UHGV virus genome: UHGV-1493261
Length of the DNA: 64,000 bases
Reading direction: 5' to 3' (one strand)
Source: a virus
In this document: in pieces, positions 1 to 64,000 of the stretch
Layout of the letters: every line of letters starts with the position of its first letter
Numbering within the stretch: position 1 is the first letter of the stretch
Notes under the pieces: model-generated
The model's database searches: none
What the model saw: the letters and a program-made list of their open reading frames with translations, nothing else
What the model was told of the DNA's origin: nothing
Translations under genes and position numbers: made by a program

Positions 1-2
1 TC

Positions 3-614
3 TTTAAACCACCCGTCGTAAAGGGGATCTACCCAGCACGAGGGCAAATCTACTACGTCAAAGGCTCCAATGGTAGCGGTAAATCCACTGTGCCGTCTCA
101 GCTGGCGGAGAGGGATCCTCAGGCGTATGTCGTGACCCATAACGGCAAGGTAATGCTGACTGTCTGTCCTTCGTTCAACGTGGTCTGTATCGGTAAATAT
201 GACAAGTCGAAGTCCAAGGGGGTTGATTCCCTGAAGGACACTGAGCAGATGTTGTTCGCGTTGTCTATTGCTGACCAACCAGAATACTTGAAATATGATG
301 TGATTTTCGAAGGTATCATTCCATCCACATTATTGAGTTCTTGGATCCCCCGTCTGACACGCCCACCACGTGAATTGGTTGTGCTCTTTATGGACACTCC
401 TCTTGAAACGTGTATCACCCGCGTTAAATCACGTAACGGCGGTGTGGACTTCAATGAAAGTCTGGTGGTCGAGAAGTGGGAGAGAGTTCATGACCATCGT
501 CAACGACATAAAGACTTGTTCCCTACGGTGGCTGCGGGTATGATGAAGTCTCACGGCCTAACAGTAGACCAGGCTGTGATGGCATTCCTCTGTCGTGATT
601 TTGGGAGTATCTGA
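3..614 (+). CDS. P-loop NTPase/kinase, 5'-partial at window edge; candidate kinase of the thymidine-modification pathway
   Basis: Frame is open from nt 3; Walker A GSNGSGKST lies upstream of the first in-window Met. Stop overlaps the start of the next gene (TGATG). Confidence 0.55.
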   Translation, partial: FKPPVVKGIYPARGQIYYVKGSNGSGKSTVPSQLAERDPQAYVVTHNGKVMLTVCPSFNVVCIGKYDKSKSKGVDSLKDTEQMLFALSIADQPEYLKYDVIFEGIIPSTLLSSWIPRLTRPPRELVVLFMDTPLETCITRVKSRNGGVDFNESLVVEKWERVHDHRQRHKDLFPTVAAGMMKSHGLTVDQAVMAFLCRDFGSI

Positions 615-1660
615 TGGAAATCAAAGCAATAAACAACAATGACATGCTGAAACAGGCTGTCTTGGCTATCCGTGAATTCGGGATCGAATCTGATCCTGGT
701 AATGCTGAAATCAATACTGATAGCACCCGCTTCCTTGATGGCGTGACCATAACCGTCGCCGACATCCGTGACCGCTGGCTATCCGTTGAAGGTCGTAACT
801 CATCGGCTATCGCCGCCATCGGCGAGACCTTCTGGGTTCTGTCCGGGCGCGATGACGTTCGCTTCCTGTCCCGCGTGTTGCCCCGCGCCGCCAACTTTTC
901 CGACAACGGCCACACATGGCGAGCTGCTTATGGTCCGCGTCTGTACGCTCATGGTCAGCTGGATAGCGTTATCAACCGCCTGCGCAAGAATCCAAACACT
1001 CGCCAGGCGTACCTCACCATCTATGATCCGGCTCTGGATTCAGATGCTGGTCTGGCGAAGTTCAGTGAGAGTGGCGAAGCAAAGACCAAGGACATGGTGT
1101 GTAACCTGGCTCTGTTGTTCGCCATCGTTGAAGGTCGCCTGAACCTGACGGTTATCAATCGCTCACAGGATGTTCTGTGGGGTATGAGTTCAATCAACTT
1201 CATTGAGTTCTCTATTCTTCAGGAAGTGATTGCTCGGGTGTTGGATGTTGACGTCGGCCAGTACAAGCTCTTCTCCAACAATCTTCATTACTACAACAAT
1301 GAAGTCAGCCAGAAGCAGCTGGGCAAGATCACGAAGGACACCAAAGTAGAAGCTGGGTTCATCAACTCCATGATCCACTTCACGAACGTGACCAACCAGA
1401 ACCATATCCGCGATCTGTTCACTGGCGTGCTTGTTCATTGTGACTTCGGTAGCCCTTGGGAAACTGTTGTTGCCTTCCTGAAGGAGTATGATGCGGATCG
1501 CGGTCTGATTGTGCAGATGGCATACTGCCTGCACTGCAAATTGAATAACAAGCTCATTAACCTGGACCTGATTCAGGATCATGGATTGAACACCGCGCTC
1601 ACCCATTCTCCGGTTGACCGCAAGATCGTTGATCCTAAGTTCCTGGAAGGTGTAGTATGA
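614..1660 (+). CDS. Thymidylate synthase-fold pyrimidine hydroxymethylase (candidate dUMP hydroxymethylase)
   Basis: 348 aa. The segment DMVCNLALLFAIVEGRLNLTVINRSQDVLWGMSSINFIEFSILQ parallels the ThyA / dCMP-hydroxymethylase catalytic core (Cys nucleophile followed by the Q-R-S-x-D-V/F-x-G motif); TRQAYLTIYDP resembles the ThyA R-R-x-I motif. Confidence 0.65.
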   Translation: MEIKAINNNDMLKQAVLAIREFGIESDPGNAEINTDSTRFLDGVTITVADIRDRWLSVEGRNSSAIAAIGETFWVLSGRDDVRFLSRVLPRAANFSDNGHTWRAAYGPRLYAHGQLDSVINRLRKNPNTRQAYLTIYDPALDSDAGLAKFSESGEAKTKDMVCNLALLFAIVEGRLNLTVINRSQDVLWGMSSINFIEFSILQEVIARVLDVDVGQYKLFSNNLHYYNNEVSQKQLGKITKDTKVEAGFINSMIHFTNVTNQNHIRDLFTGVLVHCDFGSPWETVVAFLKEYDADRGLIVQMAYCLHCKLNNKLINLDLIQDHGLNTALTHSPVDRKIVDPKFLEGVV

Positions 1661-2226
1661 TGTACCCAAATCTTGAATTCTTTACGGGGCGCAAGCGTTC
1701 CGGTAAGGACTTCTGTTTGGAGTCCCTCATCAGATATCACCAACTACAGGGTGATATGGACATCCAGCGCCTTTCGTTCTCAGATGAACTGCGCCGGGTT
1801 GCCAACTTCATCTATCCATGGCTGCCAGCGGAGGTAGAGGATGCCGTGAAGGACGTTCCTTACGACCACCCTGATAACCCCAAGGGCTTAACCCCACGGC
1901 AGATCTGGCTTCATCTAGGCAGCGATACGGGCTTACGTTACGTACAACCCGATCTGTTCCTGGCGTTCTTCAAGCGCTTCCAGCTTCCTCTGGTAGAGCA
2001 GAACCCCCACGTCCATTATATCGTGAGCGATCTGCGTACCCCTCAGGAATATGAATGGGCGCTGAGTACGAAATGTCCTATCACCCGTATTTCAAAGGCC
2101 GATCGTGCTGGTATCATAGAGGACGATATAGAGGCTTTCATTGACCAAATGAAAGTGGACTACGAATTCCTCAATCCATTTGATGGTTGGGAACCGTTCG
2201 TTAAATTCTACGGAGAACGTAAATGA
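1657..2226 (+). CDS. Deoxynucleoside monophosphate kinase (T4 gp1-like)
   Basis: 189 aa. N-terminal FTGRKRSGKD matches the gp1 dNMP kinase P-loop (GxKRSGKD). ATGA overlap with the upstream gene. Confidence 0.6.
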   Translation: MMYPNLEFFTGRKRSGKDFCLESLIRYHQLQGDMDIQRLSFSDELRRVANFIYPWLPAEVEDAVKDVPYDHPDNPKGLTPRQIWLHLGSDTGLRYVQPDLFLAFFKRFQLPLVEQNPHVHYIVSDLRTPQEYEWALSTKCPITRISKADRAGIIEDDIEAFIDQMKVDYEFLNPFDGWEPFVKFYGERK

Positions 2227-2777
2227 TCACAGCAGGGCATATCAAAAGCCTGCTCGAACTCCAAAAGGCCACTAACGTGGCCTACTTTGGGGAAGAGTGG
2301 AAGAATGTATGGAGTCAGAACGCAGTTATCAACTCCATCTATCGTGAGTGGGCAGAGTTCCTTGATGAAACCACCCGTGACTGGAAGGTCTATGGCAACG
2401 ACATCGGGTTTGACCATACGAACGCAGTTTATGAACTGGTGGACGTGGTACACTTCATGTTGTGCTTCATCCTTGTGGACCGCACCAAAGGTGAGATCGA
2501 AGAAGAATTTGAAGTCCTGAGTAATCGCGAATTCACCCCATCTGCTTTGGGTGTTGTAGGGCATCGCAATGTTACGTACCGCCTTGGGCAATTCATGAAC
2601 GATCCTTGCGTTGAGACTCTCATGTTCTTCCTGTCGTCTGCGTGTTCTTATATGGAGATCGACATTGAGACTTACATACTGGCGCACAAACGCAAGAACG
2701 ATCGCAATCGTCTGCGTGCTTCTGGTGGTGCGGATTACGACAAGTCCGCAGAAACCCCTCTGACCCTGGAGTTCTAA
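2223..2777 (+). CDS. All-alpha NTP pyrophosphohydrolase (dCTPase/dUTPase gp56-like or MazG-like)
   Basis: 184 aa. Helical, acidic patches (EWAEFLDE, ELVDVVHF) typical of dimeric dUTPase/MazG-type NTP-PPases. Overlapping start couples it to the kinase. Confidence 0.45.
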   Translation: MITAGHIKSLLELQKATNVAYFGEEWKNVWSQNAVINSIYREWAEFLDETTRDWKVYGNDIGFDHTNAVYELVDVVHFMLCFILVDRTKGEIEEEFEVLSNREFTPSALGVVGHRNVTYRLGQFMNDPCVETLMFFLSSACSYMEIDIETYILAHKRKNDRNRLRASGGADYDKSAETPLTLEF

Positions 2778-3319
2778 TGTTTACAGTCGTCGTTTCATAC
2801 CATGCGGAGAACGCTGCTCAGGCATCCTCCAAATTCGCCGAGCACATCATCGGCGGCGGCCATAATGTATTCCTTACCGAATACAACAGGCCTGTTAAAC
2901 CGGGCGACGGTCTTTCGGCGACTGTTACGCATAAGATCGCCAGCGAGCAACCAGAGTCTCTGTTCAGAATGATCGAAGAGTATGCCAGTGGTGGCATCAA
3001 GATACCAGATGAACTGGTAGACGTTTATTTTGAAGGCTCGATCTATTATATCCACGCTATGCCAAAGGATGTAACCATTGAACAGATGATGTATATCCTG
3101 AATATAGCACTGAACACTGCGTGCATCAACCGCACGAACTACAACAATCTGCGCAATATGTACCTAACCGACCGACATAATGAAGCACCGTCACCTATTG
3201 AGACGATGTCCCTGAAGAGCATCCAAGAGGCGGTTAACATTTTGTCCCAGAAGGTTATGGGTGTAGACTTACTAACGACGATTAACAACAAAGAGGAAGT
3301 GAAATGGCCAGTTCATTAA
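2777..3319 (+). CDS. Hypothetical protein
   Basis: 180-aa ORF, co-directional; start overlaps the upstream stop. Confidence 0.5.
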   Translation: MFTVVVSYHAENAAQASSKFAEHIIGGGHNVFLTEYNRPVKPGDGLSATVTHKIASEQPESLFRMIEEYASGGIKIPDELVDVYFEGSIYYIHAMPKDVTIEQMMYILNIALNTACINRTNYNNLRNMYLTDRHNEAPSPIETMSLKSIQEAVNILSQKVMGVDLLTTINNKEEVKWPVH

Positions 3320-4389
3320 TGGACCGCATGCTGAAGGTTGCTAAGAAACACGATGACCAGGCTTCAGTGCTGTCCCAATCAGACGCTCTGGAACCGTCTA
3401 TCATCTGTTCTACTGGTATTCCCCTGATCGACATCGCATGGTCTGGGCGTATTGACGGCGGCCTGATCTCCGGTATCAAGATGATGGTGGGTGATTCCCG
3501 TACCTTCAAAACGATGTTCGGTCTGGTGGACGTCAAGGCGTACATGGACAAGTTCCCTGACGCTATCTGTGTATTTGCTGACTCGGAAAAGGGTGCCAAC
3601 GCCGATTACTGGACCTCTATGGGCATTGACATGGACCGCGTCCTGTACGTACCGATCGACAACGTTGAACAGACCAAGATCCGCTTGCTGCAGATCCTAC
3701 AGGAAGTCAAGAAAGGCGACCATGTTATAATCTTCATCGACTCTATCAGCCAACTTCCCTCCACCAAGGAAGTTGAAGATGCGATCAAAGGGAACGACAC
3801 TCAAGACATGACCCGCGCCCGTGCCCTCAACAGCTTCTGGCGTGTCATGACTCCCGAAATCAACAGCAAAAATCTCGTGTGTGTTTGGATCAACTCCTAT
3901 TACGATGAGATCGGCAACCAATATGCCGAGCCTAACATCAAAGGTGGCAAACAGGGCTTCTTATCCTCCAACTTGATCTGGTTTATCACCCGTTCTCAGG
4001 TGAAGGAAGACAAAGATCTGCTGGGCTGGAACTTCAACATAAGCATCATGAAAGGTCGCCATGTCAAAGAGAAAGCCAAGCTCCCTGTGACGGTACTGTA
4101 CAACGGTGGTATTGATCGCTGGAGCGGCCTGCTTGAGATCGCTCGTGCTCTGGGTTATGTTGATATGCCGTCTTCCGGCTGGTATGTGCGTACAGCCAAG
4201 GGTGGTTTCGATCCTGAGAAGGAAAAGAAATATCAGAAGCGTCAGATGGGTGATGATTTCTGGTATCCGCTGCTGGAGAATGTCAACTTCGCCGATGACG
4301 TGAAGAAAATGTTCGGTGTTTCTAACGGTACTGTTATGCCTGCTAACATGCTGGAGCAAATGGACCATGTTATTAACACAAGCGAATAA
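3304..4389 (+). CDS. uvsX: UvsX RecA-like recombinase
   Basis: 361 aa. Collinear with T4 UvsX: VCVFADSEKG vs VCLFYDSEFG; FIDSISQLPSTKEVEDAIKGNDTQDMTRARALNSFWRVMTPEINSKN vs FIDSLGNLASKKETEDALNEKVVSDMTRAKTMKSLFRIVTPYFSTKN. Confidence 0.92.
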   Translation: MASSLMDRMLKVAKKHDDQASVLSQSDALEPSIICSTGIPLIDIAWSGRIDGGLISGIKMMVGDSRTFKTMFGLVDVKAYMDKFPDAICVFADSEKGANADYWTSMGIDMDRVLYVPIDNVEQTKIRLLQILQEVKKGDHVIIFIDSISQLPSTKEVEDAIKGNDTQDMTRARALNSFWRVMTPEINSKNLVCVWINSYYDEIGNQYAEPNIKGGKQGFLSSNLIWFITRSQVKEDKDLLGWNFNISIMKGRHVKEKAKLPVTVLYNGGIDRWSGLLEIARALGYVDMPSSGWYVRTAKGGFDPEKEKKYQKRQMGDDFWYPLLENVNFADDVKKMFGVSNGTVMPANMLEQMDHVINTSE

Positions 4390-4696
4390 CAGTGGAGGGG
4401 GAGGAGACTCCCCCAATAACTACACAATCATCGACCCTGGTGCTGATCAGCTGGCGATTATCAAGATCACTTCTGGCAAATTCCGTGGAGTTCAATTCCG
4501 GTTCGGCAAGGTGGCCATCAACGAAGTGGACGGCGAACCCCGCCTGTCTTTCGTGACTGATATATTGAAGAAACCATTGCGTCTGATGTTTGTGAATTTG
4601 AAAGAAAATGACTTGTTCACTGAGGTGTCAGGGGATATCCTTGTAGATCTCATGCAGCGTAATGCTCAGGAATATAATAAATTTTTGGTGGGGTAG
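4367..4696 (+). CDS. Hypothetical protein (start uncertain)
   Basis: ORF-track frame begins with GTG at 4316 inside uvsX; first ATG at 4367. Contains a GGGGGAG-GAGA-CTCCCCC hairpin near its 5' end. Confidence 0.35.
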   Translation: MLLTQANNSGGGGDSPNNYTIIDPGADQLAIIKITSGKFRGVQFRFGKVAINEVDGEPRLSFVTDILKKPLRLMFVNLKENDLFTEVSGDILVDLMQRNAQEYNKFLVG

Positions 4697-4702
4697 TGGC
4701 CA

Positions 4703-6127
4703 ATGTTACTCGAATCTGTCGTGCTTTCACAGTTGATTTACAATGAAGATTACCAAAGAAAGATCCTGCCGTACCTGAAAGCCGATTATTTTGACAACGA
4801 AGGCGAAAAGGTCATCTTTGGTCTGATTGACAGTTATACCTCAGAGTACAATGCCCGCCCGTCTGTCGAAGCACTATCTATAATTCTTGAACGGACAAAG
4901 CTGAACGAATATGTGTTTGACCAGGCGGTATCTGCCCTGGAGAACATCAACGACAACACCTTCAATGAAGAGTGGCTGGCGAAGGAAACCGAGGCTTGGG
5001 CGCGGCAAAAGGCCGTACACAACGCAATCAAGACCGCCGTCAACATCTACGGTGACGAGAAGCGCAAGGACGAGATGAACAACATCCCGACCATGTTGCA
5101 GGAAGCCCTGGCGATCCGGTTTGATTCATACCTCGGTCACATCTATTGGGAGATGGCGGCAGAGCAGTATGACCACATGAACTCCAACGAGGCCAAGATC
5201 CCGTTCGCAGTTGAGATATTCAATAAGGCGACACGTGGTGGCGTTGGTAAGAAGACACTGAACATCGTAACAGGCGCGATCAACGCAGGTAAGACCACAA
5301 CGCTGATTGACCTGACCGCAGGGTACTCGGAGCAGGGGCTGAACGTCTTTGTCTTCACCCTTGAAGTGGCTGAGAACGTCTGGCGACACCGCCTTGATGC
5401 CCGTATCATGCGTCGCGACTTTGAGTCTTTAGAGAAACTCACAAGGCACGAGTATATTGCAACGATAGAGAAGCTCCGCAGTCGCCAAGATGGTGCGCCC
5501 AAGGGTGATATCGTCATCAAGGAATATCCTTCCGGTACTGGACACACAGGTTTATTCCGCCGCGATATCCTTGAGTACATCCAGGCAACTGGTCGTGCTC
5601 CCGATGTTATCGTTATTGACTATCTTGGCGAAGCTGCTTCCTCGCGCCTGCCTGCCCACCTGATGCAGAACACGAACGTCTATTACACGTCTGTGGCTCG
5701 TGAGTTTCGTGCGCTGGGATTTGAGTTTGATGTCCCTGTATGGACTGGTATGCAGTTCAATCGTGAGAATCAGAATAGCACTGATGGCGGAATCAGTGAT
5801 TTGGCAGATGCTATCGGTATTCCGAAGGTGGCCGACTTCATCATGGCATTCTATGCTCCTGACGAACTGGCGGCGGTCAAGAAAGCCCGAGCCTCAATAC
5901 TCAAGAACCGTTATGCCAACAAGCAGAAGCTGAAATCATTCCTGTTTGGTATGGACCAAGACAAACAGATCCTGTTTGACCTGGACTGGAATGAAGTTAA
6001 GAAGGACCTGACTGAGGCTGAGGCCAAATATGTCGAAAACGTACACATCAAACATGACCTCAACAAGTCCGGGGCTGCTGCCAGCGATGAGCAGAAAGCC
6101 CAAACAGTCAATAATTGGAAATTCTAG
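4703..6127 (+). CDS. Replicative DnaB-like DNA helicase (T4 gp41-like)
   Basis: 474 aa. Walker A GAINAGKTT; N- and C-termini collinear with T4 gp41 (MLLESVVLSQLIYNEDYQRKILPYLKADYF vs MVEIILSHLIFDQAYFSKVWPYMDSEYF; ends NNWKF vs ANELKF). Confidence 0.9.
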   Translation: MLLESVVLSQLIYNEDYQRKILPYLKADYFDNEGEKVIFGLIDSYTSEYNARPSVEALSIILERTKLNEYVFDQAVSALENINDNTFNEEWLAKETEAWARQKAVHNAIKTAVNIYGDEKRKDEMNNIPTMLQEALAIRFDSYLGHIYWEMAAEQYDHMNSNEAKIPFAVEIFNKATRGGVGKKTLNIVTGAINAGKTTTLIDLTAGYSEQGLNVFVFTLEVAENVWRHRLDARIMRRDFESLEKLTRHEYIATIEKLRSRQDGAPKGDIVIKEYPSGTGHTGLFRRDILEYIQATGRAPDVIVIDYLGEAASSRLPAHLMQNTNVYYTSVAREFRALGFEFDVPVWTGMQFNRENQNSTDGGISDLADAIGIPKVADFIMAFYAPDELAAVKKARASILKNRYANKQKLKSFLFGMDQDKQILFDLDWNEVKKDLTEAEAKYVENVHIKHDLNKSGAAASDEQKAQTVNNWKF

Positions 6128-6130
6128 GCA

Positions 6131-6160
6131 ATTCAATAAAGCGGGTCATAGGGTATAATT
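6131..6160 (+). promoter_or_regulatory. Sigma70-like early promoter candidate
   Basis: TTCAAT (6132-6137), 16-nt spacer, TATAAT (6154-6159); AGGAG RBS and ATG at 6192. Confidence 0.35.
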
Positions 6161-6191
6161 CTATGATCTGAATGTAAACCAGGAGCACATC

Positions 6192-6527
6192 ATGTCACAC
6201 AATGATTTTATGGCTGGCCTGGTGCAGGCCGCCAAACAGGTGTGCCACACCAAACAAGCGATTGAGCTGAGTCCGGAGCAGACTCTGGAGTTCTTCAACA
6301 ATCGTAAAATCTGGGAGGAATATGGAATTGGTATGATATGCCAAGAGGGTGAACTCGTACAGCTGGATCTGCCGTCATTTCCCCTTCCAGTGCGCACCAA
6401 CACAGTGGAATGGTATACGACGGAAGATGGTGTAGAGATCATCCCGAAGTTCCAGTATCACTCAATCGTAAACTTCTTTTTACGCCGTTGCGGGACTAAT
6501 CTGATCCCACAAGGTATGAGATCTTAA
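6192..6527 (+). CDS. Hypothetical protein
   Basis: 111 aa; AGGAG RBS 6 nt upstream; TATAAT box at 6154-6159. Confidence 0.55.
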   Translation: MSHNDFMAGLVQAAKQVCHTKQAIELSPEQTLEFFNNRKIWEEYGIGMICQEGELVQLDLPSFPLPVRTNTVEWYTTEDGVEIIPKFQYHSIVNFFLRRCGTNLIPQGMRS

Positions 6528-6542
6528 CAAGAGGAACACCAA

Positions 6543-6857
6543 ATGTCTGTAGAACAAATCGGCTTTTATGTACTACCATCTGATCCTGAATCCCGTCGCA
6601 AGCTGATAGGTGCGATTGAAAACTGTCGTGCCGCCCAAGTCCGCATCAAGTCGGAACAGACTTTCATTACTGAGACTCTGGCCGAGCTGGCGAAAGACAC
6701 GGGTATCAAGGCCAGCGACTTGCGCAAGGTTGTATCCGACCGCGCCAATGGAACTTACCATAAGACGATCGAAACGAGCGAGAAATATCAAGACTTATAC
6801 GAGTCTCTATTCCCGAACGCCAAGCCCGATCGAGATCCGAATGCCAGTGGCGAATAA
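6543..6857 (+). CDS. Hypothetical protein
   Basis: 104 aa; followed by an intrinsic terminator. Confidence 0.55.
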   Translation: MSVEQIGFYVLPSDPESRRKLIGAIENCRAAQVRIKSEQTFITETLAELAKDTGIKASDLRKVVSDRANGTYHKTIETSEKYQDLYESLFPNAKPDRDPNASGE

Positions 6858-6875
6858 ATCAATAGAACACCAAGA

Positions 6876-6900
6876 AGCCCAGTCAAGTACTGGGCTTTTT
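6876..6900 (+). terminator. Intrinsic terminator
   Basis: AGCCCAGT-CAAGT-ACTGGGCT followed by TTTTT, after the stop at 6857. Confidence 0.65.
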
Positions 6901-6972
6901 AACTTCAATAACTTTACTTTCAAGAAATAATCGCCTAATATTTAATCTGTATTGAAGAGTTACAACTACATC

Positions 6973-8178
6973 ATGAGGCTGGAAATGAACGTCAAAACAT
7001 TCAATATTCCGATCGACAATGAAGGGTTGGTAGTTGAGCGACTGAAGAAGCTCGAGCGCACTGCCGAAAGGTTGGGTGTTCCGTTTCCGACTGTGACTTA
7101 TGGTGAACCCTTCAAAACCCACACCCGCGACTTCACTGGTGAGATCCTTACTCACTGGTGGAAACCTGTCACTCTCGAAGGCGAAGGCATTGACCACCCC
7201 ATCTCTTATGGTGGCTGGAAGATCATCGGTCAGTTCAATCACGAATATCCAAAGGTTATTCTTAACCGCCTGTCCGACAACATCAATCCTGACTTCATCC
7301 GTCGCTTCGAGACAGAGAACGTCTCTTGGTGTCAGCATTGCAATCTAGCCATCCGTCGCAAGAACACGTATGTGATTGAAAATGAGGAAACGCATACCCA
7401 GATGCTGATTGGTAGCACCTGTATGCATCATTATGTGCCTCATCAGAAATCGCTTGACGCGATTATGTCTTACTATCTGGAAATCCAAGAGTTCTTCATG
7501 CCAGACGAGGACGACCCAGAGGGTATATATCGCGTCCAAAATGAGCGCTTCACCGACACCCACAGTTACCTGCGCGCATGCTTCCAGGTGATGCTGGCAG
7601 GCGTGGATATCAAGTCTGAACTGTTTGACAAAGTACTGGGCTATGTCCGGTCTCATCAGAAACCAAAAGCAGGTTCCGATGAAGAGTATTTCGTAAACAA
7701 GGCACACGAATACCGTGAAGATGCCGAGTCGGAAATGTACCATATGAAGCTTTTCATCAGTGCGCTGTCCGAATCTAATGAGTTCAATGTTCGCCTGAAA
7801 CGCATGTGTGAACCCGGCTATCACCTCATCAAGGATAACAACACAGTCTGCTGGGGTGCCAAGAAGTATTACGATTACATCCATCGTCCTCGTACTGACC
7901 GCAAGGCGGAGAACAAATGGGTGGGTGAAGTCAGTGAAATGCTGGAAGTGCAAGTCAGATTCGACAAGCGCACCTTCCTCTTCTCCAATGAATATGGTGA
8001 TAGTTACCTGTTTACTTTCAAAACAGCAGAAGGCAATACAATTACCTGGAAGACCTCTTATATGGATACAGAGTTCTTGCAGGGCGATATGATCATCCGT
8101 GGTCGTGTCAAAGAACTGACTGAGTACAACGGCGTTAAACAAACTCAGGTCACCAGAGCCAAATTGAGGAAATTATGA
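6973..8178 (+). CDS. Hypothetical protein with Cys/His clusters
   Basis: ORF-track start 6952 is TTG; first ATGs are at 6973 and 6985. Contains CQHCN and STCMHH motifs. Confidence 0.5.
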   Translation: MRLEMNVKTFNIPIDNEGLVVERLKKLERTAERLGVPFPTVTYGEPFKTHTRDFTGEILTHWWKPVTLEGEGIDHPISYGGWKIIGQFNHEYPKVILNRLSDNINPDFIRRFETENVSWCQHCNLAIRRKNTYVIENEETHTQMLIGSTCMHHYVPHQKSLDAIMSYYLEIQEFFMPDEDDPEGIYRVQNERFTDTHSYLRACFQVMLAGVDIKSELFDKVLGYVRSHQKPKAGSDEEYFVNKAHEYREDAESEMYHMKLFISALSESNEFNVRLKRMCEPGYHLIKDNNTVCWGAKKYYDYIHRPRTDRKAENKWVGEVSEMLEVQVRFDKRTFLFSNEYGDSYLFTFKTAEGNTITWKTSYMDTEFLQGDMIIRGRVKELTEYNGVKQTQVTRAKLRKL

Positions 8179-8288
8179 ATTTGATTGAGTTTGTTCTGAA
8201 GTCGTTCGCCTTTGGTCTGATAGCATGTGGGATGATTACAGCTATGCTTCTCGTCATAGCCCTGGTCATCCCCTTTAAGAGGAAATAG
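8175..8288 (+). CDS. Small hydrophobic peptide (37 aa, single predicted TM helix)
   Basis: Not in ORF track (below 60 aa). ATG overlaps the upstream stop (ATGA), GAGGAAA RBS; sequence MNLIEFVLKSFAFGLIACGMITAMLLVIALVIPFKRK. Confidence 0.4.
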   Translation: MNLIEFVLKSFAFGLIACGMITAMLLVIALVIPFKRK

Positions 8289-8290
8289 AG

Positions 8291-8491
8291 ATGAAACGTG
8301 AAATCATGGATGTGTACGAGCCAGGATCTTGTTGTCCTGGCCATGACAAGTATCCATCCGATACTTACAAGAATCGACGTTCCAAAGCGCAACGCTCCAA
8401 GAGCATTAAGAAGGAGCATCGCCACGCTCGTCGTGTCAAGCGTCTGGGGCTGAAATCTGACCTGAATACCATTACGCGGGAGGACTTTTGA
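8291..8491 (+). CDS. Hypothetical small basic protein
   Basis: 66 aa, Lys/Arg-rich; AGAGGAAA RBS. Confidence 0.5.
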   Translation: MKREIMDVYEPGSCCPGHDKYPSDTYKNRRSKAQRSKSIKKEHRHARRVKRLGLKSDLNTITREDF

Positions 8492-8703
8492 TGGAATGTT
8501 CATGCGGAGGGCAGGGCACAAGTGCCTACATGCCATTCACCACTGTGAAGGAAGCCGAAGCCGCTGGATTTGCCGTGGACAAGGCTCCCTGTGTAATCGC
8601 CACGAAGGATTGCCCGTGCTGTAAGAGGCACTCTCAGGACGTCTTCTACGCCCCTGATGCGCGTCCGGCTACGGTCAACCTGCTCTCACTGATGAGGAAG
8701 TGA
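8488..8703 (+). CDS. Hypothetical Cys-rich small protein
   Basis: 71 aa with CSCGG and CPCC motifs; ATGA overlap with the upstream gene. Confidence 0.45.
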   Translation: MMECSCGGQGTSAYMPFTTVKEAEAAGFAVDKAPCVIATKDCPCCKRHSQDVFYAPDARPATVNLLSLMRK

Positions 8704-8826
8704 CATGATAAAGTTTATCGACTGGTTGTTCTGTATACCGCCGCTGAGTGCTGAGATCCGTTCCCTGATAATATATTGAAGTCTCTGGGGTTATAATAGC
8801 ATCACATATAACCCTGGAGACACCAC

Positions 8827-10257
8827 ATGATCCCTATCCTTGAAACAGTCCACCGACTTCGCGAAACCAAAGGCAGCAATGCGAAGAAAGCCGTGCTGAC
8901 CGAAGCATTCAAGAACAACCCAGACTTGGCAGACTTCCTGCAGTATGTCTATGACCCAATGACGTCGTTCTATCGGACTGAGTTGAAGCTCAGCGCGTAC
9001 CCTCGCATGCTCGTCCGTGAGAAGACCGATGACATTAGCGAAGTCTATGGCGTCCTCGACCAGATGGCGCAGCGCCTTGTCGGTGGCCAAAAGGCTGATG
9101 CCCTGTTGGCCTCTGTCGCCCTGAAGATGGATCCCCAATACCACGAACTCATTCAGATGATCCTAGACCGTGATATCAAGGCGGGTATCGCTGAGAAGGG
9201 CATCAATGCAGCGTTCAAAGCAGCGGGTGGCACAGGCCGACTGATCAACATTCTTCCGTATCATCGTTATGACAACATGACGATTGACCTGCTGAAGAAG
9301 ATGGACTTCAAGCGTGGTGTCTACAGCCAGCTGAAGTCAGACGGTATGTTCGCCAACATCATATGTCGGTACAATAAAGAGCCTGAGATTCGCTCTCGAT
9401 CCGGTTCCCTTATCGCAGGCGGTTCGGTTGACAACCTGTCACTGGTGTTCAAGGACATCATCTACGATGCGGGGATTGGTGAGAGTGTGTTCCATGGTGA
9501 ACTTCTCGTTGTTGACCTCAAGTCGAATACCATCCTGCCTCGTGCTGTCGGTAACGGTAAACTCAACAGCGTGATTCAGACAGGAGAACCCCTAGAAGAT
9601 CGTTATCGGGTGATCTACCGGGTGTGGGATGTTGTGCCGTATGAACAATGGTTCAACGCCCAGCGCGTGGATACCCCGTATGAGCGCCGCTTCGATATCA
9701 TCCAGCAACTGTTTGATGAAGACGACGGTCTGGTTCAGGTTCAGGAAACTCGTGTTGTTCACTCATTTGCCGAAGCCGTCGACCACTTCAAAGACGCGCT
9801 GGCTCGCAAAGAAGAAGGCACGATATGTAAGGCCGCAGACATGCCGTGGGAAGATGGTACTTCTTCTGAAGGTCTGAAGCTGAAGATGGAGGTTGAGTGT
9901 GACCTTGAAATCGTGGGCTTCAACGAGGCCGACAAGAAGGGTAAACACGCCAAGACTTTTGGCTCACTGATTTGTAAAACTTCCGACAGCCTGCTTGTTG
10001 TTGGCGTATCAGGGATCTCAGATGAGCTGAGACGCCATATGTGGGAGAACCAGGGCGATTACATTGGCAAGATCGCCGCAGTGCTCTCCAATGGCGTACA
10101 GGACAAGACAGACGATGCGATGAAGTCTTTGTTCCTACCTCGCCTTGTAGAAGTCCGCATTGACAAGAAAGTGGCCAACACACTGGATGAAGTCTATGCG
10201 ATACAGAAAGCGTACATCGAAAACATCGCATTCCTGTTGGAGAAGGGAAATGGGTGA
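8827..10257 (+). CDS. ATP-dependent DNA ligase (T4 gp30-like)
   Basis: 476 aa. Adenylation motif I KSDG (K-x-D-G); motif IV-like EEGTICK; motif V-like LKLK. Confidence 0.8.
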   Translation: MIPILETVHRLRETKGSNAKKAVLTEAFKNNPDLADFLQYVYDPMTSFYRTELKLSAYPRMLVREKTDDISEVYGVLDQMAQRLVGGQKADALLASVALKMDPQYHELIQMILDRDIKAGIAEKGINAAFKAAGGTGRLINILPYHRYDNMTIDLLKKMDFKRGVYSQLKSDGMFANIICRYNKEPEIRSRSGSLIAGGSVDNLSLVFKDIIYDAGIGESVFHGELLVVDLKSNTILPRAVGNGKLNSVIQTGEPLEDRYRVIYRVWDVVPYEQWFNAQRVDTPYERRFDIIQQLFDEDDGLVQVQETRVVHSFAEAVDHFKDALARKEEGTICKAADMPWEDGTSSEGLKLKMEVECDLEIVGFNEADKKGKHAKTFGSLICKTSDSLLVVGVSGISDELRRHMWENQGDYIGKIAAVLSNGVQDKTDDAMKSLFLPRLVEVRIDKKVANTLDEVYAIQKAYIENIAFLLEKGNG

Positions 10258-10483
10258 GTACATGAGTTTCTGGTGGGCGAAGTTCTTGGTTGAACTTCAG
10301 ATATCCGGCATCGTCTTCTTGATCGCCGTGATCCTAGTTGCCCGTTCGGCGTTCAAGCAATGGCGCTGCAAACACAGCACCTATCGTGAGAACCATGCTT
10401 GCCATGCTATCTGCACCCATTGCGGGAAGGATCTTGGGTTTGTGGGCACTGTTCGCAAGATGAAGAATCACAAAGAGGTGTGA
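10250..10483 (+). CDS. Small membrane protein with C-terminal Cys/His cluster
   Basis: Internal ATG of ORF 10160-10483 with GGAGAAGGGAA RBS; hydrophobic helix then HACHAICTHC. Confidence 0.4.
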   Translation: MGEYMSFWWAKFLVELQISGIVFLIAVILVARSAFKQWRCKHSTYRENHACHAICTHCGKDLGFVGTVRKMKNHKEV

Positions 10484-10487
10484 TCTG

Positions 10488-10745
10488 ATGGACGAGCTAT
10501 TCGCATTGGTGATTGCATTAACGTTCTTACTGTCCTTGATTATCAGCTCGCTTGTGTTGTTGCTGGTGTGGATAGCTGTTCCCGAGATCAATAACCACAA
10601 GGCGCTCGTTGTCGTGATTATCCTAGGTCTGAGTGCTTCCCTTACTCTTCACTATTCCAAACAGGAGTATAATCCTAACAAATATTACAAGACATTAGCG
10701 GACAAGTATCATGAGTTTAAGAATGAAAGAGCTTCCGGTAAATGA
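10488..10745 (+). CDS. Hypothetical membrane protein
   Basis: 85 aa with two hydrophobic helices; AGAGGTG RBS. Confidence 0.5.
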   Translation: MDELFALVIALTFLLSLIISSLVLLLVWIAVPEINNHKALVVVIILGLSASLTLHYSKQEYNPNKYYKTLADKYHEFKNERASGK

Positions 10746-10965
10746 CAAGAAGTACATGTACAAGGTTCTGCTGAGCCTCGGGGTGTCACAATCTGGGCTG
10801 GCTCGTTTATTGGATTGTTCTAATGTTGTGAACTACTGGGCGAAGGGATATCGTGTTGTCCCCCGCTCATTCCGTCGCTTCATCCTGGTGTTACAGTTCA
10901 TCAAGAAGAAAGGGCTGATGGAAGAGTTATTGCAATTTATTAAAGAAGAGGAACGCAAATGCTAA
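10711..10965 (+). CDS. Small helix-turn-helix protein (start uncertain)
   Basis: HTH-like GVSQSGLARLLDCSNVVNYW; candidate ATGs at 10711, 10723, 10759. Confidence 0.4.
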   Translation: MSLRMKELPVNDKKYMYKVLLSLGVSQSGLARLLDCSNVVNYWAKGYRVVPRSFRRFILVLQFIKKKGLMEELLQFIKEEERKC

Positions 10966-11618
10966 CAGAGTGGCAGAAGATGGAGTTCGAGCGGGCGTTC
11001 AACGTTTACTGTGTCTTCATGGCGATCAAGCTGCACTTCACCACTAAGGACTTCGATTACAGCTTGTATGGACCTATGAATTACAAGTTCGAGACGTTCT
11101 TGGCGAAGGAGGCCGTGTGCAAACAGTTTGCTCGCCTTGCCCGTCGGTTCGAGTCGTCACAGGGTGAAGTGGTAGAGAACTACATCATTGCCAACTTCAT
11201 CAAATCACCCAAGACATGGGTGACGACATTGCTTACACGCCAGGCTCAGGCCAATTATGATGAATACCGTAAGCTGTACGAGAACTTCACATATAACTTC
11301 CTTGAGGAGTTCGAGCGGGAGATGATCCCTGCCATAAGGGAGCGCAACTGCACCTTCATTGAGTACATCAAGGGGACGGGTACAGGTCATCCACCGTTGC
11401 TAACAGACATCATCATCAAGAAGTTCCCGATTTGGTTCCTTGTCGGTCTGAACAAGATCGTTGGTTTCATTCATCTATACGATACGATTCTGCGTGATGA
11501 CATCTACTGGAACTCAGAGGCGTTCTTGCTCAGGAAGACGAATGCTGTGGTTCCGGATGAGGATACCACATATTCAAAACAGAGACTCCGTGAGCTAATA
11601 CAAGCCCACGGAATCTGA
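10959..11618 (+). CDS. Putative helicase loader (T4 gp59-like)
   Basis: 219 aa (T4 gp59 is 217 aa); lies between ligase and the hub block; weak remembered similarity only. Confidence 0.35.
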   Translation: MLTEWQKMEFERAFNVYCVFMAIKLHFTTKDFDYSLYGPMNYKFETFLAKEAVCKQFARLARRFESSQGEVVENYIIANFIKSPKTWVTTLLTRQAQANYDEYRKLYENFTYNFLEEFEREMIPAIRERNCTFIEYIKGTGTGHPPLLTDIIIKKFPIWFLVGLNKIVGFIHLYDTILRDDIYWNSEAFLLRKTNAVVPDEDTTYSKQRLRELIQAHGI

Positions 11619-13613
11619 TTACCATTCCCACAGGATGCGGGAATTATCTGTTTTGTTCTCAGGCTCAAGATATGAGCTGTTGAAGTTATTGGTCGTGTTG
11701 ATCCTCTTAGAAGCATCCACATTCTGCTGTACTGGCATCACGACGCTGGCTGGAGGCGGTGAATAGCCGCCTTGTACTTGCTCGATATTAGACAGCGCCC
11801 TCCCTTGTGATGGCATGGCCCCACCCAGAGTACCACCCCCGATAGAACCATACGCAGCTTTCAGCTGAGAGGTGCGGTCATTAGCCATATTCTTGTGATC
11901 TGAAGACACACCAGAAGGTATCGGAGTCAGCGTCTGTGGATCGTTGTTCGGTTTTGGATCGTTGTTCGGTTTTGGTGACGTCTGTGGATCGATGTTCGGT
12001 TGTGGTGACGTCTGTGGCTGCGAGGTCTCTGCCACATTAGGAGACGGATTCTCATCAGTGTCAATCAGCATAGACTGGCGAGCCTCATCCATCTTCTGCT
12101 TCGCAGCCTGTCCACCCAGAGCGTCAGGGATGATGCTGACGAACTTGTCAACGATATCGAACATCGCATTGGTGATTGTGTTCAGCATGTTGAAGAAAGG
12201 TTTCTTCACATTTTCGGCAAATCCCTTCTTGATTTCGTCAATAACCTTGTTGGCCACACCCATGCCCTCGTCGATCACACTACTGATACCCCCTGTGATC
12301 CAGTCTACCAGCTTCATCAATTCCGACTGAAGGTTGTCTGCCAGCTTGCCAGGGATATCCGTAAGAGACGTGTCTCTCCCGATCCCTGCAAACAAGTCGT
12401 TGCTAATCCAGTCGATAATACCATTCAGCCAACGAGCGGGAGCCTCGGTGATCATGAGGGTGTATTTGCGCAGGGTTTCTCCCGCCTCGGTATCAAAGCC
12501 AAAGATCTTGGACACCCAGTCAAATATATCACCAAATCCACCAACCAGTTCTGATATCCCCGCCCGTACTCGGTCAACTATCGTGACAGCACCTTTACCC
12601 AGGATCTCCTTCGCATCAATGAAGCCTTTACCGAAGTCCCAGATCATAGACAGGAGAGCCAGTGGACCGACTTTCAGGAACTTGAACACCTTCCCAAATG
12701 GGCCCAGAAGTTTGGTGATACCTTCTCCCAGCTTGGAGAACATGCCGAGGAAAGTCCCGACAACACCACCGATGATCTTGAACGGCTTGAGCAAGAAGCC
12801 CTTCAGTGCATTCAGGCCAAGCATGGCCGCCACAGCAGCCCCGATACCGGAGGAATCGTCTTTCTGGTCATCGTCTTTGGGTATAACAGAACCCGCCTGA
12901 GGATGACCACCCGTTTCTTTGTCGGTTTCCCCACGGCGCATCTCGTCCTTCTCACGCCACTTCTGGTCTTCATCAAAGATGCGTGTCAACACTCCAACGA
13001 TATGACCGCCCGTGCGTCCAATCTTGTTTTCAATGCTAGACAAGCGAGTAAGGGTGTCATCGGAGTTCTTTTTCAGTTCAGCAACATCGTCACGAACCTC
13101 GATCATCACTCCGTCGATCATGTTCAAGAATGATCCCACGCGGACCAGAGACACACTCTGCTCGTCCATGCGCTTGAGGGTGTCATCATTGGCAGACTTC
13201 AGCTGGTCTGAGATCAGGTTAAGATACTCCAGGGACGTGTCATCTGTTGGCATGCGGGTGATCTCACCGAGGCGGTCAATCTTGCCTGCGATATTCTCCA
13301 GTTCCCGATTGCCTTCGTTACCCACATCGACAGTATCCTTCATCCATACGCTGAAGTCGCGGGTGAAGATCGGAGACATGCGAGCGAATCCCATGACGAT
13401 CTCATTGACTGTCGGGATACGGATTTCAAATGGCTTGGACTCGGCCTTGGTGCCCTGTTTAGTGGCAGATTCCAGCTTGGCCAGATTCTTGTTCATCCGG
13501 TCAAGCTGTCTGTTGGTTTCATTCTGAGCGCGGAGTTGTTTGCGCTGCATCATCTCCGCCTTGATCTTGTCTAGAACTTTGACAACATCATTGTTCGTTG
13601 CTTCCTGTGCCAT
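11619..13613 (-). CDS. Putative tail tape-measure / baseplate hub protein (gp29-like)
   Basis: 664 aa. Coiled-coil N-terminus, Gly-rich hydrophobic centre, Pro-rich repeat linker (PQTSPQPNIDPQTSPKPNNDPKPNNDPQT). Position matches the T4 hub block. Confidence 0.4.
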   Translation of the reverse strand: MAQEATNNDVVKVLDKIKAEMMQRKQLRAQNETNRQLDRMNKNLAKLESATKQGTKAESKPFEIRIPTVNEIVMGFARMSPIFTRDFSVWMKDTVDVGNEGNRELENIAGKIDRLGEITRMPTDDTSLEYLNLISDQLKSANDDTLKRMDEQSVSLVRVGSFLNMIDGVMIEVRDDVAELKKNSDDTLTRLSSIENKIGRTGGHIVGVLTRIFDEDQKWREKDEMRRGETDKETGGHPQAGSVIPKDDDQKDDSSGIGAAVAAMLGLNALKGFLLKPFKIIGGVVGTFLGMFSKLGEGITKLLGPFGKVFKFLKVGPLALLSMIWDFGKGFIDAKEILGKGAVTIVDRVRAGISELVGGFGDIFDWVSKIFGFDTEAGETLRKYTLMITEAPARWLNGIIDWISNDLFAGIGRDTSLTDIPGKLADNLQSELMKLVDWITGGISSVIDEGMGVANKVIDEIKKGFAENVKKPFFNMLNTITNAMFDIVDKFVSIIPDALGGQAAKQKMDEARQSMLIDTDENPSPNVAETSQPQTSPQPNIDPQTSPKPNNDPKPNNDPQTLTPIPSGVSSDHKNMANDRTSQLKAAYGSIGGGTLGGAMPSQGRALSNIEQVQGGYSPPPASVVMPVQQNVDASKRINTTNNFNSSYLEPENKTDNSRILWEW
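11937..12024 (-). repeat. Intragenic tandem repeats encoding a Pro-rich linker
   Basis: Plus strand shows ggatcgttgttcggttttg twice, then gtgacgtctgtggatcg(a/t)tgttcggtt(t/g)tg twice. Confidence 0.6.
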
Positions 13614-13624
13614 GGGTCACCTCG

Positions 13625-15013
13625 TTAAACCTTCTGTGCTTGGCCTTTCTCAATCGCCTGAGGAGTAGTGGTGGAAGCAGTTGTCTGATTGGTCTGAGGT
13701 GGAAGCACCTGCTCCAGCAAACTGTCCTTGGCAATCTCAGCGATGCACTGATAATCTTTGGTCAGGCGGGAAATCTTGTGACGCACTTTGGTCACGATAT
13801 AGTGGCCTGTCGATAGCTTACTTAACTCTGCCAGGTTTTCGTTCTTCTTAGGACGGTTGGACTGGTCTTCGACGTAGAACACCTGACCGACGTTCAGGCG
13901 GTTATCACCAACGAGCAACACGCGCATCACAGTGCTGGCAAGACTGAAGTTGATAACACGACTAGCATAATCAATCTGCTCCGCTCCATCCGGCTGGGCT
14001 TCAATGTAACGGACGTTCTGACGATTGAATTCATCTGAGAACATCGGGAACGGATCAAGGTGAGCCGTCTCTGCAAACCACTCAGTATAGATGCGCTGTG
14101 TTGGGGTGACTGTCTTGGTCTCAAAGTCGTAGACGCGCTCGTTCACCGCCAGGACATCGCGGTAGTTTGCCATGAACTGGTCACGCGCCAGCTTCTTCTC
14201 TGCCTTGATGATCGTGCGCATAAAGCGCTCAGAGTTGAAGTTGTTATCCTGCATGAGCGGCGCGTCCTGAGGATCACGGAACAACTTGTTCTGTTGAGCT
14301 AGTTCCTGCTTCTCTTCTGCTGTCAATGACTGGCTACCCTGGTTGAACAACGTCGTCAGGCTCTTGAAGTGATAGCCATTGAAGTCTTCATAGAACACGA
14401 ATGGCATGAACAATTCGTCATAAGAACGGCTCGCCATATAATCAATAGATCGCAGCACAGGCCAGAGAGGGGTGGCGAACCGCTCTTGAATTCCATATGA
14501 CGGGTCGATGTCTTCGAACTTGGTGCGCGACTCCAGCTGATTGAAGATTGTCTTCGCCATGTCAGAATACGAACCGTCAAGACCGAGGGAGCATCGGATC
14601 ATGCTGTCCTTATAGGCATCGGTGGTCACCATGTGCAACCAGAATGCTTTCTTGGACGAGCTGTTGGACTCATCAGCTACGCGCCCAACACGCGCTACGC
14701 GCAGGGAGAGAGTGGTGTAATCCGAGGCCGCCGGACTCTTGAATGACACCACAACTTCTTCGCCACCCAAGATAGGCATTGTGTCAAGAATGTCCCACCC
14801 CTCTTTTATCAAGACATTGGCTGTAAGCGATGGAGATGACTTCCCTTCAAGACCCAGATCCTGGAAGACGTTGAACTCCTCAAACAACGCCGTCAGGTCA
14901 TATGGCGTTGGTGATCCGCCCTGGGGTGTATGAGGGAGTATCGCCATATACTTCAGGTCAAATGTTGTTGACGGTGTTACAATACCGTCTTGGGTCTCTC
15001 TGTTTTCGATCAT
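13625..15013 (-). CDS. Putative baseplate/tail assembly protein
   Basis: 462-aa ORF in the minus-strand structural operon; no diagnostic motif recognised. Confidence 0.45.
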   Translation of the reverse strand: MIENRETQDGIVTPSTTFDLKYMAILPHTPQGGSPTPYDLTALFEEFNVFQDLGLEGKSSPSLTANVLIKEGWDILDTMPILGGEEVVVSFKSPAASDYTTLSLRVARVGRVADESNSSSKKAFWLHMVTTDAYKDSMIRCSLGLDGSYSDMAKTIFNQLESRTKFEDIDPSYGIQERFATPLWPVLRSIDYMASRSYDELFMPFVFYEDFNGYHFKSLTTLFNQGSQSLTAEEKQELAQQNKLFRDPQDAPLMQDNNFNSERFMRTIIKAEKKLARDQFMANYRDVLAVNERVYDFETKTVTPTQRIYTEWFAETAHLDPFPMFSDEFNRQNVRYIEAQPDGAEQIDYASRVINFSLASTVMRVLLVGDNRLNVGQVFYVEDQSNRPKKNENLAELSKLSTGHYIVTKVRHKISRLTKDYQCIAEIAKDSLLEQVLPPQTNQTTASTTTPQAIEKGQAQKV

Positions 15014-15564
15014 TTCGCCAACTCCTGCTCCAGCTGATTGACAAACGAAGACACATAATCTGGGTCGAGTACTTGGATGTTCCGTTTGGCTTCATTCTTA
15101 CTGATTGCATCATCATGATATGAAACTGCCGTCAGACCATAGTTAGCAATTATGGACGGCTCATCCAGGTCTAGGTTATATGCAAATTTGATAGCACGGG
15201 CGTCGGTCACGTTGTTGAACTGGTCGACATAATAGGCTGTATCCCACATACCATCGATGCCGTAATCTGCAGTCAGTTCTTCAATAATACGGCGTTCCGG
15301 TTTCGGCCAGTCCTTATTGATGTCCATGATGCCGTTTATCAGACAAGGTATCCAAAACAACTCGAAGGATCCGTAAACGCGTTCTGCGAAAGACCTTGGG
15401 GTTTCCCCCTCTTGAATCGTATACGGCAGGAGAAGCCCTTCGATGTCCTTAATTTTCTGTAAGATCATCACCCGGCGCGTTAAGTTCTGTAACAGCACCT
15501 GATCATTCTCTTGGACATCTTGCAATTGATGCCAAACAAGTGGAAACTTCTCAAAATATTTCAT
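15010..15564 (-). CDS. Putative baseplate hub-associated protein
   Basis: 184 aa (T4 gp28 is 177 aa); overlapping start/stop with neighbours. Confidence 0.4.
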   Translation of the reverse strand: MKYFEKFPLVWHQLQDVQENDQVLLQNLTRRVMILQKIKDIEGLLLPYTIQEGETPRSFAERVYGSFELFWIPCLINGIMDINKDWPKPERRIIEELTADYGIDGMWDTAYYVDQFNNVTDARAIKFAYNLDLDEPSIIANYGLTAVSYHDDAISKNEAKRNIQVLDPDYVSSFVNQLEQELAK

Positions 15565-15575
15565 GGCATCCTCTC

Positions 15576-16544
15576 TTAGAAGCTATCGCCTTCGGTTTCA
15601 AAGCGCCCTTTATGCAGAGGCTCCAGTTCGATGAAGGTCATGTCAACCTGCGTGGACACGATACCATCATCTTTGTGAACCGCGTATGAACTGTCCGGCG
15701 TCTCGTTGACGAACATGTTGGAAAGTACACAAGTGGAGATGCGGTGCAGCCACTGGTTACGCTCCCCATTGACCATGAACGTAATGTCGAATGTTGAAGG
15801 ATGCAAGTAAAACGCGCTGGAATTCTTGTTGTACTTGTACTCTGGGTACATGTGCATCTTGAACATGCGGATGATCTCACGGACCATTTTGGCTTCCTTC
15901 TGAGATCGCGGCGTGAATTTGAATGTAAACGGAATCTCACGGTTGCGTACCCCCTGGAAGATCATCTCCACATACGGGTTGGTCATCGTACCAGTGAACA
16001 ACTCAAGGGTGTCATGAGCGTTGATGGTAGGCATGAACGGGATAGCCTCCGATGCAGACTGAATGGCCTTGGTCGCTGCAAATCGACCCATTTCCTTCCC
16101 GACGTTGAGCGCATCACCCAGTTTAAACTGAGTCATGTCTTGGGCGGCGCGGGAAAGGAACTGTGCCCCCATACCAGCCAGCCCCAGCTCGCTACCGTTC
16201 CAGCCAACGCCATAGTTGGTTGTAATGGACTCGGGCATACAAAGTACGATAGACTCGTTTGAACGAACGTGACGCGCCCATGCATATTTGGTGATGGAAC
16301 CAGACTTGGACCCATAGACCACAGGAGTATTCCCCAGAGGGTTCTGTATTGGGTTCTCGATAGTCTGAGTAGCCGTGTTGCCATAAGATGAACCGGAGAT
16401 GCGGTTGATGTTGAATAGGACATAGTGTCCCAAGGTCTTACCCCCAGTGACGTCTAGGGGATAAGACAATTGCTTCTGAGCCTGGGACAATCCCTTCGTG
16501 TTCAGAACCTTGATCTTATCGATTGTCTTTTTGAAGTCGGACAT
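15576..16544 (-). CDS. Putative baseplate/tail-tube initiator family protein
   Basis: 322-aa first gene of the minus-strand operon; assignment by position only. Confidence 0.4.
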   Translation of the reverse strand: MSDFKKTIDKIKVLNTKGLSQAQKQLSYPLDVTGGKTLGHYVLFNINRISGSSYGNTATQTIENPIQNPLGNTPVVYGSKSGSITKYAWARHVRSNESIVLCMPESITTNYGVGWNGSELGLAGMGAQFLSRAAQDMTQFKLGDALNVGKEMGRFAATKAIQSASEAIPFMPTINAHDTLELFTGTMTNPYVEMIFQGVRNREIPFTFKFTPRSQKEAKMVREIIRMFKMHMYPEYKYNKNSSAFYLHPSTFDITFMVNGERNQWLHRISTCVLSNMFVNETPDSSYAVHKDDGIVSTQVDMTFIELEPLHKGRFETEGDSF

Positions 16545-16594
16545 AGTCTCAGCCCTTAAATAGATAGAGTGTTATGGCTATTTAGGACTAGATT

Positions 16595-17209
16595 ATGAGC
16601 AACTATCTTCAGGGGAAGTACACCCCAGTTAATCCCAAGAAGTATCAGGGGAATGTGAATAACATCATCTTCCGCTCTTCGCTGGAGTTGGTGGCTTTCA
16701 AGTTCTGTGATATGAACTCCGCGATAGTGAAGTGGTCTAGTGAGGAGACCGTAATCCCTTACATTTCCCCAGTCGACGGGCGCACCCATCGTTACTTCAT
16801 GGACCTCAAGGTCTGGACGCGCCGTGAAGGGCAAGAGGAACTACAGGTCACCCTCATTGAGATCAAGCCCAAAGACCAGATCAAGCAGCCGAAGAAGACT
16901 CCGAACATGAAGGAGTCGACATTCAACAATGCGATGCGAACCTGGTTGGTCAATTCTGCCAAGTGGGAGGCCACCCGCGAACTGTGTGCCAAGAAGAACT
17001 GGAAGTTCATTATCTGGACCGAAGAGCATCTTGTTCCAGGTGAGGATCCGGATGTTCGTAAACAGTTTGAGCTGAAGTCGAAAAAGAAACGGGATATGGA
17101 GATGCAAGATCGCCGACATGCTGAGCGTGTCAGGGTGCTGAAGGAACAGATGCGGAAGGAGATTAAACCCGCCCCAACGGAGCGGGATGATGGACTTCTA
17201 TTACCTTAA
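16595..17209 (+). CDS. PD-(D/E)xK-like protein, possibly head-completion nuclease-like (gp4-like)
   Basis: 204 aa. D...E-x-K arrangement (PVDGRTHRYFMDL ... LIEIKPK); basic C-terminal tail; divergent from the hub operon. Confidence 0.3.
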   Translation: MSNYLQGKYTPVNPKKYQGNVNNIIFRSSLELVAFKFCDMNSAIVKWSSEETVIPYISPVDGRTHRYFMDLKVWTRREGQEELQVTLIEIKPKDQIKQPKKTPNMKESTFNNAMRTWLVNSAKWEATRELCAKKNWKFIIWTEEHLVPGEDPDVRKQFELKSKKKRDMEMQDRRHAERVRVLKEQMRKEIKPAPTERDDGLLLP

Positions 17210-17418
17210 CTTCTTTTGTGGCCAGGGGCGTAGCAGGTATGCCTGTCGCGCCCGATTTGCCAGCCGTCTGCTCGCGCCTGTTTGACACAATCACCCCAAG
17301 TCTCACCAGTGTATTGTTTGAACCCGCACTTGGGGTGATGCTCTTCCCAAGCCCAACTGCACGCCTTGCAATCTGAGCATTCACAATAAAGATCGATGGT
17401 GTAACCTGAAGTGATCAT
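17206..17418 (-). CDS. Hypothetical Cys-rich small protein
   Basis: 70 aa with 6 Cys (CECSDCKAC ... C). Confidence 0.45.
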   Translation of the reverse strand: MITSGYTIDLYCECSDCKACSWAWEEHHPKCGFKQYTGETWGDCVKQARADGWQIGRDRHTCYAPGHKRS

Positions 17419-17420
17419 AA

Positions 17421-17828
17421 TCAGTCTTCTAGGTGATCGTAGATCTTCTGACGGAACGCATTACCACCAGCACAACCCTTGGCCAGCAGGTGGGTGCCGC
17501 CCGTACCGATCACGCTGATTGTTGAGAAGCCCAAGATACGGCCTGTGATGGACTGATCAACCTTCACTGTCTCCACCTTACCGATGCGCAACTCATCAGC
17601 ATCACGACGGATGAAACCACGTTTGACGATGACGCGCTTGTTAGTCACAGCGAATTCAGTTGTCAATACATTTAAAATTGTTGGTATCAGAAATAACAAG
17701 CTGAATCCAAATGTTGGGATAAACGTTAAAATAACCAGAACGTAAATCCAAAAACCGCTCCACCAAGTCGGGCGGGTGAAGGCAATAACGTGCTCGTCTT
17801 TGCCGAGCATACGATCTACATAACGCAT
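17421..17828 (-). CDS. Membrane protein with bacterial PH (bPH_2/YdbT-like) domain
   Basis: 135 aa. Two N-terminal TM helices, then VTNKRVIVKRGFIRRDADELRIGKVETVKVDQSITGRILGFSTISV, typical of bPH domains. Confidence 0.55.
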   Translation of the reverse strand: MRYVDRMLGKDEHVIAFTRPTWWSGFWIYVLVILTFIPTFGFSLLFLIPTILNVLTTEFAVTNKRVIVKRGFIRRDADELRIGKVETVKVDQSITGRILGFSTISVIGTGGTHLLAKGCAGGNAFRQKIYDHLED

Positions 17829-17838
17829 GATAAATTCC

Positions 17839-18348
17839 TTATTTGTCAGGGTTCACTAAAACAGGGGTGGATACCAGTTCGCCGTTCTTCACAGAATGCT
17901 GGACTACAACAAACTGATCGACCATGCGATATACTTCAATTCCAGCAGCCAGCATGTCAATAATACCGTCTATGATACGATATGGTCGGTCATAGAACAC
18001 TTTAGCGATCTTGCCACTGTCGATAATACGACGGGTGCACTCTGGGCATGGACTATGAGTGACAAACATCACCAGGCCACAACAGTCTTCGGTGTGCTGG
18101 GGGAGTTTGCTCAGAGCATTCTCCTCGGCGTGGATAACACCAACCGATACCAGTTGACCGTCTACTTCCTTCTCACAGACATTAGGAGCGCCAGGAGCAG
18201 TCCCGTTCCAACCGATAGACAGGGGCTGGTCAACACGCGGGTCAACGATAACACAGCCGACCTTCAGGCGCTGGGCATAGCTGGACAGAGCGTATGCATG
18301 AGCCGAGCGCATATGCGCAAACAACATACGGGGTTTGATAGCCATCAC
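17839..18348 (-). CDS. dCMP deaminase (cytidine/deoxycytidylate deaminase family)
   Basis: 169 aa. Zinc-binding HAEENAL and PCPEC motifs. Confidence 0.85.
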   Translation of the reverse strand: MMAIKPRMLFAHMRSAHAYALSSYAQRLKVGCVIVDPRVDQPLSIGWNGTAPGAPNVCEKEVDGQLVSVGVIHAEENALSKLPQHTEDCCGLVMFVTHSPCPECTRRIIDSGKIAKVFYDRPYRIIDGIIDMLAAGIEVYRMVDQFVVVQHSVKNGELVSTPVLVNPDK

Positions 18349-18659
18349 ATCACCAGTTTCTTTTCAAGGAGGAAGATCATGTCGTCTTGGTCTGCACGAC
18401 CAAAGATCTGACCCATGGCGACCATCTGGTGGACTTCCCTGACAATGATTTCTTTGCCAGGAGTAACTTCATCCAGGTCCATGATAGTGCTGACGCGGTC
18501 TACCATGCGCGGCGGGTGATTAATGTAGCGCTGCAGGTACTTCTCACGAGTGGCGATCAGGTTGTTCAGCTCGGACAGCTCTGTCTCTTCTTCTGAGAAG
18601 CGCTTTTCCTTCGCCTGTAGTTCAGACAGACGCTCATACATTTCTTTTAATGGGGTCAT
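18345..18659 (-). CDS. Hypothetical coiled-coil protein
   Basis: 104 aa; overlapping stop/start with dCMP deaminase. Confidence 0.5.
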   Translation of the reverse strand: MTPLKEMYERLSELQAKEKRFSEEETELSELNNLIATREKYLQRYINHPPRMVDRVSTIMDLDEVTPGKEIIVREVHQMVAMGQIFGRADQDDMIFLLEKKLVM

Positions 18660-18728
18660 TTCCGGTTCCTCTTAATAAACGAAGGGAAGTATATACTCCC
18701 CCTTCTTCAATAACCGCTGAATCTTTAT

Positions 18729-19058
18729 TCAGAGATAAGATTTACCGAGTTCGGTCAGGCGATAGAACGTCACCTCAGTGTTCGGCCAGTTCACGTAAGA
18801 ACCGTCATGAACCATTGAGCCAGCTGGTTCAATCAACCCTTTGGACAACAGGGAAGCCCCAGTGCGGGGGTTGCCTTTGACGGAGGTGAAACCACCAGCG
18901 TTCGGGCATACCTGGAACGTCCAGACGGTGTTGCCCTTGTCATTGGTCCAGGATTTGGGATGAAAGTACCATTCACCATAACGGCAATGACCTTTCTCAA
19001 AGTTCAACATTCCTAAAAGGACGCAGAGTTGATGTCCTGTGATGCGTGGCTTTTTCAT
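18729..19058 (-). CDS. Hypothetical protein
   Basis: 109-aa ORF. Confidence 0.5.
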   Translation of the reverse strand: MKKPRITGHQLCVLLGMLNFEKGHCRYGEWYFHPKSWTNDKGNTVWTFQVCPNAGGFTSVKGNPRTGASLLSKGLIEPAGSMVHDGSYVNWPNTEVTFYRLTELGKSYL

Positions 19059-19255
19059 GACAATACTCCTTTCAGAGCTAAAACGGAAAGCACACCAATA
19101 ATCAACACAATCGGCCTGATATAATAACCCGTTTTAGTTTGCTTCAAGATACATGGAGAGGAGAAGCGCAGATATGGATCCCCTTTCCGGTAGCCTGTGA
19201 TTGTAACCTTCTGCACTTTATAAGGCACTTTTTGACCAGAAAAATAAATTTTCAT
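19055..19255 (-). CDS. Hypothetical small protein with C-terminal TM helix
   Basis: 66 aa; ends [18 protein letters not shown]. Confidence 0.45.
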
Positions 19256-19812
19256 ATTTCAATCCCCAGATTGGTGTATAACAACTCAGACAGGGTTACA
19301 GGGCGCTTGAATTGTTCCCAACTACAGTTCAGGTATTCACGTTCTTCACGCATTTCACTGTGAAGATGACCATGGATATTATACGCCCAGCGGTCTAATT
19401 GATAAGGAACGTGAGTGGTCAACACACGACCAACCGGAGTATCACGCTCATACATCGCACCAAAGGAGCTAATCCATCCCTCTTGATACAGCTGCATCAA
19501 CATCTTGAAGCTGTCATGGTTGCCTTGCGCCACCCTGATGATAAAGTTCGGACGCCAGTCATCGGGAACCGGGCGGCGCTTGAACTCATCAATATTCCTC
19601 TTGGCACCCTCGCGCATCAGGCGAATGAACCCCTCAGCCCCGATGAAGCAGATGTCCCCAGCCAGTTCAAGGACGTCTCGGGACTTCAGCCCCTGAAAGA
19701 TACTGTCGATAACTGCAGCATCATGTGCCTCTTGGGTATCGAACCCACGGGGATTGAAGATCTTCTTGTGCCCAAGGTGGGTGTCGCCCAGATACTTTAC
19801 AATTCCTGCCAT
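19252..19812 (-). CDS. Calcineurin-like metallophosphoesterase
   Basis: Motifs GDTHLG, GNHD, GHLH. Start set at the internal ATG (MAGIVKY) that overlaps the upstream stop by 1 nt. Confidence 0.7.
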
Positions 19813-20153
19813 TATGGTTTCCTCAACCATTCTAAAATCGGTACGTTCACAAACCCTTTATGCCAGCGATGGGGTTTATGGCCTCTGTTGTGTTCGAGCA
19901 AACACGTGTCCGGTGGGACACTGAAGTGGATGCCGTCGATGTCGTAGTAATGCCCATCAATCAGAGTATACACATGACCTTCGGTCTGACTGTAATGGAT
20001 CTCTGCTTGAGGGTACACGTGCTTCAACAACAGAGCGACCTGGTAACACTTCCCGTTCTTCCCCACATACTCGACATCCACCTGTTGTGGAAACACATCT
20101 TTGACAAGGTTTATCAATCTCGTGATGTCATTTACGACAACCGAACGTTTCAT
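19812..20153 (-). CDS. Hypothetical protein
   Basis: Start moved to the internal ATG (MKRSVVV) preceded by GGGAGAGGTGAT; 113 aa. Confidence 0.5.
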
Positions 20154-20205
20154 ATCACCTCTCCCGAGGATTCGTTGGTGAACCAATGATACTCTATCCC
20201 GGATA

Positions 20206-20228
20206 TAGAAAAGCCCCTCACGGGGCTT
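20206..20228 (-). terminator. Intrinsic terminator
   Basis: Minus strand reads AAGCCCC-GTGA-GGGGCTTTTCT; overlaps the stop of gene 20218-20520. Confidence 0.5.
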
Positions 20229-20520
20229 GATCGTCTTCATCAGGGAATATACGCCATCGACCTATTCCATACCACTCACCGATAGAGTTCCACGTCCTTT
20301 CCCCAGGCCAGCCACCGACCGAGTAGTAATGCGCCACCAGCCGCCAGTAAGGAAGAGAGGCCGTGTTCACGCCGCCGTCGGCCTTTAGGCAGGCCAAGTA
20401 CCAATTCGTGAGACTGAACGCCTGAAATAACGGATGAAGGAACATGAAGTACAGGTAGCCCAATATGGCTGTGAATACCCCAGCTGTTACGATCACACCG
20501 ATGACAGTGAATACAATCAT
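20218..20520 (-). CDS. Hypothetical membrane protein
   Basis: 100 aa with two hydrophobic helices. Confidence 0.5.
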   Translation of the reverse strand: MIVFTVIGVIVTAGVFTAILGYLYFMFLHPLFQAFSLTNWYLACLKADGGVNTASLPYWRLVAHYYSVGGWPGERTWNSIGEWYGIGRWRIFPDEDDQAP

Positions 20521-21149
20521 CCCACAACCTCCAGTCCCATCAGATCTTCCATGGTCTTCTGAATACGCAGCCAGTCAAGCGCAGCGTCATAACGAGGGTC
20601 GTGATAGACCATACCTTCCAGTTCCCACGCCTTGATGCCAGCATACCGATCCTGCTGTCCAACACCCTTCAGCCAACTCACGATGTCGAACGTGTGGTGG
20701 TAATCCCATGGCTCGTTGGAGTCCTGCTTACACGTCACTTCAATGATGTGCTGAGCCTTGCGTAGATCGAACAAGTTACGGTCACACCAGTCAACCGAGC
20801 GCGGGTCTACCCCAAGACGATGACAACCCTTGCGGATTTCATCGGCCAATTGGAAGATAGAGATGTCATCTTCCTTGGGATACAGACTGACGGCGCGAGC
20901 CGCATCACACGGGTTGCGCTTGCCCGTGCCCAGCCACCATTCAACTGTCCCAGCGTCCTTCACGCGACCAAGTTCGAGCTGCTCTTTGACATTCAGCTTA
21001 ATGAACGTCGTGCGCTCCTCAACCAGCTGCTGAAGAGTATAACGCTTGGTCAGGTCGGCGATGGTGTGTGCCCAAGACAGCATGACTGCATCATCCCAGC
21101 GCCCCAGGGTTTCGCTGTCGGCCACAGCCAAAAAATTTGATTTATACAT
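20517..21149 (-). CDS. DEDDh-type 3'-5' exonuclease (DexA-like)
   Basis: 210 aa. Exo I AVADSETLG (D-x-E); Exo III YHDPRYDAAL (H-x4-D). Confidence 0.6.
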   Translation of the reverse strand: MYKSNFLAVADSETLGRWDDAVMLSWAHTIADLTKRYTLQQLVEERTTFIKLNVKEQLELGRVKDAGTVEWWLGTGKRNPCDAARAVSLYPKEDDISIFQLADEIRKGCHRLGVDPRSVDWCDRNLFDLRKAQHIIEVTCKQDSNEPWDYHHTFDIVSWLKGVGQQDRYAGIKAWELEGMVYHDPRYDAALDWLRIQKTMEDLMGLEVVG

Positions 21150-21393
21150 GTTTATTCTCCCAACACTTTATTTTGGCTTTTACTGTATAATAATTTTCAT
21201 CAATGAACTTTTTGTTGACGCGCTTAATTTCTATCTCTGGGCAAAGTAACCCTATAGTTTCCCTCAAAATCTGGCTCACCCTGGCCTGTGAAATACAATA
21301 AATTTCTGATACTTCTTTCGAACTAGATCCAGACATGACAAGTTTTAGAATATTGACCTTTTTATAAAATTCTTGATCAAACGCGCATATCAT
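21142..21393 (-). CDS. Small HTH protein (sigma-70 region 4 / LuxR-type helix-turn-helix)
   Basis: 83 aa; SSKEVSEIYCISQARVSQILRE resembles sigma region 4.2 / LuxR HTH. Gene is markedly AT-rich versus its neighbours. Confidence 0.45.
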   Translation of the reverse strand: MICAFDQEFYKKVNILKLVMSGSSSKEVSEIYCISQARVSQILRETIGLLCPEIEIKRVNKKFIDENYYTVKAKIKCWENKHV

Positions 21394-21396
21394 TAT

Positions 21397-21996
21397 TCAC
21401 CCCTCCTCGTCGATGATTTCTTGCTCATCTTCGACAATCATGATACCTTCTGTGTCTAGATGAGAAAGTTCCATCAGATCATCATCGAATCCGTCTCCTT
21501 CCCTGATATAGAAGACTGGGACGACACGGCGGCGGGTCTCTTCATACACGCTTTCAGAGATTCGATTGATATGGCGCACTACACTGTAGAGGTTCAGGCC
21601 ACCAATACCACAGCCGATAGCAGGCAGGCCGACATAGACAGTTTCGTCTTTAGTTGCTTCCACAATTTCATGCACCTGCTCAAACAGGGTCTGAACAGAA
21701 CTGATGACTGACGGCATTCGAGCGTTCGGGCCTGGATAAAACTGAGTGTAGAGGTTCGCACCCCAGACACCAGTGCTATGGTCAAATGCATAGGACATGC
21801 CACCCAGGCGTTGCTCTGGACCACGAGGGTCGTTCGCATCGACTTCGCGCAGCGCTGGGAAGTTGTTGCCGATGTGCAGGGCAATACCCGCGCCCATGGT
21901 AGACCAACAGTTGGCACCGTGGGCAAAGATGTCGATCAGATTGAAGCTACAGGCGGCTTTCAGTAAATCGCCGCCATTGATTACATAGGCTGTCAT
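21397..21996 (-). CDS. Macro-domain (ADP-ribose-binding/processing) protein
   Basis: N-terminal INGGDLLKAACSFNLIDIFAHGANCWSTMGAGIA parallels the macro-domain GD-x7-DAIVNAAN-x5-GGG signature. Start set at the ATG forming an ATGA overlap with the upstream stop. Confidence 0.5.
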   Translation of the reverse strand: MTAYVINGGDLLKAACSFNLIDIFAHGANCWSTMGAGIALHIGNNFPALREVDANDPRGPEQRLGGMSYAFDHSTGVWGANLYTQFYPGPNARMPSVISSVQTLFEQVHEIVEATKDETVYVGLPAIGCGIGGLNLYSVVRHINRISESVYEETRRRVVPVFYIREGDGFDDDLMELSHLDTEGIMIVEDEQEIIDEEG

Positions 21997-22235
21997 GCGT
22001 ACTGTCTCCATTCAATAATGCTGTTGTCAACACATGACACCTGGATGATGCCTGTGCGGTGGTGATAATCAGTCATCTGCATGATAAAGTTGTTCCCATT
22101 GCGGATAATGGTGTTGACAACGATACCCTTGGCAGCAAGGCGTATTACAATGGCAGTGCAAAGGCGGTCCATGTAACCGGACACAGAACCTGGTTCGAAG
22201 CATCGCTCGAACAGATTTTCAAATTCTGGGCTCAT
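21993..22235 (-). CDS. Hypothetical protein
   Basis: 80-aa ORF translationally coupled to the macro-domain gene. Confidence 0.5.
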   Translation of the reverse strand: MSPEFENLFERCFEPGSVSGYMDRLCTAIVIRLAAKGIVVNTIIRNGNNFIMQMTDYHHRTGIIQVSCVDNSIIEWRQYA

Positions 22236-22253
22236 TTGATGTTACCAAACAAG

Positions 22254-22275
22254 GGGTCGAGGCGGTAATAATACC
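22254..22275 (+). terminator. Hairpin + T-run (plus-strand orientation)
   Basis: GGCGGTA-ATAA-TACCGCC followed by TTTTTCTTC on the plus strand, inside a minus-strand gene block. Confidence 0.35.
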
Positions 22276-22285
22276 GCCTTTTTCT

Positions 22286-22696
22286 TCAATAGAGGTCTTC
22301 TGAAAAGAGTTCGCGGAAAGGGGTTGTCTTCAGGCGCACCTGATTGATCTGCCCAGCTTCACGGGCTACGATGCATGCCTCTTCACGAGTGAGGAAGTTG
22401 CCCTGGTTGTCGATGAATCCCTGTTCGCGGGTATGGGTGGATTTAATGACGCCTGCTTCTTTCAGGATCTTGAGCTGGCTGTTCATGAATCGGCTGTGGT
22501 GACGGTCGGCAACGACGATTACATCACCATATTTGTTGGCAGCAGCGACCACACGGCGCTCCCAGGCACCTTCGACAGGAAGTTCACGAGTGTACAATGG
22601 AATCATCGTATCACCGATGTCATCCCCCTTCACCTGTGAGAACAACTTGCCTTCAGTGCCCGTTGGGAGTTCACGAAAATATCCCAGTAATTTCAT
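22286..22696 (-). CDS. Hypothetical protein
   Basis: 136-aa ORF. Confidence 0.5.
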   Translation of the reverse strand: MKLLGYFRELPTGTEGKLFSQVKGDDIGDTMIPLYTRELPVEGAWERRVVAAANKYGDVIVVADRHHSRFMNSQLKILKEAGVIKSTHTREQGFIDNQGNFLTREEACIVAREAGQINQVRLKTTPFRELFSEDLY

Positions 22697-22698
22697 AA

Positions 22699-22977
22699 TC
22701 TATTCAATCCAAATTTCAGGTTCAGAGATGTCAACCATATCCACTGTCTGGTTCTTCAGATCATGGAAACAGTCGCCGAGGAATTGTATTTTGCCGTCGG
22801 TCAGGAACAGATGGCAAATGATGCTGGATCAGTTGCATTCACCAGCAGGCTCGGTGTGAACGTAGGCTCAATAACATTGTTGTTCCACGACCACATCGGA
22901 CCTTGGGTTTCGCCCTTAATGCGATATAGATGAAGTATACCACACCCAGGACAATGAAAATACAAGGAATCATCCAT
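22699..22977 (-). pseudogene. Candidate frameshifted small Cys-containing gene (Zn-ribbon-like)
   Basis: 58-codon ORF (MDDSLYFHCPGCGILHLY...AICS, stop at 22801) is followed in the -1 frame by a 35-codon open stretch without a start (…LTDGKIQFLGDCFHDLKNQTVDMVDISEPEIWIE) ending 2 nt before the next gene. Confidence 0.3.
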
Positions 22978-23012
22978 AGACAGAAGTTTAGGGCTCAGAA
23001 GCTATGTTATGA

Positions 23013-23300
23013 TCAACCATCTACAGTGGCTTCAGGATCGTAGGGGCGCAGTTCACCAACCAGTTTCGGAAAGAGTGCAAGCCCGAACAGGTTGAAAGAA
23101 CGCATAGTGCCTACCATTGCAACATCTTCCCCTTCCTCGATATCTTTCAGGGCGCACATTGGATAATATTCATCGACCTCTGGGTCTTCCGTCTCACCAT
23201 AGAGACCAAACGCCACCTCCTCTTTGATAAAGCGAGGAACCAGGAAATCAAATAGGATAATGATGAATACTATAGGTGCTGCAGAACGGAAATAGAACAT
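23013..23300 (-). CDS. Hypothetical membrane protein
   Basis: 95 aa with N-terminal hydrophobic segment; GGAGGG RBS preceded by a GGAGGGG-CGAA-CCCCTCC hairpin. Confidence 0.5.
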   Translation of the reverse strand: MFYFRSAAPIVFIIILFDFLVPRFIKEEVAFGLYGETEDPEVDEYYPMCALKDIEEGEDVAMVGTMRSFNLFGLALFPKLVGELRPYDPEATVDG

Positions 23301-23341
23301 AGCACAACCCTCCAGGTGAGGAGGGGCGAACCCCTCCGATG

Positions 23342-24673
23342 CTATAGGCCAAGAGCCTTTTCAAGGTCATTAAGGTCTTCAGTGTAAAGATCGATGTCCT
23401 CTTTCTTACTTAATTCCTTGTGCTGTGCTTCAAGGTTCTCAATCTGCTTCAGTAGGCGCTCACGGGCGTCCAGAGTAATAGACGACAGAGGCATCTTGAA
23501 CAACTCGTCAAGATCACCACCAAAGTCCGGGTAGTCCTGCATGAACAGAGACTTCAGCACGTCAATCTTTTGGCGGAGATCAACACGCGTCGCCCATTCA
23601 ATGAACACCGCCCGGTCACCCAGCTTGCGGATCCTGTCTGCCATGTCCTTCAACAGATACTGGCGACGGTCTTCGTACCGTGACAGGCGATAATTGAAGA
23701 ACGGCAGCAACATGTCCCGCCAACCAGAATAACGATGAATAACACCGTCTTCATCCCAGGCCGTCCAAACAGGCTTGGTGGCTGAATACAGCTTGAACAT
23801 CTGCTCAACCTGCTCGTCACTCAGCTTAGAGAGTTCGCCGCGCTTAAACACAACCGTGATATCCCAGCCATCTTCGGTCGTGTCGTTGGCGTACTCGGTC
23901 AGGATACCTGCCTTATACAGAGGCAACAACACCTTGGTCTCATAAGTCTTGGCGAACCAACCCACTGGGACTTCGGTGATATGCAGGGTCGTGGCATTGA
24001 CCCGACGGAAGATACCGCGACTGTATGCTCTTCCTTCCTCAGTATAGCCTGTCTCCCCTTTGTAGCCGTTCCAGTACGGTTTTAAGTCTTTCGGGTCTTC
24101 GCCACGGAGAAGCGCTCTCAGGGCACTGAGCACGGACTTAACGCAATGACACGGGGTGTCGGTAGAATATCCGGTGCCGATACCATTGATCCCATTCACC
24201 AGGAACATGGGTAGGATGGGCAGAAAGAACTTCGGCTCCAGTCTTTCTTCACCAAGGTAGTTGTATTCCAAGATACCCTCATCCTCCTTACGGAAGATCT
24301 TGCGGATAACATCAGATACAGCGACGGATATGTATCGGGCAGATGAAGCATCACGCCCCATGATAGAACCAAACTGGCCATCGCGGTCAAAGTACGGGAT
24401 GTTGTTCGTGCCTGGGAACCCCTGAGCCATGTTCACGATAGTGCCGCTCATGTTCTCACCACCAGACTTGTAGTTGGTGCGAGCGGCGGCGAACATACCA
24501 AGGCGGTCAACGATCTCCTCCTTGTTGTACTCAAGAGCAGCAAAGAGGATCTTGCGCTGGCTTGGCTTGAGGCTGTCAATCAGCTGAGGGATTTGACGGA
24601 TGCTGTTGACCACAGAAAACTGCTTATGGTCAGTGTTGACAAAGTCCGTTACAGTAATGCTCTTGGCAACCAT
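23342..24673 (-). CDS. DNA topoisomerase II medium subunit (T4 gp52-like)
   Basis: Collinear with T4 gp52: LKPSQRKILFAAL vs FKPVQRFVIARAL; active-site Tyr context ARYISVAVS vs SRYIFARVS; KFFLPILPMFLVNGINGIGTGYST vs AFYLPIIPTVLLNGVSGIATGYAT. Start set at ATG 24673 (ORF-track TTG at 24736 not used). Confidence 0.85.
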   Translation of the reverse strand: MVAKSITVTDFVNTDHKQFSVVNSIRQIPQLIDSLKPSQRKILFAALEYNKEEIVDRLGMFAAARTNYKSGGENMSGTIVNMAQGFPGTNNIPYFDRDGQFGSIMGRDASSARYISVAVSDVIRKIFRKEDEGILEYNYLGEERLEPKFFLPILPMFLVNGINGIGTGYSTDTPCHCVKSVLSALRALLRGEDPKDLKPYWNGYKGETGYTEEGRAYSRGIFRRVNATTLHITEVPVGWFAKTYETKVLLPLYKAGILTEYANDTTEDGWDITVVFKRGELSKLSDEQVEQMFKLYSATKPVWTAWDEDGVIHRYSGWRDMLLPFFNYRLSRYEDRRQYLLKDMADRIRKLGDRAVFIEWATRVDLRQKIDVLKSLFMQDYPDFGGDLDELFKMPLSSITLDARERLLKQIENLEAQHKELSKKEDIDLYTEDLNDLEKALGL

Positions 24674-24674
24674 C

Positions 24675-25124
24675 TTACCCACGATAACCTCCCACTTCAT
24701 ATGGATCGACAATGTAGTCCACAATCCAAGTTTCAAGTTTTACCGCCAGAGGAGATTTGTCTTCTTCATCCAGGGTGTAATATCTTTTGCCAGTACCCTT
24801 CAGTGGGTCGTACACAACAAGTTTTTCATGACGAGTGTCTAAGATGATCTGGTGCAATAACCCTGGCGTTGCTGGACTTGGCACGCAAAGCAGATAAACA
24901 TAATCATGATAGATGGTGGCAGTTTGGTTGATCCCTTTCCCTTGCAAGAACGGAACCCCTTCCATACAAAGAACGTCACCAATCGTGGTTTCCCAATTCG
25001 CGAAACTTTCATGCCATATTTCAGCAACCTCGGCGACCGGACGCTCAAGTAACATCGCCAGGCACGTTGACATACACGTGTCTTTTGTTGGCTGCATCTG
25101 ATGAGTTAGTGGATATTCCATCAT
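24675..25124 (-). CDS. Hypothetical protein
   Basis: 149-aa ORF between the two topoisomerase subunit genes. Confidence 0.5.
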   Translation of the reverse strand: MMEYPLTHQMQPTKDTCMSTCLAMLLERPVAEVAEIWHESFANWETTIGDVLCMEGVPFLQGKGINQTATIYHDYVYLLCVPSPATPGLLHQIILDTRHEKLVVYDPLKGTGKRYYTLDEEDKSPLAVKLETWIVDYIVDPYEVGGYRG

Positions 25125-27031
25125 TCATCCTCGGTTTCAAATAGACAAACATCGCTAAACCAGGTTTTGCGGTAATCGGCGGCCTCATCACCGAAGCCAT
25201 TCTTCAGTGACTGTTGATAGCCATCGTCCAGCGTGACCGTCGTAGTATACGCATCCAGGTTGTTTAGAATACGCTTGAAGTCTTCAGTGCTGTTGCCACC
25301 CAGACCTTTCAGATATTTCTTCTTCGTGATCTTCTTGGCATCGGGGGTCTTCAGGAACTCCTCATACTCGGTGTTGTTCATGAACTCATGCATCACCTTA
25401 CCACACCACACGCGCATATAAGGAGTACGCAGCAGCTTCAGCCTGCCCTGACGGACGTACTCTGGCCAGAACGTACAATACAGGGTGATCAACAACCCAC
25501 GGATGTGAATGCCGTCGTCGTCCGCATCGGTAGCCACAACAGTCTGTGGGTAACGGCTGATGTCAAGGGGCTGGCCTGGTACTGCACCACCGTGGATGGT
25601 ACACAGATTCTTGAACTCTTCGTTTGCCATCACCTTTGAGCGCGGGGCGTTCAAACAGTTGATGAACTTACCACGAAGCGGGAACAACCCGATCTTCTTG
25701 GTGTCGCGGGCGTTCAGGATAGGATTGGAGGCACTATCACCCTCTGTCAGCAACAGGGAGCATCCGCTGCGGTCACCACGGGCGGTCGCCGGGTAATACT
25801 TCTCAATCTCACGATAATCCCGCTTGCTGATGTCCTTCTTGGCCTTTTCAAACTCAGCATCATCCTGCTCATTGCGCAGGGAAGCCAGTTCTTTACTCAG
25901 ACCAGCCGTAACGAACTCAAGCGCCTTGCGGATCAGTTTATCGCTGGGCTTGTACGACGTACCGAACTGGCTGACAGGAGTGGTCATGCGCTCCTTGGTC
26001 TGGCTGTCAAAGCGTGGGTTGTTGATGTCGGCAGCGATGAACAAGGACATGTGGTTCTTGATCATTGCTGGCTTCAGCTCGGTCTTGAACTTCTTCACCA
26101 GCTGGGGACGAATCGCTGCCACGATCTGGTCGGCAACATAATCAACGTGAGGACCACCGATGTGGGTGGCAATAGAGTTCACGTATGATGCGTGCATGAA
26201 CGTACCGGATGAAGGGGCTACAGCAACAGACCAATCCCCGGTTTCGTCAACAGCCGAGCCAGCATGGAAGTAATCAACGAAATGGCCAAAGCGGTCAATC
26301 CGGATTTGCTTCCCGTTGAGAACAATCTTCAGGCGCGGGTTACACGCAGCCACTTCAAACGCGCGGCGATAGATCATCAGCAGGTTGTTCTGGTCAAGTC
26401 CTTTGACGCCCAGGCGAGCATAGTCAGGGATCCAGGCGATGGATGTGCCAGGACTGTTCACGTTGCTGATGACTGGGTTAGATTTCTTGCTCATGTTATC
26501 TTCAAACGTCTGAGTATAAGACTTCTTGCCGTCATTAGTCGTGACGCGGAACCATTTGGAGAACACGTTGACGAGGGACGCCCCTTCGCCATTCTGACCA
26601 CCGGACTTCTGGTTGTTGTACTCTTCGTCTTCGTCGTTGAAGTTCGATCCCGCATATAGAGAGCCGAACAACATTTCAGGAAGCCACTCGTTGGTGACGC
26701 CATGCTTGACCACAGGGATACCCCCGTTGTCAGCAACGATGATTTGACCGTTCATCGGGGAAACTGTGACGGTGATTTCCGTCAGGGATTTGCCCTCAGG
26801 GGTCTTGCTGTGGTCAACACAGTTGGTGATGATTTCATCAAACTGTTTGATCAGCGCGGGGGAGTACTCAAAGTTGTCACGGAAGATGACTTTGTCCTTA
26901 GTTGGGTCATACACCCACACCGTCCCCACAGACGAACGAATACTGCCCAGATGACGCTCTGGGCGGAGTAGGATATGCTCAACGTGAGTGAGCTTCTTGT
27001 ACTTGCGTTCAATATCAATTTTGTTGGACAT
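25121..27031 (-). CDS. DNA topoisomerase II large subunit (gp39-like, GyrB-type ATPase + Toprim)
   Basis: 636 aa. GyrB-like N-terminus (LTHVEHILLRPERHLGS); Toprim LLTEGDSA. Confidence 0.88.
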   Translation of the reverse strand: MSNKIDIERKYKKLTHVEHILLRPERHLGSIRSSVGTVWVYDPTKDKVIFRDNFEYSPALIKQFDEIITNCVDHSKTPEGKSLTEITVTVSPMNGQIIVADNGGIPVVKHGVTNEWLPEMLFGSLYAGSNFNDEDEEYNNQKSGGQNGEGASLVNVFSKWFRVTTNDGKKSYTQTFEDNMSKKSNPVISNVNSPGTSIAWIPDYARLGVKGLDQNNLLMIYRRAFEVAACNPRLKIVLNGKQIRIDRFGHFVDYFHAGSAVDETGDWSVAVAPSSGTFMHASYVNSIATHIGGPHVDYVADQIVAAIRPQLVKKFKTELKPAMIKNHMSLFIAADINNPRFDSQTKERMTTPVSQFGTSYKPSDKLIRKALEFVTAGLSKELASLRNEQDDAEFEKAKKDISKRDYREIEKYYPATARGDRSGCSLLLTEGDSASNPILNARDTKKIGLFPLRGKFINCLNAPRSKVMANEEFKNLCTIHGGAVPGQPLDISRYPQTVVATDADDDGIHIRGLLITLYCTFWPEYVRQGRLKLLRTPYMRVWCGKVMHEFMNNTEYEEFLKTPDAKKITKKKYLKGLGGNSTEDFKRILNNLDAYTTTVTLDDGYQQSLKNGFGDEAADYRKTWFSDVCLFETEDE

Positions 27032-27080
27032 CGGCCTATCCCGTCAATGGTAAACACACAAGATTATGTATGGGGTCGGC

Positions 27081-27662
27081 TTATAGACCAAATTTGCTGC
27101 GCCACTTTTCAACCTTGTGTTCAATAGCGTGCTCCACTTTAATGCGAGTGGCCATCAAAGAGGAGCCACGGATCGCCCCTTCCCCACACCCCATGCGCGC
27201 AGCATGCTTGATTAGGTCATTGACAAGATGATCCAATCTGTCTTGACTGCGATAAGGCTGGTTGCACAATCGGATAATCCGGCCATGATAATGATGGATA
27301 AGATTCAGATGCTTTTGAGGATCACGATCAATCAGACGGAACCAGTCTTCTTCCAACAGATTAGAAGAAATATCGTTCACCGTCGCCATGTGGTTGATGA
27401 CAGAGTCGATCATTTCGACCTTGTTCAGAGAGCCGCGCATTTGGACGTCGTCATAATCCATGACGTACATAAGGTCAATGGCAGAGATAATGACATCAGC
27501 AACTTCGCCATTCAACGGCTCGGAAGATGCTATGCCATGAAACACATCAGACAGTTCACAGATCTCTTCACCTAGTTTGTTCAGAACAAACACAGGCGAA
27601 CGGTCTGGGGTATGAGCAGTGCAGTCATAAGAAGTGTCGACGATAGTGTGTAGAAATTTCAT
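27081..27662 (-). CDS. MazG-like nucleotide pyrophosphohydrolase
   Basis: 193 aa; LNKLGEEICELSDVF matches the MazG E-E-x-x-E-L core. Confidence 0.5.
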   Translation of the reverse strand: MKFLHTIVDTSYDCTAHTPDRSPVFVLNKLGEEICELSDVFHGIASSEPLNGEVADVIISAIDLMYVMDYDDVQMRGSLNKVEMIDSVINHMATVNDISSNLLEEDWFRLIDRDPQKHLNLIHHYHGRIIRLCNQPYRSQDRLDHLVNDLIKHAARMGCGEGAIRGSSLMATRIKVEHAIEHKVEKWRSKFGL

Positions 27663-28162
27663 TTCAAAGTTCCTTGTATGCGGAGACGATTAATGTGGGC
27701 AATGATATAGTCCATAGAGTTTTGAAAACTGTATTTCCCGTTCCGAACATATGCATGGATCAGGGGTAGGCGACTGTAAGCCAATCTGATCTTCAGACGT
27801 TCAGGCATTGTCTGGAGTTTCATGCTAGTTGCAAATAGGATATTGCGCTTGAATTCTTCGGTAGACGGGTCCAGGACAATGACGCGGGAAGCCGCCAATC
27901 CCTGTCCATATTGCTTGGCCTCATAACCGTCGAGCAGGCGCAGGTTGTCATCCCTATACTTCAGCCAATACCAGTACCCCTCCATGGAGTTAAACACACC
28001 ATGTTCATGGGTAGTCATTGGATGATGGGTAAAATGCGAGAGGAAGCGCCCGAGTTCCGTCTGGCTCCGGCTGTAGATGTTGAAGTGATTCTTACCCTCT
28101 GTTGCAGGGGTCATCTTGTTCTGTGGAACGTTCATTAACAGCATCATGATGTAGTTTCTCAA
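27659..28162 (-). CDS. Hypothetical protein
   Basis: 167-aa ORF. Confidence 0.5.
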   Translation of the reverse strand: MRNYIMMLLMNVPQNKMTPATEGKNHFNIYSRSQTELGRFLSHFTHHPMTTHEHGVFNSMEGYWYWLKYRDDNLRLLDGYEAKQYGQGLAASRVIVLDPSTEEFKRNILFATSMKLQTMPERLKIRLAYSRLPLIHAYVRNGKYSFQNSMDYIIAHINRLRIQGTLK

Positions 28163-28189
28163 ATCAAAGTATTGCTGTGTGCAGCCAGT

Positions 28190-28387
28190 TTATTTCTTCA
28201 CACACCCCAAATAGGAGCAGAGTAAACCGACAACAGAAAATATAATGGCAAGAAGGTAACGAGTTACCTGCATTTGTGGTGTTGTAAGCAGGCCGATAAC
28301 GCTTTCGAGCGCCAGGAACAAACACACCCCAGCGACTACACCGAATTTGAACGAATTACGTTCTCTGTTAATTCTGAACTTGTACAT
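28190..28387 (-). CDS. Small two-TM membrane protein
   Basis: 65 aa with two hydrophobic helices and a basic C-terminus. Confidence 0.45.
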   Translation of the reverse strand: MYKFRINRERNSFKFGVVAGVCLFLALESVIGLLTTPQMQVTRYLLAIIFSVVGLLCSYLGCVKK

Positions 28388-28409
28388 TGCGCACCTCCTG
28401 TTAGGGAAA

Positions 28410-28432
28410 TAGGGGAGGAAACTCCCCTGTAA
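28410..28432 (-). terminator. GNRA-tetraloop hairpin terminator
   Basis: GGGGAG-GAAA-CTCCCC; identical 17-mer to the one at 48901. Confidence 0.45.
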
Positions 28433-28436
28433 CTAT

Positions 28437-28937
28437 CTAGCCCAGAAACACTACTAAAGTCAAATTAGTGAGGGCGCTGCGACCTTCCCGCAGCATTTCA
28501 TGCGCAGATGCAAGGCGCTTGGGGTCATGCAACGTATCAGAGAACACGATGATGTTTGCTTTATCGATGTCCGTGCCCATGTAATGGGATATGGTTGTCG
28601 TGTGCTGTTTCTTGTCTACATCGGGCAATGATACATCCGCACCTGCTCGGGAGCGGAAGAAAGAATCGCGTTCACTAACGCTATGGAAGACACCCATGAT
28701 GTTGAGGTTGTTCTCTGTCTGGAAATCATAGGACAGAATCTTCTTCAGCGCGGCGGTGTGCCCAGTCTGGCGCAGCATGCGATAGTACAGTATGTTTCCA
28801 GGACAGGTGGGGTCCGTCACACCTCCCCTCGATTGGCGATCTTTCTGGATTTCATACGCATCCAGGATAAGTTGTTGGACCATTTCAATATGGGCAGTCA
28901 GGGAGATTTCGACTTTACGTTTGACCATGGATTTCAT
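28437..28937 (-). CDS. Hypothetical protein
   Basis: 166-aa ORF. Confidence 0.5.
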   Translation of the reverse strand: MKSMVKRKVEISLTAHIEMVQQLILDAYEIQKDRQSRGGVTDPTCPGNILYYRMLRQTGHTAALKKILSYDFQTENNLNIMGVFHSVSERDSFFRSRAGADVSLPDVDKKQHTTTISHYMGTDIDKANIIVFSDTLHDPKRLASAHEMLREGRSALTNLTLVVFLG

Positions 28938-29004
28938 TTGGTGTATCCTCAGTTAGGTTCCGCTCATGGGGAACGAGTCCATTATACACCGAATACCGGA
29001 AATG

Positions 29005-29029
29005 AAAAAGAGGCCGGAGCCTCTTTTGT
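29005..29029 (-). terminator. Intrinsic terminator (bidirectional shape)
   Basis: AAAAAGAGGC-CGGA-GCCTCTTTTG; A-run and T-run flank the hairpin. Confidence 0.55.
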
Positions 29030-29055
29030 TAACCCATGATCATCGCGTTCATGGC

Positions 29056-29313
29056 TCATTCCTCTTCGTATTTTCCTGTCCTGAAGTTCCACTTTCGCGC
29101 ATTCTTCAGGTCCAGGTCTTTGAAGATGTTTCCAAAGATCTTTTGGAAGGAGGTCTGCTCTTGTTCTTCCTCAAGATCCTTGGGCTTCTTGACAGGCTCT
29201 TTCACCATACCGCCTTCGGGTTTCCCCACATCGGCGGTCGTGGTTCCAGGGGCTGCCGAGTCTTCAAGGAAGTCCTGGAAGCATTTCATGATTAGACCGC
29301 AGCCATTTCGCAA
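29056..29313 (-). CDS. Hypothetical acidic/basic small protein
   Basis: 85-aa ORF; start may be the internal MKCFQDF. Confidence 0.4.
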   Translation of the reverse strand: MRNGCGLIMKCFQDFLEDSAAPGTTTADVGKPEGGMVKEPVKKPKDLEEEQEQTSFQKIFGNIFKDLDLKNARKWNFRTGKYEEE

Positions 29314-30113
29314 CGAGTAGAGGTCACAGAGTGGCCGTCAGCGTCTTCAACAACACACCAGTACTCACCCTCGTTTTCGGCAGCAACTGCAGTGATAACC
29401 AGGCTCGCAGTTGCAGCAGTGGGGTTAGTGCCAGCATCGATCACCTCACCTTCACCACCAGGGACATCAGAGAAGTACCAAGTATGTGTGTATGGGGTAG
29501 TGCCGCCTGTAGCAGCGATGGTGAAGGTTGCGGATTCACCTGTTGTTACATCCTGAGAAGCAGCCAGATCGGTAGACAGAGACAGAGCGCCAGCCACTGT
29601 GATGACGGTAGAGTCAGTGTGGTCACCTTCAATGGTTACACCGTATACAGTCACTGAACCCGGCGCCAGCAGCTTGAATTTACCACCACCGATGTGCACA
29701 GCTTTGGTCAGATCGCCAGAGTACCAGTTGACACCCTGGTAGGTCGCGTTCTCCGGAGCGACGGCCGCCTTCAGTTCAACAACCTGACCGACTTCACCAT
29801 TAGCAGTTTCAGGGGTGATGGTCAGGCCAGTGGTCAGCACAGCGCTTGGGTCGTGGATTTCATAAGACAGCTGGAAGCCAACGGGCTTGGTTGGATCCAC
29901 TTTGGTGACGCCATCGGCCTGCAAATTGCTCTTAGTCAGCAGTGCATCCAGACCTTTACACTCAGTCAGGATCTCGTCTGGGTCTTGGTTAAGACTGGTC
30001 TTTTCCCAACCACGAGCAGTACCTGTTACAGTGTGAAGACGCTCAGTTTCCGGTTTGTTGCGAACAACTTCCGGTGCTACTAATACAGTGATCGTTGGCA
30101 TGGTTTCCTCCAC
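29292..30113 (-). CDS. Ig-like domain protein (Hoc-like / Big_2-type)
   Basis: 273 aa, Thr/Val/Gly-rich beta-strand pattern; C-terminal Ig signature TFTIAATGG...YTHTWYF...GEYWCVVEDADGHSVTS (Y-x-C). Confidence 0.5.
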   Translation of the reverse strand: MEETMPTITVLVAPEVVRNKPETERLHTVTGTARGWEKTSLNQDPDEILTECKGLDALLTKSNLQADGVTKVDPTKPVGFQLSYEIHDPSAVLTTGLTITPETANGEVGQVVELKAAVAPENATYQGVNWYSGDLTKAVHIGGGKFKLLAPGSVTVYGVTIEGDHTDSTVITVAGALSLSTDLAASQDVTTGESATFTIAATGGTTPYTHTWYFSDVPGGEGEVIDAGTNPTAATASLVITAVAAENEGEYWCVVEDADGHSVTSTRCEMAAV

Positions 30114-30472
30114 TCATCCAAATCGTTGTTCAGAGCCATCATCAGCTCATTATCTGGTTCGTATGAACCGGAACATAAATCATCGCGCCATACGCCTAAT
30201 GTCAACAAAGCAGCCTTGAGGCGTGGCAACTGGGGCTTATCCACCTTCAAAACGAGCATACGGCAAGCGGCCTCTGTTTCGAACGTATTGAAGACAGTAA
30301 TCAATTGATTGAGAATCAACCGAGGACTCTTACCAGGGACAAATCTCTTCAATGATTGATTAATTAGCGAAATCCGCTGAATGTCTACCAACAGTTCATC
30401 CCACGAGACAGAATCTACAATATAATGCCTCAGTGCATAATCCATCAAGTTGCTTTCGTCAACGATAGGCAT
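30080..30472 (-). CDS. Hypothetical protein
   Basis: 130-aa ORF. Confidence 0.5.
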   Translation of the reverse strand: MPIVDESNLMDYALRHYIVDSVSWDELLVDIQRISLINQSLKRFVPGKSPRLILNQLITVFNTFETEAACRMLVLKVDKPQLPRLKAALLTLGVWRDDLCSGSYEPDNELMMALNNDLDEWRKPCQRSLY

Positions 30473-30502
30473 ATTGAATAAGTTCAGCTGTTGTACATCG
30501 GC

Positions 30503-30928
30503 TTATTTAATCTGCAATTTTTCGATCAGCTTCGCAATCAGCTGAATGCGATCTTCTTCTGTGATACCCAGCGGCGCAGCCAACAACTTGAGATCGTCAA
30601 CCCCCAACAGGTTCAGAGTCTCGGCTGTGATGTTGGTTTCAATCACAGCCCCGGTTTCAAACGGCTTACCGAACTTGTCGCGACCATAACGCTTGAGGGT
30701 CGCAGCCAGCCCTGGAAGCTCCTGGAGGAGTTCCTTCGTGCCGTCTTGGTATTCGCACACCCAACCGTACCCGCCAGCGTAGACGACGCCTCCGTCTCCC
30801 CCTGGAGGGATGTTATCGATGGCGCGTTGTAGGTAAGTGGGCAACACACCTTCCTCCTTCGCCTGGATGTCATCGACTGGGGCTTCGGTTTTGATTTCAA
30901 CTTTCTTGACTTCAGGTTTCTTCGCCAT
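30503..30928 (-). CDS. Hypothetical protein
   Basis: 141 aa; AGGAGA RBS. Confidence 0.5.
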   Translation of the reverse strand: MAKKPEVKKVEIKTEAPVDDIQAKEEGVLPTYLQRAIDNIPPGGDGGVVYAGGYGWVCEYQDGTKELLQELPGLAATLKRYGRDKFGKPFETGAVIETNITAETLNLLGVDDLKLLAAPLGITEEDRIQLIAKLIEKLQIK

Positions 30929-31152
30929 GTTTGGTTCTCCTATAGACTGTTACGTATTTACCACAGCAATTGCAACAGTATACGTGCATCGCGTATCCTT
31001 CGCCTGTGAAGTCGCAACCACCACAGCGACAGAACAATTTCACGAACTGTTGGTCATGAACTTCACGGGGAGGAAAGTTCTTGTGGGAGTATTCCCTGGT
31101 CTCGCCTTCGAACTGAAAGGAGGCCGGAGCCTCCTTGGTGGATGGGGTTTGG

Positions 31153-32718
31153 TTACTTGTACAGACCTGTCACGTCAATAGACTTGTGCTGGCGATTGTA
31201 CTCAGCAGTGTAGTCATCCAACACCAGGTATTCACAGCAGCGGATTTTGCTTGAACCAAAATCATCGGTGACCGACACGATGTCACGCGGGTTCAGCTTA
31301 CAGCGAACGACACGCTGTCCCACAGAACCGAAACACTCCTTCAGGTAGGCCAGGGAGCAAACGTGCAAACCGTATGAACACAGGTCAGAGTTGTTGTCGT
31401 TCACGAATGAGCGAGCCATCCGCACGATAGTGCCTGGGGCGTTGCTGATCGTGTTGCTGTGCTTGTCCATGTAGTTGCCGCGCACCGATTTGTAGAGGAT
31501 GATGTCACCATCGTCGTCAATTTCGATGTCAGAGTACGCCATGAACTCATAGATGCGCCCGGACTGAACCAGAGAAGCTGACGGGTTCTGGAACATTTTG
31601 TCCATAAACTTCGCCATGCGGTCCAGATTGTGGAAGTCACCCTTCAGCATCAGCGCCAGTACACGCTTGGCGATGGATGTGCCTGTGATGTCATGACCGG
31701 ACCAGCGGACACGGTTGTCAGACACGTCTACCAGACCAGCAGCGTACTTCGCGATGGCTTCACGAGGTCGCATCAGCGAGTAGGCCAGCTTCACGTCTTT
31801 GTCTTTGATCGCCTGTACGATGCGGTCGTAGGCCGGGTGTGAAGTGGTGATCGTTTCCGGCTTACCGTCAATCGCGATAACAACGCTGTCAGGCAGAATC
31901 AGGATCTGGTGTTCGTTCAGGAACACGTCCAGGTCTTTCGCACCGAAGTCCTGCTTGGTCTTCTTGTCATCAGCCACTTCTTCAACGTCTTTGACAGCGA
32001 CGGTGAATTCTACAGAAGACAGAGCCAGACGCAGGGTGCGACCGAGGATGCCATCAAAGTAACCAACACGGCGACGGGCATCCAAGGATCCACGGATAGG
32101 ATAGGTTTCCCCGTCAACCACAACGCTGATTTCAACGTTACTCGGAACTTTGTCCGCACCTTCTGACAGTGCCACAGAAATTTCTGCCATCTCGCCGATA
32201 GCTTCAACATCGAAAGCGCGACTATCACCTTCCACAGGAGTCAATTCAGACTTTTCAAAGAAAGCCCCTTTGAAATTGCCGTCGTTAGTGAGACACAGAT
32301 ACTTGTTGTGGTTCGGCAGATATGCCCCAACATACCATTCTGTGCCATCTTTGTCTTTGGCCGTGCCGCCCGGTTGGACCTCGAATACTTCCTGCTCTTC
32401 CGGCTTGATAGGAGAGATCACAGTTACCTTGTTTTTCTCCTCGGTAATCCGGACCAACAGGGCACGGGCGATCGTCTTGGCTGACACACCGTACACCTTG
32501 GCCAAGAATGCATTGCTGACATTACCTGCCGCCGAATCCCTTTGGATATTGGCGATCTGATCTGTTGTCAGGGATTTCAGCGAAGTAGGGTCAACACCGA
32601 GTTCCGTGTCGGAAACACGTTGTACAGTCGAGCGGGGTATGCCCAACAGAGTAGCAATTGCGCTCTGGCTTTTGCCTTCCTTCAAATACTTCAGGATCTT
32701 TTCGTCAATCTTGTTCAT
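31153..32718 (-). CDS. rIIB: RIIB protein
   Basis: C-terminal half collinear with T4 rIIB (DDDGDIILYKSVRGNYMDKHSNTISNAPGTIVRMARSFVNDNNSDLCSYGLHVCSLAY vs TEDGYFYAWKVVRSNYFDCHSNTFDNSPGKVVKMPRTRVNDDDTQTCSRGLHVCSKSY). Start set at internal MNKIDEK, which carries an N-terminal HTH as in T4. Confidence 0.85.
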   Translation of the reverse strand: MNKIDEKILKYLKEGKSQSAIATLLGIPRSTVQRVSDTELGVDPTSLKSLTTDQIANIQRDSAAGNVSNAFLAKVYGVSAKTIARALLVRITEEKNKVTVISPIKPEEQEVFEVQPGGTAKDKDGTEWYVGAYLPNHNKYLCLTNDGNFKGAFFEKSELTPVEGDSRAFDVEAIGEMAEISVALSEGADKVPSNVEISVVVDGETYPIRGSLDARRRVGYFDGILGRTLRLALSSVEFTVAVKDVEEVADDKKTKQDFGAKDLDVFLNEHQILILPDSVVIAIDGKPETITTSHPAYDRIVQAIKDKDVKLAYSLMRPREAIAKYAAGLVDVSDNRVRWSGHDITGTSIAKRVLALMLKGDFHNLDRMAKFMDKMFQNPSASLVQSGRIYEFMAYSDIEIDDDGDIILYKSVRGNYMDKHSNTISNAPGTIVRMARSFVNDNNSDLCSYGLHVCSLAYLKECFGSVGQRVVRCKLNPRDIVSVTDDFGSSKIRCCEYLVLDDYTAEYNRQHKSIDVTGLYK

Positions 32719-32749
32719 CTTGTAGTTCCCACGTTGGTTAACAGGACTA

Positions 32750-35506
32750 TTATGCCCTGATAATGGAATTTGAAATAACGTCCAAGTAATCCGAAGAATT
32801 TTCAATCGGGTTCAGGGCGCTTGGTTTGTAATTCTCTTTCAAGAACCGGACAACACGATGACGTTCTACGGTCATGCGGTTCGCCTTTTTCGCGTTCCGT
32901 GTTGGCGTCTTCAGTAAATCAAACGGTACGAATCCGTGAATCCTCAGAACTTCCGATGCGCGACTGAAGATTTGCAACATACGTTGTTCCGCGCGGAACA
33001 CCCTTTCATCCCGCTCATTGGTATACAGATTCAGATTCAGAGTGCTGATCGTATCCTGGAAATGTTTGAAGCGGCGAACCTCATGAAGAGAAACATTACG
33101 CTTCGACATCGCCTGATAATGGCGGATAGTTTGTTCGTCCAAGATATCGTCAACATAATCCAGCATTTGGTTATACCGATTAACCAGCTGATTATAACGC
33201 CCGTCTTCCCCTTCACCGAACGCCTGTTTTACCAGATGACACCCGTATTTCAGGCGATTAGAACCAAGATGAAGTCTCTGATGAGATTTCAGCAACTGTA
33301 TCGCGTTGTGGCGTTCCAGCATCGGCCTGGCATTCTCCAACATGATCTTCAGGATTTCATCGATCGGGATGAAGACCTCTGGGAACTTCTTCATCATTGG
33401 CACGGATTTACGGCGAGCCAAGAATATTCTGTCGTGAATGTTGAGCATGTCGCTGATATACACTGGCTTGCCTTCATCGTCGACACTGACTGCGTGCTCA
33501 TACAGAGATTTGCGAATACCCCGCGCCGCAGCTGTGGTCAACGTTCTGTCCATCACCTGATGGATACACTCATAGCCAGACACCTCAATATAGACGATGC
33601 GCTCGCCCTTGTTGATGATATCTGAGATCTGGTCGCCCGTCAGTTCTTCATACTGTTTTATGTCGAAGTTTCTGGACGTGAACGGAAACAGACCAGGGTC
33701 TTTGGTGACCGGAGGCGTGACATACGTCAGTTCGTTCATGAACTTAACTTCAGCAGGCTCCAGCACCGCACTCAGCCAATCGACGAACTTGTCGGCGAAG
33801 CACAGATAATCAACCGTCGTTTCTTCTTTACCAATCCAAGTTTCAAAGAAATCATAGAGAGCCTGAGAATTCTTGAACGCAGGGTTGTCCTTAGATTGGT
33901 TGCGCTTGGTGACATAGGATGTGTTCGGCTTGGCCACGATGACTATCGTCCCTGTATCTTTCAGCTGCTTGATCTTCAGGTTACGAGCACGAACACTATC
34001 TTCGATCACCACAGTAACATGCTGGCCGCGATCAATCCACTTCTGGATTTCTGAAATGGTCAGGGTACTGGACTCACCCCAGTCATAGAAGATCTCCATA
34101 GAGAACGGCGATGACAGCTCATTGAACGGCGCGGTATGGTCATAATCGCGATCAATCTCAACAGGCAGCGGGTAACGGTAATATGAATCGTGGAAGCGCT
34201 TGTCAGCCGGGTATTCCTTTTCAACCATCTTGCGGAACCCACTGCCGAACATTTCACTCAGTTTTACCTTCTCCATATACAGGGCAAGAGGACCGCGCTT
34301 ACACGCCAGCTCCAGGTCACGCATCTTTTCTGTCAAGATTGCATTGGCGGTGCCCTTAAACTCCTCAGAGAGCGTCTCACGCGTGAATTCGTCATACGAC
34401 AGGTCTTCACGCGACGGTGGTACGTTCAGCGAGCCAAGTTCAAAGAATGTATAAGACGACGGGAACTTACTCATGATAGAGGAAGTGTCTGGGTCGAGCT
34501 GATTCAGGTCAATCGGGTACGACACGCCACCCATTACAGCATAATGGATGTTCCCCTGGCCTTTCGGCTGGATGTACGTGTTGTTGACCTTGAAATCATA
34601 ACTGATATCTTCCCAGCTGAAGCGGTATGAAGCGTTCTCAACAATTGGACGTTGTTCAGGGCGCATAACACGACCAAGGCGAACCAGTTCATCGGAGAAT
34701 GCAGAGAAACGAGCGTTCTTCACCGGGATCTTCACCGTCATGCCGTTGAACTCATCGGTGTCTTCCGGCTTAGGATCACGGGTTTCAAGATCTTTGGTGA
34801 TCAGATCAACAGTCGGGATGCGCTTGGCATTCAGGTACATCAGGAAGCGATGGAGTTTACCGTCCATGCGGCTTTCCACAGTGAACGAATCCGATACCGC
34901 AAATGGTGATTTGGAGCCAAGACCGAATGCCCCAATCTGATCATCATCTTCTTCCTTCGTACTGTGGAAGAGGGTGGTATACAATCCAGGCGTACGAATG
35001 ATCTCGCCGTCTTCACGACGGAACACCAAAGACCCATTGTAGAACCCTGGAATGCCGATGACTCCGGCCGAATCGGGGATCTCATCTTCCTTGACCACCA
35101 TGTTTCCTTCCAGCAGCACCTCATCTTCCTGTGCTGGGATAGGCTCGCCAATGATCTTCTCAAGTGGCAGACCGATGCCGTAATCACGTATTTCCAGCCA
35201 TGGTTCAAAGTCATCAGGTAGATGCACAACAACCTGCTTACCCTTCGGTGCAAGGTATTTGCTATGGCGGGCAGGAGGCGGAGTGAGAGGCGCGTAGTGG
35301 GACGCCATCACACGGTGCATACGATCACGCATGCCATGGGAGTCGATGGCGTTACAGACGGTTTCGCGCAGGGCTGCAGCCTCTTTGTAACGATACAATG
35401 ATGAGAACAGAGTCTCAAACATCTTATCGTTCATCTTCACGTTGAACGCCTGCCCCTGAATGGAAGACGACGAGCGGATAAAGTGCTCGGACTTGCGCAT
35501 TTTCAT
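32750..35506 (-). CDS. rIIA: RIIA protein
   Basis: 918 aa. Matches T4 rIIA: [28 protein letters not shown] vs [49 protein letters not shown] vs [21 protein letters not shown]. Confidence 0.88.
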   Translation of the reverse strand: [918 protein letters not shown]

Positions 35507-35582
35507 AGTATAGAAATCCTATCAATGTCAAAGGGGAACATATTGGTTGAGTGGGTATAATACGGTGGGCGTCTTCAATTGA

Positions 35583-35606
35583 AAAAGCCCTCGGCTGAGG
35601 GCTTTG
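35583..35606 (-). terminator. Intrinsic terminator
   Basis: Minus strand AGCCCTC-AGCCG-AGGGCTTTTTC, downstream of gene 35613-35960. Confidence 0.55.
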
Positions 35607-35612
35607 TTCAGA

Positions 35613-35960
35613 TCAATCTTCAGTGGCAAATTGCGCCTGGAAGTTGAATGTCGGTCGGGTGGCACCAGGCTCAAGGGTTTCCTCAAGATAGCCCACGACC
35701 GTGCGGGTGACTGACACAGTCTCTTTGCGCGGTTTGACTGGAGTGGCCAGTGCGATGATAGATGCCTTCTCTTCTTCAGTGCGGGTATAATCCACGTTGA
35801 AATGATAACGGCTACCGAACGCTGCCACTTCCACTTTGGTGATCTGTAGATCTTTCAGTTCAGTGCTGTTCAGGGTTCCCACGTTCAACTGTGAGCGCAG
35901 GTGCTCAACAATATTGGAGTACACATACTGTGGGGTGATCAGCTGTTCAATAGAACTCAT
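35613..35960 (-). CDS. Hypothetical protein
   Basis: 115-aa ORF. Confidence 0.5.
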   Translation of the reverse strand: MSSIEQLITPQYVYSNIVEHLRSQLNVGTLNSTELKDLQITKVEVAAFGSRYHFNVDYTRTEEEKASIIALATPVKPRKETVSVTRTVVGYLEETLEPGATRPTFNFQAQFATED

Positions 35961-36101
35961 AACATATCCTCTACTTTTTGGGTTCGGTTTTACTTAATCG
36001 AGCGACCTCTGCTCGAAGGAAGATTATCTCGTCGGTCATCAAACATCACCCATGATCTGGCCAACTTTGAAGTGCCTGCAGAAAGATCCTTCAGGCACTC
36101 C

Positions 36102-36302
36102 TCACTTACGTTTGCGCTTGTTCTTTCCATAGGTCTTCGCCTTCTTCTTGCGGGTTACAGACGGGCGACCATGTCCCGGTTCGCCGGGTGTGCCACCCTG
36201 AGTGTAACGACGCCCCCACATGTCATCACCACGATGCGCGGCGACGATTTCCATTTCTGACAGCGCTAGCATAGCAGCAACAGCCGCAGATGATTTCTTC
36301 AT
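36102..36302 (-). CDS. Small protein with highly basic C-terminal tail
   Basis: 66 aa; hydrophobic N-terminus, ends RKKKAKTYGKNKRKRK. Confidence 0.4.
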   Translation of the reverse strand: MKKSSAAVAAMLALSEMEIVAAHRGDDMWGRRYTQGGTPGEPGHGRPSVTRKKKAKTYGKNKRKRK

Positions 36303-36754
36303 TTCGTTTCCCCCTTGGCAGCATAGGACAGTGCCTGAACAATCATTACAGCCAGATCGATCGGCGAGTAGGTGCTGTTCAGATCTTCTCGAACACTCTG
36401 CTCGATTTCTTCATCAGACTGGACCACAGGACAGTTCTTCCCCTGGCGACGGCGTTCTGCGTTGATCATATCACGCAGGAGCAGATCGGTGAAGGAGTAC
36501 TCATCAAAGTTTTCCAGATAATTCTGAATCCCAGTGGATACAGGGGTTGGCTCCGGCTCCTGTGCCCCAGGATCTTTCAGGGCAGCAACAGTGGCATCAA
36601 TATCCCACAGAGGGTTCATCAGTAACAGAAGATTAACTGTTTCTCCTGACTCTGAAGTCGGGTTATTTCCCAGCACCTTGTAAAGATTCTTCAGGGTGCT
36701 GTCAAAGGTCAGAACGGTCTGCGCCAGTTCTTCATAAGTTGGTTTGGTAGTCAT
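36299..36754 (-). CDS. Hypothetical protein
   Basis: 151-aa ORF; overlapping stop/start. Confidence 0.5.
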   Translation of the reverse strand: MTTKPTYEELAQTVLTFDSTLKNLYKVLGNNPTSESGETVNLLLLMNPLWDIDATVAALKDPGAQEPEPTPVSTGIQNYLENFDEYSFTDLLLRDMINAERRRQGKNCPVVQSDEEIEQSVREDLNSTYSPIDLAVMIVQALSYAAKGETK

Positions 36755-37116
36755 CAGCGTTTGCTCCGGCGTTTGTTCTTCATCTTAGTGGCCTGACGTT
36801 TGTGAGCAGCGGCTCCACGCAGGCGTGTGGGTTCTTGATAGCGGCGGTCGGCATAGAACTCCCGCATATCACATTCAGTGTCTCGTTGTTTAAGTTTGGC
36901 AATCAGAGCCTTGGTGTCCGGCATCTGTTCTAACTCGTCACAGATGATCATGCGCTCACCAGGCTCATTCCGACGCTTCGGGATATCATCGGGAGTGATG
37001 TGCACAACCTCAACTCCTGGTAGCTTCTCTTCCAGTAGAACTTTGATCAACCGAGAACCCAGTCCGGCTCCAACAATCACAATCTTTCTTGGCTTGTCTG
37101 TCATGTTCTTGTCCAC
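36754..37116 (-). CDS. Hypothetical protein with N-terminal GxGxxG motif
   Basis: 120 aa; KIVIVGAGLGSRL; basic C-terminus. Confidence 0.45.
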   Translation of the reverse strand: MDKNMTDKPRKIVIVGAGLGSRLIKVLLEEKLPGVEVVHITPDDIPKRRNEPGERMIICDELEQMPDTKALIAKLKQRDTECDMREFYADRRYQEPTRLRGAAAHKRQATKMKNKRRSKR

Positions 37117-37117
37117 G

Positions 37118-37155
37118 AAAAAGGGGATAGAGCAATAATACCCTATCCCCTTTTA
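37118..37155 (-). terminator. Intrinsic terminator (bidirectional shape)
   Basis: AAAAGGGGATAG-(13 nt loop)-CTATCCCCTTTT. Confidence 0.55.
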
Positions 37156-37166
37156 TTGAAGAACGA

Positions 37167-37580
37167 TTAGACTTCAGATTCTACTTTGCCGCCTCGTAGA
37201 TCCCGAACTGGTTTACCGTCCGGTGCCATCACATAAATGGTGTTGATTGTCTCAAACCAAGACAGCTGGTCAACACCCTCGGTGTATGGGGTCACCGGAA
37301 CAGAAGTCTTGACCTCTTTGCCTTTCGTGTTCGGATGTTCAACCACATCCAAGAACGCACATTTCCCGCTCGGAAGGATCACACCATCAGTAAACAGCAC
37401 GATCTTCTTGCGAGGGTTGCTGGCCTCACCCAGGCACACCACCAGATGATGGATCATCTCGGGGCGGGTAATCAACATGTCGTCTTTGATAATCCCTTGC
37501 TTGATAGCAGAGATCACCACTTCATCCAACAGAGCCTGCTGTTGGTCCAGTGTCAGGGATTCAGTGAGTTTCACGCTCAT
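37167..37580 (-). CDS. Hypothetical protein
   Basis: 137-aa ORF. Confidence 0.5.
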   Translation of the reverse strand: MSVKLTESLTLDQQQALLDEVVISAIKQGIIKDDMLITRPEMIHHLVVCLGEASNPRKKIVLFTDGVILPSGKCAFLDVVEHPNTKGKEVKTSVPVTPYTEGVDQLSWFETINTIYVMAPDGKPVRDLRGGKVESEV

Positions 37581-37584
37581 GACA

Positions 37585-38154
37585 TCAGCCTTTGAAGTTA
37601 ATCGGTTTCTGAATACCAGCGTCGAACGCGGCCTGGGTACGGGTATCGCTCACCACCTGGCAGGTCTTGTCAAGGTCGATGCGCGGGTAGCCGAACATGC
37701 CAGCAATCAACGAACCAGGGAACTGAGCCAGCTTGGTTTCGTATATTGTGCAGATATCCAGCTTCTTGGTCTGGCTGATGCGGAATTCATCACGCCCAGA
37801 ACTGATCACCACCTGGATCTCTTTGTACAGGCTGGAATCGAACTGAATATTCTGCTCCTGGATCCACTGCATGACGGCCTTGGAACCATCAGCGCCATAA
37901 CGCCCTTCGAACGTGCCTTTGATCACTTCCTTCAGGCCGTCTTTATACATGTCAGGAATCTGCGCCGTCTCTTGAACTTTGAGCGTGTAGTTGCTCAGGT
38001 AGTTCTCGGAGTCTTTGTTGAACTTCTTGACCTGCTGCTCAGTGCGGTTGAAGTCGTTGAAGTAGCTGATGACTGTACTGATGCCGAGAATCACTATACC
38101 CAGCAAAGCCAAACCAACTATCCAACCTGTTGCGATACCCTTAGATTGAGACAT
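37585..38154 (-). CDS. LemA-family membrane protein
   Basis: 189 aa. N-terminal TM helix; C-terminal YETKLAQFPGSLIAGMFGY resembles the LemA signature Y-N-x-x-I-x-x-FP-x-x-I-x-AGMFGF. Confidence 0.55.
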   Translation of the reverse strand: MSQSKGIATGWIVGLALLGIVILGISTVISYFNDFNRTEQQVKKFNKDSENYLSNYTLKVQETAQIPDMYKDGLKEVIKGTFEGRYGADGSKAVMQWIQEQNIQFDSSLYKEIQVVISSGRDEFRISQTKKLDICTIYETKLAQFPGSLIAGMFGYPRIDLDKTCQVVSDTRTQAAFDAGIQKPINFKG

Positions 38155-38172
38155 TCTTACTTCCTCTTTTGA

Positions 38173-39288
38173 TTAAAAATTAAACGGATAACGACGACGG
38201 CCACCATTGTACTCCATTCGCTGTAATATGAAAATTGCGGTGAACGGTAGACAGCCCAGCAGAACAACAATCACAACTTCCCAGGTCTTGAGTTCCCGCC
38301 ACTTCAGGTACTCCATTTCCTTCATCTCAACGCGGTTGTAGCCTTTGGTGATGTTAGCGACAACATCAGCCATGACACCGACACCCATGTCGTGGCCTGT
38401 GAGAGCCATACCATTGCGAGAATGGAGTTCACGGTTATGCATACCATCAGCGAACGAAGTGCTCTTACCCCAGTTGATCTTCATGTCTTTGTTGATGTCG
38501 GTCACGACGATAACGTCGTTCTTTTTACCACCATCCCAAGCATAGACCAAGCCCTGGAAGTATTCAACTGGCTGGCCGGAAGTCACAACCCAGACGATGT
38601 TCACCTGCTTGGCTGCGCCCAGCTTCTTCAGGACATCATTCAGATAGTCGTTCCAGTATGTGGTCGGTAACGCCAGACCAGACACATTCAGTACACGAGT
38701 GACGCGATAGTAGTCATAGACTTCGGGATACTTCGGAATCTTGTCTTTGAAGCGCTCAGCAAACTGCTGGTCTGAACGAGAGAACAGAGAGTCTTTGTTG
38801 CCCAGCACATAATTCATATATGAATGTTCACGTGCCGCAGGTTCCCCGATTTTAACTTGTGCCCAGCGCGGCGGTTGACCAAGACCACGACGATCAATAC
38901 GATCAATCGTCAGATTACCAACAGTCGTCAACACATCCCAGTCCACGTCATACGAATGCTCATAGCATGTGCTGCAATGGCGGGTGCGGGTACATGACTT
39001 GCTGCTACCGGAACCGGAACATGATGTGGTGTAGTAGCAGTTGCATTCATATGAATGCTCACAACTCACCTTATTCCGCTCCTTTGCAGTGACGTACCCG
39101 TTCAGGATCTCAACATCCCCAGAACTGCCAAGGGAGAACGCAGCATAAGTCCCCGCCTGAATCAGACAGGATAGCACCACTACAATCGCGGTCGCTATCA
39201 GAGTCTCTTTCGGCTCATGGGTCTTGCGGTGGTAGGTCACAAACAGGATAGCCAGTACCAATGGCACACCAAACAGGAGGTAGATCAT
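38173..39288 (-). CDS. Membrane protein with Cys-rich extracytoplasmic segment (possible LemA partner)
   Basis: 371 aa. N-terminal TM, C-terminal TM pair, Cys cluster CEHSYECNCYYTTSCSGSGSSKSCTRTRHCSTC. Confidence 0.45.
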   Translation of the reverse strand: MIYLLFGVPLVLAILFVTYHRKTHEPKETLIATAIVVVLSCLIQAGTYAAFSLGSSGDVEILNGYVTAKERNKVSCEHSYECNCYYTTSCSGSGSSKSCTRTRHCSTCYEHSYDVDWDVLTTVGNLTIDRIDRRGLGQPPRWAQVKIGEPAAREHSYMNYVLGNKDSLFSRSDQQFAERFKDKIPKYPEVYDYYRVTRVLNVSGLALPTTYWNDYLNDVLKKLGAAKQVNIVWVVTSGQPVEYFQGLVYAWDGGKKNDVIVVTDINKDMKINWGKSTSFADGMHNRELHSRNGMALTGHDMGVGVMADVVANITKGYNRVEMKEMEYLKWRELKTWEVVIVVLLGCLPFTAIFILQRMEYNGGRRRYPFNF

Positions 39289-39503
39289 TTGGATTCACCG
39301 ACGAGCTGCGCCTTGGTCATCCCAAGGAGTTGATCTTTATGCTCAGGATTGGCGCCGTTCTTTAACAACAAATCCCAACGCTCTTCATGGTACTGTGGGT
39401 CCAGTGCTTCATCAAATGTGATGTGGTGGCGGAACATAATAGTTGCCACTGAATGGACGCAGTGAGCGATTGCGCGCTTCATTGTTCGGGTATTCTTGAT
39501 CAT
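39285..39503 (-). CDS. Hypothetical protein
   Basis: 72-aa ORF overlapping the stop of the upstream gene. Confidence 0.45.
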   Translation of the reverse strand: MIKNTRTMKRAIAHCVHSVATIMFRHHITFDEALDPQYHEERWDLLLKNGANPEHKDQLLGMTKAQLVGESK

Positions 39504-39606
39504 TTGGATTCTCCCATGACGATAACGGAAGCACCAAAAGCCGCTTCCATGTTGAGTAGAGACATATCTTCAATTCGTTGCATTGCCATGATGTATATTC
39601 TTGCAA

Positions 39607-39648
39607 AAAGAAAGGGGAACGGGCTAATAATAACCCATTCCCCTTTAT
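39607..39648 (-). terminator. Intrinsic terminator
   Basis: Minus strand GGGGAATGGG-(loop)-CCCGTTCCCC followed by TTTCTTTTT. Confidence 0.5.
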
Positions 39649-39671
39649 TGAAGGAAGCAACCCCAGTCAGA

Positions 39672-39839
39672 TTACTTTTTCTTCAGCTCTTCCAGTTTGG
39701 CTTCGATTTGTTCTAGGATATCTTTACCCTTCTGAACAATCACTTCACCATCTTGCGCGTGTTTACGGAAGACCAAAGCACCAGCGATGAAGCCGACAAC
39801 CGCGCCAGGAAGCGCATAAACCAGCAGATCTTGTAACAT
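39672..39839 (-). CDS. Small TM protein (55 aa)
   Basis: Not in ORF track. GAGAGGA RBS before ATG; MLQDLLVYALPGAVVGFIAGALVFRKHAQDGEVIVQKGKDILEQIEAKLEELKKK; terminator directly downstream. Confidence 0.45.
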   Translation of the reverse strand: MLQDLLVYALPGAVVGFIAGALVFRKHAQDGEVIVQKGKDILEQIEAKLEELKKK

Positions 39840-39875
39840 GATAATATCCTCTCTTTATAGGCGAGGATATTTATA

Positions 39876-41111
39876 TCAGCGTTTCAAGAGTGCCATGAGG
39901 TTGACGCTGCTGGACTTCGGCTTGTCCTCAACCTTGCGCACAGGCATCTTCAGGTTCGTACATACCTCGGATGGTTCCCAGCGCGTACCCTTTTGCAGGT
40001 GCCAGATATGCAGAGGAACACCAGTCTCAAAGAACACAGGCATCTTCCACTTCTGGACGCCTGGAACGTGCCCTGCAGGAGCCTTTTCACATAACAGGGT
40101 ATCTGGCAGCCAGAGCGAACGGGCTTCCCAGAGCGCTGCGCAGGAGTATTCAGGCCAGACGCGTTCCATGTAGTCTATCTCATCCCAGGTACGCTCTGCG
40201 TCCCACCCGATGTAACGGGTATTCTTCAGTCGGAAGAATTTCTTCAGCCAACAAGCACCGGAGGTTTCAAAGTTCAGGCGGTTGATGAACGTCAGGTGCC
40301 CGAACTCAGCCACACAATCCTGGAACGCCTGCTCAAGGTCGGCCTCAAGGATGTCACACTCTTCATCCGTGATAGGACAACCGTTGATCTTTTTCTTCCC
40401 GTGCTTGGTCACCCAATCGTCACGGTTGGACAAGAACGCCGCACCGTTGCGGTTGGACTCGCTTCCATCACGATCACGCAGCATGAAGCCAGGGACGTCA
40501 ATGGTGTATTCGTTCCCGAAGACCATGTTCAGGGCTTCCAGGAAGTTCCAGGCGCTCAGGCGACCGAAGTATTTCCAGGACATCGCCGTGTCCCACAGCT
40601 GGGTGAATTGTTCTGTCTTATCGATGCACACCAACATCCCACGGAAAGCGTCATATTGAGTACGACCAGCCAGCCAGTCAATATAGGACTGAACACACGG
40701 AATCATCTTGGACTTGCGGTAGCGACAGTCAGTATCGAATCGCATGCGTTCAAAGTTCAGGTTGTACCAGTCTGAGAAGCGCTGCATCTCTTCCTTAGAC
40801 TGAGGCGGCACAGGGAACTCACTGTAGATAGTCCACGGCCCGACGGCGTTATAGCAACAACCCCACAGGAATGCCATCCAGATCTTGCGCTCGACTTTCT
40901 GTTCGAGGCTGATGCCTTCAGTGACTTCGATCGCATAGTCCATCAGACGCATCTGCTGGTTGTGCTCTTCTGTGTAGGACAGCGCCTCCACCCAAGCCTT
41001 GAGCAGGTACATGCGATTCTCAGGTTTACGGTAGTCAACAGCTAGGTCAATCGGGTACTTCCATTCAGTAGGAGGCGTATAGCCCGTCGGCATTTTAGAT
41101 AGATGCGTCAT
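39876..41111 (-). CDS. Hypothetical protein (candidate DNA-modification enzyme by neighbourhood)
   Basis: 411-aa ORF adjacent to a P-loop kinase; no motif recognised. Confidence 0.5.
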   Translation of the reverse strand: MTHLSKMPTGYTPPTEWKYPIDLAVDYRKPENRMYLLKAWVEALSYTEEHNQQMRLMDYAIEVTEGISLEQKVERKIWMAFLWGCCYNAVGPWTIYSEFPVPPQSKEEMQRFSDWYNLNFERMRFDTDCRYRKSKMIPCVQSYIDWLAGRTQYDAFRGMLVCIDKTEQFTQLWDTAMSWKYFGRLSAWNFLEALNMVFGNEYTIDVPGFMLRDRDGSESNRNGAAFLSNRDDWVTKHGKKKINGCPITDEECDILEADLEQAFQDCVAEFGHLTFINRLNFETSGACWLKKFFRLKNTRYIGWDAERTWDEIDYMERVWPEYSCAALWEARSLWLPDTLLCEKAPAGHVPGVQKWKMPVFFETGVPLHIWHLQKGTRWEPSEVCTNLKMPVRKVEDKPKSSSVNLMALLKR

Positions 41112-41586
41112 CTTTCGCTTCCTCTTCAGGAGCCAGCTGAATGTCTTCTGGTTTCACGAACCCCATCGGACGTTCCCACATATCGATAAAGCGACGGTCA
41201 GCGGTCACGAACCACAGACGGGCTGCAGTGTGGGTCTTACTCGAGATGAACATCTGAGCATTCGTCTGGGTACGGAACGGAGCAGCCTGCAACCACTTGC
41301 CGAAGTCTTTGGACGACGGGTTGGCGTTCAGCTGGAACTGAGGGATGACGCAGTTCTTTTCAGGAATCAGGCGCACGGCAGTAATGTGCTTGGCGTTTCC
41401 GGTGTAGTCAATCGCAACAGCCACAGCATCGCGAGGGATTTGAATTTTCATTTTGGTTCCTTGAATATTTTGTAACCAGCAGCGCCGATAGACATCACCG
41501 CGCCAATACAGTACATCACAGTCACGTTCAACTTCTCTGAGGTTGTTAAGTCCAGAGGGGTGAAATGATAAGCTAGGGCAGTACAC
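41095..41586 (-). CDS. Hypothetical protein
   Basis: 163-aa ORF. Confidence 0.5.
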   Translation of the reverse strand: MYCPSLSFHPSGLNNLREVERDCDVLYWRGDVYRRCWLQNIQGTKMKIQIPRDAVAVAIDYTGNAKHITAVRLIPEKNCVIPQFQLNANPSSKDFGKWLQAAPFRTQTNAQMFISSKTHTAARLWFVTADRRFIDMWERPMGFVKPEDIQLAPEEEAKDDASI

Positions 41587-41647
41587 ATTGAAACGGCTGC
41601 CATAACCAGACCAATGAACAACAGATAATTAGACAACCGTTTCATGA

Positions 41648-42565
41648 TCACCCCTTCTTCATCAGGTCAAGGAGAGAGCGCGACGCTGCCTTCGTTGCTT
41701 CTGGCTGGGCGCTCGCCTTGGTTTTAGTTTTGGATGCCTTCTGTGGCTTCTCAGGCACTCTGTGCGCCAAAGGATCCTGGCCGCCGATTTCACGAGTCAT
41801 CGGATTGGTTTCACAGTAGGCGTAAAAGTCTTTGGTGTCCATGTTAACTTCACGCAGTTCGGACCGTATCTGATGACAAATCGCATTACCCACAACCCAC
41901 AGCGGGGCGTCGTATGGGAGCACCGCCAACTCGGACTGCTGTTTGGTCGTGAACTCCTGGGTGTTGGTCTCTGGCGCTTTATACAGGATATCCTGTCCGC
42001 TGTAATCATCAACAGCCACAGTGAAGCCCAGCGCCAGCATTTCGGCCTTCGACTTCTCAAACTCCTTGGAGTAAGATTCGTTGCGCGACCAGCCGGAGTT
42101 CCCTGCTTCTTTACCAGAGCGACCACGGATACGAGCATCGTACTGATAGCGGTCGGGGTACGCAAAGTACAGCAGCGCCAATGATTCAATCGGATAGTTC
42201 TTGAACATCCATTCAGGACGCCATTTGTCCGATAGCATGAGGGGTTCTCCATCACACACCAGAGTGTAACCCTGAACCAACCAGCACTTGATTAGATCAC
42301 GAGCAATATCGCCTGAGCCTGTAGCAGCATGGATTGCATCCATTGAAGTCCAGGAAGCCAGGCCGGATTTGTTAGACACGGTGTACTGTCCAACGAAGAT
42401 TAACTTCAGCTCTCCGAACTTCAAGCCAAACGGGCGAGTCTTGTCACCAACGGTGTAGGTCAGTTCGGTAGGCTCCAGCTTAGTGCGCAGCCATTCGATG
42501 AACTGGACAACACGGGTGCCCTTACCCGTACCGCTGGTTCCTTTCACTACGATAATTTTTGCCAT
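41648..42565 (-). CDS. P-loop kinase (candidate 5-hydroxymethyl-dU DNA kinase)
   Basis: 305 aa. Walker A GTSGTGKGT at the N-terminus; Lys-rich C-terminal tail. Confidence 0.5.
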   Translation of the reverse strand: MAKIIVVKGTSGTGKGTRVVQFIEWLRTKLEPTELTYTVGDKTRPFGLKFGELKLIFVGQYTVSNKSGLASWTSMDAIHAATGSGDIARDLIKCWLVQGYTLVCDGEPLMLSDKWRPEWMFKNYPIESLALLYFAYPDRYQYDARIRGRSGKEAGNSGWSRNESYSKEFEKSKAEMLALGFTVAVDDYSGQDILYKAPETNTQEFTTKQQSELAVLPYDAPLWVVGNAICHQIRSELREVNMDTKDFYAYCETNPMTREIGGQDPLAHRVPEKPQKASKTKTKASAQPEATKAASRSLLDLMKKG

Positions 42566-42870
42566 TACACAGCATCCTCAATACGCCAGCTCACGCCGCC
42601 CAGCCAAGGTGCCCAGAACACAGCAACCTGTGGGCGGCCATTCTCTTCAAACTTAACTTTATACTGGTCGTCGAAGTTATAGAAGATTTCATCTGCTTCA
42701 GAGCGCTGGCCGATCTTCACCAGTACATCATGAAGAGCCTTGGCTGCACCGATAGGAGTTGGAGTCTCCTGCTGACGAATGAAGTTGTTCACATAGATAA
42801 TCACACCATCCATGTCGCTATCACCGGAATGCTTGTCTGGGGTTTCCCCAAACTTGGATTGTTCTTGCAC
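42565..42870 (-). CDS. Hypothetical protein
   Basis: 101-aa ORF; overlapping stop/start. Confidence 0.5.
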   Translation of the reverse strand: MQEQSKFGETPDKHSGDSDMDGVIIYVNNFIRQQETPTPIGAAKALHDVLVKIGQRSEADEIFYNFDDQYKVKFEENGRPQVAVFWAPWLGGVSWRIEDAV

Positions 42871-42879
42871 GATGTCCTC

Positions 42880-43659
42880 CTATCGGACGTATTGATAATG
42901 ACTAATCAGGCGGTTTACCACTTCGACAATATTGCGGTTCAGGAAGTCGAAGTGGTTCTGGCCTTCTACTGGTTTAATATAAAGCATATCTTCCGAATTC
43001 GAAAGATCCAGTTTTTCATAATTGCCCTGAGGAACAAAGATGACAAAGATGTTGTTCAGGCCACACGGCTCGACATACTTCGGATTGTCATCAATCAGGA
43101 CATCGCCAGCCAGCAGATGCTTTTCGTCGGTGCTGACAAACCCGTTGAAGATACCAGGGAACTTATCATAGACAAACTGACGCTTGCTGCGCTCGTGTTC
43201 CGGCTCGCACTTCGACACCGCGATGAATTCAACATTGTCGAAATCTTCAAGCAAGATCTCCTTCAGATTCACCAGGAACTCGTAAGCGCCGGGGAGCGGG
43301 TTCATCTTGGCGTACAGGTCAGGGCGACGCCACCAATCCATAGGATCGTTACCGCTTGGCACACGTTGTTTGTGCATCCCCAATTGGACTTCATGGTATA
43401 GCCACGCCGGATGCGCACGTTCACGCATCAGAATAGCCAGGTCGCCAGCATGGGACATATAACACTCTTTGGTGATCGGCTGGAACTGGTATGACTTATG
43501 TTCCCCCGTAGCGATAGCAGCGGCGGCGATGTTCTCTTCGTTGAACCACTGCACCCAAGGGGAGAGGCTGTCGACCAACGTCAGGTCAACATCCACGAGG
43601 ACGCGATACAGGCCACCGACCTTTGATTTCATATCATAGATACAAACCAGGTTGTTCAT
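42880..43659 (-). CDS. HAD-superfamily 5'(3')-deoxyribonucleotidase-like protein
   Basis: 259 aa; N-terminal LVDVDLTLVDS resembles HAD motif I (D-x-D-x-T). Confidence 0.45.
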   Translation of the reverse strand: MNNLVCIYDMKSKVGGLYRVLVDVDLTLVDSLSPWVQWFNEENIAAAAIATGEHKSYQFQPITKECYMSHAGDLAILMRERAHPAWLYHEVQLGMHKQRVPSGNDPMDWWRRPDLYAKMNPLPGAYEFLVNLKEILLEDFDNVEFIAVSKCEPEHERSKRQFVYDKFPGIFNGFVSTDEKHLLAGDVLIDDNPKYVEPCGLNNIFVIFVPQGNYEKLDLSNSEDMLYIKPVEGQNHFDFLNRNIVEVVNRLISHYQYVR

Positions 43660-43997
43660 TTGTCTTCCTCAACTTTATCGTAGCCTGTAGCAACACACTG
43701 TTCTTCGGTACAATCTGCATACAGAACGACGGAGGCCTGCTTCACGTAGGTGGTGCAGTGGTAAGTTTCGTCTTCCTGGATGGAATCGTCATAGTTGCAG
43801 ACAGTTTGGAGCGGACCCGGAGTAGTGTTGTCCAGTGCTGCATGCGCCTTGATGGTGTCTTCCATCTTGGACACGGCCTGCTCATTGGTGAACGTCGGCG
43901 CGTCAAGGTCTACAGTAGACGCAACGTCCAGAAGGGTGGAACACGCAGTGGTAGAGAAAGCCAGAGCACACACCAGAAGAATCTTATTGAGTTTCAT
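43656..43997 (-). CDS. Putative lipoprotein
   Basis: Start at MKLNKILL with AGGTGA RBS. Signal peptide ILLVCALAFSTTAC with a lipobox-like Cys, followed by 4 further Cys. Confidence 0.5.
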   Translation of the reverse strand: MKLNKILLVCALAFSTTACSTLLDVASTVDLDAPTFTNEQAVSKMEDTIKAHAALDNTTPGPLQTVCNYDDSIQEDETYHCTTYVKQASVVLYADCTEEQCVATGYDKVEEDK

Positions 43998-44026
43998 TTC
44001 AATCACCTGTTTGTCAAAGGGTTAAC

Positions 44027-44052
44027 AGGGGGAATTATATCCCCCTTTGGTT
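44027..44052 (-). terminator. Hairpin / putative terminator
   Basis: AGGGGGA-ATTATA-TCCCCCT with a T-rich flank; sits between the polymerase stop and the lipoprotein start. Confidence 0.4.
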
Positions 44053-44059
44053 TATTGAA

Positions 44060-45641
44060 TCAACCTTTCTTCTTTTGCATCATGGCAAGAAGGTTCACAC
44101 GGCGCTTGTGTGACCAGCCGACCACGTCGAGGATAGACTGAATCGGATCAATGAAGGACTTCTCAAAGGCCGCCTGATAATCCACCCATTTGCCCAGACC
44201 AAGCTCCTCAGGGAAGAACTCAGGATATGCGAAGTAATTCTGGCCGAATGGGTTGCCCGGCTTCAACAACACCATCTGTACCTTATCACCAGACTCGATC
44301 ATCGGTAGACCCAGATCTTCGTTCTTCTCAACCAGACGGTTGTAACCCACACAAGCCTTGGCAGCAAAATGAGCACCAGAGATGAACGATCCGTCAGCAG
44401 CCACACACTTCTCTATGTCGGACACGCCTGACGCCTTGGCGATATCGTCTACAGAGAGTTTCATGTACTCCTCTTTGTACTGGGAGATGAGCGTCTGCAC
44501 TTCCTCTTCGGTGCCGAGTAGGATCTTCTCATAGCACTTAACAAGACGCTCACGACACCATTCCGGCGTGGTGGACTTGCGGGCTTCCAGACCTTTGAAC
44601 TTGATCTTCGGCTTCTCGTACTTGATACCCTCACTGTCGTACACGGCCATGGCATACATCTTCTTGGCTCGCCAGACAGCGGCTGACGCAATGACCTCAC
44701 GCTCCCATACCATGCGCTGTTCAAATCCGTTCATGGTGTTACACAGAAGCTGTGCCCACTCATTGGTCTTCGGCTGGTAGTTGTCTTTGATCCATTGGTC
44801 GATATTATCAACCATAGCATGATGGTCAGTAACATCAGGCCACAACTGCTTGACAAGACGCTCAATGCAGATGTAGTTGGAGTCGGTATCCCCTGCGATG
44901 ACGAAGTCCTGGCCTGTTGTACCACACAGCTTGTTCAGATAGTCATCAGTGTAACGCTTGTTCCACTTGTTGATCAGCTGACCGGATGTGGTGATGGCTT
45001 CGGCAATGTTGAGGTTGAAGTACTCTTTGAACCAGACGTTCGAGATAGCGCCATAACCTGCGTTCATCAAGATCTTCAGACCTTGCTGTAGGGTGTCTTG
45101 AGCAACACCCAGATCTTCCCACTTCTTCATCACTTCGGTCAGGGCATCAAGATCAATGTTCTTGTGCTCTTCATACCACTCTGGGTCATAGTAGCGAGAC
45201 TTCATGGCAGACTCAAGATGGAAGTCGCCCTTCGACATCTCTTTACACCAGCCAGCCCACTGCTCATACTTCAGACCCTTGGCCTTCTCTACTTTACGGT
45301 CGCTGTAGATACCACGCATGATTTCAGACAGGAACGACATCTTCTCGTTGCTGAAGAATTGAACGTTCGGCGTGAACGACACGTTGTAGCGGCGCAGGGT
45401 TTCAAAGTGGAACTCACCCAGGGCAACCAACTCATCAACAACCTGCAGGCGTTCGTCAACCGCACGCAACAGCTTGTCGTGAAGGGCTTTCATCAACCGA
45501 CGTTTGTGCATCGGCGTTGCCATGTTATTCATCTGAGCAGCCAGCTCTTCACACATAGCCTCAATAATCTCACGGCGCTGGTGTTTGTCGCCAACGATAG
45601 TCTCTGGACCGAGGTTGTACTGCTGAATGATGTGTGGATAT
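44060..45641 (-). CDS. DNA polymerase (family B, T4 gp43-like), exon 2
   Basis: Begins YPHIIQQYNLGPETI (completes motif A; T4 SLYPSIIRQVNISPETI). Motif B KILMNAGYG; motif C VIAGDTDS. The first 16 codons of the ORF-track ORF are assigned to the intron. Confidence 0.8.
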
Positions 45642-46824
45642 CGCTTGTGTTCAGGGATGCTCGCTATTTCATCCCCCGTGTTCGTCATTCAGTTTACCGA
45701 ACACTGCTGTATGTCACCATACAGGCCAGACTATATCACAATCTCCAGAACTGTCTAGAGATTCTCTCCATTTCGAGGCGCTTGCCCCTACTCTACTCGC
45801 TTCAGATCAGACGCTTAGTCGTCGGTCTTGCTTTCGATAGTCGTTGAACCTTGTCACCCACTACTTCAAGGAAATCATCTGGGTTTAACCCAGCGTAACC
45901 AAAGAGTCGTTTGAAGTTTCTTGCCAACTTGCCCCACTCTACAGTCTTCTTACCTAAATCCTGTTGTGTCAAGCAATGAGCGGTTATTTCTTCCCCACTC
46001 ATTCTGGCAAACATTTCCTTCCTTTTCTCTAAAGAATCTTTAAATTTCTTCTTCGCTTTCGGATCGGCGTTTGGTCCCACCTGGCCTTTCTTTGCGCCTA
46101 TTATACATTTCAACTCACCACTCAAATATCTCGGGTCTTGCGTTGAAACTTTGATAACACTACCATCCAGGAGTCTTACGGGGACAGTGCCTTTGTGAAC
46201 AAGACTGGAATTGGCTTTAATTCTTTCAGCTGTTTCTTTATCAGCGCCGAAATAAGCCTTACCCTTCATATCTGCCCTTTTAACACCCTTCTTAGATTTG
46301 GATATCTTTCTTCTGACATCTTCCCTCTTCGAAGGATTCCCTTCTCCCGTCAACATTTCAACATTCTTTCTTCTCAATTCCTCACTTAGTTCCCCGTTAT
46401 GGGATTTCATCATGAAGTAGGCGAAGAACGCTGATTTATCTTCTGGTAATGCTTCATGCAATAGGCGATGAGCCTCCACATGATCTTTGTACAACAGGTT
46501 TACGATATTCCATTCTTCTTTAGAGAACTCAGGATAATGCGCCTGGGGCAGTATATGATGGTGCTCACTGTATTCATCACCATCATAACTGTGTTCCTCA
46601 CAGAACTTCAAATATTCTTCTATCTTAGATTCTTCAATTACCAAATCATTTCGATAGAACAGACTCTTGATTTCCTTCATGACCTTACTCCTTCACCGTG
46701 GTTACAGAGTATTTAGGTCTTCGTGGCCGACCTTGGCTGCTGATTATCTCTAAAGAGACTTCCCAGCAATTAAGAGAGTTATTCGATGGTTGTCGCCAAC
46801 CAAAGCCCCTATGCTGCTAACTTA
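45642..46824 (-). mobile_element. Group I intron (inferred) in the DNA polymerase gene, carrying an HNH homing endonuclease
   Basis: Exon 1 stops 5 codons after DLNSL; exon 2 resumes at YPHII. Boundaries placed so the 5' exon ends in U and the intron ends in G, giving DLNSLYPHII. GATATAGTC (S-element-like) lies near the 3' end. Confidence 0.6.
45802..46680 (-). CDS. HNH homing endonuclease (intron-encoded)
   Basis: 292 aa. HNH motif HHILPQAHYPEF...NIVNLLYKDHVEAH; Lys-rich C-terminal DNA-binding region. Confidence 0.75.
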   Translation of the reverse strand: MKEIKSLFYRNDLVIEESKIEEYLKFCEEHSYDGDEYSEHHHILPQAHYPEFSKEEWNIVNLLYKDHVEAHRLLHEALPEDKSAFFAYFMMKSHNGELSEELRRKNVEMLTGEGNPSKREDVRRKISKSKKGVKRADMKGKAYFGADKETAERIKANSSLVHKGTVPVRLLDGSVIKVSTQDPRYLSGELKCIIGAKKGQVGPNADPKAKKKFKDSLEKRKEMFARMSGEEITAHCLTQQDLGKKTVEWGKLARNFKRLFGYAGLNPDDFLEVVGDKVQRLSKARPTTKRLI

Positions 46825-48242
46825 AGGGAGTTCAAATCTTCCGAGAAGACCCAGAAGTAGATTCCTGGTGTCACATCCATGACGTATGCACCCTCAAAGT
46901 CGGTCGGACCATCGTATACACGCTGGATCTTAGGCACTATCCCCTTCTCATACAGGCGATAGTAGCACATGGCCAGCCACGGAGCCACAGTGCCCAGACC
47001 GTCTTCATAGTTGGACTTGGTGCGGTACGCAAGGACGAACATCAGCTGGAGCAGACGCAGCTTCTGTTCAAGTCGCCATACCAGCTTAACGTCTTTGATA
47101 CCATATCGGGTGTGTTTGCAGTAGTCGTTGAAGTACAGATCAAAGAGCGACTTGCTCTCACTGTAGTCCATCTTCTTCTCACCCAGCTCACAATACGCAA
47201 TCCAGTCAAGAGAGTAGCGTTCACGGGTGGTGTACGTGTGTTTCTTGTAGATCTGCATATAATCGAGCATAGGGCAACCCACGAACTGATACGTCGTGAT
47301 GTCACCCTTCTTATCACGGATGATGCGCTTCTTAATGATGCCCCAAGGACTGAGGCGCGACGTTTCAGCCTCACCCAGAACCTGATTCATGCGCTCAACA
47401 AGATAAGGGCTATCAAACGTCTCAATGTTCCAGCCAGTCCATCCGTCGAACTGACGCTGTGACCAGAAGTCTAGGAACGAGCGCAGCAGATCTTGTTCGG
47501 TGGTGAACTCCTGATAAACAACCTCAAGGCCGCCGATCTCTTTGTCTTCGGTGTCATATGCGAACTTATTGCGGTCTTTGGCACAGGGCATACCCCAGAC
47601 CATGAACTTATTGGTCGCCATATCCTGAAGCTGGATCAGGGTAATGGGGAACGCCGCATTCATGTCTTGGGTGATCTTGCCGTTGCTGTCAATGATAGGG
47701 AACTGATCAGTGACGTTGTTGCTGATGAAAGAACCAGGGAAGTGCTCACGGACAAAATCATGGTTGGCCAGCACTTGTTTATGGAAGCGGCGAATGCGCG
47801 CCTCATTCCCTTTGAACGTCTGCTGCTCAATGGTTGGGTGAGGGAATGGACCTTTGGTCATCTTTCCGTCTTTCCACCCGGCGGAGAACACTTCGATATC
47901 GAGGTTAGCAATATGGATGTTGGTGTAATCCGGCTCAATCTTTCCAGGAAAGCTATGGGCGATGAACTGGTATGCATAATCGGTCTGCCCGTAAATGGCA
48001 GCACCCTGGACTTCCTTGTACTCTTCAAGATAGTTGTCAGCGTCACGCATGGAAGGGAACTGCTTGGCTACCAGGGGTTCATTGAGCAGGCCGACCTTTT
48101 CAACATTTGAATAGTCAGCCGTGGGTAAATAGAGAGTAGGTTCGAATTTCTTTTTCAACAGACGGCGATTACCCATGTCATCTGCAATTCGAATCAACAG
48201 GTCATTGCCCCTGCGGGCAACGTTCGTATAGAAAACGGTCAT
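46825..48242 (-). CDS. DNA polymerase (family B, T4 gp43-like), exon 1
   Basis: N-terminal 3'-5' exonuclease domain (Exo I ANLDIEV); ends in the first half of motif A (DLNSL). Confidence 0.8.
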
Positions 48243-48321
48243 GTAATTCTCCAGGTTATCCGTGCCGTTAGCACGTGGGCATATTTAACCATAGAGCCAT
48301 TCATTGACCAAGGAGTTTATT

Positions 48322-48894
48322 ATGGCAATCCCCCTCGTTGGTATGATCCCAGGGGTGCTCAAGCAACTCTGGAACCTCGGGACTGATTTGATCCAATATA
48401 AGCGGGAAGTTGTACAGGCCAAACACGACGTCAAGCTGGAGGCCATCAAGTCCTCCTCAGATTGGGAGCTGTCTAAGATTACCGAAGTCGGCGGATCTTG
48501 GAAAGACGAATTCTGGACTATCGTGTTGGCCATACCCGCCATCCTCGTCATGACTGCTCCGGTTGTGGAACTGATTCTGTTCCCTGGTGAGTATCATAAA
48601 GGGGATTTCATCAAAGCAGTAATCGGTGGCCTTCAGGCACTAGATACCGCGCCTGAATGGTATACCTATTCGTTATTGACAGCAATTAGTGCATCATTCG
48701 GTATCAAAGGCTACAACCACTACAAAAGCAACAGGCGAAAAGCCCAAGCTATGGATGCTCTCAAGCAATTTGGGGTTCGGGTCGTACAGAAAGATCCCAC
48801 TGTTGTTACTCAGTCGGGTTCTCCCGATCTTGAGTCTGCTCCCCCAGCTGGGTCTACTGCGACCTCTGGTGCGTGGCCTGATCTGAAGAAATAA
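48322..48894 (+). CDS. Hypothetical membrane protein
   Basis: Start at ATG after AAGGAG (ORF-track TTG at 48304 not used); hydrophobic segments. Confidence 0.5.
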   Translation: MAIPLVGMIPGVLKQLWNLGTDLIQYKREVVQAKHDVKLEAIKSSSDWELSKITEVGGSWKDEFWTIVLAIPAILVMTAPVVELILFPGEYHKGDFIKAVIGGLQALDTAPEWYTYSLLTAISASFGIKGYNHYKSNRRKAQAMDALKQFGVRVVQKDPTVVTQSGSPDLESAPPAGSTATSGAWPDLKK

Positions 48895-48900
48895 GTTCAA

Positions 48901-48925
48901 GGGGAGGAAACTCCCCTTTCTTTTG
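48901..48925 (+). terminator. Intrinsic terminator (GNRA tetraloop)
   Basis: GGGGAG-GAAA-CTCCCC followed by TTTCTTTT, right after the stop at 48894. Confidence 0.65.
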
Positions 48926-48936
48926 GTGTTTAGGGA

Positions 48937-49149
48937 ATGAAAGTGGTAAACAAGAGATTGCTCGTCACCCAAGGCGGGGCGACGATAGTGCGCGGAAGGA
49001 TCTATGAACAGACACAGCTGGGTGATCACAAGACGCGCCTGACTGTCAAGGCTCCCGATGGTGGTTGGCCGACAAAGGTGATTGTCCCTGACGGTCTCAT
49101 AGAACGAGGGACGGCAACGTACAAGGGAGCAGAGTTCAAAATTTATTAA
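48937..49149 (+). CDS. Hypothetical protein
   Basis: 70-aa ORF. Confidence 0.45.
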   Translation: MKVVNKRLLVTQGGATIVRGRIYEQTQLGDHKTRLTVKAPDGGWPTKVIVPDGLIERGTATYKGAEFKIY

Positions 49150-49244
49150 AATATTTATTGAATAAAGTTTACTTCTTCAATAACTGGCGTATACTTCTAA
49201 TTGTAGTACGAACAAACAACAATCTGAAGAGAAGGAAATACATC

Positions 49245-49802
49245 ATGGCAATCGAAATTATCGCTCAATCCAAATCTGGCAAAACTGTAATGTACGGTAC
49301 TGAAGAAGGCCGCACAATCACCACTCTGGTCACAATTGACGGTTCCAACCCAGTGAAAGGTGGTCGCTACCTGGTTGAATACGGTTCACGCCTGCTGATG
49401 GTAAGCAAAGTCGATGGTCGTGAAATCATGATTCCCCGCAAAGAGTACTTCGACTCACGCATTGAAGCCATGAACTTCTTCCTTTTCCAGGAACGTCACG
49501 AACTGTTCGTTGAAGCGAAAGACGCAGGCCTGGACGATGCGACTGCCGAGCTGATTGCCGAAGGTAAAATGTCCCTCGAGGAAGCTCTGGGTGACATGGA
49601 TTGCGAAGCCGAAGCCCATTACATCGAATATTCCGCTTATCAGAATGAATGTGAAGACGATCTTGAAGATGACGGCTTCGACCCTGACCTTCACGGTGGC
49701 GAGGATGACAATACTCCTTCACTGGAAGTGATCATGGCAGGCGGTCAGGCCGCCTGGGAGTGGCAGAACGAAAAGAACGCCTGGCTGGATTCCCGCCTTT
49801 AA
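49245..49802 (+). CDS. Hypothetical protein with acidic C-terminus
   Basis: Start at internal ATG (MAIEIIAQSK) with AGAAGGAAA RBS; promoter-like TTTACT-16 nt-TATACT upstream. Confidence 0.5.
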   Translation: MAIEIIAQSKSGKTVMYGTEEGRTITTLVTIDGSNPVKGGRYLVEYGSRLLMVSKVDGREIMIPRKEYFDSRIEAMNFFLFQERHELFVEAKDAGLDDATAELIAEGKMSLEEALGDMDCEAEAHYIEYSAYQNECEDDLEDDGFDPDLHGGEDDNTPSLEVIMAGGQAAWEWQNEKNAWLDSRL

Positions 49803-49816
49803 TGTGAAGAAATAAA

Positions 49817-49842
49817 GAAAGGGGCTTAACGCCCCCTTTCTT
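49817..49842. terminator. Bidirectional intrinsic terminator between convergent genes
   Basis: AAAGGGGC-TTAAC-GCCCCCTTTCTT between the plus-strand stop (49802) and minus-strand stop (49841). Confidence 0.6.
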
Positions 49843-50299
49843 ATTCATCCCAGAAGTCGTCATCATCCCCGACAGCAGCCAGTTCCGTGTCAAGTTCTTC
49901 ATCAGTAAACGGTGGCAGCACCCCGTTCTGAATCAGATAATCCATCTCATCGTCTTCCAGCTGCAGATCAGTGGCAATATACAGCGCTCCACTGCCCTCT
50001 TCGTCCGTCTCGATGCTATACGAAGTGTATGGCACCCCATTCACCGTGATGATAATAGAGGTCGGATCCTCTTGATCTACGTGCGCCTCAAACGGTACGC
50101 CATCAATCGGCGCATCTTCCAAGAAGGTGGCAAGGGCTACTGCAGCACGAACAACATCAGTGCCTTCAACGCCTGCATAGATCTCTTCCGCACCCGTCTC
50201 TTCACGTTCAAACAACTCAATCGTGATACCGTCTTGAACACCAGTCCATACGGGGATGTCATTGGTGTATTCTGATTCAAACAATTTGGAGGTTGGCAT
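49841..50299 (-). CDS. Highly acidic protein
   Basis: 152 aa, extremely Asp/Glu-rich (ends DDDDFWDE); preceded by two copies of the CCTAAATACCCC motif. Confidence 0.5.
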   Translation of the reverse strand: MPTSKLFESEYTNDIPVWTGVQDGITIELFEREETGAEEIYAGVEGTDVVRAAVALATFLEDAPIDGVPFEAHVDQEDPTSIIITVNGVPYTSYSIETDEEGSGALYIATDLQLEDDEMDYLIQNGVLPPFTDEELDTELAAVGDDDDFWDE

Positions 50300-50444
50300 G
50301 TTAGGTTCCTCAGTGGGTTAGCCATATGGGGTATTTAGGCTTCCCGCTTGGCAAAGCCTGGTTTGTACAGGACGCATATCGGAAATGTTGGAGGAAGGTT
50401 TTCATAGATACCCCACACTGGTTGTATGGGGTATTTAGGAGGGA

Positions 50445-51659
50445 TCAGGAAGGGGTGAATTCGTTTACAGGCACTGCTTCGGGGATAGCCAGTTCAGGAC
50501 ATGCTGCCTTCATCGGCTCGATGTACGGCTTGCTACCCACAATCCAGAACAGAGTGTTCTCATTGAGCAACTCTGGCTTGTTCTGCTGGATCCAGGTCAT
50601 GACCTTGCCTTCATAGCGAGGATGCAACTCAATATCACCCCACTGATATTCCATCAGGTCATTGTAACGAACCCAATTAGTGGTGTGAAGATCCCAATGG
50701 TGTACCTCAAAGCGAGGAAGCACGACCTCTGGCTCTTCCTTCTGCCTGATACCACTTAGGAGGCCAGCCAGAGAAACGCTCTTAGAGGCATGCTGAAGCT
50801 CCTTCTTACCGTGTACATAGTCTGGGTTGTCGTGATAACGACGAGTGAAGTCGACAATGTGTGGCAGATTCGCCTGTTTACCGATGATGCGCAGGCGGCT
50901 CTCGATAAAGTCAAGGCGGTTAGGACCGATGCCGATCAGATACACACGCTTCAGATTAGGTTTAGGGTGCATCGCCAGTCCAGTCAGAATGCTTGTGCAT
51001 GAGTTGCAGGATCCAGCAGGGATAATCAGATCGGTAATATGGTCAGGGATGTTGGCAACCTGCTCGCCACCCAGCATATGGAACCCAGCAATCCTCTCAG
51101 GGGAGTGGGTTGTATGGTCGAGAGTGATACCATACTCCAGATAATACGCCTTTGGATTCTGTTGTTCGATCAACTTCTTACAGCGCGGCTGGATGGTGCT
51201 GTTGTATCCCGATCCGACGAAGTTGAACTCACTACCAAACCAGGCCGACATTGCCACCATGTCGTGGTTCATACATGTCGTGGGTTTGGTCGCGCCGAGT
51301 ACAGTAGTTGTGTGGCCACCGAAGTGCCGAGAGACTGCTGTCGCCATAGGGGACTGTGGACTACCAACGACAGTGCCGTGGATGATGTCGGGGGAGCCTC
51401 CGGCCTTGAGGTGCTCAACCATCAGCCAGATGGCCTGACGGAGTTTGCTGCCGTTGATACCCTGTTGGCCATTCGCGTAATTGGACAACGGTGCGAAGTA
51501 ATCTTCACGCTTGAACCAGACCTGCTGGTTGGTTTCGGGATTGACGACAAGTTCACACGGGGTGTGCTTGTAGAGATAGTCTTCCCAGTGAACCAGATTG
51601 CGGTCGAGGGAAAGGGTATCGAAAATGGTCTTGTTCATTCTATTTTCTCCTGTAGACAT
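50445..51659 (-). CDS. PLP-dependent fold-type II enzyme (ACC deaminase / D-cysteine desulfhydrase-like)
   Basis: 404 aa. FKREDYF ... GINGSKLRQAIWLM ... GTVVGSPQSPMATAVSRHFGGHTTTVLG parallels the ACC-deaminase pattern KRDD ... GGNKTRKLE ... TAGGIQSNHARQTAA with the PLP Lys in N-G-S-K. Confidence 0.55.
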   Translation of the reverse strand: MSTGENRMNKTIFDTLSLDRNLVHWEDYLYKHTPCELVVNPETNQQVWFKREDYFAPLSNYANGQQGINGSKLRQAIWLMVEHLKAGGSPDIIHGTVVGSPQSPMATAVSRHFGGHTTTVLGATKPTTCMNHDMVAMSAWFGSEFNFVGSGYNSTIQPRCKKLIEQQNPKAYYLEYGITLDHTTHSPERIAGFHMLGGEQVANIPDHITDLIIPAGSCNSCTSILTGLAMHPKPNLKRVYLIGIGPNRLDFIESRLRIIGKQANLPHIVDFTRRYHDNPDYVHGKKELQHASKSVSLAGLLSGIRQKEEPEVVLPRFEVHHWDLHTTNWVRYNDLMEYQWGDIELHPRYEGKVMTWIQQNKPELLNENTLFWIVGSKPYIEPMKAACPELAIPEAVPVNEFTPS

Positions 51660-51708
51660 TGGCTTATCATAGTGTATCTACAGGAGTATAGAAAAGGAGA
51701 ATCTCGGC

Positions 51709-52371
51709 TTATTTCTTGAATAAACGAAGGAACTTCATCATGTTGTCCATGAAAGTCGGCTTCTTGACCTTTTGTTTTACCGGAGCGCCCTGATCATTCA
51801 GAACACGACTGACCGGAGGAGTAGGCGGTGTCGGCGCTTTCGTTTCACAGGCCGGAACGATGTTCACGTCATGATGAGAAGACTCAGCTGTAGTGTTAAC
51901 AACATTGTTCTCCTGGACGACGACAGGCTTGACGAGATTCTTTTCATACTCGCGAGCCATGGCCTGGTACTTCCGATTCTCTGCGTCAAAGTCCATAGAA
52001 ACGACTTTACGACGGCGGCGCGTCGCGCTCTCATCACCATAGAAATCGTATCCGTTCTTGACCAGCCAGTGTACAGCTTGGACAAATGAATGGAAGATCA
52101 TGAACGGCTGGCCATTACCCTCTTCAGCAGCGGTGATGCCGGTGTAGCCCATGAGCACAACCTGACCCTTTACGTCGAGGTCAAAGGATGTACATTCACC
52201 GTGCTGGTTCAGATCACGCGGAGCCAGCTGGGAATCACGATGGATATAATTCGGCGACAAAAACTCATTCAGAGTTCGTTTGTTGCCTTTGTATTCAAAC
52301 AGACGAATACAGATGGGAGTTGTCAGTTCATGCCATTCGGCATCGTTGACCCAGATAGAAACATTACGCAT
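51709..52371 (-). CDS. Hypothetical protein
   Basis: 220-aa ORF; Pro/Thr-rich linker and basic C-terminus. Confidence 0.5.
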   Translation of the reverse strand: MRNVSIWVNDAEWHELTTPICIRLFEYKGNKRTLNEFLSPNYIHRDSQLAPRDLNQHGECTSFDLDVKGQVVLMGYTGITAAEEGNGQPFMIFHSFVQAVHWLVKNGYDFYGDESATRRRRKVVSMDFDAENRKYQAMAREYEKNLVKPVVVQENNVVNTTAESSHHDVNIVPACETKAPTPPTPPVSRVLNDQGAPVKQKVKKPTFMDNMMKFLRLFKK

Positions 52372-52471
52372 CGGTGTATCCTCAAATCAATGGATAGGGG
52401 TTTAACGGTTAAATTTTAAACCATTCTATCTCATTGAACAAATACAGAATGGGAAGGATGGACAAAAGAAA

Positions 52472-52500
52472 GCCGGATAAGGACATCCGGCTATACCACA
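52472..52500 (-). terminator. Intrinsic terminator
   Basis: Minus strand AGCCGGAT-GTCCTT-ATCCGGCTTTCTTTTG, downstream of the tRNA island. Confidence 0.55.
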
Positions 52501-52709
52501 TCGATGGGATGGGTTGAAAGACTACACGCTTGCACTGGTACTGCCTTATGGGAGAGCGCGTCAGGAGTCGAACCTGAAGTCGTAAGCGTAGAGAAAGCTA
52601 TTTGCATTTCACTATCCCCGCTCCGATTTTCTTAACTTCCTAAACACCCCGATTACGAGAGAGTCGACATGCACATCTTCTAACTCTTCAGGAAGTCACG
52701 CCCGTAATT

Positions 52710-52798
52710 TGGCGGAAGGTGAAGGATTCGAACCTTCGGGGGCTAAAAGCCCCACTCGATTAGCAGTCGAGTCCCTTAAACCTCTCGGGCAACCTTCC
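52710..52798 (-). tRNA. tRNA-Ser (anticodon GCT)
   Basis: Manual cloverleaf: acceptor GGAAGGT/ACCTTCC, anticodon loop CTGCTAA, long variable arm GGGGCTTTTAGCCCC, T-loop GGTTCGAATCC, encoded CCA. Confidence 0.7.
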
Positions 52799-53016
52799 AA
52801 TTTGGACGGGCTTCGCACCCGATTGAGCATTTGATCTGCCGTAGCCCAACTCCCCGCGCTTCACAGCGCCGATTGGTTAACTGGTGACCAGTGCCTTCTG
52901 GTTAGATCCCCTGGAACTTTACAGGCTTCGCGCCCAACCATTTCTGGAAGTTGAGGCATCGTTTCCGATGTGGAGTCCCCTCATTTTACACAGCTGGCTG
53001 CAACGCTTACCGTGTT

Positions 53017-53100
53017 TGGTGTGAGTGGATGGATTCGAACCACCGCGCTGTTACGGGGAGATTTACAGTCTCCTGCATTCGACCGCTCTGCCACACTCAC
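53017..53100 (-). tRNA. tRNA-Tyr (anticodon GTA)
   Basis: Acceptor GTGAGTG/CACTCAC, anticodon stem GGAGA/TCTCC with loop CTGTAAA, 12-nt variable arm, T-arm GGTGG-TTCGAAT-CCATC, encoded CCA. Confidence 0.65.
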
Positions 53101-53216
53101 ATTTGGTGGGTGTTACTATCGTCGTCTTCGGATTCCGTTCGGCTATTGGACGTCGCTTCAAGAGCTTGTCGGTCGCGTACTTCTTGCCTATTCACTTTCG
53201 TTCACACCCATAATTC

Positions 53217-53291
53217 TGGCGGTGCCTCAAGGACTCGAACCTTGCTATCACGGATTAACAGTCCGCCGCTTCACCATTTAGCTAAAGCACC
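53217..53291 (-). tRNA. tRNA-Asn (anticodon GTT)
   Basis: Acceptor GGTGCTT/AGGCACC (one G-U), anticodon loop CTGTTAA, T-arm CAAGG-TTCGAGT-CCTTG, discriminator G, CCA. Confidence 0.7.
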
Positions 53292-53299
53292 TGAATATT

Positions 53300-53375
53300 T
53301 GGCATGCCCTCCAGGACTCGAACCTGGGTTGTACGGTTTTGGAGACCGACCTCATAGCCGCCAGATCAAGGGCAC
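53300..53375 (-). tRNA. tRNA-Trp (anticodon CCA)
   Basis: 76 nt with canonical numbering: T-arm CCAGG-TTCGAGT-CCTGG, anticodon loop CTCCAAA, acceptor GTGCCCT/AGGGCAT, CCA. Confidence 0.7.
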
Positions 53376-53443
53376 ACACCTTACAACGAACTATACTGTA
53401 TAAAGGTTATTGAAACAAACGTTTATTTTATTCAACCATAATA

Positions 53444-53520
53444 TGGTGATCCTGATTGGGTTTGAACCAATGACCAATGAATTATGAGTTCACTGCTCTA
53501 ACCGACTGAGCTACAGGACC
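53444..53520 (-). tRNA. tRNA with CAT anticodon (elongator Met or Ile-lysidine type)
   Basis: Acceptor GGTCCTG/CAGGATC, canonical D-arm TAGCTCAGTCGGTTAGAGC, anticodon loop CTCATAA, T-arm ATTGG-TTCAAAC-CCAAT, CCA. Anticodon stem lacks initiator features. Confidence 0.7.
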
Positions 53521-53736
53521 AAATTATTGTGTGACCAACCAAGGACTGTCAACCCTTTATCCCGTTTGTGCATGATCGGTTCATGCAGGCCTCTTTGTGC
53601 TGCCTCACGGCATGCGCTTCTGTTGGTCATTGGCTTACACTGTGGCCTCACAACAGGCGTTTATTTTTCCAGGGCTTTCCACTTGCAAGTCTTGACCATA
53701 CAGGGATACGGGCTTGCAAGATCGGGTTGGACACAA

Positions 53737-53811
53737 CTTTGATGGCTCTGGTATTAAAGATCCCGCGTCACCCATAGACATGGTTTATAAATCCAGAGCC
53801 ATCAAAGTTGC
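53737..53811. repeat. 18-bp perfect inverted repeat around a ~39-nt AT-rich spacer
   Basis: CAACTTTGATGGCTCTGG (53737-53754) and its exact reverse complement CCAGAGCCATCAAAGTTG (53794-53811). Confidence 0.7.
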
Positions 53812-55490
53812 AACCAATGTCGTAACTCGCAGCTTCCATACAGAAGCAACTTGTCCTCTAACACTCGGACCAAACGAGGCTGGCTGGTTGATTCAGAGCC
53901 GCTGGTTGATTCAGCAAGCATGGGTTGATAGCCCGGCAACATAGAATCACCCAATGCTCTCTCAAGTTCATAAATCGAAGTGCCCTGACTCAACAGTATG
54001 GCCCAATATGCTGTTATCGTCCACCGGATTGGCCGCCCAATTTGTAGATCAACCTTTGGGTTTAAGATAAATTGCCAAGGCACTTCGATTTGTGTGCCCT
54101 TCACCTGCCAGGGATCAGGGCTGATGGCAAGACTTCGCTCACATCTTTCAAGATACTCGTGAGAATATCCTCAAAGATGTGGTGCCGTTTTAGGGAGTCG
54201 AACCCAAATGTTCGGCCAGCGCTGACCTTACATCCCATCTGACTTAGGCAACCCACCTCTGCTTACTCAGGAGCTTATCCCCTTTGGACAGTCAGATGTA
54301 ACGGCATTTTATTTAACAATTCATTCAACTGATAACTTCAGGGGACCACTCTCATCTCCCCACATTTCGACCGCCCGGGACGGTTTAGTGGTACGTCACT
54401 TGGTCTGTTACATGGTAGGAGCCGATTCTCCCTCGAATTACCTCTTGTTCGTATGCCTACAAACAATTTCACAGATTGCTGACAAGTTATCATGTGAATG
54501 AATTGTCATTGTATGCCCTGACTTATTAATCACATCTCAGGGCCGCGATGCGCCAGATTCTGTTACAGGGAACTGGAATACCCCGCTGACTTATAGGCTA
54601 TTACGCCGCCATCAGAACTTCGGAATCATTAGCAGTTATTTGCTTGGTCAGTTTCTAAAAACCCGCAAAGTCACGCACAACGAAAACGAAAACCTGTTTG
54701 AGTCCTAAACGTACCTGTCTTAGTCTCACAACGCTATGAGTGGCCAGGACTCAAACAGCTTGCCGTTCAGTAGGTTAACTATACTTTGTAACCCGTTATT
54801 GATAAAACTTTTTATTTTGTTGGCGAGGGTGTCACCATCGATTTACCGGAACTTACGCATCCGGCCTCGCCTGTTGGTGCTCCTTCGAATCCGGGAAGAT
54901 CAGTAGGAACTATGAATCAAGTTAATTCAACCAACAGGAACCTTGTTGCCCTTTGACGCAACATTATGAACCCTCTGTGAAGACTCATAATGTTGTCGGC
55001 GTGATGGAGATTAGCGCCCCCGACCTCCCCTTGTGTTGGTGTCGACTTGCCAACGGGGTGCTCTCTGATTCTGAGCTAATCACGCTACAACAGGGAGTTT
55101 CGTTCTCCGACGGTCAAGTGCGTCCACTGACACCATGCAAGGTGGATATTGACTTATGGAGCCGGAGTCCTCGTCCTAGGACTGTGCTTGGCCTCAGCCT
55201 TTACACCGCTGGTAGCCCGACTCTTTACACCATAAAATTTACTATACTACAGCCCAACTAATTTGAAAAGTCCTCTCCTCTTTGAGCTACACTGCCCACA
55301 GCAGTGCGGACGAACCTGAACTCAAAACCGGATGCGCCGAAGTGGGCGCCTGTTTACCGGACTGATCGGGTCGACCCAGGAGAGAGCAGGTAATCCCGAT
55401 CAGAAGGATGAGGAGTAACATCATGTAAAACATAGTGTTCCCTCCCTTCCATGCAAATAACTTTACTGCAATTATTTATTGAATAAAGCG

Positions 55491-56060
55491 TTATTTTAAC
55501 ACTTCTAACTTCACAATACGACGCAGAAGGTAAACATATTCGCCAGCAGCTTCATGCGTCATATAATGGGTAGAAGGTGTGGAATGAGTGTTCTGGGTTT
55601 CTTTTAATCCAACGCGTTCAGCCCAACCATTAATAGAGTTCCCATAGAAACCGATAATCGCGCCAAAATAAATGCGCCCGCTTTCTGGCTCTAAAACATA
55701 GTTGACAGTGAAGCAAATGTCAGAACGAATAGACTCCAGTTTCATACCAACACGACCTTCAGAGAATTCGTTACGAACATATAAATGACGGAAGCGATCG
55801 CGCCGTGCTTGTGATGATTCTTCCAATTCTTGTCGAAGTGAAGAAGTTATGTCAATATTAAATGAAAATGTTGGATTTCGTAAATCAGAACGGGCCAACT
55901 CTAACGCAGATTCAATAACGCGACGGAAATTGATACTTTTACCTGTCAGGCGTTTCACTTCATCGGTGATTGTTCCAAAAGGGATTTTCGTGGCGTGTTC
56001 CCCTTCGTATTTTGCTAACAAAGGAATAATGTGTTTCATGATTGCTGTGTTAATGTGCAT
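55491..56060 (-). CDS. Hypothetical protein (AT-rich gene)
   Basis: 189-aa ORF in an AT-rich segment between the RNA island and the late structural genes. Confidence 0.45.
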   Translation of the reverse strand: MHINTAIMKHIIPLLAKYEGEHATKIPFGTITDEVKRLTGKSINFRRVIESALELARSDLRNPTFSFNIDITSSLRQELEESSQARRDRFRHLYVRNEFSEGRVGMKLESIRSDICFTVNYVLEPESGRIYFGAIIGFYGNSINGWAERVGLKETQNTHSTPSTHYMTHEAAGEYVYLLRRIVKLEVLK

Positions 56061-56425
56061 TCCGGAGCCTCACTCGATTGATTAAATGTCTCCGTTATTA
56101 TATTGGAGGTATGTTTATTGAATATAAACACAGGAATGACCAATAAAATAATGACAGTGATTATTAATAGGTAAAAACTACTTTTCTACAACATCAAGAA
56201 ACTGTATCCTAACGCAGTGCCCTTCGAGTTGTGAGTGTTAACGAACAACGAGAAGCAGCCTCCATGGCTGTGGAATGGTGCTGCCCGCACAGGGCGGTGT
56301 TACGAGCGAGGGCGTCAGCCCCCTCGCGAGTTATATTCGAATAAATTAAACGCGCGCGAGCGTTTTGATTCCCGTTGGCTAAATATCTTCAACACCATAT
56401 TCAAACTCAGGTGATGGAGATTATC

Positions 56426-58204
56426 ATGGCCACGCAAACAGTCCCTTCACTCGATGTCAGGGCTTTCGAGTATCTTATCAAGAAGCGCATGAAAGCTGAT
56501 CCAACTTTCAAGGATTATGACTTTGAAGGTTCTGGTCTCAGTGCAATCGTGCGTATCTTGGCCTCGGATGCCAACTCTATCGGGTTCATGCAGAACATGC
56601 TGAATGGCGAAAGCCATCTTCACTCTGCTCAACAGCGTTCTAATGTCGGTCTGGCGGCGGGGTTCTTATCTTACACCCCTCACAACTACCAGGCGGCGTA
56701 CCTGTACGCAAACGTCACAGTCACTCCATATGACGCCAGCACGGCTCCGGACACGATTATAATGGATCGCCGCGCGATGTTCATTGGGGCGAAGGATGGC
56801 AAATCCTACAACTTCACGGTTGAACAACCTGTGAGTGCCTCTCTTGTAGACGGCTCTTACAAGTTCGAGAACATCAAACTCGTACAGGGCAACTGGCTAT
56901 ACAAGTCCTATGACGTGGAAGGCAGCGCGATCTCTACCTATGTGATCCCATCTTCTTCCGTGGACATCGACCATATGGTGGTGCAGGTGCAGGAATCTGA
57001 GACATCTGACGTGCGGTCTACCTTCTCACGATATGTCAGCCCGTTCGATTTGAGCCAGTATGCGCAACTCTACTTCGTTGAGCTGGGGTTGGACGGGATG
57101 TACACGTTCGAATTCGGTGATGGGTATATCTGTAAGCGAGTAGAAGACGGGAACGTCGTGTACCTCCAGTATCTGGAGACAGCTGGTGCAGACGGCAATG
57201 ATATCACTGCCTTGTCCTCCGCGTCTTCCATCGGGGGATTCAACCTTGTGGATGTTGAGCTGGTGTCAGAACGTTCTTCCGGCGGTGCGGACCCGGAGAG
57301 CATTGAGGACATCAAGCGCCTTGCTCCGCTGGCTTATCAGGCTGAGGGTGCGGCAGTGGCCGAAGTCGATTATGCTGTGTTGACCGAGCGTCTGTTCTCC
57401 AACGTCTCCCGCGCCAAAGCATATGGCGGCGACACGCTCTCTCCGCCTGACTCCGGATACGTTTACATTGCTGTGATACCTTCTGTTGGTGAGGCGCTCT
57501 CGGACGCTGAGAAGGCAGATATCGTGGCGACGTTAGACAAGTACAATGTGGGCACGATCACACCCAAGATTGTCGACGCTGAACTGACTTATGTTGATGT
57601 CACCACCCGCGTGTTCTGGGATCCGACTTCCACGTCCTATACCGAAGAGCAGTTGAAGACAGTCGTGAAGAACGGTGTTGTCAACTGGGGCTTGGGGAAC
57701 CTAGAAGGATTCGACGAACTGTTCGATAAAGAGCAATTACAGTCGGCCATCACCGACATGGACAGATCTATAGTGTCAAACATCACTTCTGTGAAGTACA
57801 AGCGCCATTTCAAGCCAGACTATGGGGTACTGGACAGCTTCACATTCGATTTTGGGCGCTCGATTGCGTCTGGTTCTGTGCGTATCAGTGGGTTTAAGCC
57901 GCTTCCGGCCGAGGTCGAATTCACTTACTATATACGCGACGTCAGTGGTGTCCTGAATATGTACAAGGTGAGTACAACAGACACAACCAAGGAATATCTG
58001 GTACAAGCTGTTGGAACGGTTGATTATGCGACTGGCGTTGTTGAACTCCAGCGTATCATAGTATCCAACTACAACACTGAGGGTGTGACAATAATTGTGT
58101 CTCCAGACGGTCTTGACCAGAACATTCAGGCCACACAGAATCAGGTGCTCCGCATCGGTGCTGTAACTGTGGAGCCGGAGGTGCGTTATGTCCAAAGATC
58201 TTAA
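56426..58204 (+). CDS. Baseplate wedge protein (gp6 / Baseplate_J-like)
   Basis: Start at ATG with GGAG 8 nt upstream (ORF-track start 56375). Large beta-rich protein heading the plus-strand late block; assignment by size and position. Confidence 0.5.
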   Translation: MATQTVPSLDVRAFEYLIKKRMKADPTFKDYDFEGSGLSAIVRILASDANSIGFMQNMLNGESHLHSAQQRSNVGLAAGFLSYTPHNYQAAYLYANVTVTPYDASTAPDTIIMDRRAMFIGAKDGKSYNFTVEQPVSASLVDGSYKFENIKLVQGNWLYKSYDVEGSAISTYVIPSSSVDIDHMVVQVQESETSDVRSTFSRYVSPFDLSQYAQLYFVELGLDGMYTFEFGDGYICKRVEDGNVVYLQYLETAGADGNDITALSSASSIGGFNLVDVELVSERSSGGADPESIEDIKRLAPLAYQAEGAAVAEVDYAVLTERLFSNVSRAKAYGGDTLSPPDSGYVYIAVIPSVGEALSDAEKADIVATLDKYNVGTITPKIVDAELTYVDVTTRVFWDPTSTSYTEEQLKTVVKNGVVNWGLGNLEGFDELFDKEQLQSAITDMDRSIVSNITSVKYKRHFKPDYGVLDSFTFDFGRSIASGSVRISGFKPLPAEVEFTYYIRDVSGVLNMYKVSTTDTTKEYLVQAVGTVDYATGVVELQRIIVSNYNTEGVTIIVSPDGLDQNIQATQNQVLRIGAVTVEPEVRYVQRS

Positions 58205-59042
58205 TAACGGACACAATGGGGTGAAATATGAAACCCCATTGTTCTACCAGAATGAATTCCCAGTATTCATCGAGTTCATGGATACGTTCTTCAACTGGTT
58301 GTATCGCCAGCAGGGATTCACCGAAGAGGAGATCTTGGCGTATCTGGCAGACACTGGTGGTTGGGTGAACCCAAATACGGATCAGTCTCCTATTGAGCAG
58401 TTGATTGACATCAAGAAGCGCAAGACGCCAGGTACTGAGGCCAAAGACTTCTTGGAAGACAAGTTCCTGACGCGCACGTTTGAGAACATGATGGCGCTAG
58501 ACTTCGAAAAATTGCTGGATGTAGATGGTCGGCCATTAATCTCAGTAGAAGACAAGAACGAACGCATCGACGATTGGTATGCTGATTTTGGATTCCAGAG
58601 AACGGTTGATAAGTCCTTCCTGGAGTTCGGGAAGTTTGTGCCAGTTGGTTCAGACAGTTTGGTGACTTCAGACGGAGACACACTCTCTGTGTATGTCGAG
58701 GGAACTGAACGCCGGACGCTGGACCATGTACGCTGGTTGAAGTTACTTAAACACATTTATCGCATTCGCGGGACGAAGAAAGCGATTGAATTGTTCTTCT
58801 GGATTTACTTTGGTTGCCCAGTGAGTGTGTATTATCCCAAGGAAGAAATTGGTGGCCTGGATGACAACTTTGAATGTGACGGCGCGACAGGAATGCGTGA
58901 CGATTACTACTATGATGAATTCACGTATGTGATAAGAGTTCCTGGCAACGTATCTGATTTTGAAGGTGTGTTTGATCGCGTCTTCCGTCAGCATTTCCAT
59001 CCTGCTGGGTTTACTGTATTCCTAGAAAGTACAAGGAGTTAA
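58188..59042 (+). CDS. Baseplate structural protein
   Basis: 284 aa; start overlaps the upstream gene end. Confidence 0.45.
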   Translation: MSKDLNNGHNGVKYETPLFYQNEFPVFIEFMDTFFNWLYRQQGFTEEEILAYLADTGGWVNPNTDQSPIEQLIDIKKRKTPGTEAKDFLEDKFLTRTFENMMALDFEKLLDVDGRPLISVEDKNERIDDWYADFGFQRTVDKSFLEFGKFVPVGSDSLVTSDGDTLSVYVEGTERRTLDHVRWLKLLKHIYRIRGTKKAIELFFWIYFGCPVSVYYPKEEIGGLDDNFECDGATGMRDDYYYDEFTYVIRVPGNVSDFEGVFDRVFRQHFHPAGFTVFLESTRS

Positions 59043-59044
59043 AA

Positions 59045-60235
59045 ATGGCCGATTTTCTGAGTCAATACACAGGTCAGCAGATTGATGCAATCCTTTCTTC
59101 TGTTGACGATAAAGTAAGTAAGTCTGATGTTGTCAACGATTTCTCTGTTGATGACCCGTTGTTCCCTCCGTCAGCTCATTTGACATACGAGCTGAAGCGT
59201 TCTGTGGATAATATCTACGACACACTGGAAAACAAAGTGATCCGCACCGACGGCGGTGAACAAACGATCAACGGGAGAAAGACTTTTGTTGCGTTGTTGA
59301 CCGCCAACGGCGGCCTGACTGTTCCGGCTGGAAAGAAACTGTCTATCGCGGATGAGCCTACGATAGCGACAGATGGTGTTAACCTGAGCATGTTGAGAAA
59401 GCATGGTGTCAGTGAAGACACTACCCCACCTGGTTCTGGTTTGGCTGGGGAGTTGTTGACATCCGGATATTACAAATTCAATTTGGATTTCACCAAATTG
59501 TCTGCGTATACCGGATCAACGTTGCCGACTTCAGTTCCAGTACAAACAGATTCTGGAGCGCGTTATTGGACAATGACTGCATTTTTTGATGCGTTGTTTG
59601 CAGACAACCGATTTAATGGATATGTGGCAACGACAGCGTATGATGCAGATATGCTGAGTTTAGAGTCCCAGATTAATAACATCAACACATCGTTGAACGG
59701 GAAAGTCAACACCTCGACTTACAACACGAAGATGGCGTCATTGGATTTGAGTATCTCCAATATCAATACGTCTCTGGGTAATAAAGTCGAGGTTAGCACG
59801 TACAACACGAAGATGACATCTCTGGATAACAGCATCAGTTCTCTTTCCAGTGATAAAGTTAGTGTATCAACGTATAATGCCAAGATGACCTCTGTCGACA
59901 ATAGTTTAGGGAACGCCGTTTATCGTACCAAAACGAATTTGTCTTCTTACACGGTTTCGGCTTCTGGGACGACGGCTCTTCCAGATTTTGATTTGGTGAA
60001 CCTTTGTCAAATACTGGTAACTGCGCAATGGGGGACAGGTAACGTTGTTGATACATATCGAGTAACCATAACTCGTGACGGAACGATCAAATCAGAGTTG
60101 TTGGTTCAGAAAAGTACGAGCGGTACAGTGACGTTCACAGGGGCTGTGGTGGGTGGTAAATTGAGAATTTCCGTTGTTAATGCGAATACAACAACTGCCT
60201 GTTCGGTCGATTATTCTATTGTAGCTTCTTTCTAA
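59045..60235 (+). CDS. Tail fiber protein with internal 21-aa tandem repeats
   Basis: 396 aa. Repeats NINTSLNGKVNTSTYNTKMASLDLSIS / NINTSLGNKVEVSTYNTKMTSLDNSIS / ...VSVSTYNAKMTSVDNSLGN. Confidence 0.6.
   Translation: MADFLSQYTGQQIDAILSSVDDKVSKSDVVNDFSVDDPLFPPSAHLTYELKRSVDNIYDTLENKVIRTDGGEQTINGRKTFVALLTANGGLTVPAGKKLSIADEPTIATDGVNLSMLRKHGVSEDTTPPGSGLAGELLTSGYYKFNLDFTKLSAYTGSTLPTSVPVQTDSGARYWTMTAFFDALFADNRFNGYVATTAYDADMLSLESQINNINTSLNGKVNTSTYNTKMASLDLSISNINTSLGNKVEVSTYNTKMTSLDNSISSLSSDKVSVSTYNAKMTSVDNSLGNAVYRTKTNLSSYTVSASGTTALPDFDLVNLCQILVTAQWGTGNVVDTYRVTITRDGTIKSELLVQKSTSGTVTFTGAVVGGKLRISVVNANTTTACSVDYSIVASF
59682..59915 (+). repeat. ~63-nt tandem repeats within the tail fiber gene
   Basis: About three diverged copies encoding the STYNTKM-containing heptad-like unit. 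Confidence 0.6.
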
Positions 60236-60236
60236 A

Positions 60237-60280
60237 ACTAAATACCCCCTAGATGACATGAATACATTTAGGGGTATTAC
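60237..60280 (+). promoter_or_regulatory. Promoter-like CTAAATACCCC motif with hairpin leader upstream of the tail spike gene
   Basis: CTAAATACCCCCTA...TAGGGGTATT inverted repeat ending 5 nt before the ATG at 60283; same architecture at 63485-63523 and, on the minus strand, at 50326-50439. Confidence 0.4.
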
Positions 60281-60282
60281 AA

Positions 60283-63200
60283 ATGGCCAACAAACCAACA
60301 CAGCCTCTTTTCCCTTTGGGTTTAGAAACTTCTGAGTCTTCGAATATAAAAGGCTTCAACAACTCCGGCACTATTGAGCATTCCCATGGTGCCGTAATGA
60401 CATTTCCTGAAGATACTGAAGTTACAGGTCTTCCATCTTCTGTACGTTACAATCCTGATAGTGATGAATTCGAAGGTTATTACGAAAATGGTGGTTGGTT
60501 GCCGCTGGGTGGCGGTGGCATCCGCTGGGAAGTCCTTCCGCATGCCTCTACGGCAACGCTCACTGAAGGGCGAGGCTATCTCATTAATAATACCACAGGG
60601 GCATCTACAGTGGTTCTCCCTTCCCCTACGCGTATTGGGGATTCCGTTACTATTTGTGACGCTTATGGGAAATTTGCCACTTACCCATTGACCGTGTCTC
60701 CTTCTGGAAATAATTTGTATGGCTCCACTGAAGACATGGCTATAACAACTGATAACGTATCAGCAACGTTCACTTGGTCTGGACCTGAACAAGGTTGGAT
60801 TATTACATCCGGCGTCGGTCTTGGCCAAGGTCGTGTCTACAGTCGTGAAATCTTTACAAAAATTTTGGCGTCTGAAACAAGTTCTGTCGCTCTCAATACC
60901 CCACCAACAATCGTGGACGTGTATGCTGATGGAAAACGTCTTGCGGAATCCAAATATTCACTAGATGGGAATGTAATCATTTTCAGTCCTTCTTTGCCAG
61001 CCAGCACAGAACTTCAGGTGATTGAATATACTCCTATTCAATTGGGTATTGGGGATGGTTCTGGCTCTTCCACGATTACCTGGGTCTATAATGGGGGTTC
61101 AGCGATTGGTGGTGAAACCGAAATCACGTTGGACGTCGTTGTTGATGATGTTCCGGCCATTGATATAAACGGAAGTCGCCAGTATAAAAATCTGGGATTC
61201 ACATTCGATCCATTAACCAGTAAAATCTCTCTTGCACAAGAACTGGAACCAGAGGATGAAGTTGTTGTAATTATCAATGGAACACCAAACATCTATAATC
61301 AAATTGATTATACTTTGCGGGAAGTTGCTCGTGTAACCAATGTTAAAGATACAGAGGTCGTTTATTTTAGTGTTGGTGCTGCGTTAAGTGGGTATAAAGT
61401 TATTTATGACAAGGAGACGCAAAGGGCTTATCCCTTGCCTGCTGATATTGTCCCTGGTACTACTGCTGTCAGTCTTAGTTCTTCCGCTGTACTTGTACAT
61501 TCAGCGGGTTCTGTAGATCTCGGGGAATTGGCTGTATCTCGTGAAGAGTACGTCACATTGTCCGGGTCATTTGATACCGGTGTAACAGTTAATACCAAGA
61601 ATGAACTGGTTGTCTTTACTGACGGCAAGTACCGTTGGGATGGGGTGTTGCCTAAAGAAGTTTCTGCTGGTTCAACCCCTTCGACAACTGGTGGAATTGG
61701 TTTAGGGAAGTGGGTTAGTGTTGGCGATGCATCACTTAGATCAGAGTTGTCAAAAAGTGATGGTTTTTTATTGATTGGTGGACTGAAAGAAACATTTTAT
61801 CGAACATTTGATAACATCCAAATCATGAAGTCAGATGATAATCTAAAAGATGGGGATGTAGTTTCAACCAAGGGGTTTTATACAAAAGGTGATTTAGGTG
61901 GTTCGACATACCGAATAACAGCATCTGCTACGGCGGATGGTTGTAATGTGATTGCATTAGATAACGGTTTGTTCGCAGTTAACACTAAAACCCGCGTGCG
62001 TATCCAAGAGTTGGGGGTAGTAGATAACCCATCCGTGGATCAGTCTGCAATATTTAACACAGCTATGTCATACGCTGGTGGGGAAGTTATCATTGATGGT
62101 ATCTCAATTTTACTTACAGCAACCGTAACAGTTGCACGGTCTATGCATTGCGTGAACGGGGGGAAACTAATAACTACCTCAAGTACATACGCAAATATTG
62201 TGAGGATTTCAAAGGATAACGGATTTTTCACTTTAAACATAGACGCTAATAAAGCGGCGTGTATGCCAGTCAGGGTGACAGGGAACGGTAATAAATTTAC
62301 AGCAATTTCCATTACTGGACTTTATGCACCTTCTGGTTCCGGGACGGGAGTTATTGGAGTCCAGTTTCAGGGGTCTAATAATGTCGTGGATTCTATTGTT
62401 GGTTCTGACTGTGTAAACACCGGAAACACAAACGCGTCAATGCCGCAGTTGTTTATGTTCTATGATGGTTCTAAGAATAACTACATAGGGTCTGTGTATG
62501 CCTCTGGGTGCTGCTCTATTTTAAACTCAGCACAAGATATAGAAGTTACGGTGGGCAGGATGTATCTTGTTGACTGCCAGGACAATGGGATATATGGCGG
62601 TGGGCGTATTCATGTCGATTACTTCCATTACGATGGTAGTGAGGAAGCAATCGCTGGCTCATCCCTAGCGGACCTTACCATAACTTACGCAGAAGTTGGT
62701 GGTGAAGGGCTTGGTGCAGTTTCGTATGCCGATATGACCCGTATGAGCATAGACCATTTGCACATATTTAGGGGTACGGATGGGGATACCCCAAAATCAG
62801 TGGTAAATGCCCGAACAGTCGTCACAACGGCTGGCGTATTATCTATTGGGCGTTTAACAGGTGAGATTGAAGGTGTACGTCTTTTTTCATGCGACAAAGG
62901 TATGTTAAATCAGTTTATTCTTGGGGCGTGCGATATTTTGTTTGTATATAACGCTTCCCGTATGAACGAGCGGATAGCCGACATACGCAACGTCAGGTCG
63001 TTTCGTATCGGCGACATGAGCGTGAGATTTTGGGATAAAGGTAATGCTTTGGCTAGTACATCCCTTAATGTACCCTTTGATTTCCCTGTTTCCCCGTCAG
63101 CACCGAGCACATTAAACAGTCTTAACTTCATCGGTTTGATGGTTGACCAGGCAACACCTCAGCCGAATGTAACATTTCAAGGGCGCGGTCTGAGAAACTC

Positions 63201-63423
63201 TAATGTATATGTCAGACACGGTTTATGGCAGACAAATATTGGGCCATACCTGCGAGAAATGACTTATTCGCTAGGCTACAACGGGGATAATGGGATACAA
63301 CAAACACCGACAACGGGATACTGGCGTAAAGGTGAAGATTTTGCACTCATAAACGCTACTGCGGCTCCATTCCGGTTAAGGTGCACCGTATCTGGCACAC
63401 CAGGTACTTTTGTTGCCTATTAA
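60283..63423 (+). CDS. Tail spike protein (long form with N-terminal anchor domains and C-terminal beta-helix)
   Basis: 1046 aa. Residues ~360-490 are near-identical to the N-terminus of the next gene; C-terminal half is beta-helix-like and Gly/Asn/Val-rich. Confidence 0.65.
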   Translation: MANKPTQPLFPLGLETSESSNIKGFNNSGTIEHSHGAVMTFPEDTEVTGLPSSVRYNPDSDEFEGYYENGGWLPLGGGGIRWEVLPHASTATLTEGRGYLINNTTGASTVVLPSPTRIGDSVTICDAYGKFATYPLTVSPSGNNLYGSTEDMAITTDNVSATFTWSGPEQGWIITSGVGLGQGRVYSREIFTKILASETSSVALNTPPTIVDVYADGKRLAESKYSLDGNVIIFSPSLPASTELQVIEYTPIQLGIGDGSGSSTITWVYNGGSAIGGETEITLDVVVDDVPAIDINGSRQYKNLGFTFDPLTSKISLAQELEPEDEVVVIINGTPNIYNQIDYTLREVARVTNVKDTEVVYFSVGAALSGYKVIYDKETQRAYPLPADIVPGTTAVSLSSSAVLVHSAGSVDLGELAVSREEYVTLSGSFDTGVTVNTKNELVVFTDGKYRWDGVLPKEVSAGSTPSTTGGIGLGKWVSVGDASLRSELSKSDGFLLIGGLKETFYRTFDNIQIMKSDDNLKDGDVVSTKGFYTKGDLGGSTYRITASATADGCNVIALDNGLFAVNTKTRVRIQELGVVDNPSVDQSAIFNTAMSYAGGEVIIDGISILLTATVTVARSMHCVNGGKLITTSSTYANIVRISKDNGFFTLNIDANKAACMPVRVTGNGNKFTAISITGLYAPSGSGTGVIGVQFQGSNNVVDSIVGSDCVNTGNTNASMPQLFMFYDGSKNNYIGSVYASGCCSILNSAQDIEVTVGRMYLVDCQDNGIYGGGRIHVDYFHYDGSEEAIAGSSLADLTITYAEVGGEGLGAVSYADMTRMSIDHLHIFRGTDGDTPKSVVNARTVVTTAGVLSIGRLTGEIEGVRLFSCDKGMLNQFILGACDILFVYNASRMNERIADIRNVRSFRIGDMSVRFWDKGNALASTSLNVPFDFPVSPSAPSTLNSLNFIGLMVDQATPQPNVTFQGRGLRNSNVYVRHGLWQTNIGPYLREMTYSLGYNGDNGIQQTPTTGYWRKGEDFALINATAAPFRLRCTVSGTPGTFVAY

Positions 63424-63429
63424 AACTAA

Positions 63430-63455
63430 CCCCGCTTTGGCGGGGTTCTTATTAT
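63430..63455 (+). terminator. Intrinsic terminator
   Basis: AACCCCGC-TTTG-GCGGGGTT followed by CTTATT. Confidence 0.55.
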
Positions 63456-63484
63456 ACCTTTGTTCATAAATTTTATTAGTTCAG

Positions 63485-63523
63485 CCTAAATACCCCATAT
63501 TGGTCATCCTTTATGGGGTATTA
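63485..63523 (+). promoter_or_regulatory. Promoter-like CCTAAATACCCC motif with hairpin leader upstream of the second tail spike gene
   Basis: CCTAAATACCCCAT-(14 nt)-ATGGGGTATT, then ATG at 63526. Confidence 0.4.
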
Positions 63524-63525
63524 TC

Positions 63526-64000
63526 ATGATTTCTCAATTCAATCAACCACGCGGCTCCACTTCCATAGAAGTTAACAAACAATCTATCGCTCGAAATTTC
63601 GGTGTCAAAGAAGACGAAGTCATTTATTTCACTGCTGGTATTGATCTCAGCGGATTTAAAGTAATTTATGATGAGTCTACCCAACGGGCTTATTCTCTTC
63701 CTTCAGGTATTGTTTCAGGAACCACTGCTGTTAGTCTTAGTGCTGACGCTGTTCTTGTGCACTCAGCTGGTTCTATAGACCTCGGAGAATTAGCCGTATC
63801 CCGTGAGGAATATGTTACATTGCCCGGGTCCTTTAATTCTGGTGCTACGCTTAATGCTAAAAATGAAATACTTACCCATACAACAGGAAAATATCGTTGG
63901 GATGGTGAATTACCTAAAATAGTGCCTGCTGGTTCAACTCCAGATAGTACTGGCGGTGTTAAATTAGGAGCATGGGTTAGTGTTGGTGATGCATCACTGC
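63526..64000 (+). CDS. Tail spike protein (second paralog), 3'-partial at window edge
   Basis: N-terminus MISQFNQ...VIYDESTQRAYSLPSGIVSGTTAVSLSADAVLVHSAGSIDLGELAVSREEYVTLPGSF...GKYRWDGELPK...WVSVGDASL duplicates the internal module of the upstream spike. Confidence 0.65.
   Translation, partial: MISQFNQPRGSTSIEVNKQSIARNFGVKEDEVIYFTAGIDLSGFKVIYDESTQRAYSLPSGIVSGTTAVSLSADAVLVHSAGSIDLGELAVSREEYVTLPGSFNSGATLNAKNEILTHTTGKYRWDGELPKIVPAGSTPDSTGGVKLGAWVSVGDASL

Follow-up and report, generated by a model that had tools for sequence, protein, structure and literature searches.

In phage T4, the late promoter is an 8-bp box, TATAAATA, located about one helical turn before the transcription start, at positions -13 to -6, and in phage Aeh1, positions -13/-12 are occupied by a/gC, yielding (A/G)CTAAATA (PMC2988020). 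In the case of the T4 genes e, 49, soc and I-TevI, as well as Aeh1 mobE, the ribosome-binding site is sequestered by a hairpin, the late promoter lies within or next to the 5′ arm of this hairpin, and the late RNA is made without that arm (PMC3014915). The ViI-like phages (family Ackermannviridae) possess homologues of gp55, gp33 and gp45, the late-promoter sequence being still unidentified when the corresponding genomes were described (PMC3184105; PMC3121705). Two motifs, CTAAATAcCcc and TTCAAT[N14]TATAAT, are listed as regulatory motifs specific for this family (PMC7283392). The sequence CTAAATAcCcc does not appear in the papers on LIMEstone and CBA120. Its probable origin is reportedly the 2012 paper on ‘Viunalikevirus’. 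The literature accessible to us lists only the positions of the motif and is silent on pairing with the Shine-Dalgarno (SD) sequence, the likely 2012 source paper lying outside that scope; nor did the literature searched yield a transcriptome or start-site study of any Ackermannviridae phage.

Here, we explored a 64,000-nucleotide stretch of viral DNA (UHGV-1493261; hereafter, the window), in which recurrent copies of a 12-mer containing TAAATA had been noticed upstream of tail-spike and other genes. The motif itself is known, and so, from T4, is the mechanism that we propose for it; this mechanism appears to be undescribed in Ackermannviridae.

A known family motif, probably a late promoter, in an Agtrevirus-like genome

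The window represents the genome of an Agtrevirus-like (ViI-like) phage of the family Ackermannviridae, with nucleotide identity to Agtrevirus genomes of 91-97%. Across positions 36000-58000, it is 95-97% identical to Escherichia phages RPN242, ZQ1 and A221 and Enterobacter phage fGh-Ecl02, and 91% identical to Shigella phage AG3. Similarity to Kuttervirus genomes is also seen at the tail-spike end. The 12-mer CCTAAATACCCC occurs in the window 3 times in its exact form, once on the plus and twice on the minus strand, and once more with a single mismatch, as ACTAAATACCCC, in front of the gene for tail spike 1 (TSP1), 2 nt past the stop codon of the preceding gene (59045-60235) (Table 1). With up to 2 mismatches allowed, 12 matches were found against 2.67 expected, a number reached in 0 of 100 shuffles. 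CTAAATAcCcc is represented by four copies in the window, and six CCCC-type copies are present in AG3. The repeated CTAAATACCCC is, in fact, the already described motif, and putative late-gene promoter, of ViI-like phages: the sequence is identical, the phage belongs to the family, and the companion motif TTCAAT[N14]TATAAT is present as well (9 matches with no more than 1 mismatch, compared to 0.31 expected). Given that the motif is already a hallmark of these phages, finding it again is routine.

The core of the motif could be characterized across complete genomes. We catalogued all TAAATA copies of the window and of the entire AG3 genome and scanned the hexamers located 24-52 nt before start codons; for the Kuttervirus SeTs-2 and for the control set described below, gene starts were taken from an ORF caller. 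In AG3, TAAATA is the most strongly enriched hexamer in this region, which contains 23 of its 44 genomic copies, compared to 0.64 expected (p = 7e-31), and it is likewise the top hexamer before the gene starts of SeTs-2 (22 of 67 copies; p = 2.7e-24). Altogether, 28 copies in AG3 lie 23-43 nt before annotated start codons. The genes behind them encode gp48, gp4, gp54, gp2, gp5, gp6, gp14, gp18, gp22, three tail spikes and a large structural protein, and also the endolysin, a RuvC-like resolvase and UvsW, so that the box precedes virion and lysis genes in the same orientation, as in T4. Short divergent intergenic regions, namely gp48/gp4 in the window (16555-16586) and gp54/gp2 in AG3, carry TAAATA on both strands, which supports a promoter role because such regions must hold a promoter for each direction. 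Homologues of gp55 (the late sigma factor), gp33 and gp45 are annotated in AG3 as orf122, orf076 and orf165, respectively; these genes fall outside the 64-kb window.

These findings, along with the previously listed family motif, provide good support for the original prediction of a phage-specific late promoter, and the predicted likeness to the T4 late-promoter core is an identity, the six-base core TAAATA being common to the window, AG3 and T4. The perfect T4 box, TATAAATA, is found at some sites only (the gene for a 55-aa protein in the window; gp54, orf124 and orf107 in AG3), most of the others having the form (A/G/C)CTAAATA, resembling that of Aeh1. The possibility that the motif would be missing from other late genes materialized for the full 12-mer only; most late genes do have the core, (C)TAAATA, at their starts. 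No conserved upstream element was seen. The segment following the box is often C-rich (CCCC) in these phages and A/T-rich in T4.

Of the four positions originally reported, those before TSP1 and tail spike 2 (TSP2) and the two on the minus strand were all borne out, but the latter two are not both promoters of the acidic-protein gene (152 aa, phrog_3852). The copy at 50428-50439 begins a few nucleotides past the stop codon of a 404-aa gene and precedes only a 32-codon remnant ORF. In L001, L004-L006, L008 and SeTs-2, an intact gene of ~150 codons is located between the two motifs, with the motif and the hairpin in front of it, and the same gene is cut to a stub in the window, AG3, L002 and L003. 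Thus, the notion of a tandem double promoter is rejected because relatives hold a whole gene between the two copies. The stub (50307-50427, minus strand) is out of frame in the window and in frame in L002. A further near-match, CCTAAACACCCC at 52639 on the plus strand, was also discarded as a promoter: it lies in the tRNA region with no gene downstream on that strand, and we take it to be the product of chance or decay.

Table 1. Predicted late-promoter boxes, associated hairpins and neighbouring features of the window, and arms of comparable hairpins in related phages
Feature	Position	Strand	5′ arm	3′ arm	Remarks
Late-promoter box (predicted) ACTAAATACCCC, TSP1	60237..60248	+			core CTAAATA 60238-60244; conserved in 13 relatives
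Hairpin, TSP1	60241-60255 / 60265-60278	+			-15.3 kcal/mol; z -4.72; ATG 60283
Late-promoter box (predicted) CCTAAATACCCC, tail spike 2	63485..63496	+			exact match
Hairpin, tail spike 2	63489-63499 / 63512-63522	+	AATACCCCATA	TATGGGGTATT	-19.6 kcal/mol; z -5.08; SD covered; ATG 63526
CCTAAATACCCC with hairpin	50408..50439	-	ATACCCCATAC	GTGTGGGGTAT	box 50428-50439; arms 50424-50434 / 50408-50418; -18.1 kcal/mol; z -4.88; promoter cassette of the gene deleted here
32-codon remnant ORF	50307..50405	-			left after deletion of a ~150-codon gene intact in relatives
CCTAAATACCCC directly before 152-aa acidic protein gene	50328..50339	-			ATG 50299; SD GAGGA; no hairpin; motif kept in 8 relatives
Late-promoter box (predicted) CTAAATATCTTC, gp6 baseplate-wedge operon	56379..56390	+			ATG 56426
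Divergent TAAATAG pair, one per strand	16555..16586	.			gp48-like (ATG 16544, -) / head-completion gp4-like (ATG 16595, +)
Box and hairpin, 55-aa protein gene	39843..39875	-	TAAATATCCTC	GAGGATATT	perfect TATAAATA (39868-39875), then TCCTC pairing with SD GAGGATATT; ATG 39839; z -3.88
Hairpin, HNH homing endonuclease gene	46681..46719	-	GACCTAAATACTCT	AGGAGTAAGGTC	TAAATA box and SD enclosed; ATG 46680; z -3.32
Bidirectional intrinsic-terminator-like hairpin	63428..63447	.			between tail spike 1 and the tail spike 2 promoter
Endolysin gene (AG3)			AATACCTTCGCA	TGCGGAGGTATT	
RuvC-like gene (AG3; Agtrevirus form)			TAAATAGCCCATA	TATGGGCTATTTA	
RuvC-like gene (Kuttervirus/Limestonevirus-like loci)			AAATACCCATAA	TTATGGGTATTT	
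orf174 (AG3)			AAATACCCCCAT	ATGGGGGTATTT	

The cassette extending from the box through the hairpin to the ATG of TSP2 is base-for-base identical across Kuttervirus genomes (L143-L158, relatives of 63450-63528), and the sequence just before the box is unrelated between these phages. Thus, no upstream promoter element belongs to the cassette, and the sequence pattern suggests that the cassette travels with the N-terminal module of the tail spike during exchange. Such identity between unrelated flanks, the mosaicism of tail-spike genes and the deletion of a gene between two copies of the motif would also be expected if the repeated 12-15-mers and their inverted partners were boundaries of recombination or module exchange of tail-spike cassettes, with no regulatory role. 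We regard this explanation as extremely unlikely, given that the same box is found at many non-mosaic late genes and shows extreme positional enrichment, and that hairpins of other sequence are present at the endolysin, RuvC-like and HNH genes. Furthermore, both copies of the motif outlast the deletion, which therefore was not a motif-to-motif recombination.

Hairpins that begin within the predicted promoter box

The claim that each copy of the motif is followed by an inverted-repeat partner holds for 3 of the 4 sites (z-scores of -4.7 to -5.1) and fails for 50328-50339, where there is no GGGGTAT partner and the sequence folds no better than shuffled sequence (z -0.84). At the hairpin-bearing sites, as predicted, the structure ends close to the start codon, the 3′ arm stopping 3-5 nt short of the ATG. 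The 5′ arm (AATACCCC...) starts within the box and overlaps TAAATA by 4-6 nt, and the 3′ arm (...GGGGTATT) holds the only SD-like purine run before the ATG, which in the case of TSP1 is AGGGG.

Hairpins of this kind are not restricted to the 12-mer. The one preceding the 55-aa protein gene has the same architecture as those at the tail-spike sites but different arm sequences, and the hairpin of the HNH homing endonuclease gene encloses both the box and the SD. Across the window, the z-scores of the hairpins range from -3.3 to -5.1, and both the loop length (5-17 nt) and the arm sequence vary from site to site. A scan of the window against Rfam returned five tRNAs only, and no RNA family fits any of the motif-linked hairpins.

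Partition-function folding predicts how differently the SD region is exposed in the two kinds of RNA considered, namely, a long RNA and one initiated at the box. The probability that this region is unpaired is 0.02 in the long RNA vs 0.33 in the box-initiated RNA at TSP1, 0.09 vs 0.50 at TSP2, 0.01 vs 0.48 at the 50428 site, 0.17 vs 0.65 at the 55-aa gene, and 0.28 vs 0.77 at the HNH endonuclease gene. Thus, the stable stem with a 3′ arm lying over the SD that typifies the T4 hairpins is found here too, with unpaired probabilities of 0.01-0.28 in the long RNA.

The original prediction envisaged these structures as leader hairpins in the 5′ UTR. Under this explanation, transcription would start before or at the motif, and the hairpin, as part of the late transcript itself, would stabilize the mRNA or tune its translation. 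Protection of mRNAs by stable stem-loops at the 5′ end is a known phenomenon, and the hairpins described here are both strong and conserved. Nevertheless, these mechanics are probably wrong, and we consider a leader role unlikely: the 5′ arm overlaps TAAATA by several nucleotides, and a box positioned at -13 to -6 would place the start point inside or beyond that arm. In addition, there is no conservation ahead of the box in the TSP2 cassette, and, with the SD covered, the transcripts for abundant structural proteins would be inhibited.

Conversely, the hairpin could serve the transcript that arrives from upstream, as a 3′ stability barrier, a processing site or a weak attenuator, in which case its overlap with the promoter would simply reflect genome compactness. 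Indeed, the structures at TSP1 and at the 50428 site directly follow stop codons, and in AG3 (L023), TAAATA lies within the loops of GC-rich, terminator-like hairpins at 60850 and 66273 (minus strand). The latter, however, are followed by T-runs, unlike the SD-masking hairpins, whose stems have no U-tract after them. Moreover, the 3′ arm regularly falls on the SD of the gene that follows, the complementarity is tied to TAAATA sites rather than to gene ends in general, and a separate, true terminator precedes the TSP2 cassette. We therefore hold a function in the upstream transcript to be quite unlikely. In our scan for sigma-70 promoters and terminators, the promoter matches were uninformative and only the terminator calls were used. 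According to these calls, the same-direction genes upstream of TSP1, the 50428 site, the HNH gene and the 55-aa gene are not followed by a terminator, the gp6 operon running directly into TSP1, whereas one is present before TSP2.

Site-specific complementarity between promoters and Shine-Dalgarno regions

We assessed the pairing between promoter and SD with a permutation test: for each segment consisting of TAAATA and the 10 nt that follow, the energy of the duplex with the 20 nt ahead of the gene's own start was compared to that with the SD regions of other genes. The cognate duplexes are markedly more stable in AG3 (-7.45 vs -4.38 ± 0.43 kcal/mol for non-cognate ones; p = 5e-5), in SeTs-2 (-7.71 vs -5.03 ± 0.51 kcal/mol; p = 1e-4) and at the 12 sites of the window (-8.63 vs -5.50 ± 0.81 kcal/mol; p = 1.5e-4). 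In AG3, 8 of the 28 late-promoter sites reach -10 kcal/mol or lower. When the 5′ segment was moved upstream, the effect weakened progressively (p = 0.02 at -16 nt, 0.08 at -20 nt and 0.23 at -24 nt), and among 113 SD-bearing genes without TAAATA there was no cognate pairing effect (p = 0.1-0.9).

Comparison of the stems among relatives indicates that selection acts on pairing rather than on the sequence as such. The stems of the RuvC-like gene in Agtrevirus and in Kuttervirus/Limestonevirus-like loci (Table 1) differ by a paired indel, with a G missing from one arm and its C partner from the opposite arm, and in L057, an A-U pair is replaced by U-A, a stem of 13-15 bp being kept in every variant; because the MAFFT alignment misplaced the paired indel, each of these leader variants was folded separately. 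Likewise, the arms of orf174 change from CCCCCAT/ATGGGGG in AG3 to CCCCCAA/TTGGGGG in SeTs-2. The endolysin stem is 98.7% paired over six distinct sequences, compared to 45-53% with slid partners, and its three variable pairs alternate only among C-G, U·G and G·U. Variants of the 55-aa gene stem differ by G·U, and two distant loci (~60% protein identity) have AACTC/GAGTT at the same positions. By contrast, at the CCCC sites, the stems are invariant and the loops are variable; these sites therefore demonstrate constraint and provide no covariation.

In principle, the inverted repeat could act on the level of DNA, either as the operator of a dimeric regulator or, once extruded as a cruciform or hairpin, by aiding the gp55 polymerase in recognizing or opening the promoter on the hypermodified DNA of these phages. 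The repeats are centred on promoters, and divergent promoter pairs form true DNA palindromes. Hairpin promoters are known in phage N4, so that, if this explanation were correct, it would constitute the second case of structure-dependent promoters. However, the arms and the loop lengths differ by site, which is not compatible with a common operator, and the repeat is absent from most TAAATA promoters. Furthermore, the stem transitions tallied over all sets, albeit a small sample, comprise seven of the G·U type vs one of the A·C type, and sense-strand G·U corresponds to A·C mismatches on the other strand; this bias favours the sense-strand RNA as the molecule in which the stem is formed. All considered, action on DNA strikes us as very improbable.

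Predicted masking of ribosome-binding sites on read-through RNA

We consider it fairly probable that the box is a gp55/gp33/gp45-dependent late promoter and that the attached hairpin masks the ribosome-binding site on read-through RNA only. Under this proposal, (C)TAAATA, with the long form CCTAAATACCCCATA, would be the -10-type box of the promoter, and by analogy with the T4 geometry, we infer a start point 5-7 nt after the box. Where the box is followed by CCCC, late RNA would then start at the ATA immediately after this tract, without the 5′ arm. Indeed, because the box overlaps the 5′ arm, the T4 geometry implies that promoter-initiated RNA should lack the hairpin. At about one third of the promoters, the end of the box and the adjoining pyrimidine tract (CCCC, CCTTC or TCCTC) are complementary to the SD region 25-40 nt downstream. 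RNA entering from upstream, the existence and amount of which we infer, would contain both arms, such that the hairpin hides the ribosome-binding site, whereas RNA started at the promoter would be devoid of the 5′ arm and translatable. The genes for the endolysin, the Holliday-junction resolvase and the homing endonuclease sit inside blocks of early genes, and in these cases, the arrangement would likely serve to keep read-through RNA from being translated early.

For the tail spikes, the proposal runs into counterarguments. The promoter of the gp6 operon is itself a TAAATA box and no terminator intervenes before TSP1, so that masked TSP1 RNA would also be late; thus, gating at TSP1 cannot be an early/late switch. 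The terminator before TSP2 limits read-through into this gene, and two thirds of the TAAATA sites carry no such hairpin. We are hesitant about a broader version of the proposal, in which the C-rich extension of the late promoter evolved as a built-in anti-SD and, for a third of the late genes, among them tail spikes within late operons, only the RNA made from their own promoter is translated; it is possible but, in our judgement, somewhat doubtful. Pairing with GGGG is not the sole reason for CCCC, given that CCCC also follows boxes without a pairing partner, at the acidic-protein and UvsW genes. The tract probably plays a part of its own in promoter function.

The parallels with T4 are nevertheless close. 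In both cases, the 3′ arm lies over the SD and the late-promoter box (predicted, in the phages studied here) is within or next to the 5′ arm, and the same classes of genes are involved: lysozyme (e), the gene 49 resolvase and homing endonucleases in T4, and the endolysin, the RuvC-like resolvase and the HNH homing endonuclease here. What differs is that the structure is frequent, being associated with ~8 of 28 late promoters in AG3, that it reaches tail-spike genes of a late operon, for which any read-through RNA would be late as well, and that the consensus extension of the promoter, CCCC, pairs with an unusual GGGG Shine-Dalgarno sequence. Only two features exceed what is known from T4, namely, the frequency (about one third of the late promoters) and the pairing of CCCC with GGGG. 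What our analysis adds, then, is that late promoters of ViI-like phages often appear to be fused to a structure that would mask the ribosome-binding site, extending the logic of T4 lysozyme, gene 49 and I-TevI to a distant T4 relative.

Ackermannviridae phages are applied widely to combat Salmonella, E. coli O157, Shigella and Dickeya. If the proposal is correct, late promoters in this family could be located by sequence alone, gene annotation and the assignment of expression timing would improve, and engineering of tail-spike cassettes should transfer the promoter-hairpin unit along with the gene.

Additional features of the window

About one half of the genomic TAAATA copies in AG3 and one third in SeTs-2 are located just before gene starts, which hints at possible avoidance of the hexamer in the remainder of these genomes. 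The putative early promoter represented by the companion motif, TTCAAT[N14]TATAAT, is found at 44034-44059 and 56097-56122 and at 7 other sites. The minus strand also carries a cluster of five tRNA genes (52713-53520), which separates the acidic-gene region from the baseplate/tail-spike operon.

The DNA polymerase gene (44060-48242, minus strand) is split after residue 473 (...SEDLNSL | YPHII...), inside a conserved polymerase motif, by an insert of ~1.1 kb that carries the HNH homing endonuclease gene (45802-46680); in AG3, the gene is uninterrupted and encodes 999 aa. The Rfam scan detected no group I intron.

The 55-aa protein (39672-39875, minus strand; phrog_3879) is conserved and is annotated as a membrane protein in AG3. 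Speculatively, its regulation is that expected for a lysis-timing protein such as a holin; the holin of ViI-like phages could not be identified in the 2011 genome papers on CBA120 and AG3 (PMC3184105; PMC3121705).

The C run of the TSP1 promoter (60245-60249) consists of five C's, compared to four in 13 of 13 related loci, and the extra C leaves one base of the stem bulged out. Either genuine variation or an error in sequencing the homopolymer could account for it. Finally, the outward-facing TAAATAG boxes between the gp48-like and gp4-like genes jointly form a palindrome, and the same arrangement is observed between gp54 and gp2 in AG3.

What the first reader, a model, noticed from the sequence alone, without database searches (positions are those of the whole stretch)
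61360..61745. Duplicated ~390-nt module shared by the two tail-spike genes
An internal segment of the long tail spike is highly similar at protein level to the N-terminus of the next gene (63620-64000, truncated by the window end). Ackermannviridae-type phages attach several spikes through shared N-terminal domains, so this duplication probably marks the attachment module, with the divergent C-termini giving receptor specificity. It is also a hotspot for recombination-driven host-range exchange.
Basis: seen in the sequence. Interest (0 to 1): 0.5.

Follow-up and report, generated by a model that had tools for sequence, protein, structure and literature searches.

The report
Shared head domain of two tailspikes
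The repeated ~400-base segment is real, but it is the already well-described "head" domain pair (D1-D2) that tailspike genes of Ackermannviridae phages share, which docks one spike onto another and marks where receptor-binding parts get swapped; it is ordinary for this phage family.

Summary
Window 61341-61736 (inside the 1046-aa spike gene 60283-63423) and 63603-63998 (start of the next gene, ATG at 63526) are 72% identical in DNA without gaps. The proteins are 66% identical over 151 residues (E 2e-64), and these are the only two copies in the window. The genes are orthologues of phage CBA120 TSP4 and TSP3, on an Agtrevirus-like backbone. The module is the published D1-D2 (TD1-TD2) head, of which D2 is Pfam PF18668. 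In TSP3 the head is the N-terminal docking unit. In TSP4 it is internal, and attachment is done by the 335 residues before it (anchor plus XD1-3, 94% identical to solved 7REJ). The duplication is old (dS about 1.1, dN/dS 0.26, longest exact run 14 nt), not a recent or gene-converted repeat. D1 groups by spike position, whereas D2 is mosaic. All 620 matching phage records lose similarity at 61728-61784. From about 61636 the TSP4 body is 89% identical in DNA to the spike of an unrelated small myovirus from gut metagenomes. So the D2/neck end is a recombination joint, as published. Already known; low interest.

The parts
60283..63423 (+). tsp4 orthologue (1046 aa): anchor-XD1-XD2-XD3 hub, D1-D2 head, neck, beta-helix body
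   Evidence: ORF. aa 1-338 match CBA120 TSP4-N (7REJ) at E 1e-208, and aa 344-502 match the TSP4 D1-D4 structure 5W6H at E 9e-70. It is syntenic with CBA120 orf213.
60283..61287 (+). TSP4 N-terminal assembly region: anchor domain (aa 1-75), GGGG linker, XD1 (80-178), XD2 (189-249), Gly-rich linker, XD3 (265-335)
   Evidence: 314/334 residues are identical to CBA120 TSP4. Domain limits are transferred from PMC8825819.
61294..61548 (+). Copy A, D1 (TD1) of TSP4, aa 338-422; contains the GTTAVSL motif
   Evidence: Alignment. Limits are transferred from CBA120 TSP1 D1 12-96 and TSP4 TD1 344-421. D1 groups by spike position.
61549..61722 (+). Copy A, D2 (TD2) of TSP4, aa 423-480; Pfam Tail_spike_N
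   Evidence: PF18668 matches aa 417-482 at E 1.7e-21, 76.5 bits against a cut-off of 25. Its history among relatives is mosaic.
61600..61760 (+). Recombination joint: end of D2 plus neck helix (YRWDG...GSTP..TGG...WVSVGDASLRS)
   Evidence: Similarity to Ackermannviridae relatives ends at 61730-61755. No match among 620 phage records passes 61784. 89% nt similarity to the E217-like metagenome phage starts at 61636. The same motif occurs in K1F gp17 and in the Skatevirus LPST10 spike.
61756..63420 (+). TSP4 receptor-binding body (aa 492-1046), predicted right-handed beta-helix
   Evidence: AF2 gives pLDDT mostly about 75-95 for model residues 172-600 (TSP4 aa ~506-934), falling below 50 from model residue 647. 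Foldseek matches are generic tailspike and depolymerase beta-helices. There is no close relative in 50,697 phage records. P0001 from gut metagenomes is 93% identical.
63428..63447 (+). Terminator-like hairpin after tsp4; the horizontally shared segment ends here (63445)
63526..64000 (+). 5' part of the tsp3 orthologue (first 158 codons; runs off the window)
   Evidence: Matches CBA120 TSP3 structures 5W6F and 6NW9 at E 7e-85. aa 1-58 are 100% identical and aa 1-158 are 85% identical to CBA120 TSP3.
63556..63810 (+). Copy B, D1 of TSP3 (aa 11-95), N-terminal docking domain; contains GTTAVSL
   Evidence: The docking role comes from PMC8825819 and PMC11414711.
63811..63984 (+). Copy B, D2 of TSP3 (aa 96-153); Pfam Tail_spike_N
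   Evidence: PF18668 matches aa 90-155 at E 5e-27.

Best explanation
The repeat is the D1-D2 'head' (TD1-TD2) domain pair carried by paralogous tailspike genes of Ackermannviridae. Here the genes are the orthologues of CBA120 TSP4 (long gene) and TSP3 (next gene) on an Agtrevirus-like backbone. The two copies come from an old tandem duplication of a spike gene, and both are kept by purifying selection. In TSP3 the head is at the N-terminus, and its D1 face docks the trimer onto the XD3 domain of TSP2 within the branched four-spike complex (inferred from CBA120 experiments). In TSP4 the head is internal. It links the anchor/XD1-3 hub, which does the attaching, to the neck and the beta-helix body. 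The distal part of the module (the end of D2 plus the neck, about 61600-61760) is a sequence shared by spikes of many unrelated enterobacterial phages. It serves as the joint at which receptor-binding bodies are exchanged by recombination. This window's TSP4 body arrived, or left, through that joint.
For: Shown here:
- Paralogy is significant.
- Both proteins match CBA120 TSP4 and TSP3 crystal structures, with the head in the expected places. Gene order matches orf213-orf212.
- PF18668 hits both copies.
- The module is also present in TSP1 of relatives, and TSP2 carries D1 only at about 36% identity.
- The duplication is old and constrained: dS 1.08, dN 0.28, dN/dS 0.26; identity by codon position is 74/79/52%. 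Orthologue dN/dS is about 0.1-0.25 in 10 of 12 module comparisons; the two outliers are 0.66 on almost no substitutions and 0.48 for the mosaic RPN242 TSP3 D2.
- D1 groups by spike position (84-100% within TSP4, 90-96% within TSP3, 60-74% across), while D2 does not.
- Breakpoints: relatives lose similarity at 61730-61755. None of 620 records extends past 61784. 89.3% nt identity to contigs L004-L006, which have an unrelated E217/Pam3-like baseplate context, runs 61636-63445.
- The same body is fused to other N-termini, including a P22-type head-binding domain (PF09008) in P0003.

From the literature:
- Domain names and docking roles: PMC8825819 and PMC11414711.
- Recombination proposal at GTTAVSL/TD: PMC8432352 and PMC10791037.
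- K1F similarity: PMC3184105.
Against: - No binding or assembly data exist for this phage. The docking roles are transferred from CBA120, a different genus.
- The function of the internal head in TSP4 has not been established by anyone.
- The exact crossover cannot be pinned down. Between about 61604 and 61730 the window is only 70-87% identical to either 'parent', so the true donors are not in the databases or the zone is itself mosaic.
- The published candidate site (GTTAVSL at the end of D1) is not the breakpoint seen here.
- The AF2 model was uninformative for the head (pLDDT <50).
Confidence: 0.9

Rival explanations
1. One reading: the shared module is the attachment module of both spikes, each spike being fixed to the virion through it.
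For: [quoted passage not shown] It does dock TSP1 and TSP3.
Against: In TSP4 the module lies after 335 residues that are 94% identical to the CBA120 fragment. That fragment was shown by ultracentrifugation and crystal structures to carry the baseplate anchor and the XD domains that bind the other spikes. A protein without AD-XD1 did not bind TSP2.
Confidence: 0.06
2. A recent segmental duplication, or a tract kept similar by ongoing gene conversion between the two genes of this genome.
For: A close relative, RPN242, has a TSP3 whose D2 is of the TSP4 type: the stretch SGSFDTGVTVNTKNELVVFTDGKYRWDG is identical, and nt identity to the window TSP4 module is 80% against 72% for the window's own TSP3. 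Exchange between paralogues therefore does occur in the lineage.
Against: In this genome the copies are 68-72% identical in DNA, with synonymous sites near saturation (dS 1.08) and no exact run longer than 14 nt. Within-genome paralogue identity (69%) is no higher than between-genome paralogue identity (63-72%), while orthologues reach 76-91%.
Confidence: 0.02
3. The module, or its D2 half, is an accessory carbohydrate-binding unit that contributes to host recognition rather than to assembly.
For: The Pfam family is named 'receptor binding N-terminal domain'. D2 of TSP1 has the fold of a chitin-binding domain (PMC3966878). This reading would give the internal TSP4 copy a role.
Against: The same paper states that no polysaccharide binding by such head domains has ever been reported. 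D2 is conserved across spikes with unrelated specificities, which does not fit a specificity determinant.
Confidence: 0.05

Closest known systems
CBA120 (Kuttervirus) TSP4/orf213 and TSP3/orf212, D1-D2 (TD1-TD2) head; PDB 7REJ, 5W6H, 5W6F/6NW9
   Same: The gene order is the same. The architecture matches: anchor-XD1-3-D1-D2-neck-body for TSP4, and D1-D2-neck-body for TSP3. TSP4 aa 1-334 are 94% identical and TSP3 aa 1-158 are 85% identical, with aa 1-58 at 100%.
   Different: The genome backbone is Agtrevirus-like (96% to ZQ1/A221/AV101). The TSP4 body after the neck is unrelated to that of CBA120 and to every spike in 50,697 phage records.
Agtrevirus spike clusters (AV101, RPN242, YX22, LHE287)
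   Same: These are the closest backbones and the closest TSP4 5' parts: 92-96% nt up to about 61730-61755. PMC10791037 notes the same small region of identity upstream of the beta-helix in tsp1, tsp3 and tsp4.
   Different: Their receptor-binding bodies differ. D2 of YX22 TSP4 is only 67% identical to the window's, although D1 is 100% identical.
Gamaleyavirus (G7C-like) two-spike complex, gp63.1/gp66
   Same: The whole D1-D2 module is found at 75% nt identity in phage PhAPEC5 (H46). The Pfam family is named after TSP1/Gp66. The same XD-domain branching logic is described in PMC8825819 and PMC10408124.
   Different: It is a podovirus with two spikes rather than four. It was not examined further here.
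Junction motif in K1F endosialidase gp17 and in siphovirus and podovirus spikes
   Same: YYRWDG.LPK.V.AGSTP..GG.GLGAW.SVGDAALR lies between the particle-binding N-terminus and the enzymatic body. It is at K1F gp17 aa 178-215 and LPST10 spike aa 89-127, with 73-79% nt identity to window 61630-61740. The K1F similarity was noted as early as 2011 (PMC3184105).
   Different: Only the distal D2/neck part is shared. The N-terminal adaptors are unrelated (for K1F, T7 gp17-like by my recollection; not tested here).
P22-type head-binding domain (PF09008) tailspikes
   Same: It has the same logical role, a conserved N-terminal particle-binding module followed by an exchangeable beta-helix body. P0003 joins this domain to a body 65% identical to the window's.
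   Different: The fold family is different and there is no D1-D2. Here the similarity starts only after the neck.

Membership tests
Ackermannviridae tailspike head, D1-D2 (TD1-TD2) | Sequence homology of both copies to D1-D2 of the solved CBA120 TSP1, TSP3 and TSP4 structures | tested here: met
   TSP4 aa 344-502 match 5W6H at E 9e-70, with 4OJ5 at E 3.5e-66 and 6NW9 at 2.8e-59. TSP3 aa 1-158 match 5W6F at E 7e-85.
Ackermannviridae tailspike head, D1-D2 (TD1-TD2) | D2 matches Pfam PF18668 (Tail_spike_N) above the gathering score | tested here: met
   76.5 and 94.2 bits against a cut-off of 25.
Ackermannviridae tailspike head, D1-D2 (TD1-TD2) | Position: N-terminal in TSP3/TSP1, after the XD domains in TSP4, directly before the neck and beta-helix body | tested here: met
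   The TSP3 body lies beyond the window and could not be seen.
Ackermannviridae tailspike head, D1-D2 (TD1-TD2) | Fold of D1 (novel beta-sandwich) and D2 (chitin-binding-like sandwich), trimeric | tested here: inconclusive
   The AF2 model has pLDDT <50 over the head because the alignment held no head homologues. The fold is inferred from 80-85% identity to solved structures.
Ackermannviridae tailspike head, D1-D2 (TD1-TD2) | TSP3 head binds XD3 of TSP2 in a preformed TSP2:TSP4 complex | not testable with these tools
   Shown for CBA120 only (PMC8825819). tsp2 lies outside the window.
T4 gp10-like XD branching hub (TSP4-N) | Anchor domain, GGGG linker, and XD1, XD2, XD3 in order, homologous to 7REJ | tested here: met
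   E 1e-208 over aa 1-338. 314/334 residues identical, with GGGG at aa 76-79.
Recent duplication / gene-conversion tract | Near-identical DNA, or within-genome paralogue identity above between-genome identity | tested here: not met
   72% nt, dS 1.08, longest exact run 14 nt. Identity matrix.
Beta-helix tailspike depolymerase (TSP4 body) | Right-handed parallel beta-helix after the neck, with similarity to solved depolymerases | tested here: met
   Strand ladder with pLDDT about 75-95. Foldseek hits are all phage tailspikes or depolymerases, but weak (E 1e-5 to 1e-4, TM 0.2-0.36). Neither the enzyme class nor the substrate can be assigned.

The most novel reading that the evidence does not exclude
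The receptor-binding body of this TSP4 is a subtype not present in any isolated phage on record. It has been exchanged recently (89% DNA identity over 1.8 kb) between an Agtrevirus-like Ackermannviridae phage and an unrelated E217/Pam3-like small myovirus of the human gut. The exchange went through the D2/neck joint and ended in the terminator hairpin. That would make this locus a clean, datable example of cross-family spike-body transfer and would imply a host O-antigen new to the family. A stronger version holds that the roughly 100-nt joint is selected at the DNA level as a dedicated shuffling site. That version is not supported, because synonymous divergence in D2 is as high as elsewhere.
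Probability: 0.6. Interest if true: 0.3.

Novelty: already known. Interest (0 to 1): 0.15.

Why it matters
The module itself adds nothing new. It has been crystallised in CBA120 TSP1, TSP3 and TSP4, named (D1-D2 / TD1-TD2), given a docking role, and already proposed as a site for swapping receptor-binding bodies. The locus is useful as a worked example for phage engineering. It shows that D1 tracks spike position, so it should be kept when retargeting a spike. It shows that D2/neck is the natural splice point. It also shows that a body can move between an Ackermannviridae four-spike complex and a quite different myovirus baseplate.

Tried and rejected
- AF2 of TSP4 aa 335-1046, using an alignment of the five body homologues, gave no usable model of the head (pLDDT <50). 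Head structure therefore rests on sequence identity to crystal structures.
- A sequence search of the TSP4 body against PDB returned only antibody chains with no stretch passing on its own, which are chance matches.
- tblastn of the body against 50,697 phage records gave one weak Vibrio phage hit at 32% identity.
- I recalled CTAAATAcCcc as a published late-promoter consensus for ViI-like phages, but could not confirm it. PMC3184105 says the late promoter was unidentified, and PMC3296691 gives no sequence. It is reported only as an enriched motif.
- Recent duplication or gene conversion within this genome is rejected.
- Chance similarity is rejected.
- Minus-strand ORFs under the module (for example 61428-61628, 66 aa) were not pursued. 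They lie antisense to a conserved coding region and nothing supports them.

Full report
**What is there**

The last 3.7 kb of the window hold a 1046-codon gene (60283-63423, + strand). After a terminator-like hairpin (63428-63447) comes the first 158 codons of a second gene. That gene starts at ATG 63526 and runs off the window.

Even so, the two intervals it named are in register to within 2 nt.

**Check of the observation**

- BLASTP aligns aa 8-158 of the second protein with aa 335-485 of the first: 66% identity, 78% positives, no gaps, E 2e-64.
- BLASTN aligns 63603-63998 with 61341-61736: 72% identity over 396 nt, no gaps.
- Codon shuffles never exceed 34% identity, against 68% observed over the 453-nt codon alignment.
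- No third copy exists in the 64 kb.

**Identity of the genes**

The region matches 211 phage records by megablast, almost all Ackermannviridae. The rest of the window is 96% identical to Agtrevirus-like Escherichia phages (ZQ1, A221, AV101, LHE287).

In CBA120 the syntenic genes are orf213 (TSP4) and orf212 (TSP3), followed by orf211 (TSP2) and orf210 (TSP1).

For the long protein:
- aa 1-338 match the solved TSP4-N fragment 7REJ at E 1e-208. 314/334 residues are identical, with GGGG at aa 76-79.
- aa 344-502 match the TSP4 D1-D4 structure 5W6H at E 9e-70.

The second protein matches TSP3 structures 5W6F and 6NW9 at E 7e-85. It is 100% identical over aa 1-58.

Pfam PF18668 (Tail_spike_N) hits aa 417-482 of the first protein and aa 90-155 of the second, well above threshold.

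The duplicated segment is thus the D1-D2 'head', called TD1-TD2 by other authors. This domain pair precedes the neck helix and beta-helix body in CBA120 TSP1, TSP3 and TSP4. TSP2 has D1 only (PMC8825819; PMC8432352). The relatives fetched here show exactly that pattern.

**What the module does**

According to ultracentrifugation and crystal structures for CBA120 (PMC8825819; summarised in PMC11414711):
- TSP4 is fixed to the baseplate by its first ~80 residues.
- TSP4 carries XD2 and XD3 domains that bind TSP2 and TSP1.
- TSP1 and TSP3 bind through their heads to the XD3 domains of TSP4 and TSP2.

So the copy at the start of the second gene is a docking module. This is an inference by homology, supported by the 100% conservation of aa 1-58.

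The copy inside the long gene is not what attaches that spike. There it sits between the hub and the neck. No role for the internal copy has been demonstrated. I take it to be a structural link and trimer unit inherited from the duplication.

**Age and selection**

- Between the two copies dS is 1.08 and dN is 0.28, giving dN/dS of 0.26.
- Identity by codon position is 74/79/52%.
- The longest exact run is 14 nt.
- Paralogue identity within this genome (69% nt) is no higher than between genomes (63-72%), while orthologues reach 76-91%.

This is an old duplication under purifying selection, not a recent repeat or a conversion tract.

Exchange between paralogues does occur in the lineage. In RPN242, TSP3 has a D2 of the TSP4 type.

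**D1 and D2 behave differently**

D1 groups strictly by spike position: 84-100% among TSP4 orthologues, 90-96% among TSP3, and 60-74% across positions.

D2 does not. YX22 TSP4 has a D1 100% identical to the window's but a D2 only 67% identical.

Synonymous divergence from relatives jumps from 0.02-0.2 in the 5' parts to 0.5-1.3 in D2.

This pattern fits D1 as the position-specific, partner-specific part and D2 as a shuffled part.

**The recombination joint**

- Similarity of the window to CBA120, YX22 and RPN242 runs from 59000 to 61730-61755 at 89-93% and then stops. It resumes at 63419.
- In a sensitive search with 60900-62600, 620 phage records match and none extends past window 61784. The end points of the long matches fall at 61728-61764.
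- A piece of about 110 nt (61630-61740) matches at 73-79% in unrelated phages, including Kayfunavirus (with K1F), Skatevirus and other siphoviruses, and Providencia, Klebsiella and Enterobacter podoviruses.
- Translation shows the motif YYRWDG.LPK.V.AGSTP..GG.GLGAW.SVGDAALR in K1F gp17 aa 178-215 and in the LPST10 spike aa 89-127. The K1F resemblance was reported in 2011 (PMC3184105).

**The TSP4 body**

Residues 487-1046 have no relative in the phage collection except a 32% Vibrio phage hit, and no relative by sequence in PDB.

The large protein database returns the following:

| Protein | Identity to the body | Source / feature |
|---|---|---|
| P0001 | 93% | 765 aa, gut metagenomes |
| P0002 | 67% | Citrobacter amalonaticus |
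| P0003 | 65% | E. coli; P22-type head-binding domain PF09008 |
| P0004 | 49% | Providencia rettgeri |

P0001 lies in contigs with E217/Pam3-like baseplate genes, unrelated to Ackermannviridae. Yet its DNA is 89.3% identical to the window from 61636 to 63445. That stretch runs from inside D2 to 22 nt past the stop codon, within the terminator hairpin.

The three-way alignment shows:
- The window is about 100% identical to RPN242 tsp4 up to about 61600.
- Between about 61604 and 61730 it is 70-87% identical to either sequence.
- From about 61735 it is 97-100% identical to the metagenome phage.

The body has therefore been exchanged across phage families through the D2/neck joint. The true parents are not in the databases, or the joint itself is mosaic.

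AF2 predicts a right-handed beta-helix, with pLDDT about 75-95 for model residues 172-600. Foldseek finds only generic tailspike and depolymerase helices (E about 1e-5, TM 0.2-0.36). No substrate can be named.

**Comparison with what is known, and verdict**

Each element of the finding is already published:
- The shared head and its structure: PMC3966878, PMC6517402, PMC8825819.
- Its docking role: PMC8825819, PMC11414711.
- The general rule of conserved anchors and horizontally moving bodies: PMC10408124.

What this locus adds is modest:
- The breakpoint is at D2/neck rather than at GTTAVSL.
- D1 and D2 have clearly different evolutionary behaviour.
- The TSP4 body is new among isolated phages and shared with an unrelated gut myovirus.

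The feature is real, ordinary for the family and already known. Interest is low.

Noticed in passing
window 60238-60248 and 63486-63496 (+); also 50328-50338 and 50428-50438 (-): The 11-mer CTAAATACCCC occurs 4 times, against 0.03 expected. Two copies lie 35 and 30 nt upstream of the tsp4 and tsp3 start codons, so it may be a phage late-promoter element. I could not confirm a published consensus.
   Followed up: partly
window 63419-63526: The intergenic stretch between tsp4 and tsp3 (terminator hairpin 63428-63447 plus the motif above) is 86-90% identical to the stretch upstream of tsp2 in CBA120, YX22 and RPN242. The spike genes therefore appear to have been duplicated together with their regulatory spacer.
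   Followed up: partly
window 61741-63420; loci L004-L006: The TSP4 receptor-binding body is absent from 50,697 phage records. It is 93% identical in protein (89% in DNA) to the single spike of an E217/Pam3-like small myovirus seen in three gut metagenome assemblies, including a Hadza sample. More distant copies occur in Citrobacter, E. coli (with a P22-type head-binding N-terminus) and Providencia.
   Followed up: yes
L003 (RPN242) 10550-13099: In RPN242, TSP3 has a D1 of the TSP3 type but a D2 of the TSP4 type over SGSFDTGVTVNTKNELVVFTDGKYRWDG, and it then diverges before the usual neck motif. This is an example of exchange between spike positions within the module.
   Followed up: partly
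window 59045-60235 (+): The 396-aa protein upstream of tsp4 is the orthologue of CBA120 orf215, annotated hypothetical or tail fiber. It contains several imperfect ~20-aa repeats (..NTSLNGKVNTSTYNTKMASLD.., ..NTSLGNKVEVSTYNTKMTSLD.., ..SSDKVSVSTYNAKMTSVD..) and has no Pfam match above threshold.
   Followed up: no
hit H11 (OR844942.1): A record named 'Enterococcus phage Efm 3-10' (111 kb, unannotated) matches this Ackermannviridae spike region at 89%. This suggests a mislabelled or contaminated database entry.
   Followed up: no
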